Virus record (IMG/VR): IMGVR_UViG_3300029957_000006
Span: 60,455 to 124,454 of that record
Length of the DNA: 64,000 nt
Source of the DNA: a virus
Reading direction: 5' to 3' (one strand)
Below the pieces are notes generated by a model. It was not told the origin of the DNA. It was given only the letters and a program-made list of their open reading frames with translations, and did no database searches. Made by a program: the position numbers and the translations under genes. Shown in pieces: positions 1 through 64,000 of this stretch. Within the stretch, counting starts at the first letter, position 1. Each line of letters starts with the position of its first letter.

Positions 1-204
1 TTTATCCGATTCTGTTTTGCTGGTAAATTCTGGAACAATCAAGTCACCAGTAAAACCTTGCTTTTCAAATTCTTCAATAGCTGCAAATCTCCAAGAAGTT
101 AAATGTGGTTGATGACCTCTAACTGTTGGACCAGCAAGAAAAATTGATGGTTTTGAAATAGTATTTATTTCAGTTTCTGATTCTTCGTATCTATGAACCT
201 TCAT
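1..204 (-). CDS. Nucleoside 2-deoxyribosyltransferase-like protein (N-terminal part, runs off window)
   Basis: Manual translation MKVHRYEE...SIFLAGPTVRG...SWRFAAIEEF; IFLAGP..W motif of NDT-like family. Confidence 0.55.
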   Translation of the reverse strand, partial: MKVHRYEESETEINTISKPSIFLAGPTVRGHQPHLTSWRFAAIEEFEKQGFTGDLIVPEFTSKTESDK

Positions 205-209
205 ACAAA

Positions 210-1871
210 TTATTGTTTTGCTGGTGCATACTCAATCAACAATGCTTGTTTAGTTGACATGATTTCAGCACTTGCTGGATAATTGTGATTTTCTGTTGTT
301 CCAAGACTCAAAGGCATACTTGCCATTTGAGATTTAATATTTGCTTTGATAATCAAGAAGTCATCATCTTGTCCTTCACCAAATGGTTTATAAATGTTGG
401 TACCATCGAAATAAGTAACCATTGCATCTTCACCTGATTCATGTTCAAAACAAATGGTTTTCTTAGCTCCCAATGCTTCTTTACTTCTGAGCAATTTGAA
501 AGGACCTGGTAATGTTCCTTTACCAATTGTTTCGCTGAATTTCACAACTGGACGATCTTCAGAACCAACAGATGATAAAGCATATTTTGCTGATAAGTTA
601 TCACGTTTCAAATTATTACGCAACCCACCACCTTGTCCGAATAATCCCCAAGTGTAGAATGCATATCCTTTTGCAATGAGTGCATCGATTTCTTCAAGAA
701 TATCTTCGCAAGATTTTCCATCACCGTCCAAGAAGTGAAATAATGTACCACATTTCCAAGAACCAGTCTTGGTTGTCATTTCTGTGAACAGACCATTTGC
801 AACTGAAAGATCGCAAATTTCAATGATTTGATCAAGTGTTGTATATCCTTCTTTTGAAGAATCAGGACGAGCAACAACTACTTTACCATTACCTTCTTTG
901 AGACTTCTCAAAGCTAGTGGCAATAACATATTTTTTACGGAGTTTTTAGCATCATAACAATCATCAACCATTGATACAATTTCATGGTTCTTACATGAGT
1001 TATAGATCGCTTCGTAACAATCATTTTCTTTTGTATATGATTGTACGTTTCTGTGAGCAAGAGCATTTACACTTGAGAAGATGCCAATTGCTTCACCAGA
1101 ATTTTTCCATGCTTGGTAAGCACCAGAAAACGTATCTGTACCACCAAAGGTGTATAAGTGAACCATTCCAAGTTCTTCTGATTCTTCAAGTGTCATACCA
1201 GCTCTGTCACCAAAGTCAGTAATCGTAATGCTGGCCCAGAAATTAAGCATTTCTTCTGACATATCTGGATCAACTTTAAGAATGCGTTCTTTGATACGCA
1301 ATAAGAAGTGTTCATCTTGTGTAACACGTTCAGTAGTACTCCAAGTTTGGAGAATTTTAGATTCAAACCAAGCACCCAACACACCAAGTCCATCAACATC
1401 AGAGATGATTTCAATAGCTGGTTCATTTGGATAAATGACGCTTCCTTCACGCACAGCACGAATTTTAATTGGGGGACGGCCACCGAATTCATCAACAACT
1501 CTGCGCCAGATTTCTTCTGGGAATTCATATTCTTTGAATCCTTCCATTGTAACCTTAGCATGAGCTAGGAAACGGATTGTTTCATCGATCTCAGCGTGTG
1601 TGATTGGTTCGTAGAATAATTTTTCAAGAATACGTTGGAGACCAATAAAGATGATACGATTGTCAGCTTTACTGTAAATATGAGGATTAATCGTATTGAG
1701 ATTTTTTCTGAATGTTACATAATAAACCGATTTTTCTTTAGCCTCTGGGCTTTCGAATTTATTAGAACCAATGGTATAAGCATCACCAAGCAATAGACGT
1801 GGTGTTTTATAAACTTTACGTTTTGGCAATACAACCGTTTTAACTTGTTCTGTTGTTGAGACTTCGTTCAT
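210..1871 (-). CDS. nadV: Nicotinamide phosphoribosyltransferase (NAMPT/NadV)
   Basis: 553 aa; DAY, TDFGDRA, GTDT, ARPDS, DGDG, GGGLR..KRD motifs of NAMPT. Confidence 0.85.
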   Translation of the reverse strand: MNEVSTTEQVKTVVLPKRKVYKTPRLLLGDAYTIGSNKFESPEAKEKSVYYVTFRKNLNTINPHIYSKADNRIIFIGLQRILEKLFYEPITHAEIDETIRFLAHAKVTMEGFKEYEFPEEIWRRVVDEFGGRPPIKIRAVREGSVIYPNEPAIEIISDVDGLGVLGAWFESKILQTWSTTERVTQDEHFLLRIKERILKVDPDMSEEMLNFWASITITDFGDRAGMTLEESEELGMVHLYTFGGTDTFSGAYQAWKNSGEAIGIFSSVNALAHRNVQSYTKENDCYEAIYNSCKNHEIVSMVDDCYDAKNSVKNMLLPLALRSLKEGNGKVVVARPDSSKEGYTTLDQIIEICDLSVANGLFTEMTTKTGSWKCGTLFHFLDGDGKSCEDILEEIDALIAKGYAFYTWGLFGQGGGLRNNLKRDNLSAKYALSSVGSEDRPVVKFSETIGKGTLPGPFKLLRSKEALGAKKTICFEHESGEDAMVTYFDGTNIYKPFGEGQDDDFLIIKANIKSQMASMPLSLGTTENHNYPASAEIMSTKQALLIEYAPAKQ

Positions 1872-1873
1872 GG

Positions 1874-2206
1874 TTATTGATTTTTAAAATTAATATACGT
1901 GATTTTGATATTGTGTTCTTGTGCAAATTTAATTTCTTCTTGTACCCCAAGTGATCCTTCCCAACCATCAACCATTAAGACATGCATTTCATTACATAGT
2001 ATAAGTAAGTCAAAACTTAATTTACACCAGAAATTAAAGTCACTTGGAAGTTCAGCATGTTGAAGGATTGTTACACCACTAGTTACTGGTGATATACAAC
2101 TGATACCATCTTTTAAAAGCTTAGCTGAGTATTGAGATATAGATTTGACTCTGTATTCAATTACAGCCTTGTTTTTATCAGAATATGGTATTGATAGAAA
2201 TATCAT
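1874..2206 (-). CDS. DUF1937 / NDT-like protein
   Basis: IFLSIPYS...SPV...DGWEGSLGVQEEI pattern. Confidence 0.6.
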   Translation of the reverse strand: MIFLSIPYSDKNKAVIEYRVKSISQYSAKLLKDGISCISPVTSGVTILQHAELPSDFNFWCKLSFDLLILCNEMHVLMVDGWEGSLGVQEEIKFAQEHNIKITYINFKNQ

Positions 2207-2449
2207 TTATACTTAATTACGACACAAAGGTACTAAATAAATTTTAATTAAACAAGTTTAGTTTAACTTTTCTGTTTTGATCCTCTATTGTTATAATATA
2301 CCACCCTTAATTCTTCTATTTTTTCTATAACTTCCGTTAACTTTTCCTTTTCATTTTTTGATAAAAGACTTGATTTACTTAATTTAATAAGATTGCCTTT
2401 TGTACCATTAATGGAAGCATAAATATGTTTTCGATGATCTGTATATGTT

Positions 2450-2908
2450 TTATTCATATGCGTTTACCATTCTTTTATTCTGTGATTCAGCATATTGGAT
2501 GCAATTCTTGGTTCCACCACTACTCCCATCAAACATTGCCAGTAAAATATCACAATTATCAACCATCCAAATATTTCTTTTTTGCATGTATTCTACACTA
2601 TAATCATCCATACCAGACACATTAACAACCTCTTGTGCCTTATCTAAAAGGTATTGATTATAAGCTTTGCTTTTATCGCTCCAAACCTTAGCTTGATCAG
2701 TGAATGGAATTGCTGCAATGAGGGGGATTTCTAAATTGATAGCTGCTTGAGCTAGTGCTTGATCCCAACCTAAAGCCATCCCTGAGATAACCTTACTGGC
2801 TTTGAGACCCTTTAACCATTTCTCGGCTATTGTGACTAAGCGATCAAAATTGGCTTCAGTATAACCACCCAATTTATCAGGTCTATGTCCAGTGCCAGCT
2901 ATTATCAT
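2450..2908 (-). CDS. SLOG/YspA-like (DUF1273) protein
   Basis: GTGHRPDKL, SGMALGWD, RNIWMVD, GGTKNC motifs. Confidence 0.75.
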   Translation of the reverse strand: MIIAGTGHRPDKLGGYTEANFDRLVTIAEKWLKGLKASKVISGMALGWDQALAQAAINLEIPLIAAIPFTDQAKVWSDKSKAYNQYLLDKAQEVVNVSGMDDYSVEYMQKRNIWMVDNCDILLAMFDGSSGGTKNCIQYAESQNKRMVNAYE

Positions 2909-3782
2909 TCCTCACTTGAATTATATTTGAGAGAATTCTTTTCTAACAACTCAGTCATGTCACATAATTCATTTTGAATACTAGCTCTAATCGTTCCTAA
3001 TTGAAGATATTCATCCTTAGACAACTTATCAATTCCTTTTAATTCATCTCTATTTGTATGAGCAATTGCAAGACATAATTTTAAAAATGATTTTGTTGTT
3101 TTTGGTTTCATCTTAACTTCTCTATTTTACTCAAAAATTTTTCATTGGAATACAATTGTCCCTCAAACCATTTAATATTTCTATGATTTGGTGTATGTTC
3201 TTTCATATATTCAATTTTCTTATTTAAATGAAGAACATTACCTTCTATATCTGTTTTAAGTTGATCAATTAAATTTTGTTTTGAATACCAATGATTAAAA
3301 TCATCTTCAGTAGGGACACTGTTTTCAAAAAATTTTTCGAAAGAATCTTTCAAAATTAATGGTATTATCTTTTCTTCTATTTTTAATTTTTGTTCTGTTA
3401 TATCAGAATTAAAATTTGATATTATTGGCTCACCTACTTTTTTTAAGTAATGAACAATATATCCTACTGAGTTTTCCATATTTATGCAATTCTAATTAAG
3501 TCCAACAATAAAGTGGTTATGTAATTTACAGCTTTTGATGTTCCCAAGTGATTCAAAACAAGAAATAAGCATTGAATTAAATTCACGTCCTTCAAGTGTC
3601 TCTATTCTGAGCATTGTTGGGTCATCAAATGGTTGCCATTCAGGTCGTTTTTTCTTTTTTATTCGTTTCATTTTTATAATTATCAAAGAATCTAAATTAT
3701 TTTACCCAAGCTAAGTCTTTTTCACATCTAACAGATATTTATATACAAAGAAACTAAATAAATCTGAATAAAACAACTAATA

Positions 3783-4412
3783 ATGAATATTTTAATCTAC
3801 AAGCTAATTGATCCAAGGACAAATGAAATTAGATATGTTGGAAAAACTAAAAAATCTTTAACCAAAAGATTATATGAACATTTAACTAAACGTAATTTAA
3901 CACCAAAAACCCATAAAAATCATTGGATTAAACAATTATTAAACGAAAAACTTAAACCTAAAATTGAATTGATTGAAATTACTGATCAAAACAATTGGAT
4001 TGAAAGAGAAATCTTTCATATTAAAAAATTGCGAAGTGAAGGTACTTACTTGACTAACTTAACTGATGGTGGTGATGGTGCATTAGGTAGTAAACAAAGC
4101 AAAGAATCAATACAGAAAAGAATTGACACAATAAAGGAAAGATATGGTAATTTAGCTTTTAAACTATCTGATGAAACCAAAAATAATATAAGAATAGCTC
4201 ATTTAGGTAAAAAACAATCACAAGAACGAAAAGATAAAACTAGCATAAACTTACGAAAAACTCTATTCCAATATGATTTAAATAATAATTTAATTAAGGA
4301 ATGGCATGGAGTTAGAAAGTGTGCTAAAACTCTTAATATAGATTACACAACACTAAGAGTTTATATTAAATCCCAAAAACCATTAAATGGTTTTATTTGG
4401 AAATATCAATAA
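3783..4412 (+). CDS. GIY-YIG homing endonuclease with NUMOD-like C-terminus
   Basis: IYKLIDP...YVGKT...R..EH; NLTDGGDG; opposite strand to neighbours. Confidence 0.8.
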   Translation: MNILIYKLIDPRTNEIRYVGKTKKSLTKRLYEHLTKRNLTPKTHKNHWIKQLLNEKLKPKIELIEITDQNNWIEREIFHIKKLRSEGTYLTNLTDGGDGALGSKQSKESIQKRIDTIKERYGNLAFKLSDETKNNIRIAHLGKKQSQERKDKTSINLRKTLFQYDLNNNLIKEWHGVRKCAKTLNIDYTTLRVYIKSQKPLNGFIWKYQ

Positions 4413-5349
4413 CTTTATTTTTAAGTTTATCAATCAATTGTTTCATTAATGAAACATGTTCTACCATAACTAATTGCTCTATTTTTTGATGTGTGTCAAA
4501 ATCTTCAATTGCTTTCCATTCTAACATTGCAATATCATCAGATGGTTGAATGCGACCCATGATGAATTTACCAATGAAAAGAGTTGTCATGATACCATGT
4601 TCAGTACCAGCATAACGCCAGTCGTTGATTTGTTCACTGGCAACATAACGCAATCCATCAATTTCACATCCACCAGTTTCTTCAGAAAATTCACGTTTAG
4701 CAGCATCTTCCCAACGTCCATCCTTACGATCAACGAATCCACCAATGAATCGATAAAGGTCTTCATTTGGCTTTTTACCCAATAGGATTTGACCTTTTTC
4801 ATTATAAGCAACCACATCAACAGTTGGATATGTTACTGCCCATTGTGCAAACGTAGCATGAATAACACCAGCCCTGAAATCACTTGAGTTTAGAATTTCT
4901 TTTGAAACTTGATTACGGACTTCAGTTCCAGAATAATACACATCAGTGATTAATTCTACAACTGGGAATTTTCCTTTGTAATGTGGGATAAATGAATCAC
5001 GACTACCATATAATAGTGCTGTGATTTTTGAACCGAATGGAATTCGGATTTCAGAATCAAGATTGTCTGACCATCGTTGATCAGATCGTTGATCCTTATG
5101 AGGAAGGATAATTACATCTGGGTAACTTTGTTGGATCATTGCTTTGCGAGTGGCAAAATCCAATGGATTTGCTTTAGTTCCACCAACTTGTGGTATACCT
5201 AAAAATACAATAACTTTTTTGTGGTTTTCACATACTTGGTCAAGAAATTTAATATGACCTTCATGCAATTTATGTACTTGAAAACGTGCTATGATTACAC
5301 CAATTTCATAATCAGAAGGATTGAGTGCGCTTGATTTGATTTCCATCAT
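4393..5349 (-). CDS. Bifunctional NMN adenylyltransferase / Nudix ADP-ribose hydrolase (NadM-Nudix)
   Basis: ARFQ..HEGH, NPL, SGTEVR motifs; Nudix box GGFVD...AAKREFSEETG. Confidence 0.88.
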   Translation of the reverse strand: MMEIKSSALNPSDYEIGVIIARFQVHKLHEGHIKFLDQVCENHKKVIVFLGIPQVGGTKANPLDFATRKAMIQQSYPDVIILPHKDQRSDQRWSDNLDSEIRIPFGSKITALLYGSRDSFIPHYKGKFPVVELITDVYYSGTEVRNQVSKEILNSSDFRAGVIHATFAQWAVTYPTVDVVAYNEKGQILLGKKPNEDLYRFIGGFVDRKDGRWEDAAKREFSEETGGCEIDGLRYVASEQINDWRYAGTEHGIMTTLFIGKFIMGRIQPSDDIAMLEWKAIEDFDTHQKIEQLVMVEHVSLMKQLIDKLKNKVIDISK

Positions 5350-5407
5350 TTTAATATAGATTAGATTGCAAAGGTATGAATAATATTTGGAAGAACCAAA
5401 TTTAATC

Positions 5408-5773
5408 TTATCGATTTGATAACATCGTAAATAATCCAGTCATTGTAAATCCAATTCCAATAACAAACATAGCATTTCTAGGTGTTTGTTTCCAAAATGG
5501 TGGTCTAACAATTGGAGCATTATAGATATTCATTGGGCTTGAATAGGTCCAATAAACATTTCGTTCAAGCAAAGCAGCACCTGTAAAGGCAATACCAGCA
5601 ATTGTAAATGTTAAACCAGTTCTAGTGTTATCATCACTGGAATAATAACGAGGTGATCGTTTAAATGATTGAGAAAATGATGTCAGCGTTGACAACATAA
5701 AGATTAATAATAGGAATTTTTTCATTTGATCATATTTTAAAACAAAGGTACAAAAAATTCCCCAATAAAACAA
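5408..5773 (-). CDS. Membrane/secreted hypothetical protein
   Basis: Signal-like MKKFLLLIF (probable start) and two hydrophobic segments. Confidence 0.5.
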   Translation of the reverse strand: MFYWGIFCTFVLKYDQMKKFLLLIFMLSTLTSFSQSFKRSPRYYSSDDNTRTGLTFTIAGIAFTGAALLERNVYWTYSSPMNIYNAPIVRPPFWKQTPRNAMFVIGIGFTMTGLFTMLSNR

Positions 5774-5789
5774 ATTATTGGGGATATTT

Positions 5790-7076
5790 TTAATGTTTGG
5801 TTTGGAAACCCATTGATTGATTTTCTTTTTCTAGTTGACTTGAATAGAAACCTCTATACGATTCTTCAATAAGACTTACAGTGTCATTAACTGTCCAATC
5901 ATCTTCATCTTCTGACATTTCTTTTATGTTGTCGGCTAAATTAGCAATAAATGAACCAGTAACCTTTGCTTTCTTTCCATTTATTCTGCCATTTAATGCA
6001 TCATAAACTTCTTTAATTTGCCATTTTTCTGGTAAGTGAATATTACAAACTTGAACAATTTGATCTTCATCTAAAAAGCTATAATCTAATGTGAAATTAA
6101 ATCTACCTGGTCTTTCGGCAGCTTTATCCACCAAACCTTTATCATTAGTAGAAGCCAATAAGCTTATCTTACGTTTCTTAACACCATCAAAGAATGATAA
6201 GAATTGACCAAGTAATTGTGTGTAACTTCCGTTATCACGTGATCCTAGATATAAATCAATATCATCCATAATGATGACACCTTGATCAAATATTTCGCAT
6301 GCTTCTAATATTGAAGTTAGATCATCGGATGTCGAGAAATCTGGAATAATGAATGTGACATGTGGAATAAGTCTTCTTGCTATTTCACGAATGCATTCTG
6401 TTTTACCAGTTCCTGGTTCTCCATTCAACAAATATCTAGCATTACCACCTCTACCAACACGTTTTATAAAATGCTCAATATATCTTTTTTGAATCGCATT
6501 AAGAATTAATACATTGCTTGCAATTCCAAGATCAATTATTTCAATACCCTTGAAGCTACTCTCATGTAATTTTACCTTAATGCATTTACCTTTATATTCT
6601 GAATTATTAAAGGCAAATCCTATTAGCTTCTTATAATACTCTTCGAATTTTGTATTTAGAATACTTTTTTTAACTGATGTATTAAGTTGAATGACTAACT
6701 CATTTCGACTATCAACATACATCTTTGTTTGGAAGATAAAGTCATTATCCACACCTTCCATTCTACCAGCAAACCAAAATGAACTGGTTATTTCAAAAGG
6801 ACCACCATAGTTAACTCGTCCCAATGAATCTACTTGTCCATAAGAAGTAACTACAACATCTTTTGTCTTTCCACGAAATGATTTATATAAATAAGCATTT
6901 AAAAAAGCAAATTCAATAAAACTAATATTTTTGGATAATGATTGGGCATCATATTCCTCTGAATCATCAAGTTCATCTGGTGGAACTTCCATGTCTTCTG
7001 TTATCTCTTTAAGTAATTCTTCCTCTTGTGAATCAAATTCCTCAGATTTCTTGTTTTCAAGTTTTTTATTTCCCAT
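5790..7076 (-). CDS. AAA+ ATPase
   Basis: Walker A GEPGTGKT, Walker B IIMDDID, STN, RPGRF. Confidence 0.85.
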   Translation of the reverse strand: MGNKKLENKKSEEFDSQEEELLKEITEDMEVPPDELDDSEEYDAQSLSKNISFIEFAFLNAYLYKSFRGKTKDVVVTSYGQVDSLGRVNYGGPFEITSSFWFAGRMEGVDNDFIFQTKMYVDSRNELVIQLNTSVKKSILNTKFEEYYKKLIGFAFNNSEYKGKCIKVKLHESSFKGIEIIDLGIASNVLILNAIQKRYIEHFIKRVGRGGNARYLLNGEPGTGKTECIREIARRLIPHVTFIIPDFSTSDDLTSILEACEIFDQGVIIMDDIDLYLGSRDNGSYTQLLGQFLSFFDGVKKRKISLLASTNDKGLVDKAAERPGRFNFTLDYSFLDEDQIVQVCNIHLPEKWQIKEVYDALNGRINGKKAKVTGSFIANLADNIKEMSEDEDDWTVNDTVSLIEESYRGFYSSQLEKENQSMGFQTKH

Positions 7077-7101
7077 AATTCTATTTCTCTTTTAACTCTA
7101 A

Positions 7102-7734
7102 TTAATGATGATTATTTGACGCTTTAAAGTCAATATCTTCTTTTAATTTTATTATGTCCAAATAAGAAATTGGCGCATAGTTAAATCCCATACAACCCAC
7201 ATCAATTATTCGATTTTGCTTATGAAATTCACCTTCACTTAAACTTAAATGACAATGACCATGTACATGATAACTACCATGATGTTTCTTATTCCAAGAG
7301 TATATTGGATAATGCATGCAACAAAATAATACTTCTTCATCAATAGAAGAACCATCTGGCAATACTTTTTTAAATCTTATAAATAAATCCAAATAGTCAT
7401 CAACACTGACGAATTTTTTATACTTTTTTATATCATCATATTTATCATGATTACCAATGATATAATGAATTGTTCCATTTAGATTATTAACAAGCTTCTC
7501 AACAGTAATTTTATCTTCACGTCTAGCAAAGCTGAGATCACCTAGATAAATAACAATATCTTCTGGTTTAACAACATCATTCCAAGCCTTTTCAATTTCC
7601 AAATGCATTTCATTAACATCAGTAAATGGCCTATTATCAAAGCGCAATACATTGTGGTGAAACAAGTGAAAATCAGAAGTAAAATATATATTCTTCTGAA
7701 TCTTTCCTTGTGTTAAATCAATATTTAATCTCAT
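7102..7734 (-). CDS. Calcineurin-like metallophosphoesterase
   Basis: SDFH, LGD, GNHD, HGHCH motifs. Confidence 0.85.
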   Translation of the reverse strand: MRLNIDLTQGKIQKNIYFTSDFHLFHHNVLRFDNRPFTDVNEMHLEIEKAWNDVVKPEDIVIYLGDLSFARREDKITVEKLVNNLNGTIHYIIGNHDKYDDIKKYKKFVSVDDYLDLFIRFKKVLPDGSSIDEEVLFCCMHYPIYSWNKKHHGSYHVHGHCHLSLSEGEFHKQNRIIDVGCMGFNYAPISYLDIIKLKEDIDFKASNNHH

Positions 7735-8270
7735 TTATTTAATTTTATTTTAACGTCCTTAAAAATAGTTTCTAATGAATCTGGGCCAATCCCAGTAATG
7801 GTTTCATAAGAAATATTATTTTCTGACAAGAATCCTTTCAAATCTTCATCAACTTGTTTAGCACCATCTAGGTCTTGATATCTGCCTACTGTTTCATATG
7901 GAACATTTAAATCTCGTTCTATGAAATATAGAAGATTATCATATTGATTATATTCCTTTAAAACCAAAGCTTTTAAATGAGGACACTTTGTTTTATCATA
8001 AGATGGAAATAACAATAAAGGTGCATCAGTAACAATTACATCAACTTCACCAGTTAAGCTGAATAAGATAAAATGCTGTTCTGCAAAAAGCTTAACTTGA
8101 CAAGTGATCTCTTTCATTGCTTTTCGCATCAATAACTCCTTGATATATTCTGGAGCCACACTACAGGTAACACCATTTTTTTTCAATTTTGAAAATATAT
8201 CAGCAGCTAGAATTGTCTTACCGATACCTGGTCCTCCAATAAGATTGATGACTATTTGTTTAGTTTCCAT
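7731..8270 (-). CDS. P-loop nucleotide kinase (NadR/AAA_28-like)
   Basis: GGPGIGKT, PEY, TDAPLL, GRYQ. Confidence 0.65.
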   Translation of the reverse strand: METKQIVINLIGGPGIGKTILAADIFSKLKKNGVTCSVAPEYIKELLMRKAMKEITCQVKLFAEQHFILFSLTGEVDVIVTDAPLLLFPSYDKTKCPHLKALVLKEYNQYDNLLYFIERDLNVPYETVGRYQDLDGAKQVDEDLKGFLSENNISYETITGIGPDSLETIFKDVKIKLNK

Positions 8271-8855
8271 CCGAATCCATTTGTTTCTTTAACTTTGATA
8301 ATACATCACTGGCATCTCCAAGTGTAAATGTTGTTACTGGATTCTTTTTTTTCATATTAACGATCTTGTTCTGAACATCAATGTCTTCAATATTTTCAGC
8401 TCGTTCAATAAATGATGTTCGTTTAATAGAACCTAATAACCAATTAATATGTTTATCACCCTTAAGTGATTTTGTGATAACCCAATTATAAAACTCCTGA
8501 AATGCTGGATAAGACATAAATGTAGTGGTATCTTTTCCAGTAACACCCATTTTCTTATCACCAATGAGCTTAGTTACTGGTGATGTCTTGTCAGCATTTT
8601 CATCAAACATGGTCTTCAAGCTCTTCATGAAGTTATCCTTGAATTCTTCTGTTTGAATTCCTTCAAAGATATCTTGTACTGAAAATAACGAATCTTTCGT
8701 AATAACACATTTAAAATCACCCTTTGGTTTATCCATAACCTTTTCAACTTTTGAAATTGGCATATATGCTCTAACAAGATGGTTGATGAACGTTTTAGAT
8801 TTTGGGTTCTCAAGCATCTTATCTAAGCTTGAATGGATTTCTTCTTGGGTCATTC

Positions 8856-9242
8856 TTAATTTTGTTTAATGAAAATGTAATATGCTGAAAGTAATTGTAT
8901 GTAGTGTAATACTTGATCAAAACCAACTACAACAAATCCCCAATGATAATCGTTCTTACCAAAGTATTTGCTGCTTAATCTGCTAGTACAGTAATCAGTA
9001 ATCCAGTGTGTTATAAATACAAAAGCAGCAAACTCTAAATACTGGCTAGCCATGTATTCATATGATGGTTGGAAGAAGCAAAACATCCAAGCTAAGAACG
9101 TTACTGTAGAATAAACAGCAACATGAATTGTTAACCAATAATTGCTCTTACTTTTATTTACAGCCATCTCATCTGATTGGCACATGAAGTCAGCGAAAAA
9201 ATGTATCGCTATTATCAATAAGGCTACAGGTATACTTATCAT
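8856..9242 (-). CDS. DUF3307-like membrane protein
   Basis: HFFADF.CQ, HWITD, GFDQVLH. Confidence 0.7.
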   Translation of the reverse strand: MISIPVALLIIAIHFFADFMCQSDEMAVNKSKSNYWLTIHVAVYSTVTFLAWMFCFFQPSYEYMASQYLEFAAFVFITHWITDYCTSRLSSKYFGKNDYHWGFVVVGFDQVLHYIQLLSAYYIFIKQN

Positions 9243-9243
9243 A

Positions 9244-9684
9244 CTATTTGTTTAATATTTCTTCTTGAATAACTTTAGTAACAACTTTGTTGTCAAAAGC
9301 TTTTCCTTTATTTTGTCTATTGAATGTTCCTGTAAGGAAGCCAACATTTAAAGCAATCGTTTCAGATGTATTTAACATGTTCTTGACTAAAATACGAATT
9401 TCATCTTCAGTCATTAATGTTGGTTGATATGGCTTGATGTAAGATAATTCCAATTCTTGTTCTGAAACATCTAACTTCATTGTCTTGCGACCTTCAATGT
9501 TTTCTAGAATTCCTTTTTCAAAGGATTTAATCACCTTCAAAACATTTTCATCGGTAGATGGAATCAATTGGCCTTCTTGAGTTTGTATAGCACCTTTTAA
9601 AACGCTTAAGAAATTTTTCTTTAACATGTCTTTAGCTTTGTAAGCTTCCATGAAATCAGCGTTTATTTGTTCTTTTATTGACAT
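9244..9684 (-). CDS. GatB/YqeY domain protein
   Basis: I.ADFMEAYKAKD...ELELSYIKPYQP.LMTEDEI. Confidence 0.75.
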   Translation of the reverse strand: MSIKEQINADFMEAYKAKDMLKKNFLSVLKGAIQTQEGQLIPSTDENVLKVIKSFEKGILENIEGRKTMKLDVSEQELELSYIKPYQPTLMTEDEIRILVKNMLNTSETIALNVGFLTGTFNRQNKGKAFDNKVVTKVIQEEILNK

Positions 9685-11384
9685 TTGTTTTATTTTTTTA
9701 CAACTAAATAATGGTGATAATTTTTATTACCATCAGAAGCAAAATAGCCCCATTTCAATTCACCCCTTTGTACTCGTTCACCTATTAATCTGAATTCATC
9801 TTGTGGAGCATCAGATGCTATTCGTATGTATTTCGATGGCTTTATTTCTTCTTTTTCTTCTTTCTTTTTAGCCATTGTGATTCATATAACAAAGGTACTA
9901 TATTTATTTTATAAATACAAGTATTATTTTTTAGGTTTTCTCCAATGATTATTAATCATAATATTAAGATTTGTAAAAGGAATATATCGGCCACCTTTCA
10001 TTCCTTTTCCAGTTCTAAAATATACATGAATACCAAAAATAGTAAACCAAGTTCCACCTATGTGTTTCCAATCACCTTTTTGAAAGGGTTTCCAACAATC
10101 AAGATTATCTGATCTTTCCTTATAGTATTCATTCATAAATCTGATCATGCTCCAAAATTGCTTCTCAGCTTCTTCTTTTGTCTTTCCATCACCATAACTT
10201 GAAAAACCTAGAATTTTTTCAGCTTCTTCTGTTGTTGAAATAAAAACTGTTTCACCCTCTTGAATCAATTCAACTGGTATGCTTATATTAATAGTTTCTG
10301 AAGTCATATTAGTATTTTTTTACTGTTCCTTGATCAGTTATTGAAACAAGAGTGTCTTTGCCATATGGCATTCCAGTTCCGTTGAAAACAACTGAGCGAT
10401 TTTGATCGATCCAACGCTTGAAAATTAATTGGCCTTTAGCATTGTAAAGGTAGAGTTCTTTACCTACGATTACTTTATTAAATGTTCCTTGTAACATAAA
10501 ACTTTATTTATTTTTAATAGAATACTCTTTTCGTTCCAATAGTAAAGTCAAATCAGTATATGCAATCCAATCACTGAACTTATCAATGAATAAATCAATG
10601 TATCTGGATGCACCTTTGGTGTGTTCCAGATTTACGCATGAATTAATAACAGCTTCTGCTTTCTCAAATGCGATTTCTTTTGGACTTAGTTGATTATTCA
10701 TTTACCGAATAGGTTAATAGTTGTTTACATTTGTCACAGTATATTGGAGGTGCCTTTCCTAACATTGATTCAGAAATATACGGTCCTTCATTATTGCCAT
10801 TGATATCTTCAACAATATAATTTTCACCTTCTTTGCTTGATACAAAACACATTATGATGTAACATCGATTACATAAAGCAACTGGGTTACCACCATTAAA
10901 TTTTATTATTGGAGTTAGCTTTTTCATTACAAAGGTACAAATTTATATTCATTTAACCAAATTTTATTTTAGTAGAAACAACTCTTATATAAATATTCCC
11001 TATTGCAACAATAAATTAAAAATTACTTTTCTTCCTCCTTAACAGATTCATTATCAACCTCATCTTTTGGTTTTAACAAATCAGTTAAATTCTTGATGGC
11101 TTCTGTCACCATTACTTCTCTTTTGGAATAGCCATTTTGATCAGCTAAATCAATTAAAGCACATAATGCTTCACAAACACAAACTACGTCTGTATTAACT
11201 AATAATTGAGCTTCTTCGAAATTGGTTGGTGGTTTAATCTCATTTGGTTTCCCAAGAATGACCTTTTGTGGACGATCACTATCAATGTCTATTAATAATA
11301 AAGTTTTCATAATATCTAGCTTTTAGGCAAATATACTATTTTTTTCGTATCAGTGCAACTATTTATATGCAAATTAAACCAATC

Positions 11385-11531
11385 ATGGCAAAACAATTGA
11401 AAACAGGTAATACCTCAACTAGAATAACCAATGCTAAAAAAAGCAGAAAAGGAATTCATGCTAAAAGCAAAGCATCAAGATCAAAAAAAGCTAAAAATTA
11501 CTTTAAACGAAATGTAGGTCAAGGTAAATAA
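11385..11531 (+). CDS. Small basic protein (48 aa, below ORF-track cutoff)
   Basis: MAKQLKTGNTSTRITNAKKSRKGIHAKSKASRSKKAKNYFKRNVGQGK; preceded by TATTTATA. Confidence 0.6.
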   Translation: MAKQLKTGNTSTRITNAKKSRKGIHAKSKASRSKKAKNYFKRNVGQGK

Positions 11532-11553
11532 AAAGGGTTTTAAAATAATTTTA

Positions 11554-12111
11554 TTATTTTAATTTGTAATTCTTTTTTGTTCCATCTGCCTTTGAGTAAA
11601 CAAATTTACTTGGTTTAATTTCAATGTCAACCATCTCTTTTAATTTTTTGATGTACTTATCTGCCATCTTAGGTTTAAGATACGCTATTGTACAGTGAGG
11701 ATGATATTTTGGATGATCATTCGTATATGGAAAATTATCTGTAAATTTTTTGTTTGCTTTATGTAAATCTTCACTTTCAACATCAAATTTCAATACATCA
11801 AATTTTGGATTTGCAAAAGAAGAAATTCCTTTAAATGCCATTTTAGGTGTCTTAAGACTATCAATTTCTTCTTCAATATCTTTATCTAAAATATTATTGT
11901 GAAGTCCAAATAAGATTGTTACATGTGGTTCAGTTTCTCTACCAAATCCAGTATCATCCTTGGGATCATATAAATCATCTTCATCGATCATATCTTGCAT
12001 TTCATTCCAGCGTTTTTGATCTGCATCTAAAAACACCATTACACAACCATATTCATTTTTGTGAGCACCTTCATTTAATAAAGCCATTCTAAGTCGTTTT
12101 CTAATATCCAT
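11554..12111 (-). CDS. 2H phosphoesterase (T4 57B/Acb1-like candidate)
   Basis: Two HxT motifs: PHVTILFG and HPHCTIAY. Confidence 0.7.
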   Translation of the reverse strand: MDIRKRLRMALLNEGAHKNEYGCVMVFLDADQKRWNEMQDMIDEDDLYDPKDDTGFGRETEPHVTILFGLHNNILDKDIEEEIDSLKTPKMAFKGISSFANPKFDVLKFDVESEDLHKANKKFTDNFPYTNDHPKYHPHCTIAYLKPKMADKYIKKLKEMVDIEIKPSKFVYSKADGTKKNYKLK

Positions 12112-12157
12112 ATTATCCTGATTTTAATATAAATATCGTTATGAAACGACAAAAATA

Positions 12158-12189
12158 AAGAAAACCCATACAATTTGTATGGGTTTCTT
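12158..12189. terminator. Hairpin downstream of mnmA
   Basis: aagaaaacccatacaa / ttgtatgggtttctt inverted repeat. Confidence 0.6.
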
Positions 12190-12192
12190 GAA

Positions 12193-13320
12193 TCATAATA
12201 CTTCATGGATATGACCACCGCCTATTACATCCGATGGGTTATTTGGGTCGTAAAAGACCGTTGATTGGCCAGCTGTTATTGTTCGAACTTGGTGAGCAAA
12301 ATCCACTCGCACCATATCATTGCCTAAGCAAGTTAAGGTAGCTAGTGTTGTCTTACCACGATATCTTACATTAGCAAGGACTTCCATTCCATCCAATGCA
12401 TCATAATCAACCTTGATAGTATTTATCTTCTTGACAATCATGTGTTGTCTCATAAGGTCCTTTTCAAGTCCTAGAGTCACTTCATTTGTCTTTGGGTTGA
12501 TATCCGTTACATAAAATGGTTCAGTGCTAGGAAGATCACCAACACCCAATCCACGTCTTTGTCCAACAGTGAAATATGGGAATCCATCATGAGTTCCAAT
12601 TATCTTACCATCCGTATCAATAAAATTACCCTTGTTGATTTCTCTCTTTCTAGAAAGAAATGCTCGGTAGTTATTATCTGGGATGAAACAGATTTCGTAG
12701 CTTTCTCCCTTCTTGGATAATGCTTCATAACCTCTATCAGCAGCCATCTTTCTTATGTCAGTCTTTTCATAACCTCCAACTGGAAAGATGGTTCTTGCAA
12801 GAACTTCTTGAGTAAGTCCCCACAATACATAAGATTGATCCTTTGTTACATCAACACCACTAGACAACATGTAACGACCATTTTCATTTCTGATAATAGC
12901 ATAGTGTCCTGTTGCGATATAATCACAATTCAATTGATCAGCAATCTTTAATAATGCACCCCACTTGATGTGAGTATTACATAGGATACATGGATTAGGT
13001 GTTCTACCTTCCATATATTCATCAATGAAATTGTTGATAACAGAATCATTGAAGCTGTTACGGATATCATAGATTGTATGTGGGATATCATTCTTAACAC
13101 AAATTTCTCTTGCATCATTAATATCATCCAATGAGCAACATCCTGTACTCTTGTTGTGTGCAATGTCAACACCAGAACTAGCATAATCCCATGTCTTCAT
13201 GGTGATCCCAATTACGTCAACTTGATCTTCTTTGAGTAAGACAGCTGATATAGTAGAATCAATACCTCCACTCATAGCACATAACACCCTCTTTCCTTTT
13301 AAATGACTATATACACCCAT
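12193..13320 (-). CDS. mnmA: tRNA 2-thiouridine(34) synthase MnmA
   Basis: AMSGGIDS, TPNPCILCN, ATGHYA, KDQSY, ES.EICF, TVGQRRGLG. Confidence 0.95.
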   Translation of the reverse strand: MGVYSHLKGKRVLCAMSGGIDSTISAVLLKEDQVDVIGITMKTWDYASSGVDIAHNKSTGCCSLDDINDAREICVKNDIPHTIYDIRNSFNDSVINNFIDEYMEGRTPNPCILCNTHIKWGALLKIADQLNCDYIATGHYAIIRNENGRYMLSSGVDVTKDQSYVLWGLTQEVLARTIFPVGGYEKTDIRKMAADRGYEALSKKGESYEICFIPDNNYRAFLSRKREINKGNFIDTDGKIIGTHDGFPYFTVGQRRGLGVGDLPSTEPFYVTDINPKTNEVTLGLEKDLMRQHMIVKKINTIKVDYDALDGMEVLANVRYRGKTTLATLTCLGNDMVRVDFAHQVRTITAGQSTVFYDPNNPSDVIGGGHIHEVL

Positions 13321-13464
13321 GTTTTTATATTTTATTGTACTTCTTTTTACACCAAATAAATCAGCAACGTTTTGTAATGTTAATTTTTATTACATTAACA
13401 CCATTTTAAATAAAATGGGTCTTCATTACAAAGACCCATATCATTATCATAAAAGGACCAATAA

Positions 13465-13905
13465 CTAATCCTCAAGAATATAATCTTTAAACAAGTCCAA
13501 AAATGTAATTCCTAAAAACTTAGCTTGATCTTCACTTTCTACATAAAGGGCCGATGGAACATCCGTATCAGTATTATTATAATAAGTATCATAAGACGAA
13601 AAACCTTGCTCCAAATCAAACCAAACTCTATATTTACGTTGATTGGTGTTAGACCAAACTGGTTTCCAATTAGTAAATGATCGGATTGCCTTAACAATTA
13701 TTTTAAGTTTTCTAAGTGCAATCTCATTCTTATCTAAACCATCAAGTTTAGAGTTGAATTGGCTTACATTGATGTTTTGTTGTTCGCAAGCCTTATCAAA
13801 GGATGTAATATCCTTGTAAGATTTAATTTTACTAGTCTGTCTAGCTATTTCAGCTAATTGTTCATCAGTTAAGGTGATTGAAACACCATTGATATCTATT
13901 TTCAT
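13465..13905 (-). CDS. DGR target protein 1 (146 aa)
   Basis: Contains VR1; paralog of 61936-62373. Confidence 0.85.
   Translation of the reverse strand: MKIDINGVSITLTDEQLAEIARQTSKIKSYKDITSFDKACEQQNINVSQFNSKLDGLDKNEIALRKLKIIVKAIRSFTNWKPVWSNTNQRKYRVWFDLEQGFSSYDTYYNNTDTDVPSALYVESEDQAKFLGITFLDLFKDYILED
13549..13605 (-). repeat. DGR variable repeat VR1
   Basis: Matches TR; every mismatch is at a TR adenine. Confidence 0.92.
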
Positions 13906-13925
13906 GTTGAGTTTTGTTTAGGACA

Positions 13926-13957
13926 CAAAGGTATGAAAAAAAATTGAAACAACCAAA
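13926..13957 (-). promoter_or_regulatory. Bacteroidota-type housekeeping promoter (TTTG..TACCTTTG), representative of about 25 copies
   Basis: Minus strand tttggttgtttcaattttttttcaTACCTTTG; the TAnnTTTG element recurs near 2225, 5369, 5743, 9890, 10930, 15687, 16722, 21157, 22746, 30903, 36772, 43286, 46853, 58194, 60109, 62399. Confidence 0.8.
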
Positions 13958-13958
13958 T

Positions 13959-14927
13959 TTAATTCAACATTGTTTTATTACTTAATAGTTTCTTCATTAA
14001 ATGTCTTGCATTACAATGCATTGACCAACCACTATATGCTGAAAATGATCTTATCTTTCTTCGTTTATACATCATTCTAGCAAAGCTCTTTTTGATTGAT
14101 TTTCTAAGCAATACATGAGTATGAAAGAATACATAACCAACAAAATCTATTCCTCTGATTTCAACCATAAAGACTTGATAGTTGTCTTTTATAGTCAATT
14201 TTAATTTGCTTCCAAGATACTCTCTCATTTCAGCTAACAAAGCATGCAAATAGGCTTTACTACCAGATAATATGACAATATCATCAGCATATCTAAAACA
14301 ATATTTTACACCTTTAACCTCTTTCAACCAATGATCAAAATAAGTTAGATATAAATTAGCAAAGTATTGACTTAAATAATTACCAATTGGAATACCATCA
14401 GCACTATCAATAATCTCATCTAACAACCATAACAAATCTTTATCCTTGATTTTTCGTCTAATGATTTGTTTTAATATCTCATGATCAATACTTGGATAGA
14501 ATTGTTTGATATCAATCTTCAGACAATAAGTTGTATTAGGAACATCCTTGAGTGCTTTTTTAAGGGCATTAGCTGCCCCATGAATGCCTCTTCCTTTAAT
14601 ACAGCTATAAGTATTGGAAGTAAACAAAGATGTGAAGATAGGTTCTAATTTGTTCATTATTGCATGATGAACAATCCTATCTGGATAATAAGGTAAGCTG
14701 GAAATTATTCGTTCCTTACCTTCGAAGATTTTAAACGTTTTATATGTTGAAGTTCTAAAAGTTTTATTTAATAGTGCTTCATTTAATTTTAAAATATTTA
14801 AATCTTTTTCTTTGTCATGTAAAACAACATCATATCTATTACGTTTACTCTTCCTAGCTTTTAAATCAGCCAGTTCCAAGTTTTCAATATCACAAATGTC
14901 ATTGTAAAGATTTCCTACTCTCTTCAT
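13959..14927 (-). CDS. DGR reverse transcriptase
   Basis: PDRIVHHA, LKIDIKQFYPSIDH, GIPIGNYLSQ, RYADD; adjacent TR. Confidence 0.95.
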   Translation of the reverse strand: MKRVGNLYNDICDIENLELADLKARKSKRNRYDVVLHDKEKDLNILKLNEALLNKTFRTSTYKTFKIFEGKERIISSLPYYPDRIVHHAIMNKLEPIFTSLFTSNTYSCIKGRGIHGAANALKKALKDVPNTTYCLKIDIKQFYPSIDHEILKQIIRRKIKDKDLLWLLDEIIDSADGIPIGNYLSQYFANLYLTYFDHWLKEVKGVKYCFRYADDIVILSGSKAYLHALLAEMREYLGSKLKLTIKDNYQVFMVEIRGIDFVGYVFFHTHVLLRKSIKKSFARMMYKRRKIRSFSAYSGWSMHCNARHLMKKLLSNKTMLN

Positions 14928-15031
14928 CCTTTGCTTTAATAGGAGCGTTTTCCGCAGATACTAACACCTAACTAAATTATGTAATTTTTTACCATGTTGG
15001 TAAGGTCTGTGCCGTTATGTTTAAGCAAGTT

Positions 15032-15090
15032 GCTGATGGAACATTCGTATTAGTATTATTATAATTAGTATCATAATACGAAAAACCGCA
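15032..15090 (-). repeat. DGR template repeat (TR)
   Basis: Noncoding tgcggtttttcgtattatgatactaattataataatactaatacgaatgttccatcagc upstream of RT; AAT-rich. Confidence 0.92.
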
Positions 15091-15111
15091 TCCGTTTGGC
15101 ACACAACCCTT

Positions 15112-15666
15112 TTATGAGTAGTATTCTTTATATTCTTCTAACGCAATTTCAATGACATATTTTGCAAGTTCTTGGCTTCTAAGACAAAGGGCCGATGGAA
15201 CAGCCGTATAAGTACTAGTAAAATGATAAGAAGCATCATAAAACGAAAAACCGCCCTTCATTCTAAAGTAATTATACCATTTCGCTTCATTTTCGTCTTT
15301 CCAGTTTGGATACCAACCTTCATTTAGGGCTTTGATAATTACCTTAAGCTTCTTAAATGCAACTTCATCAGGTGTATCATTGGAATGATAAACTTCTTTT
15401 GGGTTGAGATCGAGAACCTTGCAAGCATCCAAAAACGATTTTACTCGATCTCTAATATTTTTTGGTATTGAGAAAAATTTCTTCAAAACATTAGTTTGCT
15501 TCTCATCAGATGCTTTAAACATCTCATCAACTTCAGATTGTGTAAAAGAAATTTCATTTTCAAATGGATTTCTTTTAGCATAATCTTCAATCTTGGTTTT
15601 CCAACCAGAACAAGCAATGTTATAAATTTCTTTAAGGTTGTCTCTACTAATTGTTTGATTTTTCAT
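15112..15666 (-). CDS. DGR target protein 2 (184 aa), VR2 at 15190-15254
   Basis: GFSFYDASYHFTSTYTAVPSAL; A-specific differences from TR plus a 6-nt insertion. Confidence 0.88.
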   Translation of the reverse strand: MKNQTISRDNLKEIYNIACSGWKTKIEDYAKRNPFENEISFTQSEVDEMFKASDEKQTNVLKKFFSIPKNIRDRVKSFLDACKVLDLNPKEVYHSNDTPDEVAFKKLKVIIKALNEGWYPNWKDENEAKWYNYFRMKGGFSFYDASYHFTSTYTAVPSALCLRSQELAKYVIEIALEEYKEYYS

Positions 15667-15720
15667 ATTTTTCTTTTAGATGATTACAAAGGTACATAAA
15701 AAATTTCAATCTACCAAATT

Positions 15721-16278
15721 TTATTGATAATAATCTTTATATAAATGAATAAATTTTTTGCCACAGAATACAGCCAATTTTTCAGATTTTAAATAAAGGG
15801 CCGATGGAACAGCCGTAACAGTATGACCACAATGAGTATCATAATACGAAAAACCGCCTTTGAGGTTAAAATATGGAAAGTATTTGTTTTCATTACCATC
15901 CTCCCAATTAGGATACCAACCTTCATTTAATACTTTGATAATGATTGTTAATTGATATTCAGCTAAAAATTTCTTACCATTAAAACAATCAAAATTAGGA
16001 AGTATTTTTGAAATACCTAATTTATCACAAGCATCTTCAAATGAACTAATACCAATTGATTGACCAAAGGCTTCAATTGAAGCTTCTGCAATTTTAGCTT
16101 TTTCGGTATTAGATGTTATACCAAGTATTGTTGCAACGTCATCAGCTCGACCAAGAAATTCAATATCATTATACTTAGTTGATATGATCTTGGTCCAGTT
16201 TTTAACTGTATGTGATTTAGCAAATAGTTTCAACATTTTATTTTGGATTAGTTTCAAGATATGTACCAGATAAACCAT
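15721..16278 (-). CDS. DGR target protein 3, VR3 at 15799-15857 (start probably MLKLF)
   Basis: GFSYYDTHCGHTVTAVPSAL; all differences at TR adenines. Confidence 0.88.
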   Translation of the reverse strand: MVYLVHILKLIQNKMLKLFAKSHTVKNWTKIISTKYNDIEFLGRADDVATILGITSNTEKAKIAEASIEAFGQSIGISSFEDACDKLGISKILPNFDCFNGKKFLAEYQLTIIIKVLNEGWYPNWEDGNENKYFPYFNLKGGFSYYDTHCGHTVTAVPSALYLKSEKLAVFCGKKFIHLYKDYYQ

Positions 16279-16705
16279 ATTTGTTTAAAACGGCAAATCT
16301 AGCACCTAAAACTTTTATTGGTTTATTGGTTAAATTTTTACATACAAAAGAATCATAGTTGTATGGATTATATGTTATGATAGCTGGTAATTGTTCATTT
16401 CGTGATTCACATTCTTCAGCTGTTGTGGCCATGCCACCTTGTTTGGTTATAATGCCTTTAGCAAATGCATGTACATTCTTTTCTTTCGTTTGTCTGACAC
16501 GTTTATTTCCAACTTTAGATACTACAAATTTTACATCACGTAGCATGATACAATCAGTATGTCCAACTACTACAGAATTCTGTAATATAGAATAAACAAC
16601 ACCTTTTCGTGTTAGACATCGATAAACACAAACTGGCTTATCCAAGTTTATTTCTCTATCCTTATAGGGAGTAATTCGATTACCCAAGCCATAGTTTCTC
16701 ATCAA
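16238..16705 (-). CDS. Phage hypothetical protein
   Basis: VYRCL...RVRQTKEKNVHAFAKG...YNPY pattern typical of a phage family. Confidence 0.5.
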   Translation of the reverse strand: MMRNYGLGNRITPYKDREINLDKPVCVYRCLTRKGVVYSILQNSVVVGHTDCIMLRDVKFVVSKVGNKRVRQTKEKNVHAFAKGIITKQGGMATTAEECESRNEQLPAIITYNPYNYDSFVCKNLTNKPIKVLGARFAVLNKYGLSGTYLETNPK

Positions 16706-17595
16706 TTGATTTTGTTAATTAACAAAGGTAATGAATTTTTTTCATATAACCAAATTATTAATTTCTAAAACTAACTTTACAATTTTTACAAGACATAAAT
16801 TCAAATAAGATAGATGTTCCTTTAACAGTATTCCAATGATTACACTGGGCACAATAAATATCACAACCCATTCGATCACCAGAATAAGTTAAGTCTTCAC
16901 TCCATGTACCAATGAATTCACGATACTGACCTTTAGCACCATGTATTGGTTTAGGTTCTGTTATATTTTCAAAGTACTCCATCTTGTTCAATGCTATTTA
17001 AATTTGACAATAGATTCTCTTTTATCATTATATGAAGATGAGGGTTATCAATTATTTCTTTTCTTAATTGATCAGGATTTGATCTTCTGGTTTTAATATC
17101 AAATACAGGTTGATCACCATAATGAAAATCTACAATATTGCCATTTTCCCATTCTACACGAACATCACCCCATCTATAATCCAATTCAATAGGATCATAA
17201 TAAGTATGATAACTAAGATACATTTCATGTACTTTACGAGTTTTTATATCACAGTATGTAGAAACTCGTCTATCAATCTTATATAGTTGTTTAACCTTAT
17301 ATTGCATATTACGAATCAAGTGTATATATTGAGAATCAATACACTGAATTCCATATGCCGTATAAGCAGAACTTATCCTACGATCAGCAACATCAGTTAT
17401 GAAAATAGATTGATCGATATAAATCTTATCAAAATCTATTCCTTCTTCAAATTCTAATTCATATTGCATATCCATGAGTTAATGTATTTGTGTTGACAAA
17501 CCTAATACAACCAAAAAAAGAAATATTAGATACCAAAAGAAAAATTTATCTCCATCAAACTTTCTTTTTATTTTTTTAAAATAAACCATTTATTT

Positions 17596-18729
17596 TTATG
17601 AATTAATTTCATTAATTATCACATGTGCTTCATCTAACAATGGTGGTTCTAGTTTTGTAATCATCTTTTCAATTGCAACCAAAGGAACCATTGCTTCTCG
17701 ATTTCTATTTTGACTCACTAGTGTTTTATAAGGAACCTCAATATAGATGATCTTTACTCGTCCACCATATGATCTGAATAAGTCAATTAATTGACCTCTC
17801 ATGTCTTTTGTTATATTTGTTGCGTTCCAAACGAAGTTTTGTTTTTTACGCATGAATTCTTTTGCTCGTTCTTTTGCAATTTGAATTACAGTACCATTTG
17901 CTTTCTTATCTGTTGGTTTAACCTTAAGCTCAACCCTGATACCATCAAGACTTACAATTCCATATCCATCAAGATGCTTACCAATATAAGTATCCTTTCC
18001 AGAACCTGGCAAGGCTGACATCATCACAACTTCAAACTTAGTTTCATCAAATGGTTCATAATTCAAATAACCACCTTCTGATAAATAAGTGAATCTACTT
18101 AATTCACTGGTAAACTTTCTTGGACCATACAAACACTCTAAATCAGCTGCATACAATTTGAAGTATTCAATCTTTTCCAATTGCTCAGCTTCATCATTAC
18201 ATATCCGACCAAGAATATCAGCCTTAGATAACATAGCTAACCAATGTATTGGTAATTGCATTGAAATACTAACTATGCTTCTTTCCACTCCAGAATCAGT
18301 AAGACTGTATAGAGGCTTGCCATGCCATCTAACCATCTTGCAAATAATTTCTCTCGTTTCAAAAGGACACTCATATTCTTTGTACAAAAGAATTCTAGCT
18401 GTGAATTCTCCACGCTTTGCATGTCTTGGTGCTGTGATACATATTCGTCCATCACGTTCTTCTTCCATCGTTGTTGAACGCTTTTCGATATCATGCATCA
18501 ATGCACTCGTGAATACAATGTGCTTACTAGCTTCATTCAGTTCAATAAACTCTGGTAGCTTAATGAGTGCTTCACATACCATCTTGGTATGAATTTGAAC
18601 ATCACCTTCAGCATGCCAGATAGCATCTTGTGGAATAGCTTTCATATCACGAAACCACTCACAGTTCTTCTCTATGGCTTCCCAATTGGGTCCAGTATTT
18701 ACATCGTAATATTTAAATTTCCAACTCAT
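17596..18729 (-). CDS. HD-domain / P-loop kinase fusion (putative RNA end-healing enzyme)
   Basis: HAEGDV..HT, MHDIEK HD motif; LPGSGKD Walker A; WNATN. Confidence 0.75.
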   Translation of the reverse strand: MSWKFKYYDVNTGPNWEAIEKNCEWFRDMKAIPQDAIWHAEGDVQIHTKMVCEALIKLPEFIELNEASKHIVFTSALMHDIEKRSTTMEEERDGRICITAPRHAKRGEFTARILLYKEYECPFETREIICKMVRWHGKPLYSLTDSGVERSIVSISMQLPIHWLAMLSKADILGRICNDEAEQLEKIEYFKLYAADLECLYGPRKFTSELSRFTYLSEGGYLNYEPFDETKFEVVMMSALPGSGKDTYIGKHLDGYGIVSLDGIRVELKVKPTDKKANGTVIQIAKERAKEFMRKKQNFVWNATNITKDMRGQLIDLFRSYGGRVKIIYIEVPYKTLVSQNRNREAMVPLVAIEKMITKLEPPLLDEAHVIINEINS

Positions 18730-18959
18730 AAATTATGTATATAATGCACCATAATCTTTAACTTCAACTACAATGAAATCATATTTCTTTTTAACCCAGT
18801 TAATTACTTGTTTCTTTGTTAATCGTTTGTAATTTGGATCAACACCATCATATACTAATTCATTATCTTTCCATACTCGATAACAAACAGCACTACCATA
18901 TCTAGCTGGTACATGATATGGTATTCTCCATTTTTTTACTATTTTAGCAACAGCTATAT

Positions 18960-19286
18960 TCATAATTCATTACTTTTTTCAAATGCTAATTCTTTTGAAC
19001 TTTCAATCATTTTATAAAGATCATCTGGATGTAAACCTTCATTCCATTCTAATCCACCACTAATATGAAACCGTTCACACTTCATGTGACATTCATCTTT
19101 ACAAAGCGTAATACCATTTTCCTTTACATATCCACCATTTGGCATTTCACTCCGATCTGTAATATGATGAGCATCCAATTCTTCAGTATCTGTATGTTTC
19201 TTTTTACAGACCTGACAAATATTTTTATCTCTTTTAAAAACAGCTGTTCTAAACTGCTCTCTTATTTGTTTCTTATTAGTCATCAT
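18960..19286 (-). CDS. HNH nuclease
   Basis: RD...CQVC, AHHI, NGITLC..CH. Confidence 0.75.
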   Translation of the reverse strand: MMTNKKQIREQFRTAVFKRDKNICQVCKKKHTDTEELDAHHITDRSEMPNGGYVKENGITLCKDECHMKCERFHISGGLEWNEGLHPDDLYKMIESSKELAFEKSNEL

Positions 19287-19778
19287 CCGAATTCAATCAT
19301 TCCATTTGGATACTCATTCCAAAATTTAGTTAGTGCTTGTATTGTGTCTTCTTCTGACATATGAAATGCTAAAGCATTTTTATTATCCGATATATACTTT
19401 AGTGTTTGATCTAATGAAAATAATTGTACTTCAGTATATTTACTTCTAAAAATATCATGAGGTAATTTACCATTATCAGCAAATAATCCTTTACCAACTA
19501 CATAACGATATAAAATATTTTCATCATCTGGTTGTTTATTAAACACAGCTTGCATACAGAAGCCATTTTCAACAAGTCTCAATTGTCTTTTTCTAACTTC
19601 TAGATGATAATCACAATATTCTTGTGACCAATTGTATGTAACTCTTGCATGATCATTTGGATTATCACAAATCTCTTTCCATTTATCCATCCATTTTTTA
19701 TGATCATTAATCCAAATTTTTCGTGCTTCTTCAGCTGTACGTTCTATTTTAGTAAAGAACCAAGTATGACATCCCATA

Positions 19779-20492
19779 TTATTTATTTTTTGCTTCCAAT
19801 TCGTGTTTAAGAACTGCTCGTGTTATTGTTTTGCTCCAATGCACATCTGTTTGTACATGATTTTTTCGTACATATTTAAATACATTCTTAGCAAACGCAT
19901 CAACATCATATTCTTCAATGTTTCTACTTACAATTCCTTCACGTGTACAATCCATTGGTGGATTGGTATTATTTTGAATTGATCCAAATACACTTGGCTT
20001 GCTAGCTAAATCCAATACCGTTTGTTTAATAAGATCAGTATCTTGAGTACCTTGAATTAATAACTCTGGAACAACTGGCAAGTCAAACATGGTAGCATAC
20101 CATTTTGTTTCTTCCCATGATAACCATTTATCTAGTATCCTAACTCCAAAGACATAAAAGTGTTCTTCTAATCGTGGATAAATAATTGAATGAATAGCAT
20201 ATAAGTTTTCACCAAATATTTCAAGATTATTTTCTTTCAAATCAGTTGCCATAACACTTTGTTTTATCTTTAGGTGATTGGCCCAAGGATGAAGTGTTGG
20301 TGCAGCATGTGATCGAGCAAATACACCTAATGGTGATAAACAAGTGTTTTCACCATCCATCTTTTCAGTATGAAGTATGGTCTTAAATGATTTCACTTCT
20401 TCACGCCAATTACGATTTATCCGATCATCGGAGGTCGTACCAGGACTGAAGTCATAGTGATAGGTTCTTCCATATTTTGTTGATATACTCAT
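19779..20492 (-). CDS. RNA ligase (Rnl2-like)
   Basis: KY.RTYH, TEKMDGEN, GENLYA.HSI, EGIV, KYVR. Confidence 0.8.
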   Translation of the reverse strand: MSISTKYGRTYHYDFSPGTTSDDRINRNWREEVKSFKTILHTEKMDGENTCLSPLGVFARSHAAPTLHPWANHLKIKQSVMATDLKENNLEIFGENLYAIHSIIYPRLEEHFYVFGVRILDKWLSWEETKWYATMFDLPVVPELLIQGTQDTDLIKQTVLDLASKPSVFGSIQNNTNPPMDCTREGIVSRNIEEYDVDAFAKNVFKYVRKNHVQTDVHWSKTITRAVLKHELEAKNK

Positions 20493-21197
20493 ATTTGTCT
20501 TCCTAATGCTGATGGGTTAGGAACATACTCATCAGCGTTTTCATTATTCATTTCCCAATAAAAAATCTCCCAGTATCCAGACAAAGAGTAACCCATGTCA
20601 CGATACATTTGTCGCATAACTTCTGAGTTCTTAGTATAACCCATTGCATTAAACAATATCCAAATATCGTTTAAATTAAGTTTGCCACCAATTAAATCCC
20701 TAACAGTTGGATTAGCTTTCCAACGATAAGTACCATGTTCGTCTTCAATTATTTCGTGTTTATGATGCTTTTCTTTTTTAAGCATTTCACGATAATCTTT
20801 GCTGGCTTTACCAACTTCTGTTCTAGTTAATGTTTTCATTTTTGTGTTTTAAGATTACATCATCTGATATCTTGTAAGCAAGTATTGCCAATTGATTGTA
20901 ATAAGTCATAGTTAAATCAATGATCTTATCAATATCACTCTTGGTGCAATAAATGCGTACTGGAATCATTCGTTCAGCATGAAGTTCACCTATTGGTGAA
21001 ATCCATTGTCCCTTTGCTGGAGTAAGTATTGTCAAGCCATTGGCTAATGCTCTTACCTTAGCATCCCATACTCTGTGATATCGGGTTCTATAAGGCTTAC
21101 CTTCATTAGATATGGTTGGGACAAGAATTTCCCAGAGACTCTTTGGTTCCATAGAACAAAGGTACTAAAAAAAATCTGAATAAACAAATTGGATTTG

Positions 21198-21270
21198 AGC
21201 TCCCACCCAAATTCGAATTGGGGCTTCTACCTTACCAAGGTAGTGTACTAACCGACTATACTACAGGAGC
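21198..21270 (-). tRNA. tRNA-Thr(GGT)
   Basis: Cloverleaf; anticodon arm ctacc-ttGGTaa-ggtag. Confidence 0.85.
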
Positions 21271-21743
21271 ATTTTTAAAAGACTTGTTGGATCAGCCAAG
21301 TTAACTGGTTGGGATTCACCTAATGACCATAAGGCCCAATCACCTTCATATTTATTATAGAGTTCCAAGTGAAGCATACTAGTTGATGGGACCTTGCCTT
21401 TGTCTTTTAAAAGAACTGGGACCACCTTACCTAATAAATATCCTTCATTTACTATATCACCAACCTTCAGTGTTTCGTTGGCAATAACTTCACCATAGTT
21501 GATCGTTCCAGACCTACTTTTGATTGCAATTGCTTGTGTATTATTCCACCAAGGCATTTGAACCTTTTCACCAGTAAACCATTCAATTGCTACAACTTCA
21601 CCATCTTCTATTGCGAAAACTTCATCACCTTCATTGCAATAAAGATCAACACCAGTATGTATATCGTGTTTACGAGTAACACCAAAGGCACCTAATTCAT
21701 TCCCAATTGGAATTTCGTATTTATAGTTCTTAAGCGGAAACAT
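21261..21743 (-). CDS. M23 family peptidase
   Basis: HTGVDL and LHLE motifs. Confidence 0.75.
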   Translation of the reverse strand: MFPLKNYKYEIPIGNELGAFGVTRKHDIHTGVDLYCNEGDEVFAIEDGEVVAIEWFTGEKVQMPWWNNTQAIAIKSRSGTINYGEVIANETLKVGDIVNEGYLLGKVVPVLLKDKGKVPSTSMLHLELYNKYEGDWALWSLGESQPVNLADPTSLLKMLL

Positions 21744-22779
21744 TGTAACCTTTTACTGATTCAAGCAAATCTCTTTCTTCTTTCAATTTGATCTTTTTAT
21801 TCTCATGCTTACGATACCATTTAGGATAATTATTTCCAGTCCAAGGATGACCATTAGCAACTTGATAAAGCATCTTTTCATTCTCAGCATCCATTTGATA
21901 AAGAACACCATCATGTTCTCTTCTATGTGTGATAAATGATTTAGTTATCTTCACAACCAATTCATATGATAAGGTACAGATATATGATTTGTCAGTATAA
22001 CCATATCTCCAGTATCTTCTTTCTTTAGATGTATCCTCGTAGAAGAACTTCTTAGCTGTTGCTGAAAGATTATCATAAGTCATCTTATTGATCTTCTTCA
22101 ATTTTGGCTTAATGATTTCCCAACGCTTGGTTTTACGATTCTTGTATTTGAAGTCTGGGTTCTTGGACCAGATTCTATCGTTACAAGTATTTAAAGCCTC
22201 TTTATACGCAGCTGAATCATCACGTCTTAAGATATCATCACGAAGGGTCCATTCAGCATTATAGCCATGATGAATAGGTTCTTCCAATTCAACCCAACCT
22301 TGATTGCGGATAGAATCACGGATTTGATCGGCATTCATTTTAAGACGAATGATCTCTTTTTCCTTGAAGAAGAATTTATTGCGTTTTTTTCTACTCATTT
22401 AAATAAATATACTACAATATGTTTAAAAATCAATATTTAATTTTACTTAAATCTATCCAACCGATAACCTTAAAATCTGGTTCTTTAACTTGTGGTTTAA
22501 ATGTTATTTGTTGTTTTTTTAATTTTTCTCGATCCTTCTCTTTTATTTCTTTTCCATTTCGCCCTAAATGGTATTTATGACAAACCTTACATCGATATGG
22601 AACAACTTTATTGATTCTATGATCTAAACTGTTTAAGGCTTTTGCTGCTTCAATAGCTTCATCTTGAGTATTAAAAACCTTTTTTGGTTTCCATACCTTA
22701 CGTCCATCAGGCTCTATTCTAACTAATGTGTTACAATCCATATCGCAAAGGTAATGAAAAAAATTATTAATTCAAACAA

Positions 22780-23175
22780 TTACATGTTAAATTTCATTAT
22801 AGATACATATCCATCATCCTCAATAACTAGTTCTTGTCTTAGTTTTAATCTTTCCCAAAGAGCTTTACTAAACTTATTCATTGATATGTTGGAACAAGAA
22901 ATAGCTTTAGTATGCTTGTTTTCAATTAGAAAAGAAAGAGCTTCAATAAGAAAATCTTCACCAAGATTTTTACCAATGAAATCTTTTGTTAGACCATAAC
23001 CCATGATTGATGAAATCCCATCTGAATCGTTTGGATTTGAATAAAAGAATCCTATTTTTTCACCAGTAATTCTATTTGAGAATTCTAGGATATAAACATC
23101 AAACCAATCACCCATTTTTAAGAATGATAATGATGATCTACATTCTCCAATAGAAATGTCAAACAAATTATTCAT
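22780..23175 (-). CDS. GNAT-like protein
   Basis: FIGKNLG acetyl-CoA-like loop, N..SKALWERL. Confidence 0.45.
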   Translation of the reverse strand: MNNLFDISIGECRSSLSFLKMGDWFDVYILEFSNRITGEKIGFFYSNPNDSDGISSIMGYGLTKDFIGKNLGEDFLIEALSFLIENKHTKAISCSNISMNKFSKALWERLKLRQELVIEDDGYVSIMKFNM

Positions 23176-23176
23176 G

Positions 23177-23300
23177 AGCTGCTCACAGGATTCGAACCTG
23201 TACTACTTCACCTAACGCCAGTTGCAGCTGACTCGGTTCTCTTTCCGCTGGGATTTGCGGTGTTCTAGCCAATCGCACTAACCAACTGTGCTACCTCCCC
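23177..23300 (-). ncRNA. tRNA-like RNA with expanded centre and non-pairing acceptor ends
   Basis: D-arm GCACAGTTGGTTAGTGC and T-arm ACAGGTTCGAATCCTGT separated by about 70 nt. Confidence 0.5.
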
Positions 23301-23422
23301 AATTTAGTTGTGAGATTAATCCAGAATCACTGGTCACAACCACCATTTCCGCTGTAATGCACCCCAAGGTCTTATTCCAAAGACAAACACAAGTGTTCGG
23401 GCCAATACGGTTGAATTTCCAG

Positions 23423-23495
23423 TGGTAACGGCTAGAATCGAACTAGCGACACATAGATTTTCAGTCTATTGCTCTACCAACTGAGCTACATCACC
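23423..23495 (-). tRNA. tRNA-Phe(GAA)
   Basis: Cloverleaf; ataga-ctGAAaa-tctat. Confidence 0.9.
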
Positions 23496-23496
23496 A

Positions 23497-24400
23497 TTTG
23501 CTGACCATTTACATCAGCCCCAGAAGTCTCTGTTTTTTTAGTTTATTGCTACTAATGGGATGGCTACCTCCACCATAAACTATTCCAAGATGTATCTTAG
23601 AACGTATCACCGCTGAAACAATACGAGGGCCATGGACAGCCCGAATACACTAGGTTTACTATACTCTCTCATCTTTTTTCTACTCTTGAGAGTTCCATTC
23701 CGCTAAGACTGGATTTGTTTCATATCACTCCGTAAAAGCTACGTGAATACTACTATTATTATAAACCTTGTTTTTTTTGATTGCAGATGCTCCGAACATC
23801 TTTACGTCTCATTGCTGAGTTAACGTTTGTTTTACAATCGTAGTTGGCTAATCGGTGTATTTCCCCGAAAATTTAAAGAGTGTGAAAACTTACAATCACT
23901 CTGCCAATTTTAAAACAGATTCATGGTGGCTTATGAGCAGTCGCATTGCTTTTCGTGGAGTATTTGAAGTCTTGCCTCATAACTTTGTTCCACAGTAGTT
24001 ATACACCATGTCTCCCCTTACGTTATCCTTTCGTGCTATCACGCACAGCCAACTTAACGGCAAGTTCCCTTATCAGTTTGTTTTATTTCAGATTCATGTT
24101 CATATTGATGTGGACTAAACATCCAAGAACAGATTGTGGCCTCCGTACAACGTATTTTTTAGGGCCGAGAGTCTACCTCGTTTGACCAACCCCTTAGCTT
24201 CCGCTAATATTTTACGCCACTGGGAACGCATGATATTCGTGCTTATTGCTAAGCTTTACCTACCTCAGTACTCAGAATATGAATTAACATATCCCTGTCT
24301 GATAATCATGCTGTCGCTATTCGAATTACCGAGAGATCGCTACCTTAGGACCGTTATAGTTTCTAATTGCAGAAATGAATCTTTATTATTTTTAATTGCT
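23497..24400 (-). ncRNA. Putative large structured ncRNA (about 900 nt)
   Basis: No credible ORF, raised GC, several GNRA-type hairpins, lies between tRNAs. Confidence 0.55.
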
Positions 24401-24418
24401 AAAATGTCAATGAACTAG

Positions 24419-24488
24419 TGGGGGATGATGGGTTCTAACCACCGACCTGTATTACTACTGCTCTAACCAAATTCTGAGCTAATCCCCC
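24419..24488 (-). ncRNA. Anticodon-less tRNA-like RNA
   Basis: 7-bp acceptor, D and T arms present; anticodon arm reduced to GTA-GTAA-TAC. Confidence 0.6.
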
Positions 24489-24806
24489 ATATTTACTTTG
24501 CAAAGTTACTAACTAAATTACGCTTTGTCAAGTATTATTTTTTAATATTTTTGAGGAACCAAATGCTCCTCTAACAGAGCACAAAGGTACAAAAGATTTT
24601 TGAATCTACCAAATTTATTTTTAATCCAAATAGATTTCAAAATAACTGATACAAAAATCATTAAACCAAACACCTCTATCGTAATAAAAAGCTAGAAGTT
24701 CTGGATCGGTGGCTTCTTCCACTCGTTTCACCATCTTATTGGCGATCTTTTGAAGGATTTTCTTTTTCATGAAACAAAGGTACTAAATAATTTTCGAATA
24801 AACAAA

Positions 24807-27128
24807 TTAATATCGTATAAGCTTCTTGATCCTATTAACTTGTTCAAAAAGCTTATGATTGGTAAAATAACTCGGTATATCCTTGATAGGTATATAACCC
24901 TCACGTGATTCACCGTGTTGTTTATCTGTGAATTTAATAAAAACCTTACCATCTAATTGAAATTTCTTTCTATCAATTTCAATTATCGCTATTTCGTTTT
25001 CAATTCTACTACTGGTTGGGTCTTGACCCAATCGTTTTAATGTATCATTTAATAAAAGAATTATTTGACTCTTTAATTTAACCAACTTAGTTTCTTCTTC
25101 TGAATCACCATCATTCGTTTCATCACTTGAATCATCATCTGAAGATAATTCTTCGAGTGCATTATCTACCTCTTTTTCAATTGAATTATAAATGGAGTCA
25201 TTATCGATTTCCATGTTATTATTCCCAGTTTCACTTATTTCTTCCCACACACTTTCATAATTTGTTGGAACATCATAACCTTCAAGTATTTCATCTGCTA
25301 GTGAAATAAGGTTATCAATAAATAATTGCTTATCAGTACTAAAGATATTTTCTTTAGTTAATGCCATGATAAATGGACCTATTCTTAGATTTAAATCAGT
25401 ATCATCATTATCCAAATACATGATCGCTTTTATGCTATTACGAATTTTATCCCAAGCTTTTTCCTCTCCTTCATCTTTAGCTTCAGAATATTTAGAATCT
25501 ATTTCACCTTTAATTTCATCAACTTTTTTATAACTTTCCAATAAATCCTTAAGACTTTCTTTATCCCATCCTAAACCATATGCTTTAAATTGATCCGCAA
25601 ATTCATTATGATTAGTTATAAATGTTTCAAGATAATATTCATAATCTTCATCTAATCTATCACTATCACCATCATAATAACTATAATTATATCCATTGCT
25701 ATTCCAAGTATCATAATCTAATTTTTCCAATAATTCATATACTGATGAATCCATATGTTTTTTCAAATAACTACCATAACTTGATGTATCAAAAGTTATA
25801 TAACCATTATAAAATGTCACATCAACATCTTCTGGTATCATTGATTTTATTTTCTCATACGCTTCTTCATTACCATTATTAGCTAGTTTCAATAAATTTC
25901 CTATTGATTTATGTTCTTCTGTGAATTTATTTGGTAAGTGTTTTTGCAAAAATTCAAGCTTGTCTTCACCAAAGGTATGAACAAAGGCATTTATTTCTTT
26001 TTGATCTAGACTCTCTAAATATGATCTAATATCTTCATCAGATAAAATTATCAATTCAGTAAAATTCATCTTAAGTTGTCTTCTCTCTCTACCATCTCTT
26101 TTAAGATACTCTTCCAATTTCTTTTTACTGATTTGCGTATAGCGTTTTAAGATATCTTTTTTAGGTTTAATAAATTCAAATTGTTTATCATCCAATCCAA
26201 TACCAAAAGAAACATATAAGTTTAATAAATCATCTGGTAAATTAGTCAATTGACGAAAAGTAATTGGTCTTGCAATTGTAGGATAGATATCTAAGTAGCT
26301 TCGTTTATCTTCATAACTAAGCTTCGCAAATTCTTGATCACTAATACCATTTTTAAATCTTTCATTCTTTTCTCTTTCTTCTGGTGTAAATGGTTTAGGT
26401 ACCAACACATCTCTAATAACTTTAAGCTTAGGGTTTATTCCTAGAATCTCATTCCAGCTTAATTGCTTATCACCATCATTATTTGCCGATGTAACAAAAT
26501 ATTGTTGTGTTTCTAAATCATCCATCTTTGCATTCTTTGGAACTTGAATAACGAAAAAGTGATATGGATATTTGAATTGACCTTTAAATACATTCTTAGT
26601 CATATTCCAAACACCAAATTCTTTCTCAGCAAGCTTTAAATTCTTGACAAAATAAAACGCTGGTTCATATGGCTTGAATCTGTATGTATAAAACATATTG
26701 GATGAATCTGATCTAGCTACACACCAAGAATAAGGAAATTTACCCTTATATTTTATACAAGCTCTTGGTGTATCAGCATAATACACTTCAAAATTTTCAT
26801 CTTTATAAACTGGCTTGGCATCAATTTCTATTTGTTCATTTCCACTACCAAAGGTTGATACACCTTGTCTACGTCCACCAACATAATCAACTAATTGTTC
26901 TAGATCATGAAAATCTGTGTAAGAATCGATATTGTTTCTTTTATCTGGAGCAACAGAAATATCTAAATCTGTATCAAACATTTCTTTGAACTTCTTATCT
27001 CTGATATGCTTAAACTTGTCAACGTAATTTTTAACCACTTCTGGATCGATACCTTGTTTTATAAACTTGGCACTTTGTGATTTAAAATCCTCATTAAGTA
27101 TTTCTTGAAATATGTGGCTAATCTTCAT
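24807..27128 (-). CDS. Large hypothetical protein, possibly virion-associated (start re-set to MKISHIFQEILNE)
   Basis: Long ORF; GATATTTATA motif just upstream of 27128. Confidence 0.6.
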   Translation of the reverse strand: MKISHIFQEILNEDFKSQSAKFIKQGIDPEVVKNYVDKFKHIRDKKFKEMFDTDLDISVAPDKRNNIDSYTDFHDLEQLVDYVGGRRQGVSTFGSGNEQIEIDAKPVYKDENFEVYYADTPRACIKYKGKFPYSWCVARSDSSNMFYTYRFKPYEPAFYFVKNLKLAEKEFGVWNMTKNVFKGQFKYPYHFFVIQVPKNAKMDDLETQQYFVTSANNDGDKQLSWNEILGINPKLKVIRDVLVPKPFTPEEREKNERFKNGISDQEFAKLSYEDKRSYLDIYPTIARPITFRQLTNLPDDLLNLYVSFGIGLDDKQFEFIKPKKDILKRYTQISKKKLEEYLKRDGRERRQLKMNFTELIILSDEDIRSYLESLDQKEINAFVHTFGEDKLEFLQKHLPNKFTEEHKSIGNLLKLANNGNEEAYEKIKSMIPEDVDVTFYNGYITFDTSSYGSYLKKHMDSSVYELLEKLDYDTWNSNGYNYSYYDGDSDRLDEDYEYYLETFITNHNEFADQFKAYGLGWDKESLKDLLESYKKVDEIKGEIDSKYSEAKDEGEEKAWDKIRNSIKAIMYLDNDDTDLNLRIGPFIMALTKENIFSTDKQLFIDNLISLADEILEGYDVPTNYESVWEEISETGNNNMEIDNDSIYNSIEKEVDNALEELSSDDDSSDETNDGDSEEETKLVKLKSQIILLLNDTLKRLGQDPTSSRIENEIAIIEIDRKKFQLDGKVFIKFTDKQHGESREGYIPIKDIPSYFTNHKLFEQVNRIKKLIRY

Positions 27129-27858
27129 TTTAAATGGTATTTCACTATAAATATCACTTAAAAGGTTAAAATTACCAAGATTTTGAACCCAATTTCCGAT
27201 AAATTCTATTATTAAAATCATTTAATAATGATTCTGGTATGATTATACCGTTTTTTGAAAATTCTTCAAGAATTTCTCTTTTACTGAATGAACCTTCAAC
27301 AATTCCATCACTCCATTCATTTACCCAAAGACCCCAAGATTTTTTACCAATTATAACACTTCTAACTATGTTAGGGTGTCTGGTTTTAATAACGATATTG
27401 TCTTTGTAATTTCCATTGTCGTATTTTCTGAATACGTTTTTACCTTCAATTTCATTCACATCAAATTGAATTGGATTTATATCACTACCACAAAAAGTAA
27501 GAATACCTTTTCGATGTGATTGTATAAAGAAGATGAAGATTTGATTAAATCCTTGTGAGTATTTTTGAAGCTTTCTTTCATGCTTCGATCCTATTTGTAG
27601 CTTACGTAATTCTATACGTTGCTGCTTGGTGCGTCCAAGCTGTTGCCCCCTTGACTTATCATTTTAATAGAGTTAATTCTTTTCGTAATTCACTTATCTT
27701 TCTTTGTGTTCCAGCAACATCAATTTCCTTAGTAGTGGAAGTCTTTTTAGTTAGAGCTGAAATCATTTCATTTTCTAAATATTGGATTCTTTCTTGAAGC
27801 TTGGCTTTCTTTTTTTCTAACTTTCCCATTACTAGGTATTTTAATCATGTGTTATTTG

Positions 27859-27970
27859 CAGTGGTGCTAGGAATCGAACCTAGAATTCTGGCGTGAGAGG
27901 CTAGTTTAATTGCTGAACGTAATCTTAACAGATTAGCTTTTACATTGTGATACCATTTCACTACACCACT
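27859..27970 (-). tRNA. tRNA-Glu(CTC)-like with insertion of about 40 nt
   Basis: Acceptor AGTGGTG/CACCACT; D and T arms intact; insert lies between D and anticodon arms. Confidence 0.55.
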
Positions 27971-27973
27971 AGT

Positions 27974-28045
27974 TGAGAGAGCGAGTTTCGAACTCGACTT
28001 TTCCACCCGTCTAGGTGGCGTACTAACCAATTATACTATCTCCCA
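27974..28045 (-). tRNA. tRNA-like, anticodon ambiguous (6-nt loop TAGACG)
   Basis: Cloverleaf with CCACC/GGTGG stem. Confidence 0.45.
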
Positions 28046-28150
28046 ATTTTGCAGTCATAGTTGGATTCGAACCCAACCTAGAGGAAGAATCGAACTTCCA
28101 TCTCACTTAGTTCCTACTACCATTCGGAAACTTTTGTATTTGTTAATTTG

Positions 28151-28223
28151 CGGATGTGACGAGAGTTGAACTCGCTCCATACTGCGTGACAAGCAGACAT
28201 CTTAACCGTTTGACCTCACATCC
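28151..28223 (-). tRNA. tRNA-Asp(GTC)
   Basis: ctgc-ttGTCac-gcag. Confidence 0.8.
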
Positions 28224-28285
28224 ATTTTAATAACAAGAACCACTCATTGACTAGACGAGTGTTTGGTTGTCAACCATCCTTTTAG

Positions 28286-28360
28286 TGGAGCGTAAGGGAA
28301 TTGAACCCTGTTTTTCAGAATATCTTGCAAGGATATTTGGCTGCGCCTGTGCAACACCCC
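28286..28360 (-). tRNA. tRNA-Ala(TGC), atypical D-arm
   Basis: aatatc-ctTGCaa-gatatt; G3:U70 pair present. Confidence 0.65.
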
Positions 28361-28370
28361 ATTTTAATTT

Positions 28371-28449
28371 TGGCGGTTCTAGAGGGAGTTGAACCCTCAT
28401 TCTTCCTAGATCGACAATCTAGTTCCCAACCCAGTGGGCTCATAGAACC
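28371..28449 (-). tRNA. tRNA-Asp(GTC)
   Basis: ctaga-ttGTCga-tctag; encoded CCA. Confidence 0.75.
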
Positions 28450-28452
28450 AAG

Positions 28453-28526
28453 CGGAGAGTACGGGATTCGAACCCGTGGCCTTTTGCGTGACAGGCAAAT
28501 ATTGTAACCAGCTCTACTAACTCTCC
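28453..28526 (-). tRNA. tRNA-Asp(GTC)
   Basis: tttgc-ctGTCac-gcaaa. Confidence 0.85.
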
Positions 28527-28583
28527 ATTTAATCCGATTACGTTGATTTTTTACTGCTCGGATTGACACAACAAAAACACTTG

Positions 28584-28655
28584 TAAGATGTACGAGACTC
28601 GAACTCGTGTTTGCCCCTTCAACGGGGCTGTCCTAGGCCACTAGACGAACATCTC
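28584..28655 (-). tRNA. tRNA of Glu/Gln-type body with irregular anticodon loop (GTTGAA)
   Basis: Good acceptor, D and T arms; gcccc/ggggc stem. Confidence 0.5.
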
Positions 28656-28724
28656 TGACCACTAGAACATCTACAAATGCTTTTCATGGCCTCTACTTTG
28701 ATCATTGTAGTGATCTCCATATAG

Positions 28725-28809
28725 TACTGCGTATGGGATTCGAACCCATGATACTCTTACGAGTTCCACCTTGAAAGGATGGCGACCTAGACCGCTAGTC
28801 AAACGCAGC
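28725..28809 (-). tRNA. tRNA-Glu(TTC) with long variable arm
   Basis: ccatc-ctTTCaa-ggtgg; variable arm actc-gtaa-gagt. Confidence 0.75.
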
Positions 28810-29013
28810 ATTTTTAATTATTGCAAGTATTTCTCTTGGTGTTATTACTTCACACTTAGATTGTATCTCAACAATTCTTTTCTTTGGTATATCATAGTGA
28901 TCTTTATGAAACCAACATTTTTTTATTCCTAATTCCTTAGCCATTTCATGTAAGTTCTCGATTGAATACGGAACACATACTAGATGGCGTTTATTATCAC
29001 ATTTGTATTTCAT
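28795..29013 (-). CDS. Small DUF4031-like protein (start MKYKCD)
   Basis: HLV...LHEMA..LGIK..WFH..HYDI. Confidence 0.55.
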   Translation of the reverse strand: MKYKCDNKRHLVCVPYSIENLHEMAKELGIKKCWFHKDHYDIPKKRIVEIQSKCEVITPREILAIIKNAAFD

Positions 29014-29028
29014 AATTATAAATACTTG

Positions 29029-29100
29029 TACTCCCAAGGAGAATTGAACTCCTGTTTTTTGGTTGAAAACCAAACGAACTAACCACTATTCGATGGGAGC
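29029..29100 (-). tRNA. tRNA-Glu(TTC)
   Basis: tttgg-ttTTCaa-ccaaa. Confidence 0.85.
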
Positions 29101-29356
29101 ATTTAATAGTCTTTCCTATTAGTCTTTAAATGGGTTATGAATATATTCATTAGGAAATTCCTTGATAAATAACTTCCTCAATTTAGAATATCTTAAATTA
29201 CCTAATTCCTTTAGATTATATTGAGGTAAATTTTCTAATTCTTGTATCCAATGTATTCTAACAAGAAGTATATGAAATCTAATATGTCTACGTTTAACAA
29301 TCCATCTTGAATATTTCCATTTCAATAATATTAAAAATTTCTTCATAATTCTTTAG

Positions 29357-29998
29357 TTATTTTCTTCCTTTAATCCATCCTTGTTCTATAAACGAATTAA
29401 TATATTCTTTTTTTATTTTTTTATGTTCACCTTCTTTCGTAATCCAACAGGTATCATATTGAGAATTTTTATTTCCATTATGTTTACCTTTATGTGATTC
29501 AGACATCAATTCAATTGTTTCAATACTATGATTTTTCCCTGTCATGGTATCATACTTAATTTTACCATTTTTATGAGCAATTTTCACATTCTCCAACAAA
29601 GTTTTTTTTATTCTATTTCCAAATAATTTATCCTTTTTAAATCTTATAGCGAAATTTTTAGGACCATCTGATGTAATAAATTTATGTTTATGTTCTTCAT
29701 TAACAAATCCACCATCTCCACCTTCCTTCAAATTCATACATAAATCTTCACCAATCAACTCTTTTGTCACTAATTCCTTCTCTCTGTTTTTCAATAATTC
29801 TCTTGTTGGTAACCACTCAAGTATTTCCTTAGTATGATTCTTTTTACCATGATAGTTAATACTAAACCAAAGTCGTTTTCCACTACCAAAATAACCATCA
29901 TTCAAGTTATCTGTTGAGTGCATTCCTATGTAATATCTATTTGTTACATTACATGTAATTTTATAGATGTAATGATATTTTCTTTCTTGTCTTGCCAT
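29357..29998 (-). CDS. GIY-YIG (Seg-like) homing endonuclease within tRNA cluster
   Basis: YIYKIT...YYIGMHST...YFGSG, NLKEGGDGG. Confidence 0.8.
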   Translation of the reverse strand: MARQERKYHYIYKITCNVTNRYYIGMHSTDNLNDGYFGSGKRLWFSINYHGKKNHTKEILEWLPTRELLKNREKELVTKELIGEDLCMNLKEGGDGGFVNEEHKHKFITSDGPKNFAIRFKKDKLFGNRIKKTLLENVKIAHKNGKIKYDTMTGKNHSIETIELMSESHKGKHNGNKNSQYDTCWITKEGEHKKIKKEYINSFIEQGWIKGRK

Positions 29999-30034
29999 AT
30001 ACTAAATATACGGCAAGGTACAAAAAAGTCAAGG

Positions 30035-30107
30035 TCATCCCTACGGAATTTGAATCCGTGTTACCGCCTTGAAAGGGCAGTGTCCTAGACCACTAGACGA
30101 AAGGATG
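30035..30107 (-). tRNA. tRNA-Glu(TTC)
   Basis: ctgcc-ctTTCaa-ggcgg. Confidence 0.85.
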
Positions 30108-30112
30108 ATTAG

Positions 30113-30186
30113 TGGAACTTCCAGTTATCGAAGCTGGGACGCAGACCCTAACTGGGTCTCGCTCTACCATTCTGAGCTAAAGTTCC
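30113..30186 (-). tRNA. tRNA, possibly Asn(GTT), atypical loop
   Basis: agacc-caGTTag-ggtct; lacks U33. Confidence 0.5.
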
Positions 30187-30216
30187 TTAAATCCAATATG
30201 TCAAATAACGTTGTTG

Positions 30217-30289
30217 TGGACCTTCCCAGTTTCGAACTGGGCTCTCATGTTCTTCAGACATGCGCTTTCACCAGATTAGCTTAAAGTCC
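30217..30289 (-). tRNA. tRNA-Phe(GAA)
   Basis: catgt-ctGAAga-acatg. Confidence 0.85.
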
Positions 30290-30679
30290 ATTTATTTCTT
30301 TTTCAATTAAATCATTACTATGTCCATTGTTATACAAATCAATTATTATTTGTATCATTTCCTTTGTAATATGACCTCTTGATTGATTTTTCATGTTTTC
30401 TAGATGTGTTACCCATCTTAAATTTTCAATTCTATTATCATTTTTTACCCTATTAATATGATCAATAAATGGTTTATTATCTGGATTTTCAATAAACGCT
30501 TCACCTATCAATCTATGAAGAATACAAGTTTTTCGTTTTCCATTGAAGTACAAACCAACTATTTTATATCCTTTACTATCATTATGTATTTTAACTAATT
30601 TTCCTGTTTTAATGTTTTTAAGATTACCAAGAGTTGAAACCTCGTAATTACCTTCTTTTATTTTTTTCCATTTTTCCAT
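30281..30679 (-). CDS. NUMOD4-HNH homing endonuclease (start re-set to MEKWKKI)
   Basis: YEVSTLG, HRLIGEAF, IDHINRVKNDNRIENLRW. Confidence 0.8.
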   Translation of the reverse strand: MEKWKKIKEGNYEVSTLGNLKNIKTGKLVKIHNDSKGYKIVGLYFNGKRKTCILHRLIGEAFIENPDNKPFIDHINRVKNDNRIENLRWVTHLENMKNQSRGHITKEMIQIIIDLYNNGHSNDLIEKEINGL

Positions 30680-30691
30680 TGCAATATATGT

Positions 30692-30722
30692 AAAAAAAAA
30701 AGGTTGACTTCGGCCAACCTTT
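30692..30722 (-). terminator. Attenuator terminator of the Phe/Asp/Ala/Glu tRNA operon
   Basis: aaggttggc-cgaa-gtcaacctt followed by U-run. Confidence 0.8.
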
Positions 30723-30749
30723 CTTATCAAATTAATTATAACGTTTTCG

Positions 30750-30839
30750 TTAACTTTTGACAATAGTTGACCTTCCTTGGCTTTTATCGGCCTCGGCTGC
30801 AAAAAATGCAAAATCAAATATGTTGTTAACTGTTTTCAT
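30750..30839 (-). promoter_or_regulatory. Leader peptide MKTVNNIFDFAFFAAEADKSQGRSTIVKS
   Basis: 29-codon ORF between promoter (30903) and terminator; F/D/A/E run. Confidence 0.8.
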
Positions 30840-31250
30840 TGTTTTTAGTCTTGTGGGTTTCCCCTTGTCTTAATAAATATGTCGTTTCTTTTAAATGTTA
30901 CACAAAGGTACTAACTATTTTATTAAAAAGCAAGTCTTTTGGCAATTTTTTTTTAGTTAGAAGAATAAGTCTTGATCAAAGAAGTAAATTCTGTGTAAGT
31001 TTCTCTACTAACATTTTTGTTTTTGTAGTTAGCTTTAACTCTTGCTTTGATGTCAGAAACATAATTTCTTCCGAAGTTAGCTTTTCTTGAAGCTTCTGAT
31101 AATGAGATTTTTTGTTTAATGGCAGTCTTGATGATTTTGATACCATTTTTAACACTGGTTTCTGTTTTGGTGTTTGTCATAAATTTTGGTTTTTGTTTTT
31201 TGTTATATTGCAAATATACTAAATTATTTTATATCTAGCAAGCTTTTTAT

Positions 31251-32132
31251 TTAATTAGTCTTAACATAGAGTCTCAGCTTATCTTGATTCAAGAGTCCTT
31301 TCATACCATATCCTTCATCATAAGAAGCAAAGATATCTGAAAAATTATCAGCTGAGAATTTTCTAAACCATCCACCAGTTAAATTTGTTGAGACTCTTAC
31401 CAACGCATACTTGAAAGCATCTTTATGTGTAAAGGCTGGAATATTTGACTCTCCTTTAATAAGAGGATAAAGACATCTTTCCAAAGCAATTACATAACAC
31501 TCTTCAAGAACTTGTTTAATCTTGTCCTCATGAGATAGAGATTCAAAAAGAGACTTATGACATTCAACTGTTTCGTCAATCTTTGTTCTCAAATACATTG
31601 GTTTATCATAATGAGCCATTATCTCATGAATTGAGTCATGTTCATAATAATATTTAACCTTATCAGTGAAAAATACCGTACTATCTTTACCTTTTAATTT
31701 AGGTAAATGAAGTCGTTTAAGTTCAGCTTCGTTAAAGGATAGAATAAATTCTTCTCCCCAACTTTTTGATAGCTCAGTAAGTTCTGGTGTTAATTTAGTG
31801 ATCTTAAGTAGCTCTGAATAATCCATCAAGTGTTTAAATGATTTTCTAAACTTGCCTCGATAAATATACTTGTGACTATTCTTGATACTTAAAACAACAT
31901 CTAATGGTGCAACTACCTCAGAGGTAGTTGCATTACAATAGTTTAAATAACGTTCTCCAGTTGAATTGGGATGAGCGACAAATATATCAGTTCTTTTTCC
32001 ATCTTTTATAACTGAATAAAATCTATCAGTTGCCTCAACACCTGTTAATTTAGATGTTTCAAATGGAGTAGCGATGACATCTAAGTCTTCTGGCTCTCTT
32101 AACTTACTTGCTGTTGATCCTATTATTAGCAA
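31251..32132 (-). CDS. Phage hypothetical protein, nucleotidyltransferase-like N-terminus
   Basis: IIGS...DLDVI; HDSIHE motif. Confidence 0.45.
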   Translation of the reverse strand: MLIIGSTASKLREPEDLDVIATPFETSKLTGVEATDRFYSVIKDGKRTDIFVAHPNSTGERYLNYCNATTSEVVAPLDVVLSIKNSHKYIYRGKFRKSFKHLMDYSELLKITKLTPELTELSKSWGEEFILSFNEAELKRLHLPKLKGKDSTVFFTDKVKYYYEHDSIHEIMAHYDKPMYLRTKIDETVECHKSLFESLSHEDKIKQVLEECYVIALERCLYPLIKGESNIPAFTHKDAFKYALVRVSTNLTGGWFRKFSADNFSDIFASYDEGYGMKGLLNQDKLRLYVKTN

Positions 32133-32421
32133 TTTGAGTTTTCGTCAAAGTTAGCATATTCATCAGTCATTGCTTCGATGATACAAACTGATGCTTTTGT
32201 ATTCAAGTTTTCGAATTCACCATTAAGTGATTCAATTGCATTTTCTCCAGCACGTGCTGTCAATTCGCCATCTTGTACTTTTACAAGGATTTCATTTAAG
32301 CGAACATAGTATTTCTTTTGTTCTGCTTTCTTTTCTTCTGCTGTCATTTTCATTTTTGTGAATTTTAAGTGTTAATTTTTATTTTTACAAAACTACACCT
32401 AATTTTTGAAACCTACAAGTT

Positions 32422-32739
32422 TTATTTTTGATTATTTCTAAAATGTTCTTTAAGTTTCTTTTGTCCAAGTAATTCCAACAACACATCACCATGACAGGGT
32501 TCTGGTTTACAAAAACAACCAAGTACCTTTCCTTCAAGCTCATCTAATGCTTCCATTAATTCTGGACTAGCAAGGATGTGTTCTTTATACTTAGCAAGAG
32601 CTTCTTCTTTTGATCCAACTACTTCTTTAGCTAGTGTTGGCCGATCTTTAATTATTGTAAAAGGACAACCCCATTTACTACCTCTGCCAATATACACATC
32701 ATATGGATCATGTTTAAGATTTACCAGTTTAGTTACCAT
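32422..32739 (-). CDS. DUF4326 protein
   Basis: DVYIGRGSKWG.PF...LGCFCKP.PCHGDVL. Confidence 0.8.
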   Translation of the reverse strand: MVTKLVNLKHDPYDVYIGRGSKWGCPFTIIKDRPTLAKEVVGSKEEALAKYKEHILASPELMEALDELEGKVLGCFCKPEPCHGDVLLELLGQKKLKEHFRNNQK

Positions 32740-33509
32740 ACTTCAATTTCCAATATCCTTGTTTATTTAATCTGAAAAATGTTACATATTCCTTAGGTAC
32801 ATCAATGAATTCTTCTTTATAAATATCAGCATCATATAATTCAAATGCTTCAGTGCAATACACACTAACTGGTTTATCTGTAAATTTACTGATATCAGAC
32901 ATCTTAATCAAACCAACTTCAGTATAGTCAAGACCCCAAACGAAATAATAATCACATTGTGAATTCCTTTTCCTTATTGGAATATGAACAGTTGAGTAGA
33001 TATCTCGAATTTTTTTAAAATTACCCCGATATTCATTTTCAACACTTATTACTTCACCTTTATCATTCTTGAATATTAAATCATATTTTTTGAAGTGTTC
33101 TTTTTCAACATCACCTATTAATTCGTAGCCTCTATTTTTCATAAGTGATATAGCAGCTTTTTTTGCACTCATATCACACTGTCTATATATATGAATATCA
33201 AATTCTCTTTTTGCTTCACTCATATCAATTAAAAACGAATAATTTCTTTATCATATTAATTAACAGTAATGGTTATTCCTAATGACATACCTAACCATAG
33301 AAGACTTAAATTATATGACATTGGTCCAAAATGTCTAAATTCTTTTTTATGACCAAATCTACTAGGTATTAATGTTGGTATAAGTGCTAGTTCACTATTA
33401 TATTTAGTAAAAGATACTGAATATTTTTTTGTTAATGTTAATGTTGTTCTCATATTACAAATATACATAAAAAAAGCCGAACAATCAAGTTCAGCTTTTA
33501 GATAAAAAT

Positions 33510-33947
33510 TTAGGTAGTTTTCTTCTTTCTGAAAGTTGGAGTTTGGCTATGACAATTAGGGCAAAGAATTCTAAGGTTTTCTAATCTATTGTCATTACTA
33601 TCACCATTGATATGATCCAATTCAAGTGTCATTGGTTTACCATTCCACTCACCAGTATTACCACAACTTAAACATTTATTCTCTAATAATCCAGTAAATA
33701 TTAATCGTCTTTTTAGATGAGGTGAATCAAATGTTACTTTATTAGCTAAGATATCCTCCATCTTAACCTTACTCTTAAGTATTCCCTTACCAGACATATT
33801 CCCAACATAAATAATATCCATTTTTTTTAAGTAGATATTAAGTGTATCTTGTTTACATCCAAGTTCTTTTGATATGAAAGATTTAGGTTTATTTTCTGAA
33901 ATCCAAATTAAAATTTCGTCTTTTCGTTTAATTATATCTTTTCTCAT
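33510..33947 (-). CDS. HNH endonuclease
   Basis: LELDHINGDSNDNRLENLRILCPNCHSQT. Confidence 0.85.
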   Translation of the reverse strand: MRKDIIKRKDEILIWISENKPKSFISKELGCKQDTLNIYLKKMDIIYVGNMSGKGILKSKVKMEDILANKVTFDSPHLKRRLIFTGLLENKCLSCGNTGEWNGKPMTLELDHINGDSNDNRLENLRILCPNCHSQTPTFRKKKTT

Positions 33948-34003
33948 ATATTAAATATATGGTAGACATGTGAAAAGTACACAATACGTGTTAAAACATT
34001 TTG

Positions 34004-34077
34004 TAGCCCTCGTGAGATTCGAACTCACACTGGATGGCTTCTTAGACCATTGCCTCTACCAATTGGGCTAGAGGGCC
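34004..34077 (-). tRNA. tRNA-Leu(AAG), short variable arm
   Basis: atggt-ctAAGaa-gccat. Confidence 0.75.
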
Positions 34078-34164
34078 AAGTTCAAGATGGTTGTATGGAA
34101 TTGAACCACTGATTTATTTTTGAGATAAATTTTTAACCTGTTACTTTGCTGTAACCATCTTTTG

Positions 34165-34246
34165 TGAGAGTGGTGGGACTCGAACCCACAAGCCTTTCGG
34201 CCTCCGTTTCTAAGACGGAGCTGTATGCCAATTCCAGCACACTCCC
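34165..34246 (-). tRNA. tRNA-Leu(TAG)
   Basis: tccgt-ctTAGaa-acgga; long variable arm. Confidence 0.9.
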
Positions 34247-34403
34247 ATAAATACTAATAGCTGAATGTATCCCAGTTTACCATTGACTTACTTTGACCAA
34301 TCCCAATCTTAGTTGTTGTTGGTTTTAAGAGCTTGGACTTATTTCATTGCCAAGATAAACACGCAAATATTTCAATTTACGTAGTAAGCACTATTAATAT
34401 TTG

Positions 34404-34485
34404 TAGCCTAGAACGGACTCGAACCGTTACGTCTTGCGACACCAGATTTTGAGTCTGGCGTGTCTACCAATTTCACCACAAGGCC
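34404..34485 (-). tRNA. tRNA-Leu(CAA)
   Basis: ccaga-ctCAAaa-tctgg. Confidence 0.9.
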
Positions 34486-34500
34486 ATTGTGATCATGTTG

Positions 34501-34576
34501 TAGCCCAAGTGGGATTCGAACCCACAGTTGTACAGATTTTAAGTCTGTTGTGTCTAACCAGTTGCACCACTGGGCC
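34501..34576 (-). tRNA. tRNA-Leu(TAA), short variable arm
   Basis: acaga-ctTAAaa-tctgt. Confidence 0.8.
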
Positions 34577-34582
34577 ATCTAG

Positions 34583-34664
34583 TAGGGAAAAACGGACTCG
34601 AACCGTTACGCCTTACGGCAAGGGATTTTAAGTCCCTCGTGTCTACCAATTTCACCATATCCCC
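34583..34664 (-). tRNA. tRNA-Leu(TAA)
   Basis: aggga-ctTAAaa-tccct. Confidence 0.88.
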
Positions 34665-34680
34665 ATAAGAACATATGTTC

Positions 34681-34857
34681 TTATTCATTTTCTTTCCATT
34701 GAGAATTTCGATATCCTTTCCAAGAGAGGCTGTGATTATCTCTATTTCTATTACAACCTCTGTTAGGTGGACAAATCGGGCAACCCATGTTTTGTCTTAA
34801 AGCCTTGTTATACACTTGGCTATTCATTGTGTGTTTCAGTGTCTTTTTTTCTCTCAT
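34681..34857 (-). CDS. Small Cys-containing basic protein (58 aa)
   Basis: MREKKTLKH...MGCPICPPNRGCN...SWKGYRNSQWKENE. Confidence 0.5.
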   Translation of the reverse strand: MREKKTLKHTMNSQVYNKALRQNMGCPICPPNRGCNRNRDNHSLSWKGYRNSQWKENE

Positions 34858-35190
34858 GTTTCACTGTGCTTTATTATGCACTAGGTGAAACCATCCGCTT
34901 TTAAATTCATCATTATACTTTTTCTTCTTTAATGGTTGATGACTTGCAACATTCAAATAATTTAGCTAATTCTGGTTTAATTTTACCTTTCAATCCATTT
35001 AAAAGACCAGAATCTTCCCAAGCTTTTGTGACTTTTTTGATCTTATCTTCTTCTATTTTTTTCTTAAGATCACTTAAACAAGCTGAGTGAGCAAAGTGTG
35101 TTTTATCAACAACAATTGCCATGCAACTAATTGGTTTTTCGCAGTATGAGCATGTAAAGTAAATCATGTTATTTTGTATTAAATTTTTAG

Positions 35191-35261
35191 TAGCCCCTGA
35201 CGGAATCGAACCATCTACGCTTGCATGTAAGGCAAGTACACATCCATTGTGAATAAGGGCC
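35191..35261 (-). tRNA. tRNA-Val(TAC)
   Basis: cttgc-ctTACat-gcaag. Confidence 0.8.
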
Positions 35262-35266
35262 ATTTG

Positions 35267-35339
35267 TTGGACTTGAGAATTTTGAAATCTCGACTTCTAC
35301 CATGTCATAGTAGCACTCTAGCCTCTGAGTTAAAGTCCA
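35267..35339 (-). tRNA. tRNA-Val(GAC)
   Basis: ctact-atGACat-ggtag. Confidence 0.75.
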
Positions 35340-35351
35340 ATTTTTGAGTAG

Positions 35352-35479
35352 AGCAAAAGGTAGGGATCGAACCTACATTACAGTCAACCAGACATCCTGA
35401 TGAGAACCATCAGGTAGAGGATTGATGACTATTCCTCCGTTTAAAAAGCTAGCGTGTATACCACTTTCACCACCTCTGC
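35352..35479 (-). ncRNA. tRNA-like RNA with large structured central insertion
   Basis: Acceptor GCAGAGG/CTTTTGC, Leu-type D-arm, T-arm GTAGGTTCGATCCCTAC; centre contains cctgatg/catcagg hairpin. Confidence 0.55.
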
Positions 35480-35503
35480 ACTACTCAATATTTTAAAGAA
35501 CTG

Positions 35504-35578
35504 TGGGAATGACAGGGTTCGAACCTGTGACCCTCTGCTTGTAAGGCAGATGCTCTGAACCAGCTGAGCTACACTCCC
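35504..35578 (-). tRNA. tRNA-Val(TAC)
   Basis: tctgc-ctTACaa-gcaga. Confidence 0.92.
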
Positions 35579-36437
35579 ATGATAGGATTAACCTACCTTT
35601 ATAAATTCACCAGCATCAATCGCTTTTTGAATCCATCTGATTAATTCTGATCCTTTTACTTCGGCACCAAATGGTGTTGATCCTAAATCAGAAGAAAGCT
35701 TATCGAATTTAATTTCTTCAAAATCATCCATTCCATCAACAGGTTCTTTTATTTTTGTAACTAATTTTCCTTCAAATTTATAATGAAAATTAGTAGCATC
35801 ATAAATACCAGATGTTACAACATCATCCAATTTAACTTTATCAAGTGTTGAAATAGGGAACTGAAATTTACCTTCATTAATTTCAACAGTATAATATAAA
35901 TTACCAGATTGGTAATGGCTAAATACTGCAAAGTTTTTTGACTTGTATAAGTCTTTTTTTATTTCATTCTTGTCAACCATCTTAAACAATTTTTTCTTTT
36001 GTATATTTTTTTTGCTCTGATTTTTATTTCTTTTTCTTTTAAAGCATTTTCAAATAATATTGCTTCAATTTCTTTTTTCACTTGATTAGGCATATCCGTT
36101 TTCTCGTTTCCATTTTTCATGCATTTGATGAATGGTATCACCCACACTTGCACCTTGTCCTTCGACTATATTATCAAATCCATTTTCTTTTGTGATCATG
36201 GATTCTTCTGCTTTGATGGCACCTTTGAATTTCATTCCATAAGCACCTTCCATTTGTTTGGTTGCTGGATTTACATCACCCCAACCAACTCTCCAATTTC
36301 TTGGTTCAATATATTCAACGAAATATCTTTTACCAGTTTCTGGATAAAAATAAATCTCTCGTCCTGTTTCATCCCTATCAATAAGGAAATCTTTTTTAAT
36401 GTCTGTCATAAAACTATTTTTACTCTTTGTTATTTTG

Positions 36438-36508
36438 AGTTCCCAACTGGATTCGAACCAATGTAGGAGGATTTGCAATCCTCAGCCTAGCCACTCGACC
36501 ATGGAAAC
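36438..36508 (-). tRNA. tRNA-Cys(GCA)
   Basis: gagga-ttGCAaa-tcctc. Confidence 0.88.
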
Positions 36509-36524
36509 TTATTTTCATTACTTG

Positions 36525-36599
36525 AGCACATGATAGGATTCGAACCTATGGTTGTACAGTTTTGCAGACTGCTGCTTTGGACCACTCAGCCACATGTGC
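36525..36599 (-). tRNA. tRNA-Cys(GCA)
   Basis: gcagt-ctGCAaa-actgt. Confidence 0.88.
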
Positions 36600-36602
36600 A
36601 TT

Positions 36603-36633
36603 AAAAAAGCCCACCTTGTTGGAGATGGGCTTT
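36603..36633 (-). terminator. Attenuator terminator of the Cys/Val/Leu tRNA operon
   Basis: aaagcccatct-ccaaca-aggtgggcttt followed by U-run, immediately before tRNA-Cys. Confidence 0.8.
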
Positions 36634-36652
36634 CATGTTTAAGTATCATAAC

Positions 36653-36727
36653 TTAACAAGCATAGCCCATCCTGTCTAGCACTAGACATAACAATAAAAG
36701 GACTGATGTGTTGTTAATGTTTTTCAT
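36653..36727 (-). promoter_or_regulatory. Leader peptide MKNINNTSVLLLLCLVLDRMGYAC
   Basis: 24-codon ORF between promoter (36772) and terminator; V/L/C run. Confidence 0.82.
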
Positions 36728-36843
36728 TTTGTTTTTCTTATCGAATTTCTTCGTTGTTTAATAAATATAAGCAAAGGTACTAAAAGTTTTGGTAATTGTC
36801 AAGTTTTTTGTTGTTTATTTTGATATTTATGATAAAATAAGTC

Positions 36844-37413
36844 ATGATCAAAGAACTTCTTAGGAAATATTTATTGGAATATGCTATTACTGAGGCTGAA
36901 CCCACTGGTCATTTTGGTGATAGAGTTAACGAAGTTATTAACAATATAGTGTCAATTCAAATTCCTCCTACTGCTTATTTACCCAATATTCCTAAAGAAA
37001 AACAAGACGCTTGGATTATAAGTCAGATACAAACACAACTTAGAAATAAAATTAATGCTGTAAAAGAAAAACAATACCCAGAAGGTAATTCTGGAATTTG
37101 TGTCTTGGTTCCTTTAGGTCTTATAAAAATACAACCAATGAATGGTGTTGCATCAAATATTATAGTAACAGCAAAAAGAACAGAAGGATTAATGAGTGGA
37201 TTTAATTATTATATAGCAATTTATGATAATCGTATGCCATCTATCGTATTAGCTGACCCTAAGAATCCAAATAATTCATCGCCTGGTAATCAATTGTTAG
37301 CTCATATGAATAACAATATTAAAAGAGGGGATAATGTTAATAAAGCTAAATCTTTCGTTGATAAAAGCTTTATGAATAATATTGTTGTTAATATGAGAGA
37401 CTTTAAAGCTTAA
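36844..37413 (+). CDS. Hypothetical protein, putative late/virion class
   Basis: GATATTTAT upstream; N-terminus ...YLLE. Confidence 0.5.
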   Translation: MIKELLRKYLLEYAITEAEPTGHFGDRVNEVINNIVSIQIPPTAYLPNIPKEKQDAWIISQIQTQLRNKINAVKEKQYPEGNSGICVLVPLGLIKIQPMNGVASNIIVTAKRTEGLMSGFNYYIAIYDNRMPSIVLADPKNPNNSSPGNQLLAHMNNNIKRGDNVNKAKSFVDKSFMNNIVVNMRDFKA

Positions 37414-37781
37414 TACTTATAAGCCCAATCATCATTCCAATAATCATCATTCCCAACAAATTCAATATAAACACGTATATTATTCTTATGCTTCTTAACA
37501 GTAAATTGTTTAACTTCTCCTGTGTTAGCTTTTACGATTTGTTCAGCTTCATCAAGATTAAGTGTAGTTAAATTTCCATTATAAAACGTGATAATGGCAT
37601 CAACTGGCTCATTTGTCTTGTTATTGATAATACTATTAACCTTAAACGAGCTAACACCATATTTAGCTACCAAAGCTAAAAAAAGACCAGTTAAATTTAC
37701 GTTTTTCATAGTATTATTTTTGATTACGAAGCAAAGGTAGGTAAATATTTCAATATTTCCAAATATTTATATGTGAATCTT

Positions 37782-38540
37782 ATGAAAATTCTAGAAATCT
37801 ATAAAAATCTACTAATTGAAGCTGAAGTCGAAGCTTGTGTCAAAAAATTTGGTCATGAACTATTCGGACATGAATTAGGTGGAACTGAGGCTAATACAGG
37901 TATTGAAAATTCATATGTTAGGGATATTTCAGACTTTACAGATAATAAATATGGTGAAGAGATAACACCAGAATTTGTACGTGCTGTTAGAACACTAAGT
38001 AGTTGTATGAAACAATATCCAGAAGTGCTTATTCCAGAAAAAACAAAGGTTTATAGAGGTTTAACCATTCCAGTTAAATATTTCATAGAAAAAGGTCAAC
38101 CAATTGACATTAAAACTCCATTTCCATACACTTATAAAGCAAAAAATCAAATTCAAAGCTGGACCAATGATTTTGATGCTGCATCTACATTTGGCAATCA
38201 TGACACCTTGAATGAAGTTGCTAGGAATATCAATTTTAATGATTATAATTCACCACAAGCAAGAAAAGAGTTATTACATGATATGATTAATGAAGAATTA
38301 AGAATGGCTTTTGTTTTAGAATATACAACCAATTCAAAAGAATTTATCTTCAAATCTAAATATTTTAAAATGTTATCAATGGCCCATCATGAAAATGAAC
38401 TTATTAGAATAGATAATAAACCAATCAAGGTAATTGCTAAGTTCAATGATCATTCTGATGTATTTTTAACTGGTAAGGGTCTCACTTTACTTAAGTATAT
38501 CAATCAAGCAATACTAGAATCAAAAAGCTTGACTAAATAA
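37782..38540 (+). CDS. Putative ADP-ribosyltransferase-fold protein
   Basis: VYRG, QSWT...A..F and ENE resemble the R-S-E ART motifs. Confidence 0.55.
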   Translation: MKILEIYKNLLIEAEVEACVKKFGHELFGHELGGTEANTGIENSYVRDISDFTDNKYGEEITPEFVRAVRTLSSCMKQYPEVLIPEKTKVYRGLTIPVKYFIEKGQPIDIKTPFPYTYKAKNQIQSWTNDFDAASTFGNHDTLNEVARNINFNDYNSPQARKELLHDMINEELRMAFVLEYTTNSKEFIFKSKYFKMLSMAHHENELIRIDNKPIKVIAKFNDHSDVFLTGKGLTLLKYINQAILESKSLTK

Positions 38541-38566
38541 TAATTTTTCATTATTATTGTAAAATT

Positions 38567-38890
38567 ATGGGATATGTATATCTATTTCTGGAAGTTGATG
38601 CAATAGGTAAGGAAACTTACAAGATTGGTATTACCAAAAATAATCCAAATAAACGCATCAAACAATTACAAACAGGTAATCCTAGAAAGATAAGTCTTAT
38701 TAAATATTATCAATCAGAAAATTATTTGAAAGTGGAAAGATGGTTGCATAAAAAATACTTAATAAAAACAGAAGCTGAAAATGAATGGCGTAATCCAAGT
38801 GATGAAGAAATAATTTCATTTAATGAAGATTGCAAAAAAGCTGATGAAATTATAACTATGATGTTAAAGGAAAACCCCTTTTATAAATAA
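38567..38890 (+). CDS. GIY-YIG (T5orf172-like) nuclease
   Basis: GYVY...YKIGIT...RIKQLQTGNP...EW. Confidence 0.75.
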   Translation: MGYVYLFLEVDAIGKETYKIGITKNNPNKRIKQLQTGNPRKISLIKYYQSENYLKVERWLHKKYLIKTEAENEWRNPSDEEIISFNEDCKKADEIITMMLKENPFYK

Positions 38891-39080
38891 TTAAGCTGAA
38901 CCATAACGGTATGATGCCCAACAATCATGTTCATCATTCCAGAAAAAACCTAAGGTATCTAATTCATCTTTATCTTCTTGTGATACTTGATCTTGAGTAA
39001 CTCCCATGATCATTAGAACATCATGTTCACAATGTGTTGGAGAATTGCAATCATTATATTTTAAAAATATTATCAGTGCT

Positions 39081-39602
39081 TTAATAAGATTTTTCATATT
39101 CTTTAGTTGTTAATTCATAATACATTTTCAAGAATTTTCTTTTGGCTTTTTTCTGAGACCAACATTTGAATTTTTTATTATTATTGTTGACAAGATTCTC
39201 CCATTCCAAATGAATCATTATCTTGTCAATTTTTTTAACTTCTTTATCAAAAGGATATTGAATTTTGAATTTGCTTGCAATAGCAAGCATTAATACTCGT
39301 TCAAACTCCTTGTACTCTGGCATTCTAGCCTTAATTGGACTAGGCATATCCAAAATAAAAGCTTCAGTGCTATCATGTAAAAGAGTTGCCAATTTATTTT
39401 TCTTTTTAGCCATTCTAGCAGCTAATACACTATGTTGTGCAACTGAATAATGTCTATTTAGATGACCAGCAAATCTAGGCTGTGCAGCTAAAGAATGTGC
39501 AATATCTTCAATACAAAACATTTCAGGTGTTGGATTAAAAATATTCATGAAAATACCAGAATTAGTTCTGATACAATCTTTAGGTAAATCTTCTAGGTTC
39601 AT
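39081..39602 (-). CDS. HD-domain 5'-deoxynucleotidase-like protein
   Basis: DIAHSL..RFAGH..YSVAQHS..LLHD..EA. Confidence 0.8.
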   Translation of the reverse strand: MNLEDLPKDCIRTNSGIFMNIFNPTPEMFCIEDIAHSLAAQPRFAGHLNRHYSVAQHSVLAARMAKKKNKLATLLHDSTEAFILDMPSPIKARMPEYKEFERVLMLAIASKFKIQYPFDKEVKKIDKIMIHLEWENLVNNNNKKFKCWSQKKAKRKFLKMYYELTTKEYEKSY

Positions 39603-39606
39603 GTTT

Positions 39607-40620
39607 TTAAGGTTTTAAATATAACTCAAAATCTTTATATATGTCTTCAATACTATGATTTATAATATAATCATCATAAGTTTCATCTTTAAAAATACTA
39701 TCAATTGTTTTTTTGAACCCAGACATTGCATCACCAAGTTCTTTACCTTTTAGATCATATTTACGCATTACATCACCACCATTGAACTTAGCTTTTATAT
39801 ACAACTTCTTACACTCTTCATATTCAAGTCGTCTAATTTCAGTCATTACTCTTGCTTCTGGAAAATGTTCATCAATAACATCAATATAAGCATCTTTGTT
39901 ATCCAAATAAGTATCCTTAAAAATATATTTATGATCATCATCTGCAACGTTATGATCCATCCATTCAAGAAATGACATATATGATTTTCGTTTCAAATTT
40001 CTATCTCTATTGATCTTGTTCAATTTATCCAATTGAAACATTTCCCAATTGAAATAAGGACTCGTTGCTATATATACAAATATATCTTCCAATTCATCAA
40101 AACCAGCTTCCCATCTTTCATAAGATAATCCAAGAAATTTAAAAATTTCTTTATAATTCTTTGATATTGGAATACGACCAATATTCATACCCTTATAATA
40201 GTGTTCATACCAAAGACCTTCTTGACCATATTTTAACCCAAAACCTTGTGCTATTCTGCCAATAAAGTTTCCAAGATCATTATATGATAAATACATTTCA
40301 TTGGAATCGAAGTGTTCTTGTGCAAGTGTTATAAGATCAATTTGCAATTCCTTATAATCAAAAGAATAACAATTCCCATTGTGAAAAATTTCGATTGGAT
40401 TGAAGGTTTCAACTATATAATCTCTAACATTACGATCAAAACCTTCCATTGATACAATTAAATCAGCATCACCAAATGATTTCTTATTGCTATAAAATAA
40501 TGGCATTGCAACACGCTTAAAGTCTTTCCTTAATGTATCAATAAGTTCCTTGCTGATAATATCAAATTCAGCTCGTTCATATCTACGTGTATGTGCTTTT
40601 TTAAGTGCTAATCCACCCAT
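39607..40620 (-). CDS. Pol-beta-like nucleotidyltransferase-fold phage protein
   Basis: K.SFGDADL, QIDLI motifs. Confidence 0.5.
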   Translation of the reverse strand: MGGLALKKAHTRRYERAEFDIISKELIDTLRKDFKRVAMPLFYSNKKSFGDADLIVSMEGFDRNVRDYIVETFNPIEIFHNGNCYSFDYKELQIDLITLAQEHFDSNEMYLSYNDLGNFIGRIAQGFGLKYGQEGLWYEHYYKGMNIGRIPISKNYKEIFKFLGLSYERWEAGFDELEDIFVYIATSPYFNWEMFQLDKLNKINRDRNLKRKSYMSFLEWMDHNVADDDHKYIFKDTYLDNKDAYIDVIDEHFPEARVMTEIRRLEYEECKKLYIKAKFNGGDVMRKYDLKGKELGDAMSGFKKTIDSIFKDETYDDYIINHSIEDIYKDFELYLKP

Positions 40621-41985
40621 ATTTTTATAATACTTTAATTTCTGTTATACTATCAAATGTTTTGGATGCTCCATTTGTGAATTTTATCAAATAGGTTTTC
40701 CAATCCTGAGTTTCACCCCACCAGTCATTTTCAGCTGTATCTGGAGTGATTTGTCTTGAATGGTGTTGTGGGATGACTTCTTTGATTTCAAGTTCTACCT
40801 CAACCTTCAAATCAGTCATAATTTTCATCTTTTTACCAACTAATAATTGTAATACATCCATGATTTTATTTATTTACCATTTCAAATCTTGAAGGATGAC
40901 ACCAATGAATTGTTTCACCATTAGGTAATTGTTCTTTAGTTTCCCAGCTTCTAACATAATTTAATTCTGACACAAGACCAACATCTAAGTGTTGATTGCC
41001 TTGACTATCCAGAATTATTTGTTTAATTGTATAAATCTTATCCAATTCAAGTGCTGGTGCTTTATCATTTCCAGCTAGTGGAGCGATATTAATCGCTTTA
41101 ACTTCTGTTCCTTCTTCAAAAATTATTTTCATATTTGTTTTATCTTCTGTTTCGTAATGTGCTTTAAATCGTTTGTTATCTTCATCAGATACATCATTAC
41201 CTTCCCAATCAAGAATTCCTAACATTTTATCAATATCCCATTGTTGTTGCATTGGTAATTTAAAAAAGTTCTTAGGACGTAAGAACGATAACTCAAACAT
41301 TTCTTTTTCAGTCTTCATTTATTCTTATTTTTAAAATTTATTCTAATTAAATGTATTTTTTCTTTAAACCAAATAAATAATAATTTTTGTTGAAACCAAT
41401 TTAACTTTTTACCGTTTTTCCACGTTTTAGCTGATTCATTAAAAAATGACTTATCTAGCATTGGATATTTTTCAAGAATTTCTGAGGCTCTTTGATTAAA
41501 GATAGGTGTTTTTTCAATCCAATCTCTATCCATCTTGTAATTCTTATCTGCTGGTATACTACCCCAAATAAGTTCACAAACAAAACGCATTTGTTTATCA
41601 GTTAACTTTTCCATTATTTAGCTGGTGTGAAAACAAAGTATTCATCAAAATTCTGATCTCTATCAGGTGATTGATAATTAACATGCCATCCATTCTTTCT
41701 AAAAATAGGTTCAAAATCCATCCAGTTATTATCAAATAATTTATCTCTTGTGATTGTATTATCCAATTTGATTATTTCAGATACAATGGCTTTTTGTGTT
41801 ATAGATATGGACTTACCAACAAATTCTTTTTTTAAAAGATTATTTACTGCTTCAATAACAACACTAGGAATAACATTTTCAATGTTATCTTTTAAATCTG
41901 TTGGACTAAGTGGTTTTACATTTTCCATGTTTATTGGCTTAGGTACAAACAAAGGTACTGATAATAAATGATATATGCAAGTTAA

Positions 41986-42225
41986 TTAACGTTTACCTTC
42001 CTTAAAGGCTGATTTCGTTTTGTCAGAAAATCGCTTTAAATCACCAAGATTTAAATGATATTGTTTTGCATATTCTTCAATTGCACCAATCAAATCACTT
42101 AATTCACACATGATAAGAATTTTATCACATTGATCATAAGCATCTGTAAGTTCTTCAAATTCTTCTCGTATCTTTGAGAATTCTCCTATCTCACCTTTAG
42201 TGATTTCTCGTTTATGATATCCCAT
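41986..42225 (-). CDS. MazG-like small protein
   Basis: KIREEFEEL...ELSDLIGA. Confidence 0.55.
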   Translation of the reverse strand: MGYHKREITKGEIGEFSKIREEFEELTDAYDQCDKILIMCELSDLIGAIEEYAKQYHLNLGDLKRFSDKTKSAFKEGKR

Positions 42226-42760
42226 AGAGTTTAATTAATGACGATGTTCTAGGTTCAGCACAACCAGTAGCATATATCCAATCAAGGAATTCACAACTTC
42301 TGATTCCATAACTACCCAATTCCTTACCATATATTTCAATATCAAAACCGATATCAGTTGTAAGAACCTTTAGTCCTTCTTTAAAATACTGTTCATAAAA
42401 ACTTAATGCTTTCTCAACAATATTAGTCAGCTCCAATTGAGTTATAGTATCGGTTTTTATCAATTCATTCTTCATGAAATATTTTGTATGTGTGAAGTCA
42501 AAAGCTTCAAATCTAAAACATGGTGTTATAGTTTGATATTGTCCCTTAGGTAAAAATCCTTTCAAATATAAATATAAAAAAGACTGCTCACCAGATGCTA
42601 CTAAGCATTTATTGTTATGCTTAAGCTGAAAGGAAATACGATCACTTGGTTTTGTGATATTATCAACCTGTTCTGAGACTGTCCAAGGACTTTCTACTCG
42701 TTGGAAACCTCTTGCTTCATAAAAATTAATAGAGTCGTCTAATAGCTTATAATTGATCAT
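42212..42760 (-). CDS. Minimal class II aminoacyl-tRNA synthetase-like domain
   Basis: GFQRVESP (motif 1-like), PCFRFE...FMKNEL (motif 2), ELGS, TGCAEPR (motif 3-like). Confidence 0.6.
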   Translation of the reverse strand: MINYKLLDDSINFYEARGFQRVESPWTVSEQVDNITKPSDRISFQLKHNNKCLVASGEQSFLYLYLKGFLPKGQYQTITPCFRFEAFDFTHTKYFMKNELIKTDTITQLELTNIVEKALSFYEQYFKEGLKVLTTDIGFDIEIYGKELGSYGIRSCEFLDWIYATGCAEPRTSSLIKLYGIS

Positions 42761-43281
42761 GTTGTTATAAAACCTTTTTTAATTAAATCATGAATATATA
42801 TACTATGGAAGATATTTTTTTCATTAGCATAGCCAATACTCATATGAAGACCCCAAAATGGTCGGCCAAGACCTAATTCTGCTCGAATGCTATGAAGCAA
42901 CTCACGTTCATCTTGTGGAATATTCAACCACCAGATTCTATCATCTGTTTTTGGATTTAAATCTAGTGTAATTGGAATTACTTGGTTATGCCATTTAAGC
43001 TTTACAGCTTCCCATGTTGCATCAATCTGTTCAATGGTTTTAGTGCCATTGATGCTTAGGTCCTTGATACTATCATTAATGAATGATATGTGACCACCAC
43101 GAAGTGGTTTATTAAGAATCAAATTATAACGCTTGTTAACAAACCATGCATAATAATCTGTTACATCACCATCAAGATGAACCATAGCCATTCGTTTCCA
43201 CGATGACTGTACATTATGTTTCTTTGTCTTGTTCTCGACTTCAAATGCTATTTTACCCGTAAGTGTTATTTGGTCAGACAT
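42757..43281 (-). CDS. 2H phosphoesterase-like protein
   Basis: HISF and HMSI motifs. Confidence 0.5.
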   Translation of the reverse strand: MSDQITLTGKIAFEVENKTKKHNVQSSWKRMAMVHLDGDVTDYYAWFVNKRYNLILNKPLRGGHISFINDSIKDLSINGTKTIEQIDATWEAVKLKWHNQVIPITLDLNPKTDDRIWWLNIPQDERELLHSIRAELGLGRPFWGLHMSIGYANEKNIFHSIYIHDLIKKGFITT

Positions 43282-43356
43282 ATTACAAAGGTACTAACTT
43301 TTTTTATGGTTTCCAAATATCTTTACATTTTCATATAAAACAATATATTTTTAAGT

Positions 43357-43884
43357 ATGACACTAGAAGAGCGAATAAATTATAATAGAGCTTACGGTAA
43401 AGCATATCGTAAGAATAATAAGAAAAAATTGGTTGCTAAACAAAAAGAATGGAAGAAAAATAATCCATTAAATGTTAAAATATCTGAGAAGAAATGGCGA
43501 GATAATAATCCACTATATAAACGAAACTACATTAAAAAAAGAAAAGAATTAGACCCTCTTTATAAATTAACTTCTAATATTAGAAGTTTAATTAGACAAT
43601 CGTTCAGATATCGTGGAATTAAGAAAAATACATTATCTGAACAAATACTTGGATGTTCTTTTATTATCTTTAAAGAATATTTAGAATCAAAATTTCTTCC
43701 TTGGATGAATTGGGATAACTATGGTAAATATAATGGTGAATTAAACTATGGTTGGGATATTGACCACATTATTCCATTAAATACAGCTACTTGTGAAGAT
43801 GACATTATAAAACTTAACCATCATACTAATCTTCAACCATTATGTAGTAGAACAAATAGAAATATTAAGATGGGTGGTTTTTAA
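43357..43884 (+). CDS. HNH endonuclease
   Basis: MNWDNYG..WDIDHIIP...NHHTNLQPL. Confidence 0.75.
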   Translation: MTLEERINYNRAYGKAYRKNNKKKLVAKQKEWKKNNPLNVKISEKKWRDNNPLYKRNYIKKRKELDPLYKLTSNIRSLIRQSFRYRGIKKNTLSEQILGCSFIIFKEYLESKFLPWMNWDNYGKYNGELNYGWDIDHIIPLNTATCEDDIIKLNHHTNLQPLCSRTNRNIKMGGF

Positions 43885-44470
43885 TCCAATCTTGCCAGAA
43901 AGTGTTATTCTTTCGCTCATTGATTATATCGTTATGTGTCATAGATATAAAATATTTCCTAGGTGTGAATGTTTCAACATCATACATTAACAATGATGTT
44001 TCATAACCAACACATTTAACTAAGCTTAAAAATTCATCATATGTTTTTACTTTTGTTTTTAATTCATAAAGTATTTCTGAATTAATTTCCTTTGATATTT
44101 CTTCAGTAATAGCAGCAATTAAATTTTCCTCTGCATTTACAACACCATAAGCTTGTAAATCTTGTATCATTTCTGGTACCCATGTTGCTTTTAATTTATG
44201 TGACTGATAAGCTGTTTCCCACTGATCATTAGTTATTCCTTCAGCGTATGCCCATTTTGAAAACTCAGATTCACATAAAACAATATTAAAAGAAAAGATA
44301 ATTGATAGTGATTCTACTATCTTACAACCCCATTCATGAATATCATTATATTTTGTAAAGAACTTACCATCCTTGAATTGATAATTCTTATCAAGGTAAT
44401 TTAATATTTGTATTTGTTTTTCTCTATTTTCCACATAACAATAATACGAAAAATAATAGAAAAATAAAGA

Positions 44471-45172
44471 TTATGCCAATCTAAGAGTTTTTAAATACTC
44501 TCTTAAAAATGCATTTCTTTCACCACCAATCTTCTCAAGCCAGTGAACATAATTTCTATTGTTTTTCAATTCTAGTTCAGCCAATTGATCTTCGCTTGGC
44601 TTTCTTCTACCCCATGGAAGTGTTTCTGGAATAAAATCTGGATAAAGAGTCTTATCAAAAACCCTTTCATCTACTAAAAAACAAATAGCTGTTAATTGAT
44701 CACCTAAATCTGGTTCATAAAATGATTGTATTTGAACTCCTAGATTTTCTAGTGTAATTAAATGTTTATTTAGTGTTCCAAGACGTTCTGGATTGTTATT
44801 GGTTGTACCACCATTAAGAATGATAAATGTTTCATATTTATCAGCCCATCGATTATATGTTTCTTCAATAATACCAATACCTCTTACTGATCTACCATAT
44901 CTAACAACAGCATGACCAAATTGGATTCCTTGTTGAATTGGACTCAAGTTATATGGAACCATACCATACATACGAGTAATCAAATACTTGTCAGTTTTAC
45001 GTGGTTGAGAATTTGGCTTTACTGTGCATTCACTAATGAATTTCACAAATAAATCCTTATCGATTTTATCTGTAAAATAACCGTCTTCACCTACTGGCCA
45101 TTCTTTTAAATCCAATACTCTCATATTAGATTCTAGGCACCATTCATATCCTGTTTTTTTTATCGTTTCCAT
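44471..45172 (-). CDS. Peptidyl-tRNA hydrolase (Pth2)-like protein
   Basis: QQGIQFGHAV, IILNGG, FYEPDLGDQLTAI. Confidence 0.55.
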   Translation of the reverse strand: METIKKTGYEWCLESNMRVLDLKEWPVGEDGYFTDKIDKDLFVKFISECTVKPNSQPRKTDKYLITRMYGMVPYNLSPIQQGIQFGHAVVRYGRSVRGIGIIEETYNRWADKYETFIILNGGTTNNNPERLGTLNKHLITLENLGVQIQSFYEPDLGDQLTAICFLVDERVFDKTLYPDFIPETLPWGRRKPSEDQLAELELKNNRNYVHWLEKIGGERNAFLREYLKTLRLA

Positions 45173-45372
45173 ATCATTTATTTACCAACAACTAACGTCA
45201 GTTATATCTTTTTCAATTCCGTAGTCATCAAATCTAATCTTAACAACGGTACCAATACCTGTTGCTTGAAAGAGAAACGTTTCTTCACCGACTTTACCAT
45301 GAAGTGTTTTCAATGCTGATCGCAATTCATTTAGAGCTGCTAATTCTTTTTCGTTTAGTTCAAATTTCATAT

Positions 45373-46638
45373 TTAGTTCAGTTCCAACAGATGACTGATG
45401 GTACATTGTTTTGTATTGTAAAGCACATATTCATTATTGATAAGATCATAACCACCCTTAGCGAATACACTGTCATATCCTTCTCTTTTTAATTGACTTT
45501 CACAAAGCGAATAACAACTTGATGTATGATGAAGGATTTCTTTTTGATTTCCTAAATGAGAATCATATAGTGCTATATAACCTTTGTTTGAACTTCCTTT
45601 GGTCCAATATGAACCTTTTAATGATGAATAACCACGTGCCTTTTGTGCTTTATCAGCAAGGTAAATTCCATCACCAAACATACTGCCAGTATGAACTGCT
45701 CCAGCTGGTCGAATTAGTATTCCTGATTGAAGTAAGTTGAACCAATTTTCATTTCTTGAACCATGAAAATAAAGTCGTTTCTTTTTAACTTTTGCATTTG
45801 TGACAAACTTATCAAATGTATCCTTTGTCTTCGGATTATTAACTCTGAAGATACGTTTAACTTGATCTTTACTAGAACCCAATAACTTATAAATAAGTTC
45901 AAGCATCTTAGGGTCTTTTTCAACTTCAATACTCACACCCATTTGATCAAGAATGGTTGATCCAGCATTATTAGTTTTATTAACTAGTGTTGCCTTTTGT
46001 TTCAAAAGCTTTACCTGACCAGCCATTGTATCTAACGTGTCCTGTTCATTTCCAATTAATTCTTTTGCTATTTTAAGGGTATTAGAATTAGTGATTGGCT
46101 CAAATAGATGATCACGTACATCTTTCATCTTTCTAGGGATGGTGATGTAAAGTTTCATTAACAAATCATTCAATATTTTCAAATCAACACCAACCTTCAA
46201 AATTTTATTGATTGAATCGATAACATCTTGAGCTGTATTAACTTGTTGTTCAGATACTGCTTCTTGTGTTACCTTATAGTTTTGTTGAATAGATTTATTT
46301 GCAAAATTCATCAAATCTTCAATCAAAGCTCTTACATCCTTGTCTTGAATATCAACAGTCTTGCTACCATTGGCATTGTTGACTGGTTCAACCATCAAAT
46401 CAGTTACATCAGTATAACCTTTAGTCTTACTAAGCTTCTGTTTGTAAACTGAATCCCATTTGGATTTATCCTTGTATTCAGTTGTTAGTTCTTTTCCAAC
46501 ACGCCCATAATCACAACGAATTCTTCCATCTGGAAGTTCTTCCATTATGTAAACCTTATTACTATTGCCTGTCTTACCATTATCAACACTGACATGAATA
46601 AGCTTAGCATATCTTAAACCGTTTTCTTTGAGGATCAT
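45373..46638 (-). CDS. PARP-like ADP-ribosyltransferase (WGR + regulatory + catalytic domains)
   Basis: NKVY..YGRVG (WGR); FHGSR, GSMFGDGIYLA, GY, NNEYVLY (H-Y-E triad). Confidence 0.88.
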   Translation of the reverse strand: MILKENGLRYAKLIHVSVDNGKTGNSNKVYIMEELPDGRIRCDYGRVGKELTTEYKDKSKWDSVYKQKLSKTKGYTDVTDLMVEPVNNANGSKTVDIQDKDVRALIEDLMNFANKSIQQNYKVTQEAVSEQQVNTAQDVIDSINKILKVGVDLKILNDLLMKLYITIPRKMKDVRDHLFEPITNSNTLKIAKELIGNEQDTLDTMAGQVKLLKQKATLVNKTNNAGSTILDQMGVSIEVEKDPKMLELIYKLLGSSKDQVKRIFRVNNPKTKDTFDKFVTNAKVKKKRLYFHGSRNENWFNLLQSGILIRPAGAVHTGSMFGDGIYLADKAQKARGYSSLKGSYWTKGSSNKGYIALYDSHLGNQKEILHHTSSCYSLCESQLKREGYDSVFAKGGYDLINNEYVLYNTKQCTISHLLELN

Positions 46639-47594
46639 GATTACTCAGTCATATAAGTTTGAATAGTATGAACACCAGTTTTAAGCTCAATCAAATCTGA
46701 TGTCTTAACATCATTATGTCCAGCTTCTTTAAGCAATTTCTTAGCTGAAACCTTATTAATTGCAATTACAATAATTTCTGTATCTGTAATTGCCCAAGGA
46801 TCAGTATTTTTGATCGTATAATGAAATGTTTTCATGATTGTTTATTAATGTACAAAGGTAGTAAAAAAAATTCATTAAACCAAACCTTTTTTCATACTAT
46901 CCAGATATGGCTTACATATATCAGCTGGACCTTCATTAAAAAAATTCATATTTGGTGTAATCGTTTTTATCGGTTCATCTCTGAAATTAACTTCTTTTTT
47001 TGGTAATGGTTTAGGTTCTTCTTTTTTATCCGAACCCTTAAGCATTTCTGGTCTGTTCTCTTGCACCCAAGCAAGATAAGATGGTTGATTATTCAACAAC
47101 CACCCAATTGTCTTACCAGCATGCTTACCACTCCTTAAAACAAATTCATTATTCATTTTATTCCTACCAATTCTTAGTTACATCATCAAAAAGGTTAGGA
47201 TTCTTTATGATCCAATTATAAAAAAGAGATTGCATTTCTGGTGGTACCATGTTTCCATTAATATATACCACATCAGTTACAATCTCAATTTCTTGATGAG
47301 CTGGAAGGGGCATTCCTTTACCTACTTCAGCAGCTTCTTTTAATCTATACACTCTATTTGTTATCATATTGCAAATATACTAATAAAATAATTCATTTGC
47401 AACTATTAAACAAAAAGAGCCCTATCAAGGACTCAAATTGTTATCAGCAAAGGGACCGATAATTATTAATACAAAGATACTACTTTTTTATTAATCTAGC
47501 AATTTTATTTTTCAAAGATGGTTAAGTTTTATTAAATTCCTATATGGAGTTATAAAATAAATAATCAAAATGGTGTCAAAACGCCATAGTAATA

Positions 47595-48416
47595 GTTGTG
47601 ATTCCCTTTTAGAAGAATAAAAAAAACGTCACAATAAGCAGAAAGATCAAGGTGGGTGTTGTGATTCCTTTATGGAATTATAGAATAATTAATTCATCTG
47701 TGATAAAAGCAGATGTATTACCATTGTGATTCCAATATGGATTAATATAATTACTAACTAGTCTTAATTGTCAAATTCAAATACTAGCATTGTGATTCCC
47801 TACGGAATAATATAATTACTAACAAATTACCCTTAGATTCATCAAATCGATTGTTGTGATTCCCCTACAGAACGATATAATTACCAACTTTTATTAATCT
47901 AGGAACTTGGATTAATCTGTTGTGATTCCTCTACGGAATGATATAATTATCAACTTTAACAACTGGAACTACAATTACAATTGGGTTGTGATTCCCCTAT
48001 GGAATGATATAATTATCAACTACTGTTAAGAACTAATTCAGAACTCTGAAGTTGTGATTCCCTTACGGAATAATATAATTACCAACTAGATTAGAGTGAG
48101 TGTCAAGGTAATCCTTGTTGTGATTCCCTTACGGAATAATATAATTACCAACTAAACCAATTGATGTATGGGAGGCTTATTAGTTGTGATTCCCTTACGG
48201 AATAATATAATTACCAACCTTTTTGTTTTAAACGTTGAATCGATTTGTGTTGTGATTCCCTTACGGAATAATATAATTACCAACTATTGGTTTCCATTTG
48301 TTGAGTGTTGCTAAGTTGTGATTCCCTTACGGAATAATATAATTACCAACAGCGTTTTGAAATAATTGCTTAAGCCTTTTGTTGTGATTCCCTTACGGAA
48401 TAATATAATTACCAAC
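47595..48416 (-). CRISPR. CRISPR array: about 13 repeats of 36 nt, 29-30 nt spacers
   Basis: Plus-strand repeat GTTGTGATTCCCTTACGGAATAATATAATTACCAAC, identical at 48051, 48117, 48183, 48249, 48315, 48381 and progressively degenerate toward 47595. Confidence 0.97.
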
Positions 48417-48494
48417 CTATCTCAAGTTAAATATTTGATATTAATTGATTTAGGTTATTTTATTAAAAATAATATGTCAAAGAACTTGTATAAA
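48417..48494 (-). promoter_or_regulatory. CRISPR leader with boxA-like element (48474-48486)
   Basis: AT-rich; adjacent to the undegenerate repeats; minus-strand AGTTCTTTGACAT. Confidence 0.6.
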
Positions 48495-49199
48495 TTAGTC
48501 TAGTTTATACAATTTATGATTTTCAGTTTTATATATTGTACCAAATCCAGAACCAGTTGATTGACCTATGCCAATATTATATAAAAGCTCGGCAACCTTC
48601 TTGTTTGTATAAATACTAATATGACACGAATTAGCAGAATTAATTACGTTTTTAACTAAAATTCGTTTAATTTTATGACTATCATTAATAGGTATTTTAA
48701 TTTCAAAATCTGTTAAATCTAAACTAGTATCGATCTTAGTTAATTTATTAATTAAATAATGTTTTATTTGATTCTCAAAATCAGTATCATTAAGGGTAAT
48801 AAAAGAATAGTTTTTCTTATCTATATATTTTTTTATTATAAATGGTGATAATGTAGCAAAATGATTCCATCCATTATTAAAATATTCATTAATATGATCA
48901 ACACCACAAAAAGTCATACCAGCCATTAATGATGGATTATTGATGACACCAATTAATATATTATTAATGAATTCATTATTTTTAGACGAAACAATAATAT
49001 ATCCACCATTATCAAAAGATAAATGTTTAGATTCTAAATTTAATTTACCACCATATAAATGAGAAATATTATAATCATTTTTAGCATCATGATAAATATT
49101 ATTTCTACCTAAACATTTATGAATATAAGAATTCAACATTGCTTGATTGCTTATTGGAATTTCACTAGTATTTTTTGAAAAATTTATTTTGATTCTCAT
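48495..49199 (-). CDS. cas6: Cas6 endoribonuclease (classical type, not Cas6f)
   Basis: TLSP, C-terminal GIGQSTGSGFG glycine loop; next to array. Confidence 0.9.
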   Translation of the reverse strand: MRIKINFSKNTSEIPISNQAMLNSYIHKCLGRNNIYHDAKNDYNISHLYGGKLNLESKHLSFDNGGYIIVSSKNNEFINNILIGVINNPSLMAGMTFCGVDHINEYFNNGWNHFATLSPFIIKKYIDKKNYSFITLNDTDFENQIKHYLINKLTKIDTSLDLTDFEIKIPINDSHKIKRILVKNVINSANSCHISIYTNKKVAELLYNIGIGQSTGSGFGTIYKTENHKLYKLD

Positions 49200-49200
49200 A

Positions 49201-50043
49201 TTATTGTTTTTCTAAACTTATTTCACTAACTCTTGTAAACCCTTCTGTTGTAATTATATTACCAGATTTAACACCTTTAATATAGATAAAACCATTATCA
49301 AGTATAGTAGCACAACCTTTATTGGTTTTAATTTTCTCTATATCTTTATCAGATACTGGAACAATTATTTGACCACTAAGTCTTATAATTTTATCTAAAC
49401 CTGTTAAAACTGTTAATTGTGTTCTATTGTTCATATTAATACTTGTATTAGTTGTTGTTTGCCCATAAATACTATCAAAAACGGGTGTTTTACCTTTTGA
49501 TTTCAACATTTTAAATAATTCATCAATACGCTTATCTGGTCTTGATAGAATCAATTCTTTAACCTTATTAAAAGATGTGATATTAATATCTATTTTATAA
49601 ACACTTGTTAATATATCAATGAACTCTTTATATAGTTCATCACCTAATAAATTATTTATACGTTTCCAATAAACAAATGATTGAGTACTCCAAGAATTTC
49701 CGATTGATTTTTTAGTTTGTATTGTTTCACTTTGAAAATTACCCTTACTATCCTTATAAGAATCAATTCTTAAATACGATTCTAAAGCTTTATTAAAGAG
49801 ATATGGTATGTTATTATATACTGTATCTCGATTAATTGGCTTAGGTCGTTCACCAAACAATACATGAAGCATATTTGATATTTGGTGAACAGTTATGGGT
49901 TCAATGAATTCAGTTTCAGTTTTACGGTCTCTCCTTCCACACATGTCAAACATTTTATCTTTGGTATTTCTATGTTTTCTGAATAACCCTGCATTTCTAA
50001 ATTCTAATACTAGAAATTTAGTCATTTGATTCGGTTGTGACAT
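49201..50043 (-). CDS. cas5: Cas5 (Cas5fv/I-F2-like)
   Basis: Position in operon; IT..QISNMLHVLFGE and SGQIIV...NGFIYIK resemble Cas5fv as recalled. Confidence 0.6.
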   Translation of the reverse strand: MSQPNQMTKFLVLEFRNAGLFRKHRNTKDKMFDMCGRRDRKTETEFIEPITVHQISNMLHVLFGERPKPINRDTVYNNIPYLFNKALESYLRIDSYKDSKGNFQSETIQTKKSIGNSWSTQSFVYWKRINNLLGDELYKEFIDILTSVYKIDINITSFNKVKELILSRPDKRIDELFKMLKSKGKTPVFDSIYGQTTTNTSINMNNRTQLTVLTGLDKIIRLSGQIIVPVSDKDIEKIKTNKGCATILDNGFIYIKGVKSGNIITTEGFTRVSEISLEKQ

Positions 50044-51106
50044 CAGTTTCGGTTTTAGATGATTTCGATTTCTTAATAGCTTCTTTCTTATCTGCCTTCT
50101 TTTTCTTACTTTCTAATTTACGAGACTCGTAATCAGCTTCAATCATCGCTCTTTTTTCCTTCGCCATTTCAGTATTTTCTTGAATATAAAAATCTTCAGT
50201 TTCAAATACGATGTTTGTTAAATCATTCCTATTAGAAATTCTAATCCAACCATCTTCATTAACAAAAGTATCCTCAAACACATCATAAACTATTTTATAT
50301 TCTAATTCTGATATTTCAACATAAGACCCCTTTCTTTTGATATTGAATTTCAATAGACGTTCAAATAATTCTCTAACAAGTATTTGAATATTATCATTAC
50401 TCATTTTAAATCCATATTCAGCTATTTCAACAAGACTATTTTTAATTTGATAGTAACCCAATTCACTGTCAAAGGATGGCATCTTAGCTTTTAAAAATTG
50501 TTTGTAGATATTAAACATATCAGGATTAAAAGAAAATCTATCAAAAATTTGATCACAACTAATAAATTGTAATTGCATCAAATCAATATTACCAATTGTT
50601 GCATATTCAATTTCACCGACAACTTCTTTTTTATAAAATGAATTATCTGTTTTCTCAGCATCGGTATTTTTAAAACCACTTCTTGAAAAGGTTTCAATTG
50701 AGCTTACAGCATTACATGTCTGTTCTGCATCTGTAATACATAAAACACCTTTTCGTTTGAGGGTTTCTGTTTCGTTAGCGAATAAATAGCCTCTGATAAT
50801 TGATGCTGGGGAAGCAATAAATGAATATAATAAATGTTCGTTATTAATAACGTTTGGTGATTGAAATAGAACATCTTCTTTGAATATATCGTGTCTAATA
50901 CAATCAGATGAAATACTAATTTTATATGATGTTTTATCACCATCTCTATAAAATTTCTTCTTAGCATAAGATGTATTATCATGCATTGTTTTCATATTTA
51001 CAAGATTTGTACCATTAAACATGAATTTCTGATCAGAACTATCAAAGTTAACAACTCCATTACCTTTTAATTTCATTCTGAATAATATGTTTTTAGCTTT
51101 TTTCAT
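50018..51106 (-). CDS. cas7: Cas7 (Cas7fv/I-F2-like)
   Basis: GNGVVNF, ISSDCIRHDIF, IIRGY, QLQFISCDQIFDR parallel Cas7fv motifs as recalled. Confidence 0.8.
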   Translation of the reverse strand: MKKAKNILFRMKLKGNGVVNFDSSDQKFMFNGTNLVNMKTMHDNTSYAKKKFYRDGDKTSYKISISSDCIRHDIFKEDVLFQSPNVINNEHLLYSFIASPASIIRGYLFANETETLKRKGVLCITDAEQTCNAVSSIETFSRSGFKNTDAEKTDNSFYKKEVVGEIEYATIGNIDLMQLQFISCDQIFDRFSFNPDMFNIYKQFLKAKMPSFDSELGYYQIKNSLVEIAEYGFKMSNDNIQILVRELFERLLKFNIKRKGSYVEISELEYKIVYDVFEDTFVNEDGWIRISNRNDLTNIVFETEDFYIQENTEMAKEKRAMIEADYESRKLESKKKKADKKEAIKKSKSSKTETDVTTESND

Positions 51107-51142
51107 TTTTTTGTATTTAAATTGTTATTTGTTTTAAATATA

Positions 51143-53404
51143 TTAATAATTTTTAAGTGTTGATAATCTTTCTGGTGAAATCTCCCCATAAATTGGATGA
51201 TATATTTTATCAAATCTAATATATGGTGTATTTGATTTTTTACCTAATTTTCTGATAATATCAAGCGTTGCATATTTTTTATTGGAGATAATTTCATTAT
51301 AATCGAAACGATCATCATTGGTGTCTCTGAGAATTTTCATTGTACCAATCATTCTTTTAAATGTTCCTTCATCTTCATGAAATTCTTCAGTAAAATTGTT
51401 TTCCCTAACACTGATACTAAATGGATTAGTAAATTTATCGCTATTGAAATACTTACAGATGACAAATACCTCAAAACTACTTGAACGTAATTTATTACCA
51501 CCAGCTGTCTTATTATCGCTTTTTCTAATATTAAAAAATTTAACTGGATAAATGAATTGAAGAGACTCTGAACTTGTATTATATTCATCACTTAAATATG
51601 CAAATAAGGTTTTTTCGTGATTCATCTCGAAATCATTGTAAATTATATATATTTCATCAAGGGTTAATTTCTGGTTATTAAATTTGGAAATATATTCAAA
51701 CCACGAATTGGATAAATTATTTGTGTACAACAAATCACGCATACTAGTTTCAGCTTTATTGACTAGTCTGACAATATTGATGGTAGATTCACCTAAATAA
51801 TCACCCCATCTGTCACATCTACCGATACGTTGTAATGAGCTTTGAGGAGATAACACAGATTCATATAAATTATTAAACGAAACATCTAAACTAGCTTGTA
51901 TAATATGTGTACCAACTACATTTGGTTTTATTATATTACGATCACTTTGTTTACCGTAAAAACGATATAATTGATTCACATTAAAATCTTTATCCAAGTC
52001 TTCAAATTTACTATGAAGAAGTAATCCAGCATCTAATGTACTTTTATGTATTTGGGCAGTACCAATGGAATTTAAGACAATTAAATTATTATCATCAATT
52101 TTGATCAATTTGATCTCAGATTCAGTTTTTAACAAATATTTCTTATTATGAGGTGCTGAATAATGTTTACCAATACTTGGCAAAATTAATGTTTTCTGTA
52201 ATTGAGAATCCCATAAACGATACATGTGAGTTCCAGTTGCTGATAATAATAACGTATTGCTATTGGTAAGAGTATTTCTTGTTTTCATTATATTAATAAA
52301 ACAAGCAAATAAAGCTGTGTCACCAACTAATTCATGATATTCATCAAATACAACATCTGCATTGATAATGGTATATAGACGACTACCATGTCTATTATCC
52401 ACACTAGGTGATAAATAATTATCAATATTTGTAACAATAATGTCTGATGAGAAATCACTTTCGAATAATGGGTTACAAGCTTTAACTTCGCCTCCAGTAT
52501 ATAATTCAACTGATAGATAATCAATACCAAAATTATCTATTTCTTCTAGAATTGATTTGTAAACTGATTCAGCAACTATATTTCTAGGACAAACCCAGAT
52601 TAATTTTCTATTAGTCTTAAAATTCCATAATAATCCAAGAATTGTTTTACCAAATCCAGCTGGTGCATTAATTTGCGTTGTTCTTTCAACATTAAGAACA
52701 ATGTTTTCTTGTTGATTGAAGCGGTCATTACCATAAAATTTGTGTTTAGTAATATCAATATCACAACATCTTATATTGGCGTTTTTAATCATTTCTTCAA
52801 TTTCAATATCGCTTATATCAAGATTATCAATACTAGATGCTAATCTATCAGCAGATATTAAACAAGTTCTGGTTAACAAACGAAAAGAATTTATTTCATC
52901 TGCTTCATCACCTGTTACATAATATTTAGGTGCTTTTTTAGGTTTATATTCCTTTTCATGAACGTGTAATTCACCAACAATACTAATTAAATAATTTAAC
53001 ATTATTTTAGTATCTGATTCAGATATTTTTACATCAGTGTCATTATAACCACATAATTTATTAGAAATTCCATGATGCCAATATACACTATCAAGAATTA
53101 TAGATAATTGTTTTTTTGGTAAATCTAAATATCTGCTTAAAAATGCCCAACCAACTTCATTATGACGATATTTTAATTTTGCTTCTAAATTATTTTCATC
53201 AATATTTATAATACCTAATTTTTTTTGGAATTGAGAAGTGCATTTCCCAATATCATGTAATAATCCTGATAATCTGATAGTTTCAATTAATTCATCATCT
53301 TTAACCAATAAAGATTGATTTGCTATTTCAACAGCAAATCTTGAAACTAAAAGCGAATGATCAACTAAGGTTATTCCATTAGTTTTTGCTAGTATTTGAC
53401 CCAT
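51143..53404 (-). CDS. cas3: Cas3 HD nuclease-helicase (no Cas2 fusion)
   Basis: DHS, LHDIGK, HHG, SAD; APAGFGKT, DEYH, SAT, QRIGRCDR. Confidence 0.93.
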   Translation of the reverse strand: MGQILAKTNGITLVDHSLLVSRFAVEIANQSLLVKDDELIETIRLSGLLHDIGKCTSQFQKKLGIINIDENNLEAKLKYRHNEVGWAFLSRYLDLPKKQLSIILDSVYWHHGISNKLCGYNDTDVKISESDTKIMLNYLISIVGELHVHEKEYKPKKAPKYYVTGDEADEINSFRLLTRTCLISADRLASSIDNLDISDIEIEEMIKNANIRCCDIDITKHKFYGNDRFNQQENIVLNVERTTQINAPAGFGKTILGLLWNFKTNRKLIWVCPRNIVAESVYKSILEEIDNFGIDYLSVELYTGGEVKACNPLFESDFSSDIIVTNIDNYLSPSVDNRHGSRLYTIINADVVFDEYHELVGDTALFACFINIMKTRNTLTNSNTLLLSATGTHMYRLWDSQLQKTLILPSIGKHYSAPHNKKYLLKTESEIKLIKIDDNNLIVLNSIGTAQIHKSTLDAGLLLHSKFEDLDKDFNVNQLYRFYGKQSDRNIIKPNVVGTHIIQASLDVSFNNLYESVLSPQSSLQRIGRCDRWGDYLGESTINIVRLVNKAETSMRDLLYTNNLSNSWFEYISKFNNQKLTLDEIYIIYNDFEMNHEKTLFAYLSDEYNTSSESLQFIYPVKFFNIRKSDNKTAGGNKLRSSSFEVFVICKYFNSDKFTNPFSISVRENNFTEEFHEDEGTFKRMIGTMKILRDTNDDRFDYNEIISNKKYATLDIIRKLGKKSNTPYIRFDKIYHPIYGEISPERLSTLKNY

Positions 53405-53478
53405 ATTGCAAACATACGAATTATTAACAAAATAAACAAGTATTGACTAAAATTGTTTTAATAATTATATTTATACTT

Positions 53479-53820
53479 ATGAAAGACAATAAACACATAA
53501 GTATTGCCATTGATCCAGATATCATTAAACTATTAGATAAAGGTGACTATAATAAATCCAAGCTTATTGATGGATTATTGACTAAGTACTTTAAAAATAA
53601 AAATCGCCAAAAAGCGACTTTTTCTAAAAAGTAACATATTTATTAGTATATAAACAATACTAATATGGGACGAAACAAAAAGTCAAAAGAAGAAAAGAAA
53701 GGTAAATTAAGCATATCCATCTCCACCATCAATTTCCAACAAATGGAACAGGATGGAATTAATAAGTCACGACTAATTAATTGGTTGTTAGAACAGCATT
53801 TTAATGATATTAAAAAGTAA
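53479..53820 (+). CDS. Two tandem 51-aa RHH-like ORFs (53479-53634, 53665-53820)
   Basis: HISIAID...NKSKLIDGLL and KLSISIS...NKSRLINWLL; duplicated at 62764-63112. Confidence 0.6.
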
Positions 53821-54548
53821 TGTTTTATACCGTATATAAAACCACCAATATAATCAATAATAAGATTTATATTGGTCTTCATGAAACTGAAGACCTTGAT
53901 GATTCTTATTTAGGTTCTGGTATCTTATTAAAACAATCCATCAAGAAATACGGTTCTAATAACTTTAAAAAAGAAATTCTATTTGTTTATAATAACAAAA
54001 CAGAAATGATTAATAAAGAGAAAGAACTGGTCTCAGAAGCTTTTATTAACAGACGAGATACATATAATCTATCTAAGGGTGGGTTTGGTATGTCTACGTT
54101 ACCAGAACACGTTAAAATGAAAGCAATTGCTAAAATGAAAAGAACGAAACAATCACAAGACTTAACTATTATATCTGAAAAGAGAATCAAGACCATGTTA
54201 GCCGAAGACCCAGATTGTTTTAGTAAGTTAGCTGCTAAATCAGCTACCAAACAAAAAGATAATTATTTAAAAGGTTATGTTAATCCTAAACAAAGATTAG
54301 ATGATGTTATTATCTATAATCAATATGATGAAGTTATGTACCAATGTCAACGTATTGATTTAACAACGTTATGTACTAAACATGATTTACCTATTCGTGT
54401 TCTTATTAAATCAATACAGAATAAAGGCTTACCATTATATACAACACAAGCTCCTAGAAAAGAAGCTTATGTTAAATATACAGGTTGGTATGCAATTTAC
54501 GGAAACGATTTAACTAAACCTTTTCTTGGTCAAAGAAATAACGTCTAG
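53820..54548 (+). CDS. GIY-YIG (Seg-like) homing endonuclease
   Basis: VYKTTN...YIGLH...YLGSG, YNLSKGG. Confidence 0.8.
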   Translation: MFYTVYKTTNIINNKIYIGLHETEDLDDSYLGSGILLKQSIKKYGSNNFKKEILFVYNNKTEMINKEKELVSEAFINRRDTYNLSKGGFGMSTLPEHVKMKAIAKMKRTKQSQDLTIISEKRIKTMLAEDPDCFSKLAAKSATKQKDNYLKGYVNPKQRLDDVIIYNQYDEVMYQCQRIDLTTLCTKHDLPIRVLIKSIQNKGLPLYTTQAPRKEAYVKYTGWYAIYGNDLTKPFLGQRNNV

Positions 54549-55578
54549 CTATTTCAGACACATATTTAGATACATCTTTTGGTTCTAAACCAGCTTCAAC
54601 TAAGATATCTAAATCTTCTTTAAGCACATCATCCATAACCAACTTAAGATATATACCTAACTTAGCTCTATCAAGTTCACCACCATTCATTAAATCACAT
54701 GATTTTTCAATCATTTGATCAAGTCTCCAATTTGGTGTTACTTTATCAGCAATCTCTCTAGCTTTTGTTATTTTAACATCATCAACTTTACTTAGTGTTT
54801 TTACTTTAGATTTAGCAGCATGAAGTGATCCCTTTACTTTGAATCTATGAACGACTCCATTGAATTCACAAGCCCATACAATACCTTCACCAACACCAGA
54901 AAAACCAAATGCTTTCGCAACAGGACATTCTTCTTCCACTTCAAGCGTTAATTCGCCTAACTTGTTTTGAACCATTTCTGGATAATTGAAATCGATCTCA
55001 ATGCTGAAGGTTTTGTAATCACTGATATTGTAAACCTTATTTGCTGGTGATTTTAAATAAGTATGATCAACCCAGTATGCTACTGGTGGTTTTTCATTTA
55101 CTGCTAATTCTTCACCAACAAAGTGTGGTGTAATCTTAACACCAAAGATGAAAAATGATTTTTCAAGATTGCAAATTCCAACACCTTTTTGAATGTTACC
55201 ACCACACCATTCTCCATAAATAGAAATAGTATTTTGATCCATATCAAGATTGTTTTTAACCATGATTTCAGCCATTAAGGTTGAAAATACACCTTGATTA
55301 GATACAACAAAAAATGCAAATCCAGCATTATCTTGTTCTGGCGTAATAATGTTCTCACGTGATTGAATCCAAAGACCATCAATACGATTGTAACAAATAC
55401 TAGCGTTGGTTCCATGAAGCTTTACACTACCAGTAAAGGTAAGCTTAGGCTTAATCTTATTATGATCATAGATAGCATCACCATTGTCATCTAATCCAAC
55501 AAAATTAAATTGTCGGTTGATATTGGTAACAACATTTCTGAATTGTTCGATACTTGGGAAGCTAATGTGCTTTTTCAT
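54514..55578 (-). CDS. RNA ligase 2 family protein
   Basis: VKLHGTN, YGEWCG, GEGIVW, FKVKG. Confidence 0.75.
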   Translation of the reverse strand: MKKHISFPSIEQFRNVVTNINRQFNFVGLDDNGDAIYDHNKIKPKLTFTGSVKLHGTNASICYNRIDGLWIQSRENIITPEQDNAGFAFFVVSNQGVFSTLMAEIMVKNNLDMDQNTISIYGEWCGGNIQKGVGICNLEKSFFIFGVKITPHFVGEELAVNEKPPVAYWVDHTYLKSPANKVYNISDYKTFSIEIDFNYPEMVQNKLGELTLEVEEECPVAKAFGFSGVGEGIVWACEFNGVVHRFKVKGSLHAAKSKVKTLSKVDDVKITKAREIADKVTPNWRLDQMIEKSCDLMNGGELDRAKLGIYLKLVMDDVLKEDLDILVEAGLEPKDVSKYVSEIARRYFFDQEKV

Positions 55579-56243
55579 TGTAATATTTATTAAATGTTTT
55601 TTTGAATATTGGTTGATATTCTTTTAATTGTTCTTTCACTGGTTTCAAATCTTTATCATTAATGAATCAATCAAATAGGCATGCAATTCATCCATATGAA
55701 CAGCTTTATTATAACCCATTTTTTTAAAACAAATAAACGCCTTTTTTCTTAGTGTTAAAGGTATTGATTTGAGTAATTTAATCATGGCATCATGATAGTC
55801 TTTATTTGTGCTATAAAAACCATGTGCCATTTCATGTTTTATAGTTGCCGTATCACCTTTTTTAACTCCAATCAAATAAAATGGTTTTAATGAAATACCA
55901 TTTATTCTCTTGACAATATTAAACATTTCGTGATCATAAATGTTTAAACAAATTGTATCTGAATCGTATGATAATATTTCGTATATTACATCACTTGGAA
56001 TATTGAAACCTCTCCAATCTTCAGCATATGTAAATTTGTTTTTATTTTTTCTAGAATAAAAACGAATATAATCAAACATATTAAATACCTTACCCTTAAT
56101 TCCAGTAAATGGTGATTCATAAAATTCTTGATAACGGCAAAATAACATTGCTAAATCAAATGAATCATCACATTCTACTAACCAAATACTAGGAGCAACT
56201 TCTTTTAATGTATACTTGATCTTATCGTATATTCTAACCATAG

Positions 56244-56702
56244 TTAAAAATTAAGGGTAATCGCTGGTGTTAAATAATTCGCACCATCCCAATTGGAAAA
56301 TGTTACACCATACCCAAGTTTTCCTTGTGATAGAGAAGCACCAAAACCATATTCAATAAAATTGTGTCTAGTATTACAAAATTCACCATAACCAAAAATC
56401 AAGCTACCTGTTACAGGTCCAATTGGAAAATAAATACTTGTTTTACATTCAAAATAATAATTTTGAATAACATCACCTGTTTTCCAAATACCAAGCAAAT
56501 TACCACGGCCAATTACAAGACCATAAGCTAAGTTTTTAGGTATGATACCTAGTTCAATAGAAGGGTATGATGAGAATTTAAAATTATTTGAATTTGTCAC
56601 CGAAATGCCAATAGAGGCATAAGGATGTAAATTACATGAATCTGTTTGTGCGTTAACTACAAAGGTTAAGCAAATCAAGGCAAGTGTAAAAAATTTTTTC
56701 AT
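56244..56702 (-). CDS. Secreted / outer-membrane beta-barrel-like protein
   Basis: Signal peptide, amphipathic strands, terminal Phe. Confidence 0.45.
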   Translation of the reverse strand: MKKFFTLALICLTFVVNAQTDSCNLHPYASIGISVTNSNNFKFSSYPSIELGIIPKNLAYGLVIGRGNLLGIWKTGDVIQNYYFECKTSIYFPIGPVTGSLIFGYGEFCNTRHNFIEYGFGASLSQGKLGYGVTFSNWDGANYLTPAITLNF

Positions 56703-56741
56703 TTTTATTTTTTAGTTTGTATTAATAGATTAATTCAGGTA

Positions 56742-58175
56742 TTACGCAGTTGTTAATGATTTAACCATGTTCTCAATCGATTTGATTGATTCAAGACTAT
56801 CACAAGTATCTTTATCGTCACGCAAAGACACAAAAGCTGGGTACATCAATGAATATTCACCACTTGAATTGCTTGAAAGACCATTGCATTTAACTTGAAC
56901 CACCTTGCCAAGCCAAGTAGCTTGATTATCCGTAATCTCTTGCATTTTAGCTTCAGTAATACCCTGTGGACGAGTCTTTACCAATCCATCAGAAGATTCA
57001 CAGCTTAAACTAGAAATCACATGTTCGTTTTTTGAACCCTTTGTTCCAAAGTTAAATCCTACAATTCGTAAATCCACATCCATTTCAAGTTTCATCTTGA
57101 TTTGCCATGTTGGTTTACCATCTTTCCATTCTCCATCCATTGATTTGAGAATGGTTCCTTCTTGAGGTACACCATCAACTTCAGTTGCAAGAACTTCTTG
57201 AAAGTGTTCCATTGCCTCAGCATAAGAACCAACCACTTTAGATTCAATTAATCGAACCATAGTTGCTCTTGAATTGCTGATAAGCTCCTTAGCATTATCT
57301 AAACGAATGTAATAAGGAGTTTTTGATTCTTTATCAAAGTATTCATCAACAGTAATAGTATCCCATACCGTATAACGAATTTTATTTAATGCTTCTTCAA
57401 AGTTTCCGTGTTTTTTCTCAAAAACTTCAAGTTTCTTAGCATGTTCTTTTTCTGTACGTTCAGCTTTCTTACCACAGATATCAATGATTGACGCAATCAT
57501 TCCGTTACTTTCATAACGAGGTACACCATCCATTGTCAATTCACCGTTCAATACACAATCATCAAACTTAGCAAGCTCAGCTAAAAATTTAGCACCAGCA
57601 ACAGCTGTCGTTTCACCACTACGACTTTCCAATTCAACATCACCATTACGAATAATAGCATTGCAGTATCGGCCATCCATCTTAATTTGGGAAACACCTT
57701 TTTTACCACCTTTAAAAACTTCACGTGCTTTCTTTTCATCAAATGAAATAGCACCCATATATGGAGTATCTTCAATCAAGTCTGGAGTCTTTTTATCAAC
57801 CTTATAAACCTTGTTGATAAAAGTAGTTCCCATACCAATCTTAGGGTCCTTGTCAATGATACGTTCAATGATATATGCATCATCTTCATTTAACGATGTA
57901 AGTATTGATTTCAAATAACCAGTTGCTTCACTACCTGTTACTTTTCGACTAGATAATGCATCTAATCCAATGATTGCCATATCTAATGAATGACCACCAT
58001 TTGGCGTATATTCTGGTAATTGTTTAATGTAAAATTTTACACGTTTAGACTTACACAAATAAAGCACACGCTTCAAAAGCTTATTATCCTTATGCTTAGC
58101 TAGAACAGCCATCTTATCTTTATCGCCAGATACAGCGTTAATCTCATCGAAAATATTTTTAATGCTCATCATCAA
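56742..58175 (-). CDS. ATP-dependent DNA ligase
   Basis: KMDGRY, LNGEL, EGTILK, KMK, OB-fold ending P.F..LRDDK. Confidence 0.9.
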   Translation of the reverse strand: MMMSIKNIFDEINAVSGDKDKMAVLAKHKDNKLLKRVLYLCKSKRVKFYIKQLPEYTPNGGHSLDMAIIGLDALSSRKVTGSEATGYLKSILTSLNEDDAYIIERIIDKDPKIGMGTTFINKVYKVDKKTPDLIEDTPYMGAISFDEKKAREVFKGGKKGVSQIKMDGRYCNAIIRNGDVELESRSGETTAVAGAKFLAELAKFDDCVLNGELTMDGVPRYESNGMIASIIDICGKKAERTEKEHAKKLEVFEKKHGNFEEALNKIRYTVWDTITVDEYFDKESKTPYYIRLDNAKELISNSRATMVRLIESKVVGSYAEAMEHFQEVLATEVDGVPQEGTILKSMDGEWKDGKPTWQIKMKLEMDVDLRIVGFNFGTKGSKNEHVISSLSCESSDGLVKTRPQGITEAKMQEITDNQATWLGKVVQVKCNGLSSNSSGEYSLMYPAFVSLRDDKDTCDSLESIKSIENMVKSLTTA

Positions 58176-58206
58176 GTATTTAGTTTATTATTGCAAAGGT
58201 AAGTAT

Positions 58207-59472
58207 TTATTCTGACATCTCCAAATCTTTTAATCCAAGATAAACCTTCTCAAAACCAGAGGTTGATTTATTCAGATCAAAATTATTTGTGATAAAGTCA
58301 ATTACTTCTTTAGGGTCAATTGAATCATTGAAGACGATATTAGGCCCATGATTATCCAACATAACACAATACAGGTTGCCAAATTTGCCTAAACCATTAG
58401 CCGTATTTTCACCACATTGGTGAGAACCACATTCGTATTCTCTTTGTGAAACGATTGGAATGTTATTGACATTGCCTTCTTTTAATGGACAATGGAAGTG
58501 AACAATTGAATTGCAATCATTATAACGATTGAAAATTATTCGTTGTGATTGTCCACCAACTGATGGTTTTGAACCATAAGCAATTACATTGTCATCACCA
58601 TCAGTTTCAACCAATACCATTCCATTTTTATCAATGTTATTGAAATTGGTTTTACGAATTGAAGTCAGAAATTTATTTGATTCAAGCTTAACTGCAAAGT
58701 GACCCGTAGTTGCTCCATTGAATTCTTTATAAGCGTTATGTTCAACACACCAGTTAATTACTGTTCGTAACGTTGCTGGGATTCGTTCATCACTCCATGA
58801 AACTGGATTACCTTTTACCACCGTTGATCGTGTAAAGGTCAAATGAGTACGATAATAAGTGATATCAACCAATTCGACTAAACACTCATCTCGTGTCATG
58901 TCTTTACCATAAACACCTTCTTCTGGTGTGATGATAAAATTACTTCTTGTTACAACATCATTTGCCAATACAATATTCGCTGAACTCTTCTTCAAGAGAT
59001 TTAATCCATCGCTGAATTGTTCTTGTTTTGTTGCATTGGATGTAGTTTTGAAACCAACCAAGAAGATATCTTTTCTGTTAGCTCGTATCTTATTAATGAT
59101 CTTGGCTGCTGGTGAAATATAAATGAAAGCATCACCTTCAAGTGTCTTTAATCTCTCAGCATACTTGCCAGATTCAATTCCATTGATCTTACCATCGAAA
59201 TCACATAATGCAACATTAAAGAAAATAGCTTTAACAGTGTTATCATTGATAAGCTTATCAACCAAATTAGATACATCTTCGTTGGTGACGATTTTAGATG
59301 TTGAATCAGCCATCTTTGTCAGAATCAATTCAACATCCATATTGGTGAACTTTTCTTTACATTTTTCATATAAAGATTTTGCTGTTTCACCAAATGCTGG
59401 TGTTGCTAGGGCCAAATGTGTTCTAAGATGTGAAAATGTTCCACCACCTAGTATTACAATTTTCTTATTCAT
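58207..59472 (-). CDS. CoaB-like domain fused to class II aldolase-like domain
   Basis: GGGT, VALCDF, LVGFKT, VLAND; then KPS..., VHFH, NHG. Confidence 0.6.
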   Translation of the reverse strand: MNKKIVILGGGTFSHLRTHLALATPAFGETAKSLYEKCKEKFTNMDVELILTKMADSTSKIVTNEDVSNLVDKLINDNTVKAIFFNVALCDFDGKINGIESGKYAERLKTLEGDAFIYISPAAKIINKIRANRKDIFLVGFKTTSNATKQEQFSDGLNLLKKSSANIVLANDVVTRSNFIITPEEGVYGKDMTRDECLVELVDITYYRTHLTFTRSTVVKGNPVSWSDERIPATLRTVINWCVEHNAYKEFNGATTGHFAVKLESNKFLTSIRKTNFNNIDKNGMVLVETDGDDNVIAYGSKPSVGGQSQRIIFNRYNDCNSIVHFHCPLKEGNVNNIPIVSQREYECGSHQCGENTANGLGKFGNLYCVMLDNHGPNIVFNDSIDPKEVIDFITNNFDLNKSTSGFEKVYLGLKDLEMSE

Positions 59473-59480
59473 AAGTGAAT

Positions 59481-60104
59481 TTATTTTAATGTCTCTAAAT
59501 GTTTTTCATTTAGTGCTAAATACAATTGAATTTGATTAGTCATGATAAATTTAATGTTCTCATAGACACCTTCTTGATGTGGGAAATTACGTCTTGCCAA
59601 TTTAAGCATTGGAATTGTAAATTCTTTTGTTTCTTGAATGTAAGACATTCTTTTTTCTGGCTTAAAGCCATTCAGCATGGACATAAGATTATGAACTCGA
59701 TCAAATCCCTTACAGACACTTGTGATTTCACACTCAGCCATTGCTGGATAGTATTGTTCATTAGGGACTTTAACACCTTGATAAACCTTAGTCATCAATC
59801 TAACTGCATTGGTTACCCTTTCACCAAAACGTTGATTGATTTCTTCAAATGATATTCCTTTATCTTCACATATATCATGAAGAAAGATTACAATGAAAAC
59901 TTCTTCTTTAAAATTGAAATGATGAACGAGTGTTCTAGCTAAATTTGCTTGAGAAACTTGATGGGAAAATTCATGCTGACCATCTTTACGAGTTCCATTA
60001 TGAAACTTTTCAGCAAAAGCCATAGCTTCAGCTGCTTTGTAATATCCTCTACCCATTAACCAATAGCGTAAAGCTATCTTCATTTTTTCGTAGTCTTCTT
60101 TCAT
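59481..60104 (-). CDS. RelA/SpoT-type HD hydrolase (small alarmone hydrolase-like)
   Basis: H..TRKDG..EFSH, LHDICED, DRVHNL. Confidence 0.7.
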   Translation of the reverse strand: MKEDYEKMKIALRYWLMGRGYYKAAEAMAFAEKFHNGTRKDGQHEFSHQVSQANLARTLVHHFNFKEEVFIVIFLHDICEDKGISFEEINQRFGERVTNAVRLMTKVYQGVKVPNEQYYPAMAECEITSVCKGFDRVHNLMSMLNGFKPEKRMSYIQETKEFTIPMLKLARRNFPHQEGVYENIKFIMTNQIQLYLALNEKHLETLK

Positions 60105-60506
60105 GATACAAAGGTAGTAAAACTATTTGGTTAATCCAAATAAATTATAATGTAGGTATTTCTTGAGTTGTGTTCCAAACTGCTTTGCCAATCAACAAAG
60201 AAGCATCTTGGCCTTCATAATAACCATCTGATTCTCGAAGAACATAAATTGGTTCACCGATTTCAGCTGCAACTGCTTTCAATGCTTCACCATGCTTGGT
60301 TAAATCCAAATCACCCCACCAAACCTTTCCTTCTTTTAGTGTTATAACATTAGCATTAAAAACACAAACACTCTTCGGATTAGCATCTCTATACATTGTT
60401 TTTGATATGGATATCATATTACCCATATATAGTGATTGATTCTTAAATGATTCTTTTATATTCATACTTTATATTGAGATTTCAATCTTTATTAATACAA
60501 AATTAA

Positions 60507-61058
60507 TTATTTGATGAACTTAATTAATTCAGCTTTCTTTGCATCATATTCAGCCTGTGTAATCAATCCTAAATCAAGTTTATCTTTCCATTTTTTAAGT
60601 TCAGCAAGTGCTTCATCACTTGTCATTCCAAATGATTTAATCTCACCATTTTCAATTGCTATTTCAAATTTTGAAGAATAATTACCTGTTAGAGCACCAT
60701 AATATCCTTTACTTCTAACAGATACATAAAACCCACTTTTTTTAGTACCAACAACATCAAATCGTTTAATTATTGTTTTATCACCACTAGCTGAAGCAAA
60801 TAATGGTGTTATTGGTGTAATCAAACCATCACCCTGAGTAATATATGCAAATGTTTTATTTGATGAGGGAACACCAATTGTTAATGTATCGCCAATTTTA
60901 TAAATTGAACCATCTTTTGCTTGGTAGACTGTGAATTCTGTTGTTGTTTTTGGTCGAATACTCCCTTGAAGATCGGAATATTTTAATGTGTCTTGTCCAA
61001 AAACTGTCAACGTAAAACACATTATAAGTGCTATTATAATAAATCTAATATTTTTCAT
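60507..61058 (-). CDS. Secreted protein with C-terminal SHOCT domain
   Basis: Signal peptide; LKKWKDKLDLGLITQAEYDAKKAEL. Confidence 0.7.
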   Translation of the reverse strand: MKNIRFIIIALIMCFTLTVFGQDTLKYSDLQGSIRPKTTTEFTVYQAKDGSIYKIGDTLTIGVPSSNKTFAYITQGDGLITPITPLFASASGDKTIIKRFDVVGTKKSGFYVSVRSKGYYGALTGNYSSKFEIAIENGEIKSFGMTSDEALAELKKWKDKLDLGLITQAEYDAKKAELIKFIK

Positions 61059-61116
61059 TATTTGTTTTATTTTGTGATTACTCTTTAAAGGATTTTCATC
61101 TCAACCCCTATATTTA

Positions 61117-61743
61117 TTAAAAATTAAATCCAGCCAATAAAACAACCCCTTTTGGATTAAAATCATAACCTAATCCAAATGAAAAGTGACTTTTTTCAGC
61201 TAAAACACCAAAAGTGAAATTTGCTTTTGTTTCAGATGTTGATGATGAACCATTATTCACCCAATAATATCCTAAAACATTATAACCAGAGCTGACATCT
61301 TCTGCTTCTAAAAACTTATCTGTTGTAGATGATCTTTTTGTTACACCAACACCAATATATGGTCTTACAAAAAAATTATTTTTATGATATACCGCATAAC
61401 CCATACCAAAATCAATTCTAAATATATTATTTGTTGTATAAAAAGCTGATTTACCAGTGGCAACATTACCCCAAGTTCCTATTTGATAAACTCCACTATT
61501 ATCATAAGCAACAATGCTTCCATCTCCAGAATATGAAGTACCACCTTTTATTGTTGTAAAAAAAGATAGTTCTTTAGCATGAATAAACACACCACCACCA
61601 GCTGGTAATGATGGTAAATTTCCAGTATATAAAATTGAACAAATTGGAGAGTGCTCTTTTTGAATATCAGTGCTTGTTTGTCCAAAAATCATGATGGACA
61701 TACATGTCATCATTACAATCATAATAGTTTTAAAATTTTTCAT
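61117..61743 (-). CDS. Outer-membrane beta-barrel-like protein
   Basis: Signal peptide, RPYIGVG, terminal GFNF. Confidence 0.55.
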   Translation of the reverse strand: MKNFKTIMIVMMTCMSIMIFGQTSTDIQKEHSPICSILYTGNLPSLPAGGGVFIHAKELSFFTTIKGGTSYSGDGSIVAYDNSGVYQIGTWGNVATGKSAFYTTNNIFRIDFGMGYAVYHKNNFFVRPYIGVGVTKRSSTTDKFLEAEDVSSGYNVLGYYWVNNGSSSTSETKANFTFGVLAEKSHFSFGLGYDFNPKGVVLLAGFNF

Positions 61744-61935
61744 TTTATTTTTAGTTAAATATCCCTACTCTTATTACCATTTTCGGGTTACTGGTATTAT
61801 TTTAATACAAAGGTATGATTATTATTTGAAATTACCAAATTTAATTATAGTTTTACTTAAAACAAAAAGAGTCTCCATTACAAAGACTCAATCTGTTATC
61901 AGCAAAGGGACTGAATGTGGTTAAGGTCTGTTAAA

Positions 61936-62373
61936 TTATTTTTCGTTTAAAAGGTAATCCTTAAACAAGTCCAAAAATGTAATACCCAAAAATTTAGCTT
62001 GATCATCGCTTTCTACATAAAGGGCCGATGGAACATACGTATTAGTATTAAAATAACTAGTATCATAATACGAAAAACCGCAGTCAACTTTAAACCAAGT
62101 AAACCATTTTGATTGATTCCTATCACTAAAATTTGGTGTCCAATTGGTAAATGATCTAATGGCTTCAACCACTACTTCAAGATGCCTTAATGCTATTTCA
62201 CGTTTACGTAAACTGGTATTAGTATAATCTGGTAGTGTTTTACCTAAGTGTTTATAGGCATCTTCAAGTGTTTTGATGTCTTTATAAGACCTGAATTTGT
62301 TGGTTTGTCTAGCTATTTCAGCTAACTGTTCATCAGTTAAGGTGATACTTACACCATTGATATCGATTTTCAT
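61936..62373 (-). CDS. Remote DGR target protein 4, VR4 at 62023-62082
   Basis: CGFSYYDTSYFNTNTYVPSAL; only A-position differences from TR. Confidence 0.88.
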   Translation of the reverse strand: MKIDINGVSITLTDEQLAEIARQTNKFRSYKDIKTLEDAYKHLGKTLPDYTNTSLRKREIALRHLEVVVEAIRSFTNWTPNFSDRNQSKWFTWFKVDCGFSYYDTSYFNTNTYVPSALYVESDDQAKFLGITFLDLFKDYLLNEK

Positions 62374-62763
62374 ATTTGTATATTTTAAGATTATGATGCA
62401 AAGGTATGAATAATAATTGAATTTACCAAATCTATATCAATATTTATTTCTAATAAGAACTTTAATTTGACTATTATTAATTATATCTCTTACTTCTTTC
62501 CTAGTTTTAGCTAAACGTAAACGATTAAAGCAGATACCATATTCAACTCTCTTATGCCACATATCTGGTCTTTCCTTTAGCTTTTCAACCATAAGATATA
62601 ATTGTACATATCGTCTACATTTATAGAGGAAGAAACTTCTACCCCATTTTGTTTTTAAATCAGCACACTCTTTTTCCATGTTTTTAGTCTAAAGATACTA
62701 AAAACGCAATAAAATGTCAATGAAAACTTTGTTTTTATTTTTATATTACTATATTTATAACCT

Positions 62764-63112
62764 ATGAAAGACTCTAAACATATCAGTATTGCTATTGATC
62801 CAAATATCCTTAAACAATTAGATGAAGGCAACTATAATAAGTCTAAATTGGTTGATTCACTGCTTACTGAACACTTTAAAAATAAAAATCGCCAAAAAGC
62901 GAACTTTACTAAAAAGTAAGATATTTATTAGTATATAAACACATACTAATATGGGACGAAACAAAAAACCAAAAGAAGAGAAAAAGGGTAAATTAAGCAT
63001 ATCTATCTCAACCATTAATTTTCAGCAAATGGAACAGGATGACATTAATAAGTCACAACTAATTAATTGGTTATTGGAACAGCATTTTAACTCTATTAAC
63101 AATGGAAAATAA
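62764..63112 (+). repeat. Second copy of the tandem RHH-like ORF cassette (62764-62919, 62951-63112)
   Basis: Clear nucleotide and protein similarity to 53479-53820. Confidence 0.8.
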
Positions 63113-63830
63113 AATCTGTACTAAATGTGGTAATGAAAAACCTATTAGCGAATATCATACCTCAAATGGTAAACATATTAGTATTTGTAAAATTTGCAAA
63201 AATAATACTAATAAAAAGTACCGAAATAATAACAAAAACTATTTTAAGACTTATATTAAAAATTATCAAATAGAAAATAAAGGAAAATTATCTGAGTATA
63301 GAAAAGAATTTTATAAAGAATATAATAAAGGTGGTAAATTTGAAACTAGAAGAACTGAAACCTTAGAAAGAAATAAGGATAAAATATCTAATAATAAAAA
63401 AAATTATAGAACTAAAAATAAAGACAAAATAAAAGACTATATGAAAAGATATGGTCAAATAAATCGTGAAAAATTAAACAAATATAAAAAGAAATATAAT
63501 AAAGAAAAACCACATATTAAAATATGGATTAGTGTATTAACTAATACTCTCAAAAGATTTGGTAAAAATAAAGAAAATAAAACTATCGATTTATTAGGGT
63601 ATTCACCTACTGATCTTAAAAATCATATTGAAAACTTGTTTACTGATGGAATGAATTGGGATAACTATGGTGAATGGCATATAGACCATATTAATCCAGT
63701 TATTAGTTTTGATAATAATACTAATATAATGGTTGTAAACGCACTCAGCAATCTACAACCATTATGGGCTACAACAAGAGAAATAAATGGGGTTATTTAT
63801 ATTGGTAATCTAAATAAAAACAAATATTAA
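63102..63830 (+). CDS. HNH endonuclease with N-terminal Zn ribbon
   Basis: CTKC..CKIC; MNWDNYGEWHIDHINP...NLQPL. Confidence 0.78.
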   Translation: MENKICTKCGNEKPISEYHTSNGKHISICKICKNNTNKKYRNNNKNYFKTYIKNYQIENKGKLSEYRKEFYKEYNKGGKFETRRTETLERNKDKISNNKKNYRTKNKDKIKDYMKRYGQINREKLNKYKKKYNKEKPHIKIWISVLTNTLKRFGKNKENKTIDLLGYSPTDLKNHIENLFTDGMNWDNYGEWHIDHINPVISFDNNTNIMVVNALSNLQPLWATTREINGVIYIGNLNKNKY

Positions 63831-64000
63831 AGCAAACGATAAAGTGCTTTATCATCATAGTTAAACATAAAGTCTTCTACAGAGGCAATCTTACCATCAG
63901 CAAGACCAAAATATAATCCAGTAAATATTTTGATATCGTGTTTTCCACAAACTTCAAATACTGCTTGAGCAAACTTTTTCTTTTCAGCTGGCATGATATT

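What the first reader, a model, noticed from the sequence alone, without database searches (positions are those of the whole stretch)
48495..53404. Minimal chimeric type I CRISPR-Cas: Cas3 + Cas7fv/Cas5fv-like + classical Cas6, no Cas8
Seen: a four-gene operon of about 4.9 kb with intact HD and helicase motifs and no large subunit, small subunit or adaptation genes. Known: I-F2 (I-Fv) lacks Cas8 but uses a Cas2-Cas3 fusion and Cas6f. Here Cas3 starts directly with the HD domain and Cas6 has the classical glycine loop. The Cas7fv/Cas5fv resemblance is from recalled motifs. Inference: a distinct compact phage variant for inter-phage competition, of possible tool interest.
Basis: partly seen in the sequence, partly recalled or inferred. 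Interest (0 to 1): 0.82.

Follow-up and report, generated by a model that had tools for sequence, protein, structure and literature searches.

The report
Huge-phage Cas8-less CRISPR-Cas3 module
A fragment of a very large bacteriophage carries an intact four-gene, DNA-targeting CRISPR system with no large subunit and no spacer-capture genes; it is a rebuilt relative of type I-F2, the smallest known type I system, and its newest spacer exactly matches the integrase gene of another mobile element found in the same community.

Summary
Window 48495-53404 (minus strand) holds four intact, tightly packed genes: cas3 (753 aa, HD domain from residue 13, no Cas2 part), a Cas7fv-type backbone protein (362 aa), a Cas5 with an inserted helical domain (280 aa, no sequence family) and a classical Cas6 (234 aa). 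A 13-repeat CRISPR array follows (36-nt repeats, 30-nt spacers).

Cas3, Cas7 and Cas5 are each closest to the type I-F2 (I-Fv) proteins among solved structures. Cas6, repeat geometry, the unfused Cas3 and the missing cas1 all fail I-F2's defining features.

The same module recurs on 24 non-redundant loci, mostly huge-phage contigs. No other gene is conserved beside it, and no Cas1, Cas2 or Cas8f match was found in 16 viral records (7 at least 90% complete). The Cas6/repeat module is swapped within the family (classical Cas6 17, Cas6e-like 6).

The newest spacer matches 30 of 30 bases in a tyrosine-integrase gene on a metagenome contig, beside a 5'-CC, the I-F-type PAM. That element occurs with the phage in one sequencing run.

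Verdict: a new variant of a known kind. I found no published name, but Al-Shayeb 2022 was not held. This scan has already reported the family on other genomes.

The parts
51143..53404 (-). cas3: stand-alone HD nuclease plus SF2 helicase, 753 aa, no Cas2 domain
   Evidence: Pfam HD, Cas3_HD, DEAD and Cas3-like_C. TIGR01596 at 66 bits, above the 43.45 cut-off. Best solved relative is the I-F2 Cas3 9g44_A at E 2.1e-33; the next are at 0.16-0.55. HD and helicase motifs are intact in that alignment.
50018..51106 (-). cas7: Cas7fv-type backbone subunit, 362 aa, with an extra Lys-rich C-terminal helix (about residues 312-349)
   Evidence: NF040577 at E 5e-27 but 95 bits, under the 200 cut-off. 5o6u_C at E 6e-18. 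Model pLDDT 80. VIA Z 21.1, 21.0 and 20.2 to Cas7fv chains over model residues 1-310; next best 12.1. Tail sequence.
49201..50043 (-). cas5: Cas5 RAMP with an inserted helical domain (about residues 126-204), 280 aa. Alignment A2 suggests the real start is Met7 (50025).
   Evidence: No Pfam, NCBIfam or PDB sequence hit. Model pLDDT 85. Foldseek top hits 9g44_B and 5o6u_F, probability 1.00 and 0.99. VIA Z 7.5 and 7.2, then chains whose sizes fit Cas5e at about 6.4. Predicted to bind Cas7: 0.88 against a best control of 0.00.
48495..49199 (-). cas6: classical Cas6 endoribonuclease, 234 aa, with a C-terminal glycine loop
   Evidence: TIGR01877 at 75.4 bits, above the 58.65 cut-off; PF01881 at E 1e-11. 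PDB Cas6 5yi6_A at 3e-6. Glycine loop. No Cas6f or Cas6e family was returned for it.
48417..48494 (-). putative leader between the cas6 stop codon and the first repeat (78 nt, A+T-rich)
   Evidence: Sequence read. Identical repeats abut it and decayed repeats lie at the far end. The leader function is inferred.
47595..48416 (-). CRISPR array: 13 repeats of 36 nt (GTTGGTAATTATATTATTCCGTAAGGGAATCACAAC on the minus strand) and 12 spacers of 30 nt (27-29 nt at the old end). The first 6 repeats are identical; the later ones carry 4-10 changes. A further decayed repeat may lie near 47530-47565.
   Evidence: A 5-bp hairpin ahead of the conserved 3' end pairs in 87% of cells across 14 family repeats, with one compensatory pair in 5 sequences.
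48351..48380 (-). spacer S01 (leader-proximal, newest) with an exact protospacer elsewhere
   Evidence: 30 of 30 match at L042:1480-1509, with 5' flank ...TTCC, inside integrase gene L042:836-2092. Contigs carrying that protospacer and its flanks occur in run X5 alongside a phage array contig.
47417..47434 (-). terminator-like hairpin with a T-run just after the array
   Evidence: Consensus scan: 7-bp stem, 4 G-C pairs, then TTTTTGTTT. Five such sites were found against 1.2 expected from shuffles. Pattern match only.

Best explanation
This is a complete, interference-only, Cas8-less type I CRISPR-Cas module carried by a huge phage. It is a rebuilt relative of type I-F2.

Proposed mechanism:
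1. The operon and array are transcribed together on the minus strand.
2. Classical Cas6 cuts each 36-nt repeat at the base of its 3' hairpin. This gives crRNAs with an approximately 8-nt 5' handle (...ATCACAAC), a 30-nt guide and a 3' hairpin.
3. One Cas5, about five or six Cas7 and one Cas6 assemble on the crRNA.
4. The helical insertion of Cas5 reads a 5'-CC PAM (GG on the target strand) and opens the duplex, standing in for Cas8. The Cas7 backbone, perhaps with its Lys-rich C-terminal helix, guides the displaced strand in place of Cas11.
5. Cas7 and Cas5 dock the stand-alone HD-helicase Cas3, which shreds the target DNA.

The phage uses the module against other mobile elements in the same host. 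Its newest spacer targets an integrase gene of an integrative element. New spacers must come from machinery the phage does not encode.

Shown here: gene content, folds, family recurrence, absence of adaptation and large-subunit genes, one exact target with a CC flank, and spacer turnover in near-identical relatives. Inferred by analogy with I-F2: every biochemical step.
For: Gene and protein identity:
-.
- The Cas7 model gives Z 21.1 (rmsd 2.5, 230 aligned) to Cas7fv 5o6u_C, against 12.1 for the next family.
- The Cas5 model's only two Foldseek hits at E<=0.001 are 9g44_B and 5o6u_F. They are also top in VIA, at Z 7.5 and 7.2.
- Cas7 with Cas5: the model supports binding with score 0.88, best of 3 controls 0.00. 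Runs agree in at least 62% of contacts and partner pLDDT is at least 72. The mark was reached by 58 of 80 solved complexes and 2 of 110 mismatched pairs. Because I-F2 Cascade is solved, this pass may reflect likeness to it.

Conservation:
- Across 24 non-redundant loci (29 rows), the only shared genes are Cas7 in 24, Cas5 in 24, Cas3 in 22 and classical Cas6 in 17, with Cas6e-like in 6 others.
- The two loci without Cas3 and the one without Cas6 end at contig edges.
- Arrays adjoin 24 of the 28 fetched loci.

Absent components:
- Cas1 in 0 of 1 own record and 0 of 15 related records; Cas2 in 0 of 16; Csy1/Cas8f in 0 of 16. Seven of these records are at least 90% complete.

Target:
- S01 matches 30 of 30 with a 5'-CC flank in a tyrosine integrase gene (PF00589 plus PF13102). 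An HTH_17 excisionase-like gene and a resolvase lie on the same contig.
- The spacer has the sense of the integrase gene's coding strand, so the crRNA could pair with the template DNA strand but not with that gene's mRNA.
- The target's flanks appear in run X5 (contigs of 1162 and 5420 nt, depth 16 and 14) together with a phage array contig at depth 40.

Spacer turnover:
- L012/13, L014/15 and L021 have near-identical cas genes. They share distal spacers but differ at the leader end: spacers 1-3 against 25-27 against 35 and 27.

Mechanistic precedent:
- PMC12956352 (abstract, passages and Discussion read): in I-F2, Cas5 alone senses a GG PAM and Cas7 recruits Cas3.
Against: - No expression or activity data exist. 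No RNA run was listed, which says nothing either way.
- The PAM rests on a single protospacer.
- Only S01 was searched in the metagenome contigs. Of the 12 spacers, 11 had no firm match in what was searched: the own record and fetched loci, the phage collection and 22 related records. S10 gave only a weak 25 of 29.
- The Cas5 match is middling: Z 7.5, within about 1 of Cas5e-sized chains, with only about 130 of 280 residues aligned. 'Cas5fv-like' rather than generic Cas5 therefore rests on rank and the helical insert.
- The Cas7 score is under NCBIfam's Cas7fv cut-off (95 against 200 bits).
- The own record is only 35% complete. Cas1 or a large subunit elsewhere in this particular phage cannot be excluded; that absence leans on relatives.
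- Seven of 13 repeats are decayed.
Confidence: 0.8

Rival explanations
1. The module is incomplete on its own. It borrows a large subunit, a small subunit or another factor from a host CRISPR-Cas system, so interference needs the host.
For: The phage lacks adaptation genes and must already rely on something external for new spacers. The Cas5 helical insert (about 80 aa) looks smaller than the rest of the 336-aa Cas5fv chain. No biochemical data exist.
Against: I-F2 works with exactly this subunit set (PMC12956352). The same four genes and nothing else are conserved across 24 loci from very different phages. Cas7, Cas5 and Cas3 are far from the common host subtypes, so a cognate host Cas8 is unlikely. 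No Csy1 match was found in 0 of 16 records.
Confidence: 0.08
2. The system binds targets but mainly silences or marks them, or it is a decaying remnant, rather than degrading DNA.
For: Seven of 13 repeats are degenerate. No targets were found for 11 spacers. Other minimal phage, plasmid and transposon systems act without cleavage (reviewed in PMC11656645; passages read).
Against: Cas3 keeps its HD and helicase motifs and is present in 22 of 24 loci, the other two being cut by contig ends. All four ORFs are full length compared with relatives. The six leader-proximal repeats are identical, and the newest spacer has a perfect target.
Confidence: 0.06
3. The locus is bacterial (a defence island or a mis-binned host contig), not phage-borne.
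For: Three relatives sit in MAG bins labelled Bacteroidota or Smithella. Two related records are classed as provirus.
Against: The window lies in an IMG/VR virus record. The window around it holds PHROG matches to phage-type DNA ligase, RNA ligase, NAMPT, QueC and polymerase. Relatives include 310-420 kb records with direct terminal repeats at 100% completeness. The three MAG contigs are only 10-44 kb.
Confidence: 0.03

Closest known systems
Type I-F2 (formerly I-Fv) CRISPR-Cas, e.g. Shewanella putrefaciens CN-32 (PDB 5O6U, 5O7H, 9G44; PMC4937334 seen as search listing and abstract only; PMC12956352)
   Same: No Cas8 and no Cas11. Cascade is built from Cas5, Cas7 and Cas6 only. The backbone has the Cas7fv fold (Z 21). 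Cas5 carries an extra helical domain. Cas3 is closest to the I-F2 Cas3 (E 2e-33). The one protospacer has the CC/GG-type PAM.
   Different: Cas3 is not fused to Cas2 and is shorter (753 aa against an 882-aa Cas2-truncated chain). Cas6 is the classical TIGR01877 type, not Cas6f. Repeats are 36 nt and spacers 30 nt, against 27-28 and 32. There is no cas1. Cas7 has an added Lys-rich C-terminal helix and scores under the Cas7fv equivalog cut-off. Cas5 is shorter (280 against about 336 aa) with no sequence-level match. The carrier is a huge phage, not a plasmid or genomic island.
Vibrio phage ICP1 type I-F system (PMC10161043; outline and abstract read)
   Same: A phage-encoded type I-F-lineage system with Cas3, aimed at a mobile element resident in the host. 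Here the one known target is an integrase gene of an integrative element.
   Different: According to that abstract, ICP1 has a Csy complex (its Fig. 1 legend names Csy1) and a Cas2/3 fusion. That ICP1 also encodes Cas1 is my recollection, not a passage I read. The present system has no Cas8f, no Cas2 part and no Cas1. ICP1 is a phage of ordinary size.
Type I-C variant of huge phages (Al-Shayeb et al. 2020, PMC7162821; passages read)
   Same: A huge-phage-borne type I variant lacking Cas1 and Cas2.
   Different: That variant lacks Cas6, uses a Cas5d-like protein and has another helicase in place of Cas3. This one has Cas6, a true HD-Cas3 and Cas7fv/Cas5fv-type subunits.

Membership tests
Type I CRISPR-Cas | Cas3 HD-nuclease/SF2-helicase signature gene next to Cas5/Cas7 Cascade genes and a CRISPR array | tested here: met
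Type I-F2 (I-Fv) | No large subunit (Cas8) and no small subunit (Cas11) | tested here: met
   No further conserved gene across 24 loci. Csy1 in 0 of 16 records. Only Cas8f was searched by profile; other Cas8 types were tested only through the absence of any conserved neighbour.
Type I-F2 (I-Fv) | Cas7fv-type backbone protein | tested here: inconclusive
   The fold is clearly Cas7fv (Z 21.1 against 12.1 for the next family) and the sequence hit is significant (E 5e-27). But 95 bits is under the NF040577 equivalog cut-off of 200.
Type I-F2 (I-Fv) | Cas5fv with a helical (AH) domain that reads the PAM | tested here: inconclusive
   The top structural matches are the 331- and 336-aa chains of 9G44 and 5O6U. 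That these are Cas5 is inferred from their length and from 'Cas5 lysine 335' in PMC12956352. A helical insert is present. Z is only 7.5 and no sequence family matches.
Type I-F2 (I-Fv) | Cas6f (Csy4-type) endoribonuclease | tested here: not met
   The protein reaches TIGR01877 and PF01881 (classical Cas6). No Cas6f family was returned at E<=0.1.
Type I-F2 (I-Fv) | Cas2-Cas3 fusion | tested here: not met
   The HD domain starts at residue 13. TIGR02562 scores 14.7 bits against a 566 cut-off. Cas2 profile in 0 of 16 records.
Type I-F2 (I-Fv) | Cas1 adaptation gene in the locus | tested here: not met
   0 of 1 own record and 0 of 15 related records. The own record is only 35% complete.
Type I-F2 (I-Fv) | 27-28-nt repeats with 32-nt spacers | tested here: not met
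   36-nt repeats and 30-nt spacers here and in the classical-Cas6 loci. The I-F2 figures come from PMC12956352.
Type I-F2 (I-Fv) | GG (5'-CC on the non-target strand) PAM | tested here: inconclusive
   One protospacer, flanked by 5'-...TTCC. n = 1.

The most novel reading that the evidence does not exclude
This is a separate, phage-specific lineage of type I at variant or subtype level. A Cas8-less Cas7fv/Cas5fv/Cas3 core accepts interchangeable crRNA-processing modules: classical Cas6 with 36-nt repeats, or Cas6e-like with 28-nt repeats.

Its arrays keep gaining leader-end spacers although no complete genome encodes Cas1 or Cas2. Adaptation would then be done in trans by host machinery, possibly machinery that serves arrays of the same 36/30 geometry, or by an unrecognised phage integrase.

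The phage would use the module, as ICP1 does, to destroy a host-resident integrative element.
Probability: 0.3. Interest if true: 0.8.

Novelty: new variant of a known kind. Interest (0 to 1): 0.6.

Why it matters
- It shows that the Cas8-less solution of I-F2 is not a rarity of a few proteobacterial plasmids. A Cas7 profile finds 592 clusters at 50% identity, 366 of them at E<=1e-30. The 25 viral loci fetched here are mostly from very large phages.
- The Cas6-plus-repeat module can be exchanged without changing the core. That bears on how Cascade recognises the crRNA 5' handle and on engineering.
- At 1,629 aa in 4.9 kb including Cas3, the system is very compact for a long-range DNA-degrading editor.
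- Spacer turnover without cas1/cas2, and a target in an integrative element found in the same community, make two questions testable: how a phage array acquires spacers, and whether phages other than ICP1 use CRISPR against host-resident elements.

Tried and rejected
Genomic context came from the search for related loci instead.
- The operon against 50,697 phage records gave no match in distant blastn.
- The array against the same collection gave only E about 0.8 noise.
- Spacers against the own 124-kb record and the fetched loci gave only self hits.
- S01 as an exact pattern in IMG/VR gave 0 hits. The first spacers of L012, L009 and L014 in IMG/VR hit only their own arrays.
- The array against 22 related records gave almost only repeat-to-repeat matches. 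One possible protospacer, S10 with 25 of 29 in G006 at the end of a 311-aa ORF (phrog_10141, unknown function), has E 7.8e-5 per genome. I treat it as weak.
- Host-repeat mimicry: the pattern GTTG-N20-22-GGNAATCACAAC was run on 401 sampled genomes of the phylum of L027's MAG. Twelve genomes had hits, none with array-like spacing. It was not found in those searched, which is not proof of absence.
- PF28157, the precomputed tag on all 120 listed Cas7 homologues, is not in the local Pfam copy, so its name is unknown to me.
- The 184-aa protein of L020, L024 and L025 had no PDB sequence hit. The Atlas points to Cas6e (0.94, 30 of 30 hits PF08798), which is a lead only.
- The Cas7 tree shows Cas6 type clustered (4 changes against a shuffled mean of 6.7). 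The backbone is unresolved (13 of 21 forks open), so I claim no order of swaps.
- No RNA holder was listed among 21 runs.
- Contigs laid from 4 of the 21 runs were too fragmented across the array to show array variants.
- No tRNA gene was found on L042.
- Sigma-70-type promoter matches were not above shuffles (71 against 57.2 +/- 7.5), so I name no promoter.
- Papers: Al-Shayeb et al. 2022 (Cell) was not held and may describe this family. Supplements and figures were not visible, including Extended Data Fig. 1 of PMC12669027, which shows an 'I-F variant intermediate between I-F1 and I-F2'.
- Searches that found no description of this family.
- I recalled that some class 2 repeats of Bacteroidota resemble this repeat.

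Full report
**What is there.** On the minus strand of the window lie four ORFs at exactly the stated coordinates. They are 51143-53404 (753 aa), 50018-51106 (362 aa), 49201-50043 (280 aa) and 48495-49199 (234 aa). They are separated by 36 nt, a 26-nt overlap and 1 nt. A 78-nt A+T-rich stretch follows, then a CRISPR array at 48416-47595. A terminator-like hairpin lies at 47434-47417. The region is the most A+T-rich of the window, at 26-27% G+C.

**The four proteins.**
- Cas3 has HD (14-115), Cas3_HD (27-192), DEAD (238-391) and Cas3 C-terminal (441-532) domains. It passes TIGR01596. The HD domain starts at the N-terminus, so no Cas2 part can be present.
- Among all solved structures Cas3 matches only the I-F2 Cas3 of PDB 9G44 strongly (E 2.1e-33). 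I-E and I-C Cas3 reach only E 0.16-0.55. That alignment shows the HD motifs and helicase motifs I, II (DEYH), III (SAT) and VI intact.
- The 362-aa protein hits NCBIfam cas_Cas7fv (E 5e-27, but 95 bits against a cut-off of 200) and PDB Cas7fv (E 6e-18).
- Its AlphaFold model (pLDDT 80) aligns to the three Cas7fv entries at Z 21.1, 21.0 and 20.2. The next family, Cas7 of I-C and I-E, reaches about 12. Residues 312-349 form an extra Lys-rich helix beyond the Cas7fv match.
- The 280-aa protein has no Pfam, NCBIfam or PDB sequence match. Its model was built from 22 homologues (pLDDT 85).
- That model has only two Foldseek hits at E<=0.001, the 331- and 336-aa chains of 9G44 and 5O6U. They also lead the VIA list at Z 7.5 and 7.2, ahead of chains whose sizes fit Cas5e and other Cas5 subunits at Z 5-6.4. 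The tool does not name chains. I assign these two to Cas5 by their length and by 'Cas5 lysine 335' in PMC12956352.
- The model is a RAMP core with a helical insert at about 126-204. A Z under 8 is middling, so 'a Cas5' is firm and 'Cas5fv-like' is probable.
- A complex prediction of Cas7 with this protein supports binding. The score is 0.88 and the best of 3 controls is 0.00. Runs agree in at least 62% of contacts, and partner pLDDT is at least 72. The mark was reached by 58 of 80 solved and 2 of 110 mismatched pairs. Since I-F2 Cascade is solved, the pass may reflect likeness to it.
- Cas6 passes TIGR01877 (75.4 against 58.65 bits) and PF01881. It matches archaeal Cas6 structures and ends in a glycine loop. 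No Cas6f or Cas6e family was returned for it.

**The array.**
- There are thirteen 36-nt repeats and twelve spacers of 30 nt, shortening to 27-29 nt at the old end.
- The six repeats next to cas6 are identical. The rest carry 4-10 changes. This places the leader at the cas6 side and transcription on the cas strand.
- Across 14 family members the last 11-12 nt of the repeat (GGAATCACAAC) are nearly invariant, while the 5' half drifts.
- A 5-bp hairpin just before that tail pairs in 87% of cells, with one compensatory pair in 5 sequences. This is what a Cas6 substrate with an approximately 8-nt 5' handle should look like.

**Carrier.**
- The window is part of a 124,454-bp IMG/VR virus record judged 35% complete, which implies a genome of roughly 350 kb.
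- Elsewhere in the window, PHROG matches include phage-type DNA ligase, RNA ligase, NAMPT, QueC and polymerase.

**A family, not a one-off.**
- The Cas7 has 179 homologues at E<=0.001 in the 90% clusters. A profile search finds 592 clusters at 50% identity, 366 of them at E<=1e-30.
- I fetched 25 IMG/VR loci, many on contigs of 280-597 kb, and 3 MAG loci. After merging near-duplicates there are 24 loci including the window.
- Clustering all ORFs within +/-8 kb shows only four conserved genes: Cas7 in 24, Cas5 in 24, Cas3 in 22 and classical Cas6 in 17. The loci lacking Cas3 or Cas6 are cut by contig ends.
- Three loci have a Cas6e (PF08798, TIGR01907). Three more have a 184-aa protein that the Atlas places with Cas6e. 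Two of these three (L020, L024) have 28-nt hairpin repeats with spacers of about 32 nt.
- So Cas6 and repeat type change together while the core stays. Gene order also varies: 3-7-5-6-array, 7-5-6-array-3 and 6-7-5-array-3.
- On a Cas7 tree the Cas6 type is clustered, but the backbone is unresolved.

**No adaptation and no large subunit.**
- Cas1 was found in 0 of 1 own record and 0 of 15 related records. Cas2 was found in 0 of 16 and Csy1 in 0 of 16. Seven of these records are at least 90% complete, and positive controls responded.
- Yet arrays turn over. L012/13, L014/15 and L021 have near-identical cas genes and share distal spacers. They carry different leader-end spacers: 1-3 against 25-27 against 35 and 27.
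- Acquisition therefore goes on somewhere, by means the phages do not visibly encode.

**Target and PAM.**
- The newest spacer, S01, has one exact 30 of 30 match in the metagenome contig collection, at L042:1480-1509. The two sequences share nothing else.
- The flank 5' of the protospacer, on the strand identical to the spacer, ends in CC. This is the I-F-type PAM; 'GG-PAM' is the wording of PMC12956352.
- The site lies inside a 418-aa tyrosine integrase gene (PF00589 plus PF13102, phrog_1). An HTH_17 excisionase-like gene follows it and a resolvase lies on the same contig.
- Of the 29 phage records that this integrase matches (all under 60% identity; 22-26% in the eight listed rows), 17 are named after the Bacteroidota genera Porphyromonas, Bacteroides or Phocaeicola and 11 are unnamed 'Bacteriophage sp.'.
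- The spacer has the sense of the gene's coding strand, so it can pair with the template DNA strand but not with that gene's mRNA.
- In run X5, contigs of 1162 and 5420 nt (depth 16 and 14) match the window only at S01 and continue into exactly L042's flanks. A phage array contig sits at depth 40 in the same run. Phage and target therefore share a community.
- I found no firm target for the other 11 spacers.

**Mechanism.**
By analogy with I-F2 (PMC12956352), Cas6 processes the repeats, and Cas5, Cas7 and Cas6 assemble on the crRNA. The Cas5 insert reads CC and wedges the duplex open. The Cas7 backbone guides the non-target strand and docks Cas3, which degrades the DNA. All of these steps are inferred. 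What is shown is the parts list, their folds, their conservation, one PAM-flanked target and spacer turnover.

**Classification and novelty.**
- The system meets the I-F2 hallmark of having no Cas8 or Cas11. It shares the lineage of Cas7, Cas5 and Cas3.
- It fails four defining features that I tested: Cas6f, the Cas2-Cas3 fusion, cas1, and the 28/32 array geometry. It also sits under the Cas7fv equivalog cut-off. It is therefore a new variant related to I-F2, not a member.
- I found no description in eight full-text searches. I also found none in the passages read of PMC12669027, PMC10910872, PMC7162821 and PMC11656645.
- Al-Shayeb et al. 2022 was not held, and no supplements or figures could be seen.
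- Earlier notes of this scan report the same family on at least 10 other genomes with the same reading. These are AI notes, not independent evidence.

**Limits.**
- There are no RNA or activity data.
- The PAM rests on n = 1.
- The own record is incomplete.
- The Cas5 assignment to the fv type is moderate.

Noticed in passing
window 47724-48409, + strand: Each repeat, read on the strand opposite to the cas genes, holds a TTGTGA-N16-TATAAT promoter-like match (10 of 12), in 10 copies. The -10-like part does not look conserved in the repeats of other family members (judged by eye), so it may be chance in A+T-rich DNA.
   Followed up: partly
L012, L013, L014, L015, L021 (arrays from about 10717): Near-identical phages share distal spacers but differ in leader-end spacers and in internal blocks. 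This is polarised gain plus internal loss in a family without cas1.
   Followed up: partly
G005 (record of L016), about 595658-596542: The 597-kb phage has a second array of the same repeat type about 30 kb from the cas-linked one.
   Followed up: no
L030 (G006:256500-260000), locus 1626-1654: Window spacer S10 matches 25 of 29 bases at the end of a 311-aa ORF (phrog_10141, unknown function) in a related 389-kb phage record. The match is weak.
   Followed up: partly
L034-L036 (G264, G168, G360): A 37-nt sequence ending ...GGTAATCACAAC recurs at or near contig ends in three sampled genomes of the phylum searched, four times in one of them. It is not in CRISPR-like spacing and may be the end of a mobile element.
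   Followed up: no
This is an auxiliary-metabolism and repair gene set, as expected of a very large phage.
   Followed up: no
L007 5051-5538: In this relative the array lies upstream of cas3 rather than after cas6.
   Followed up: no
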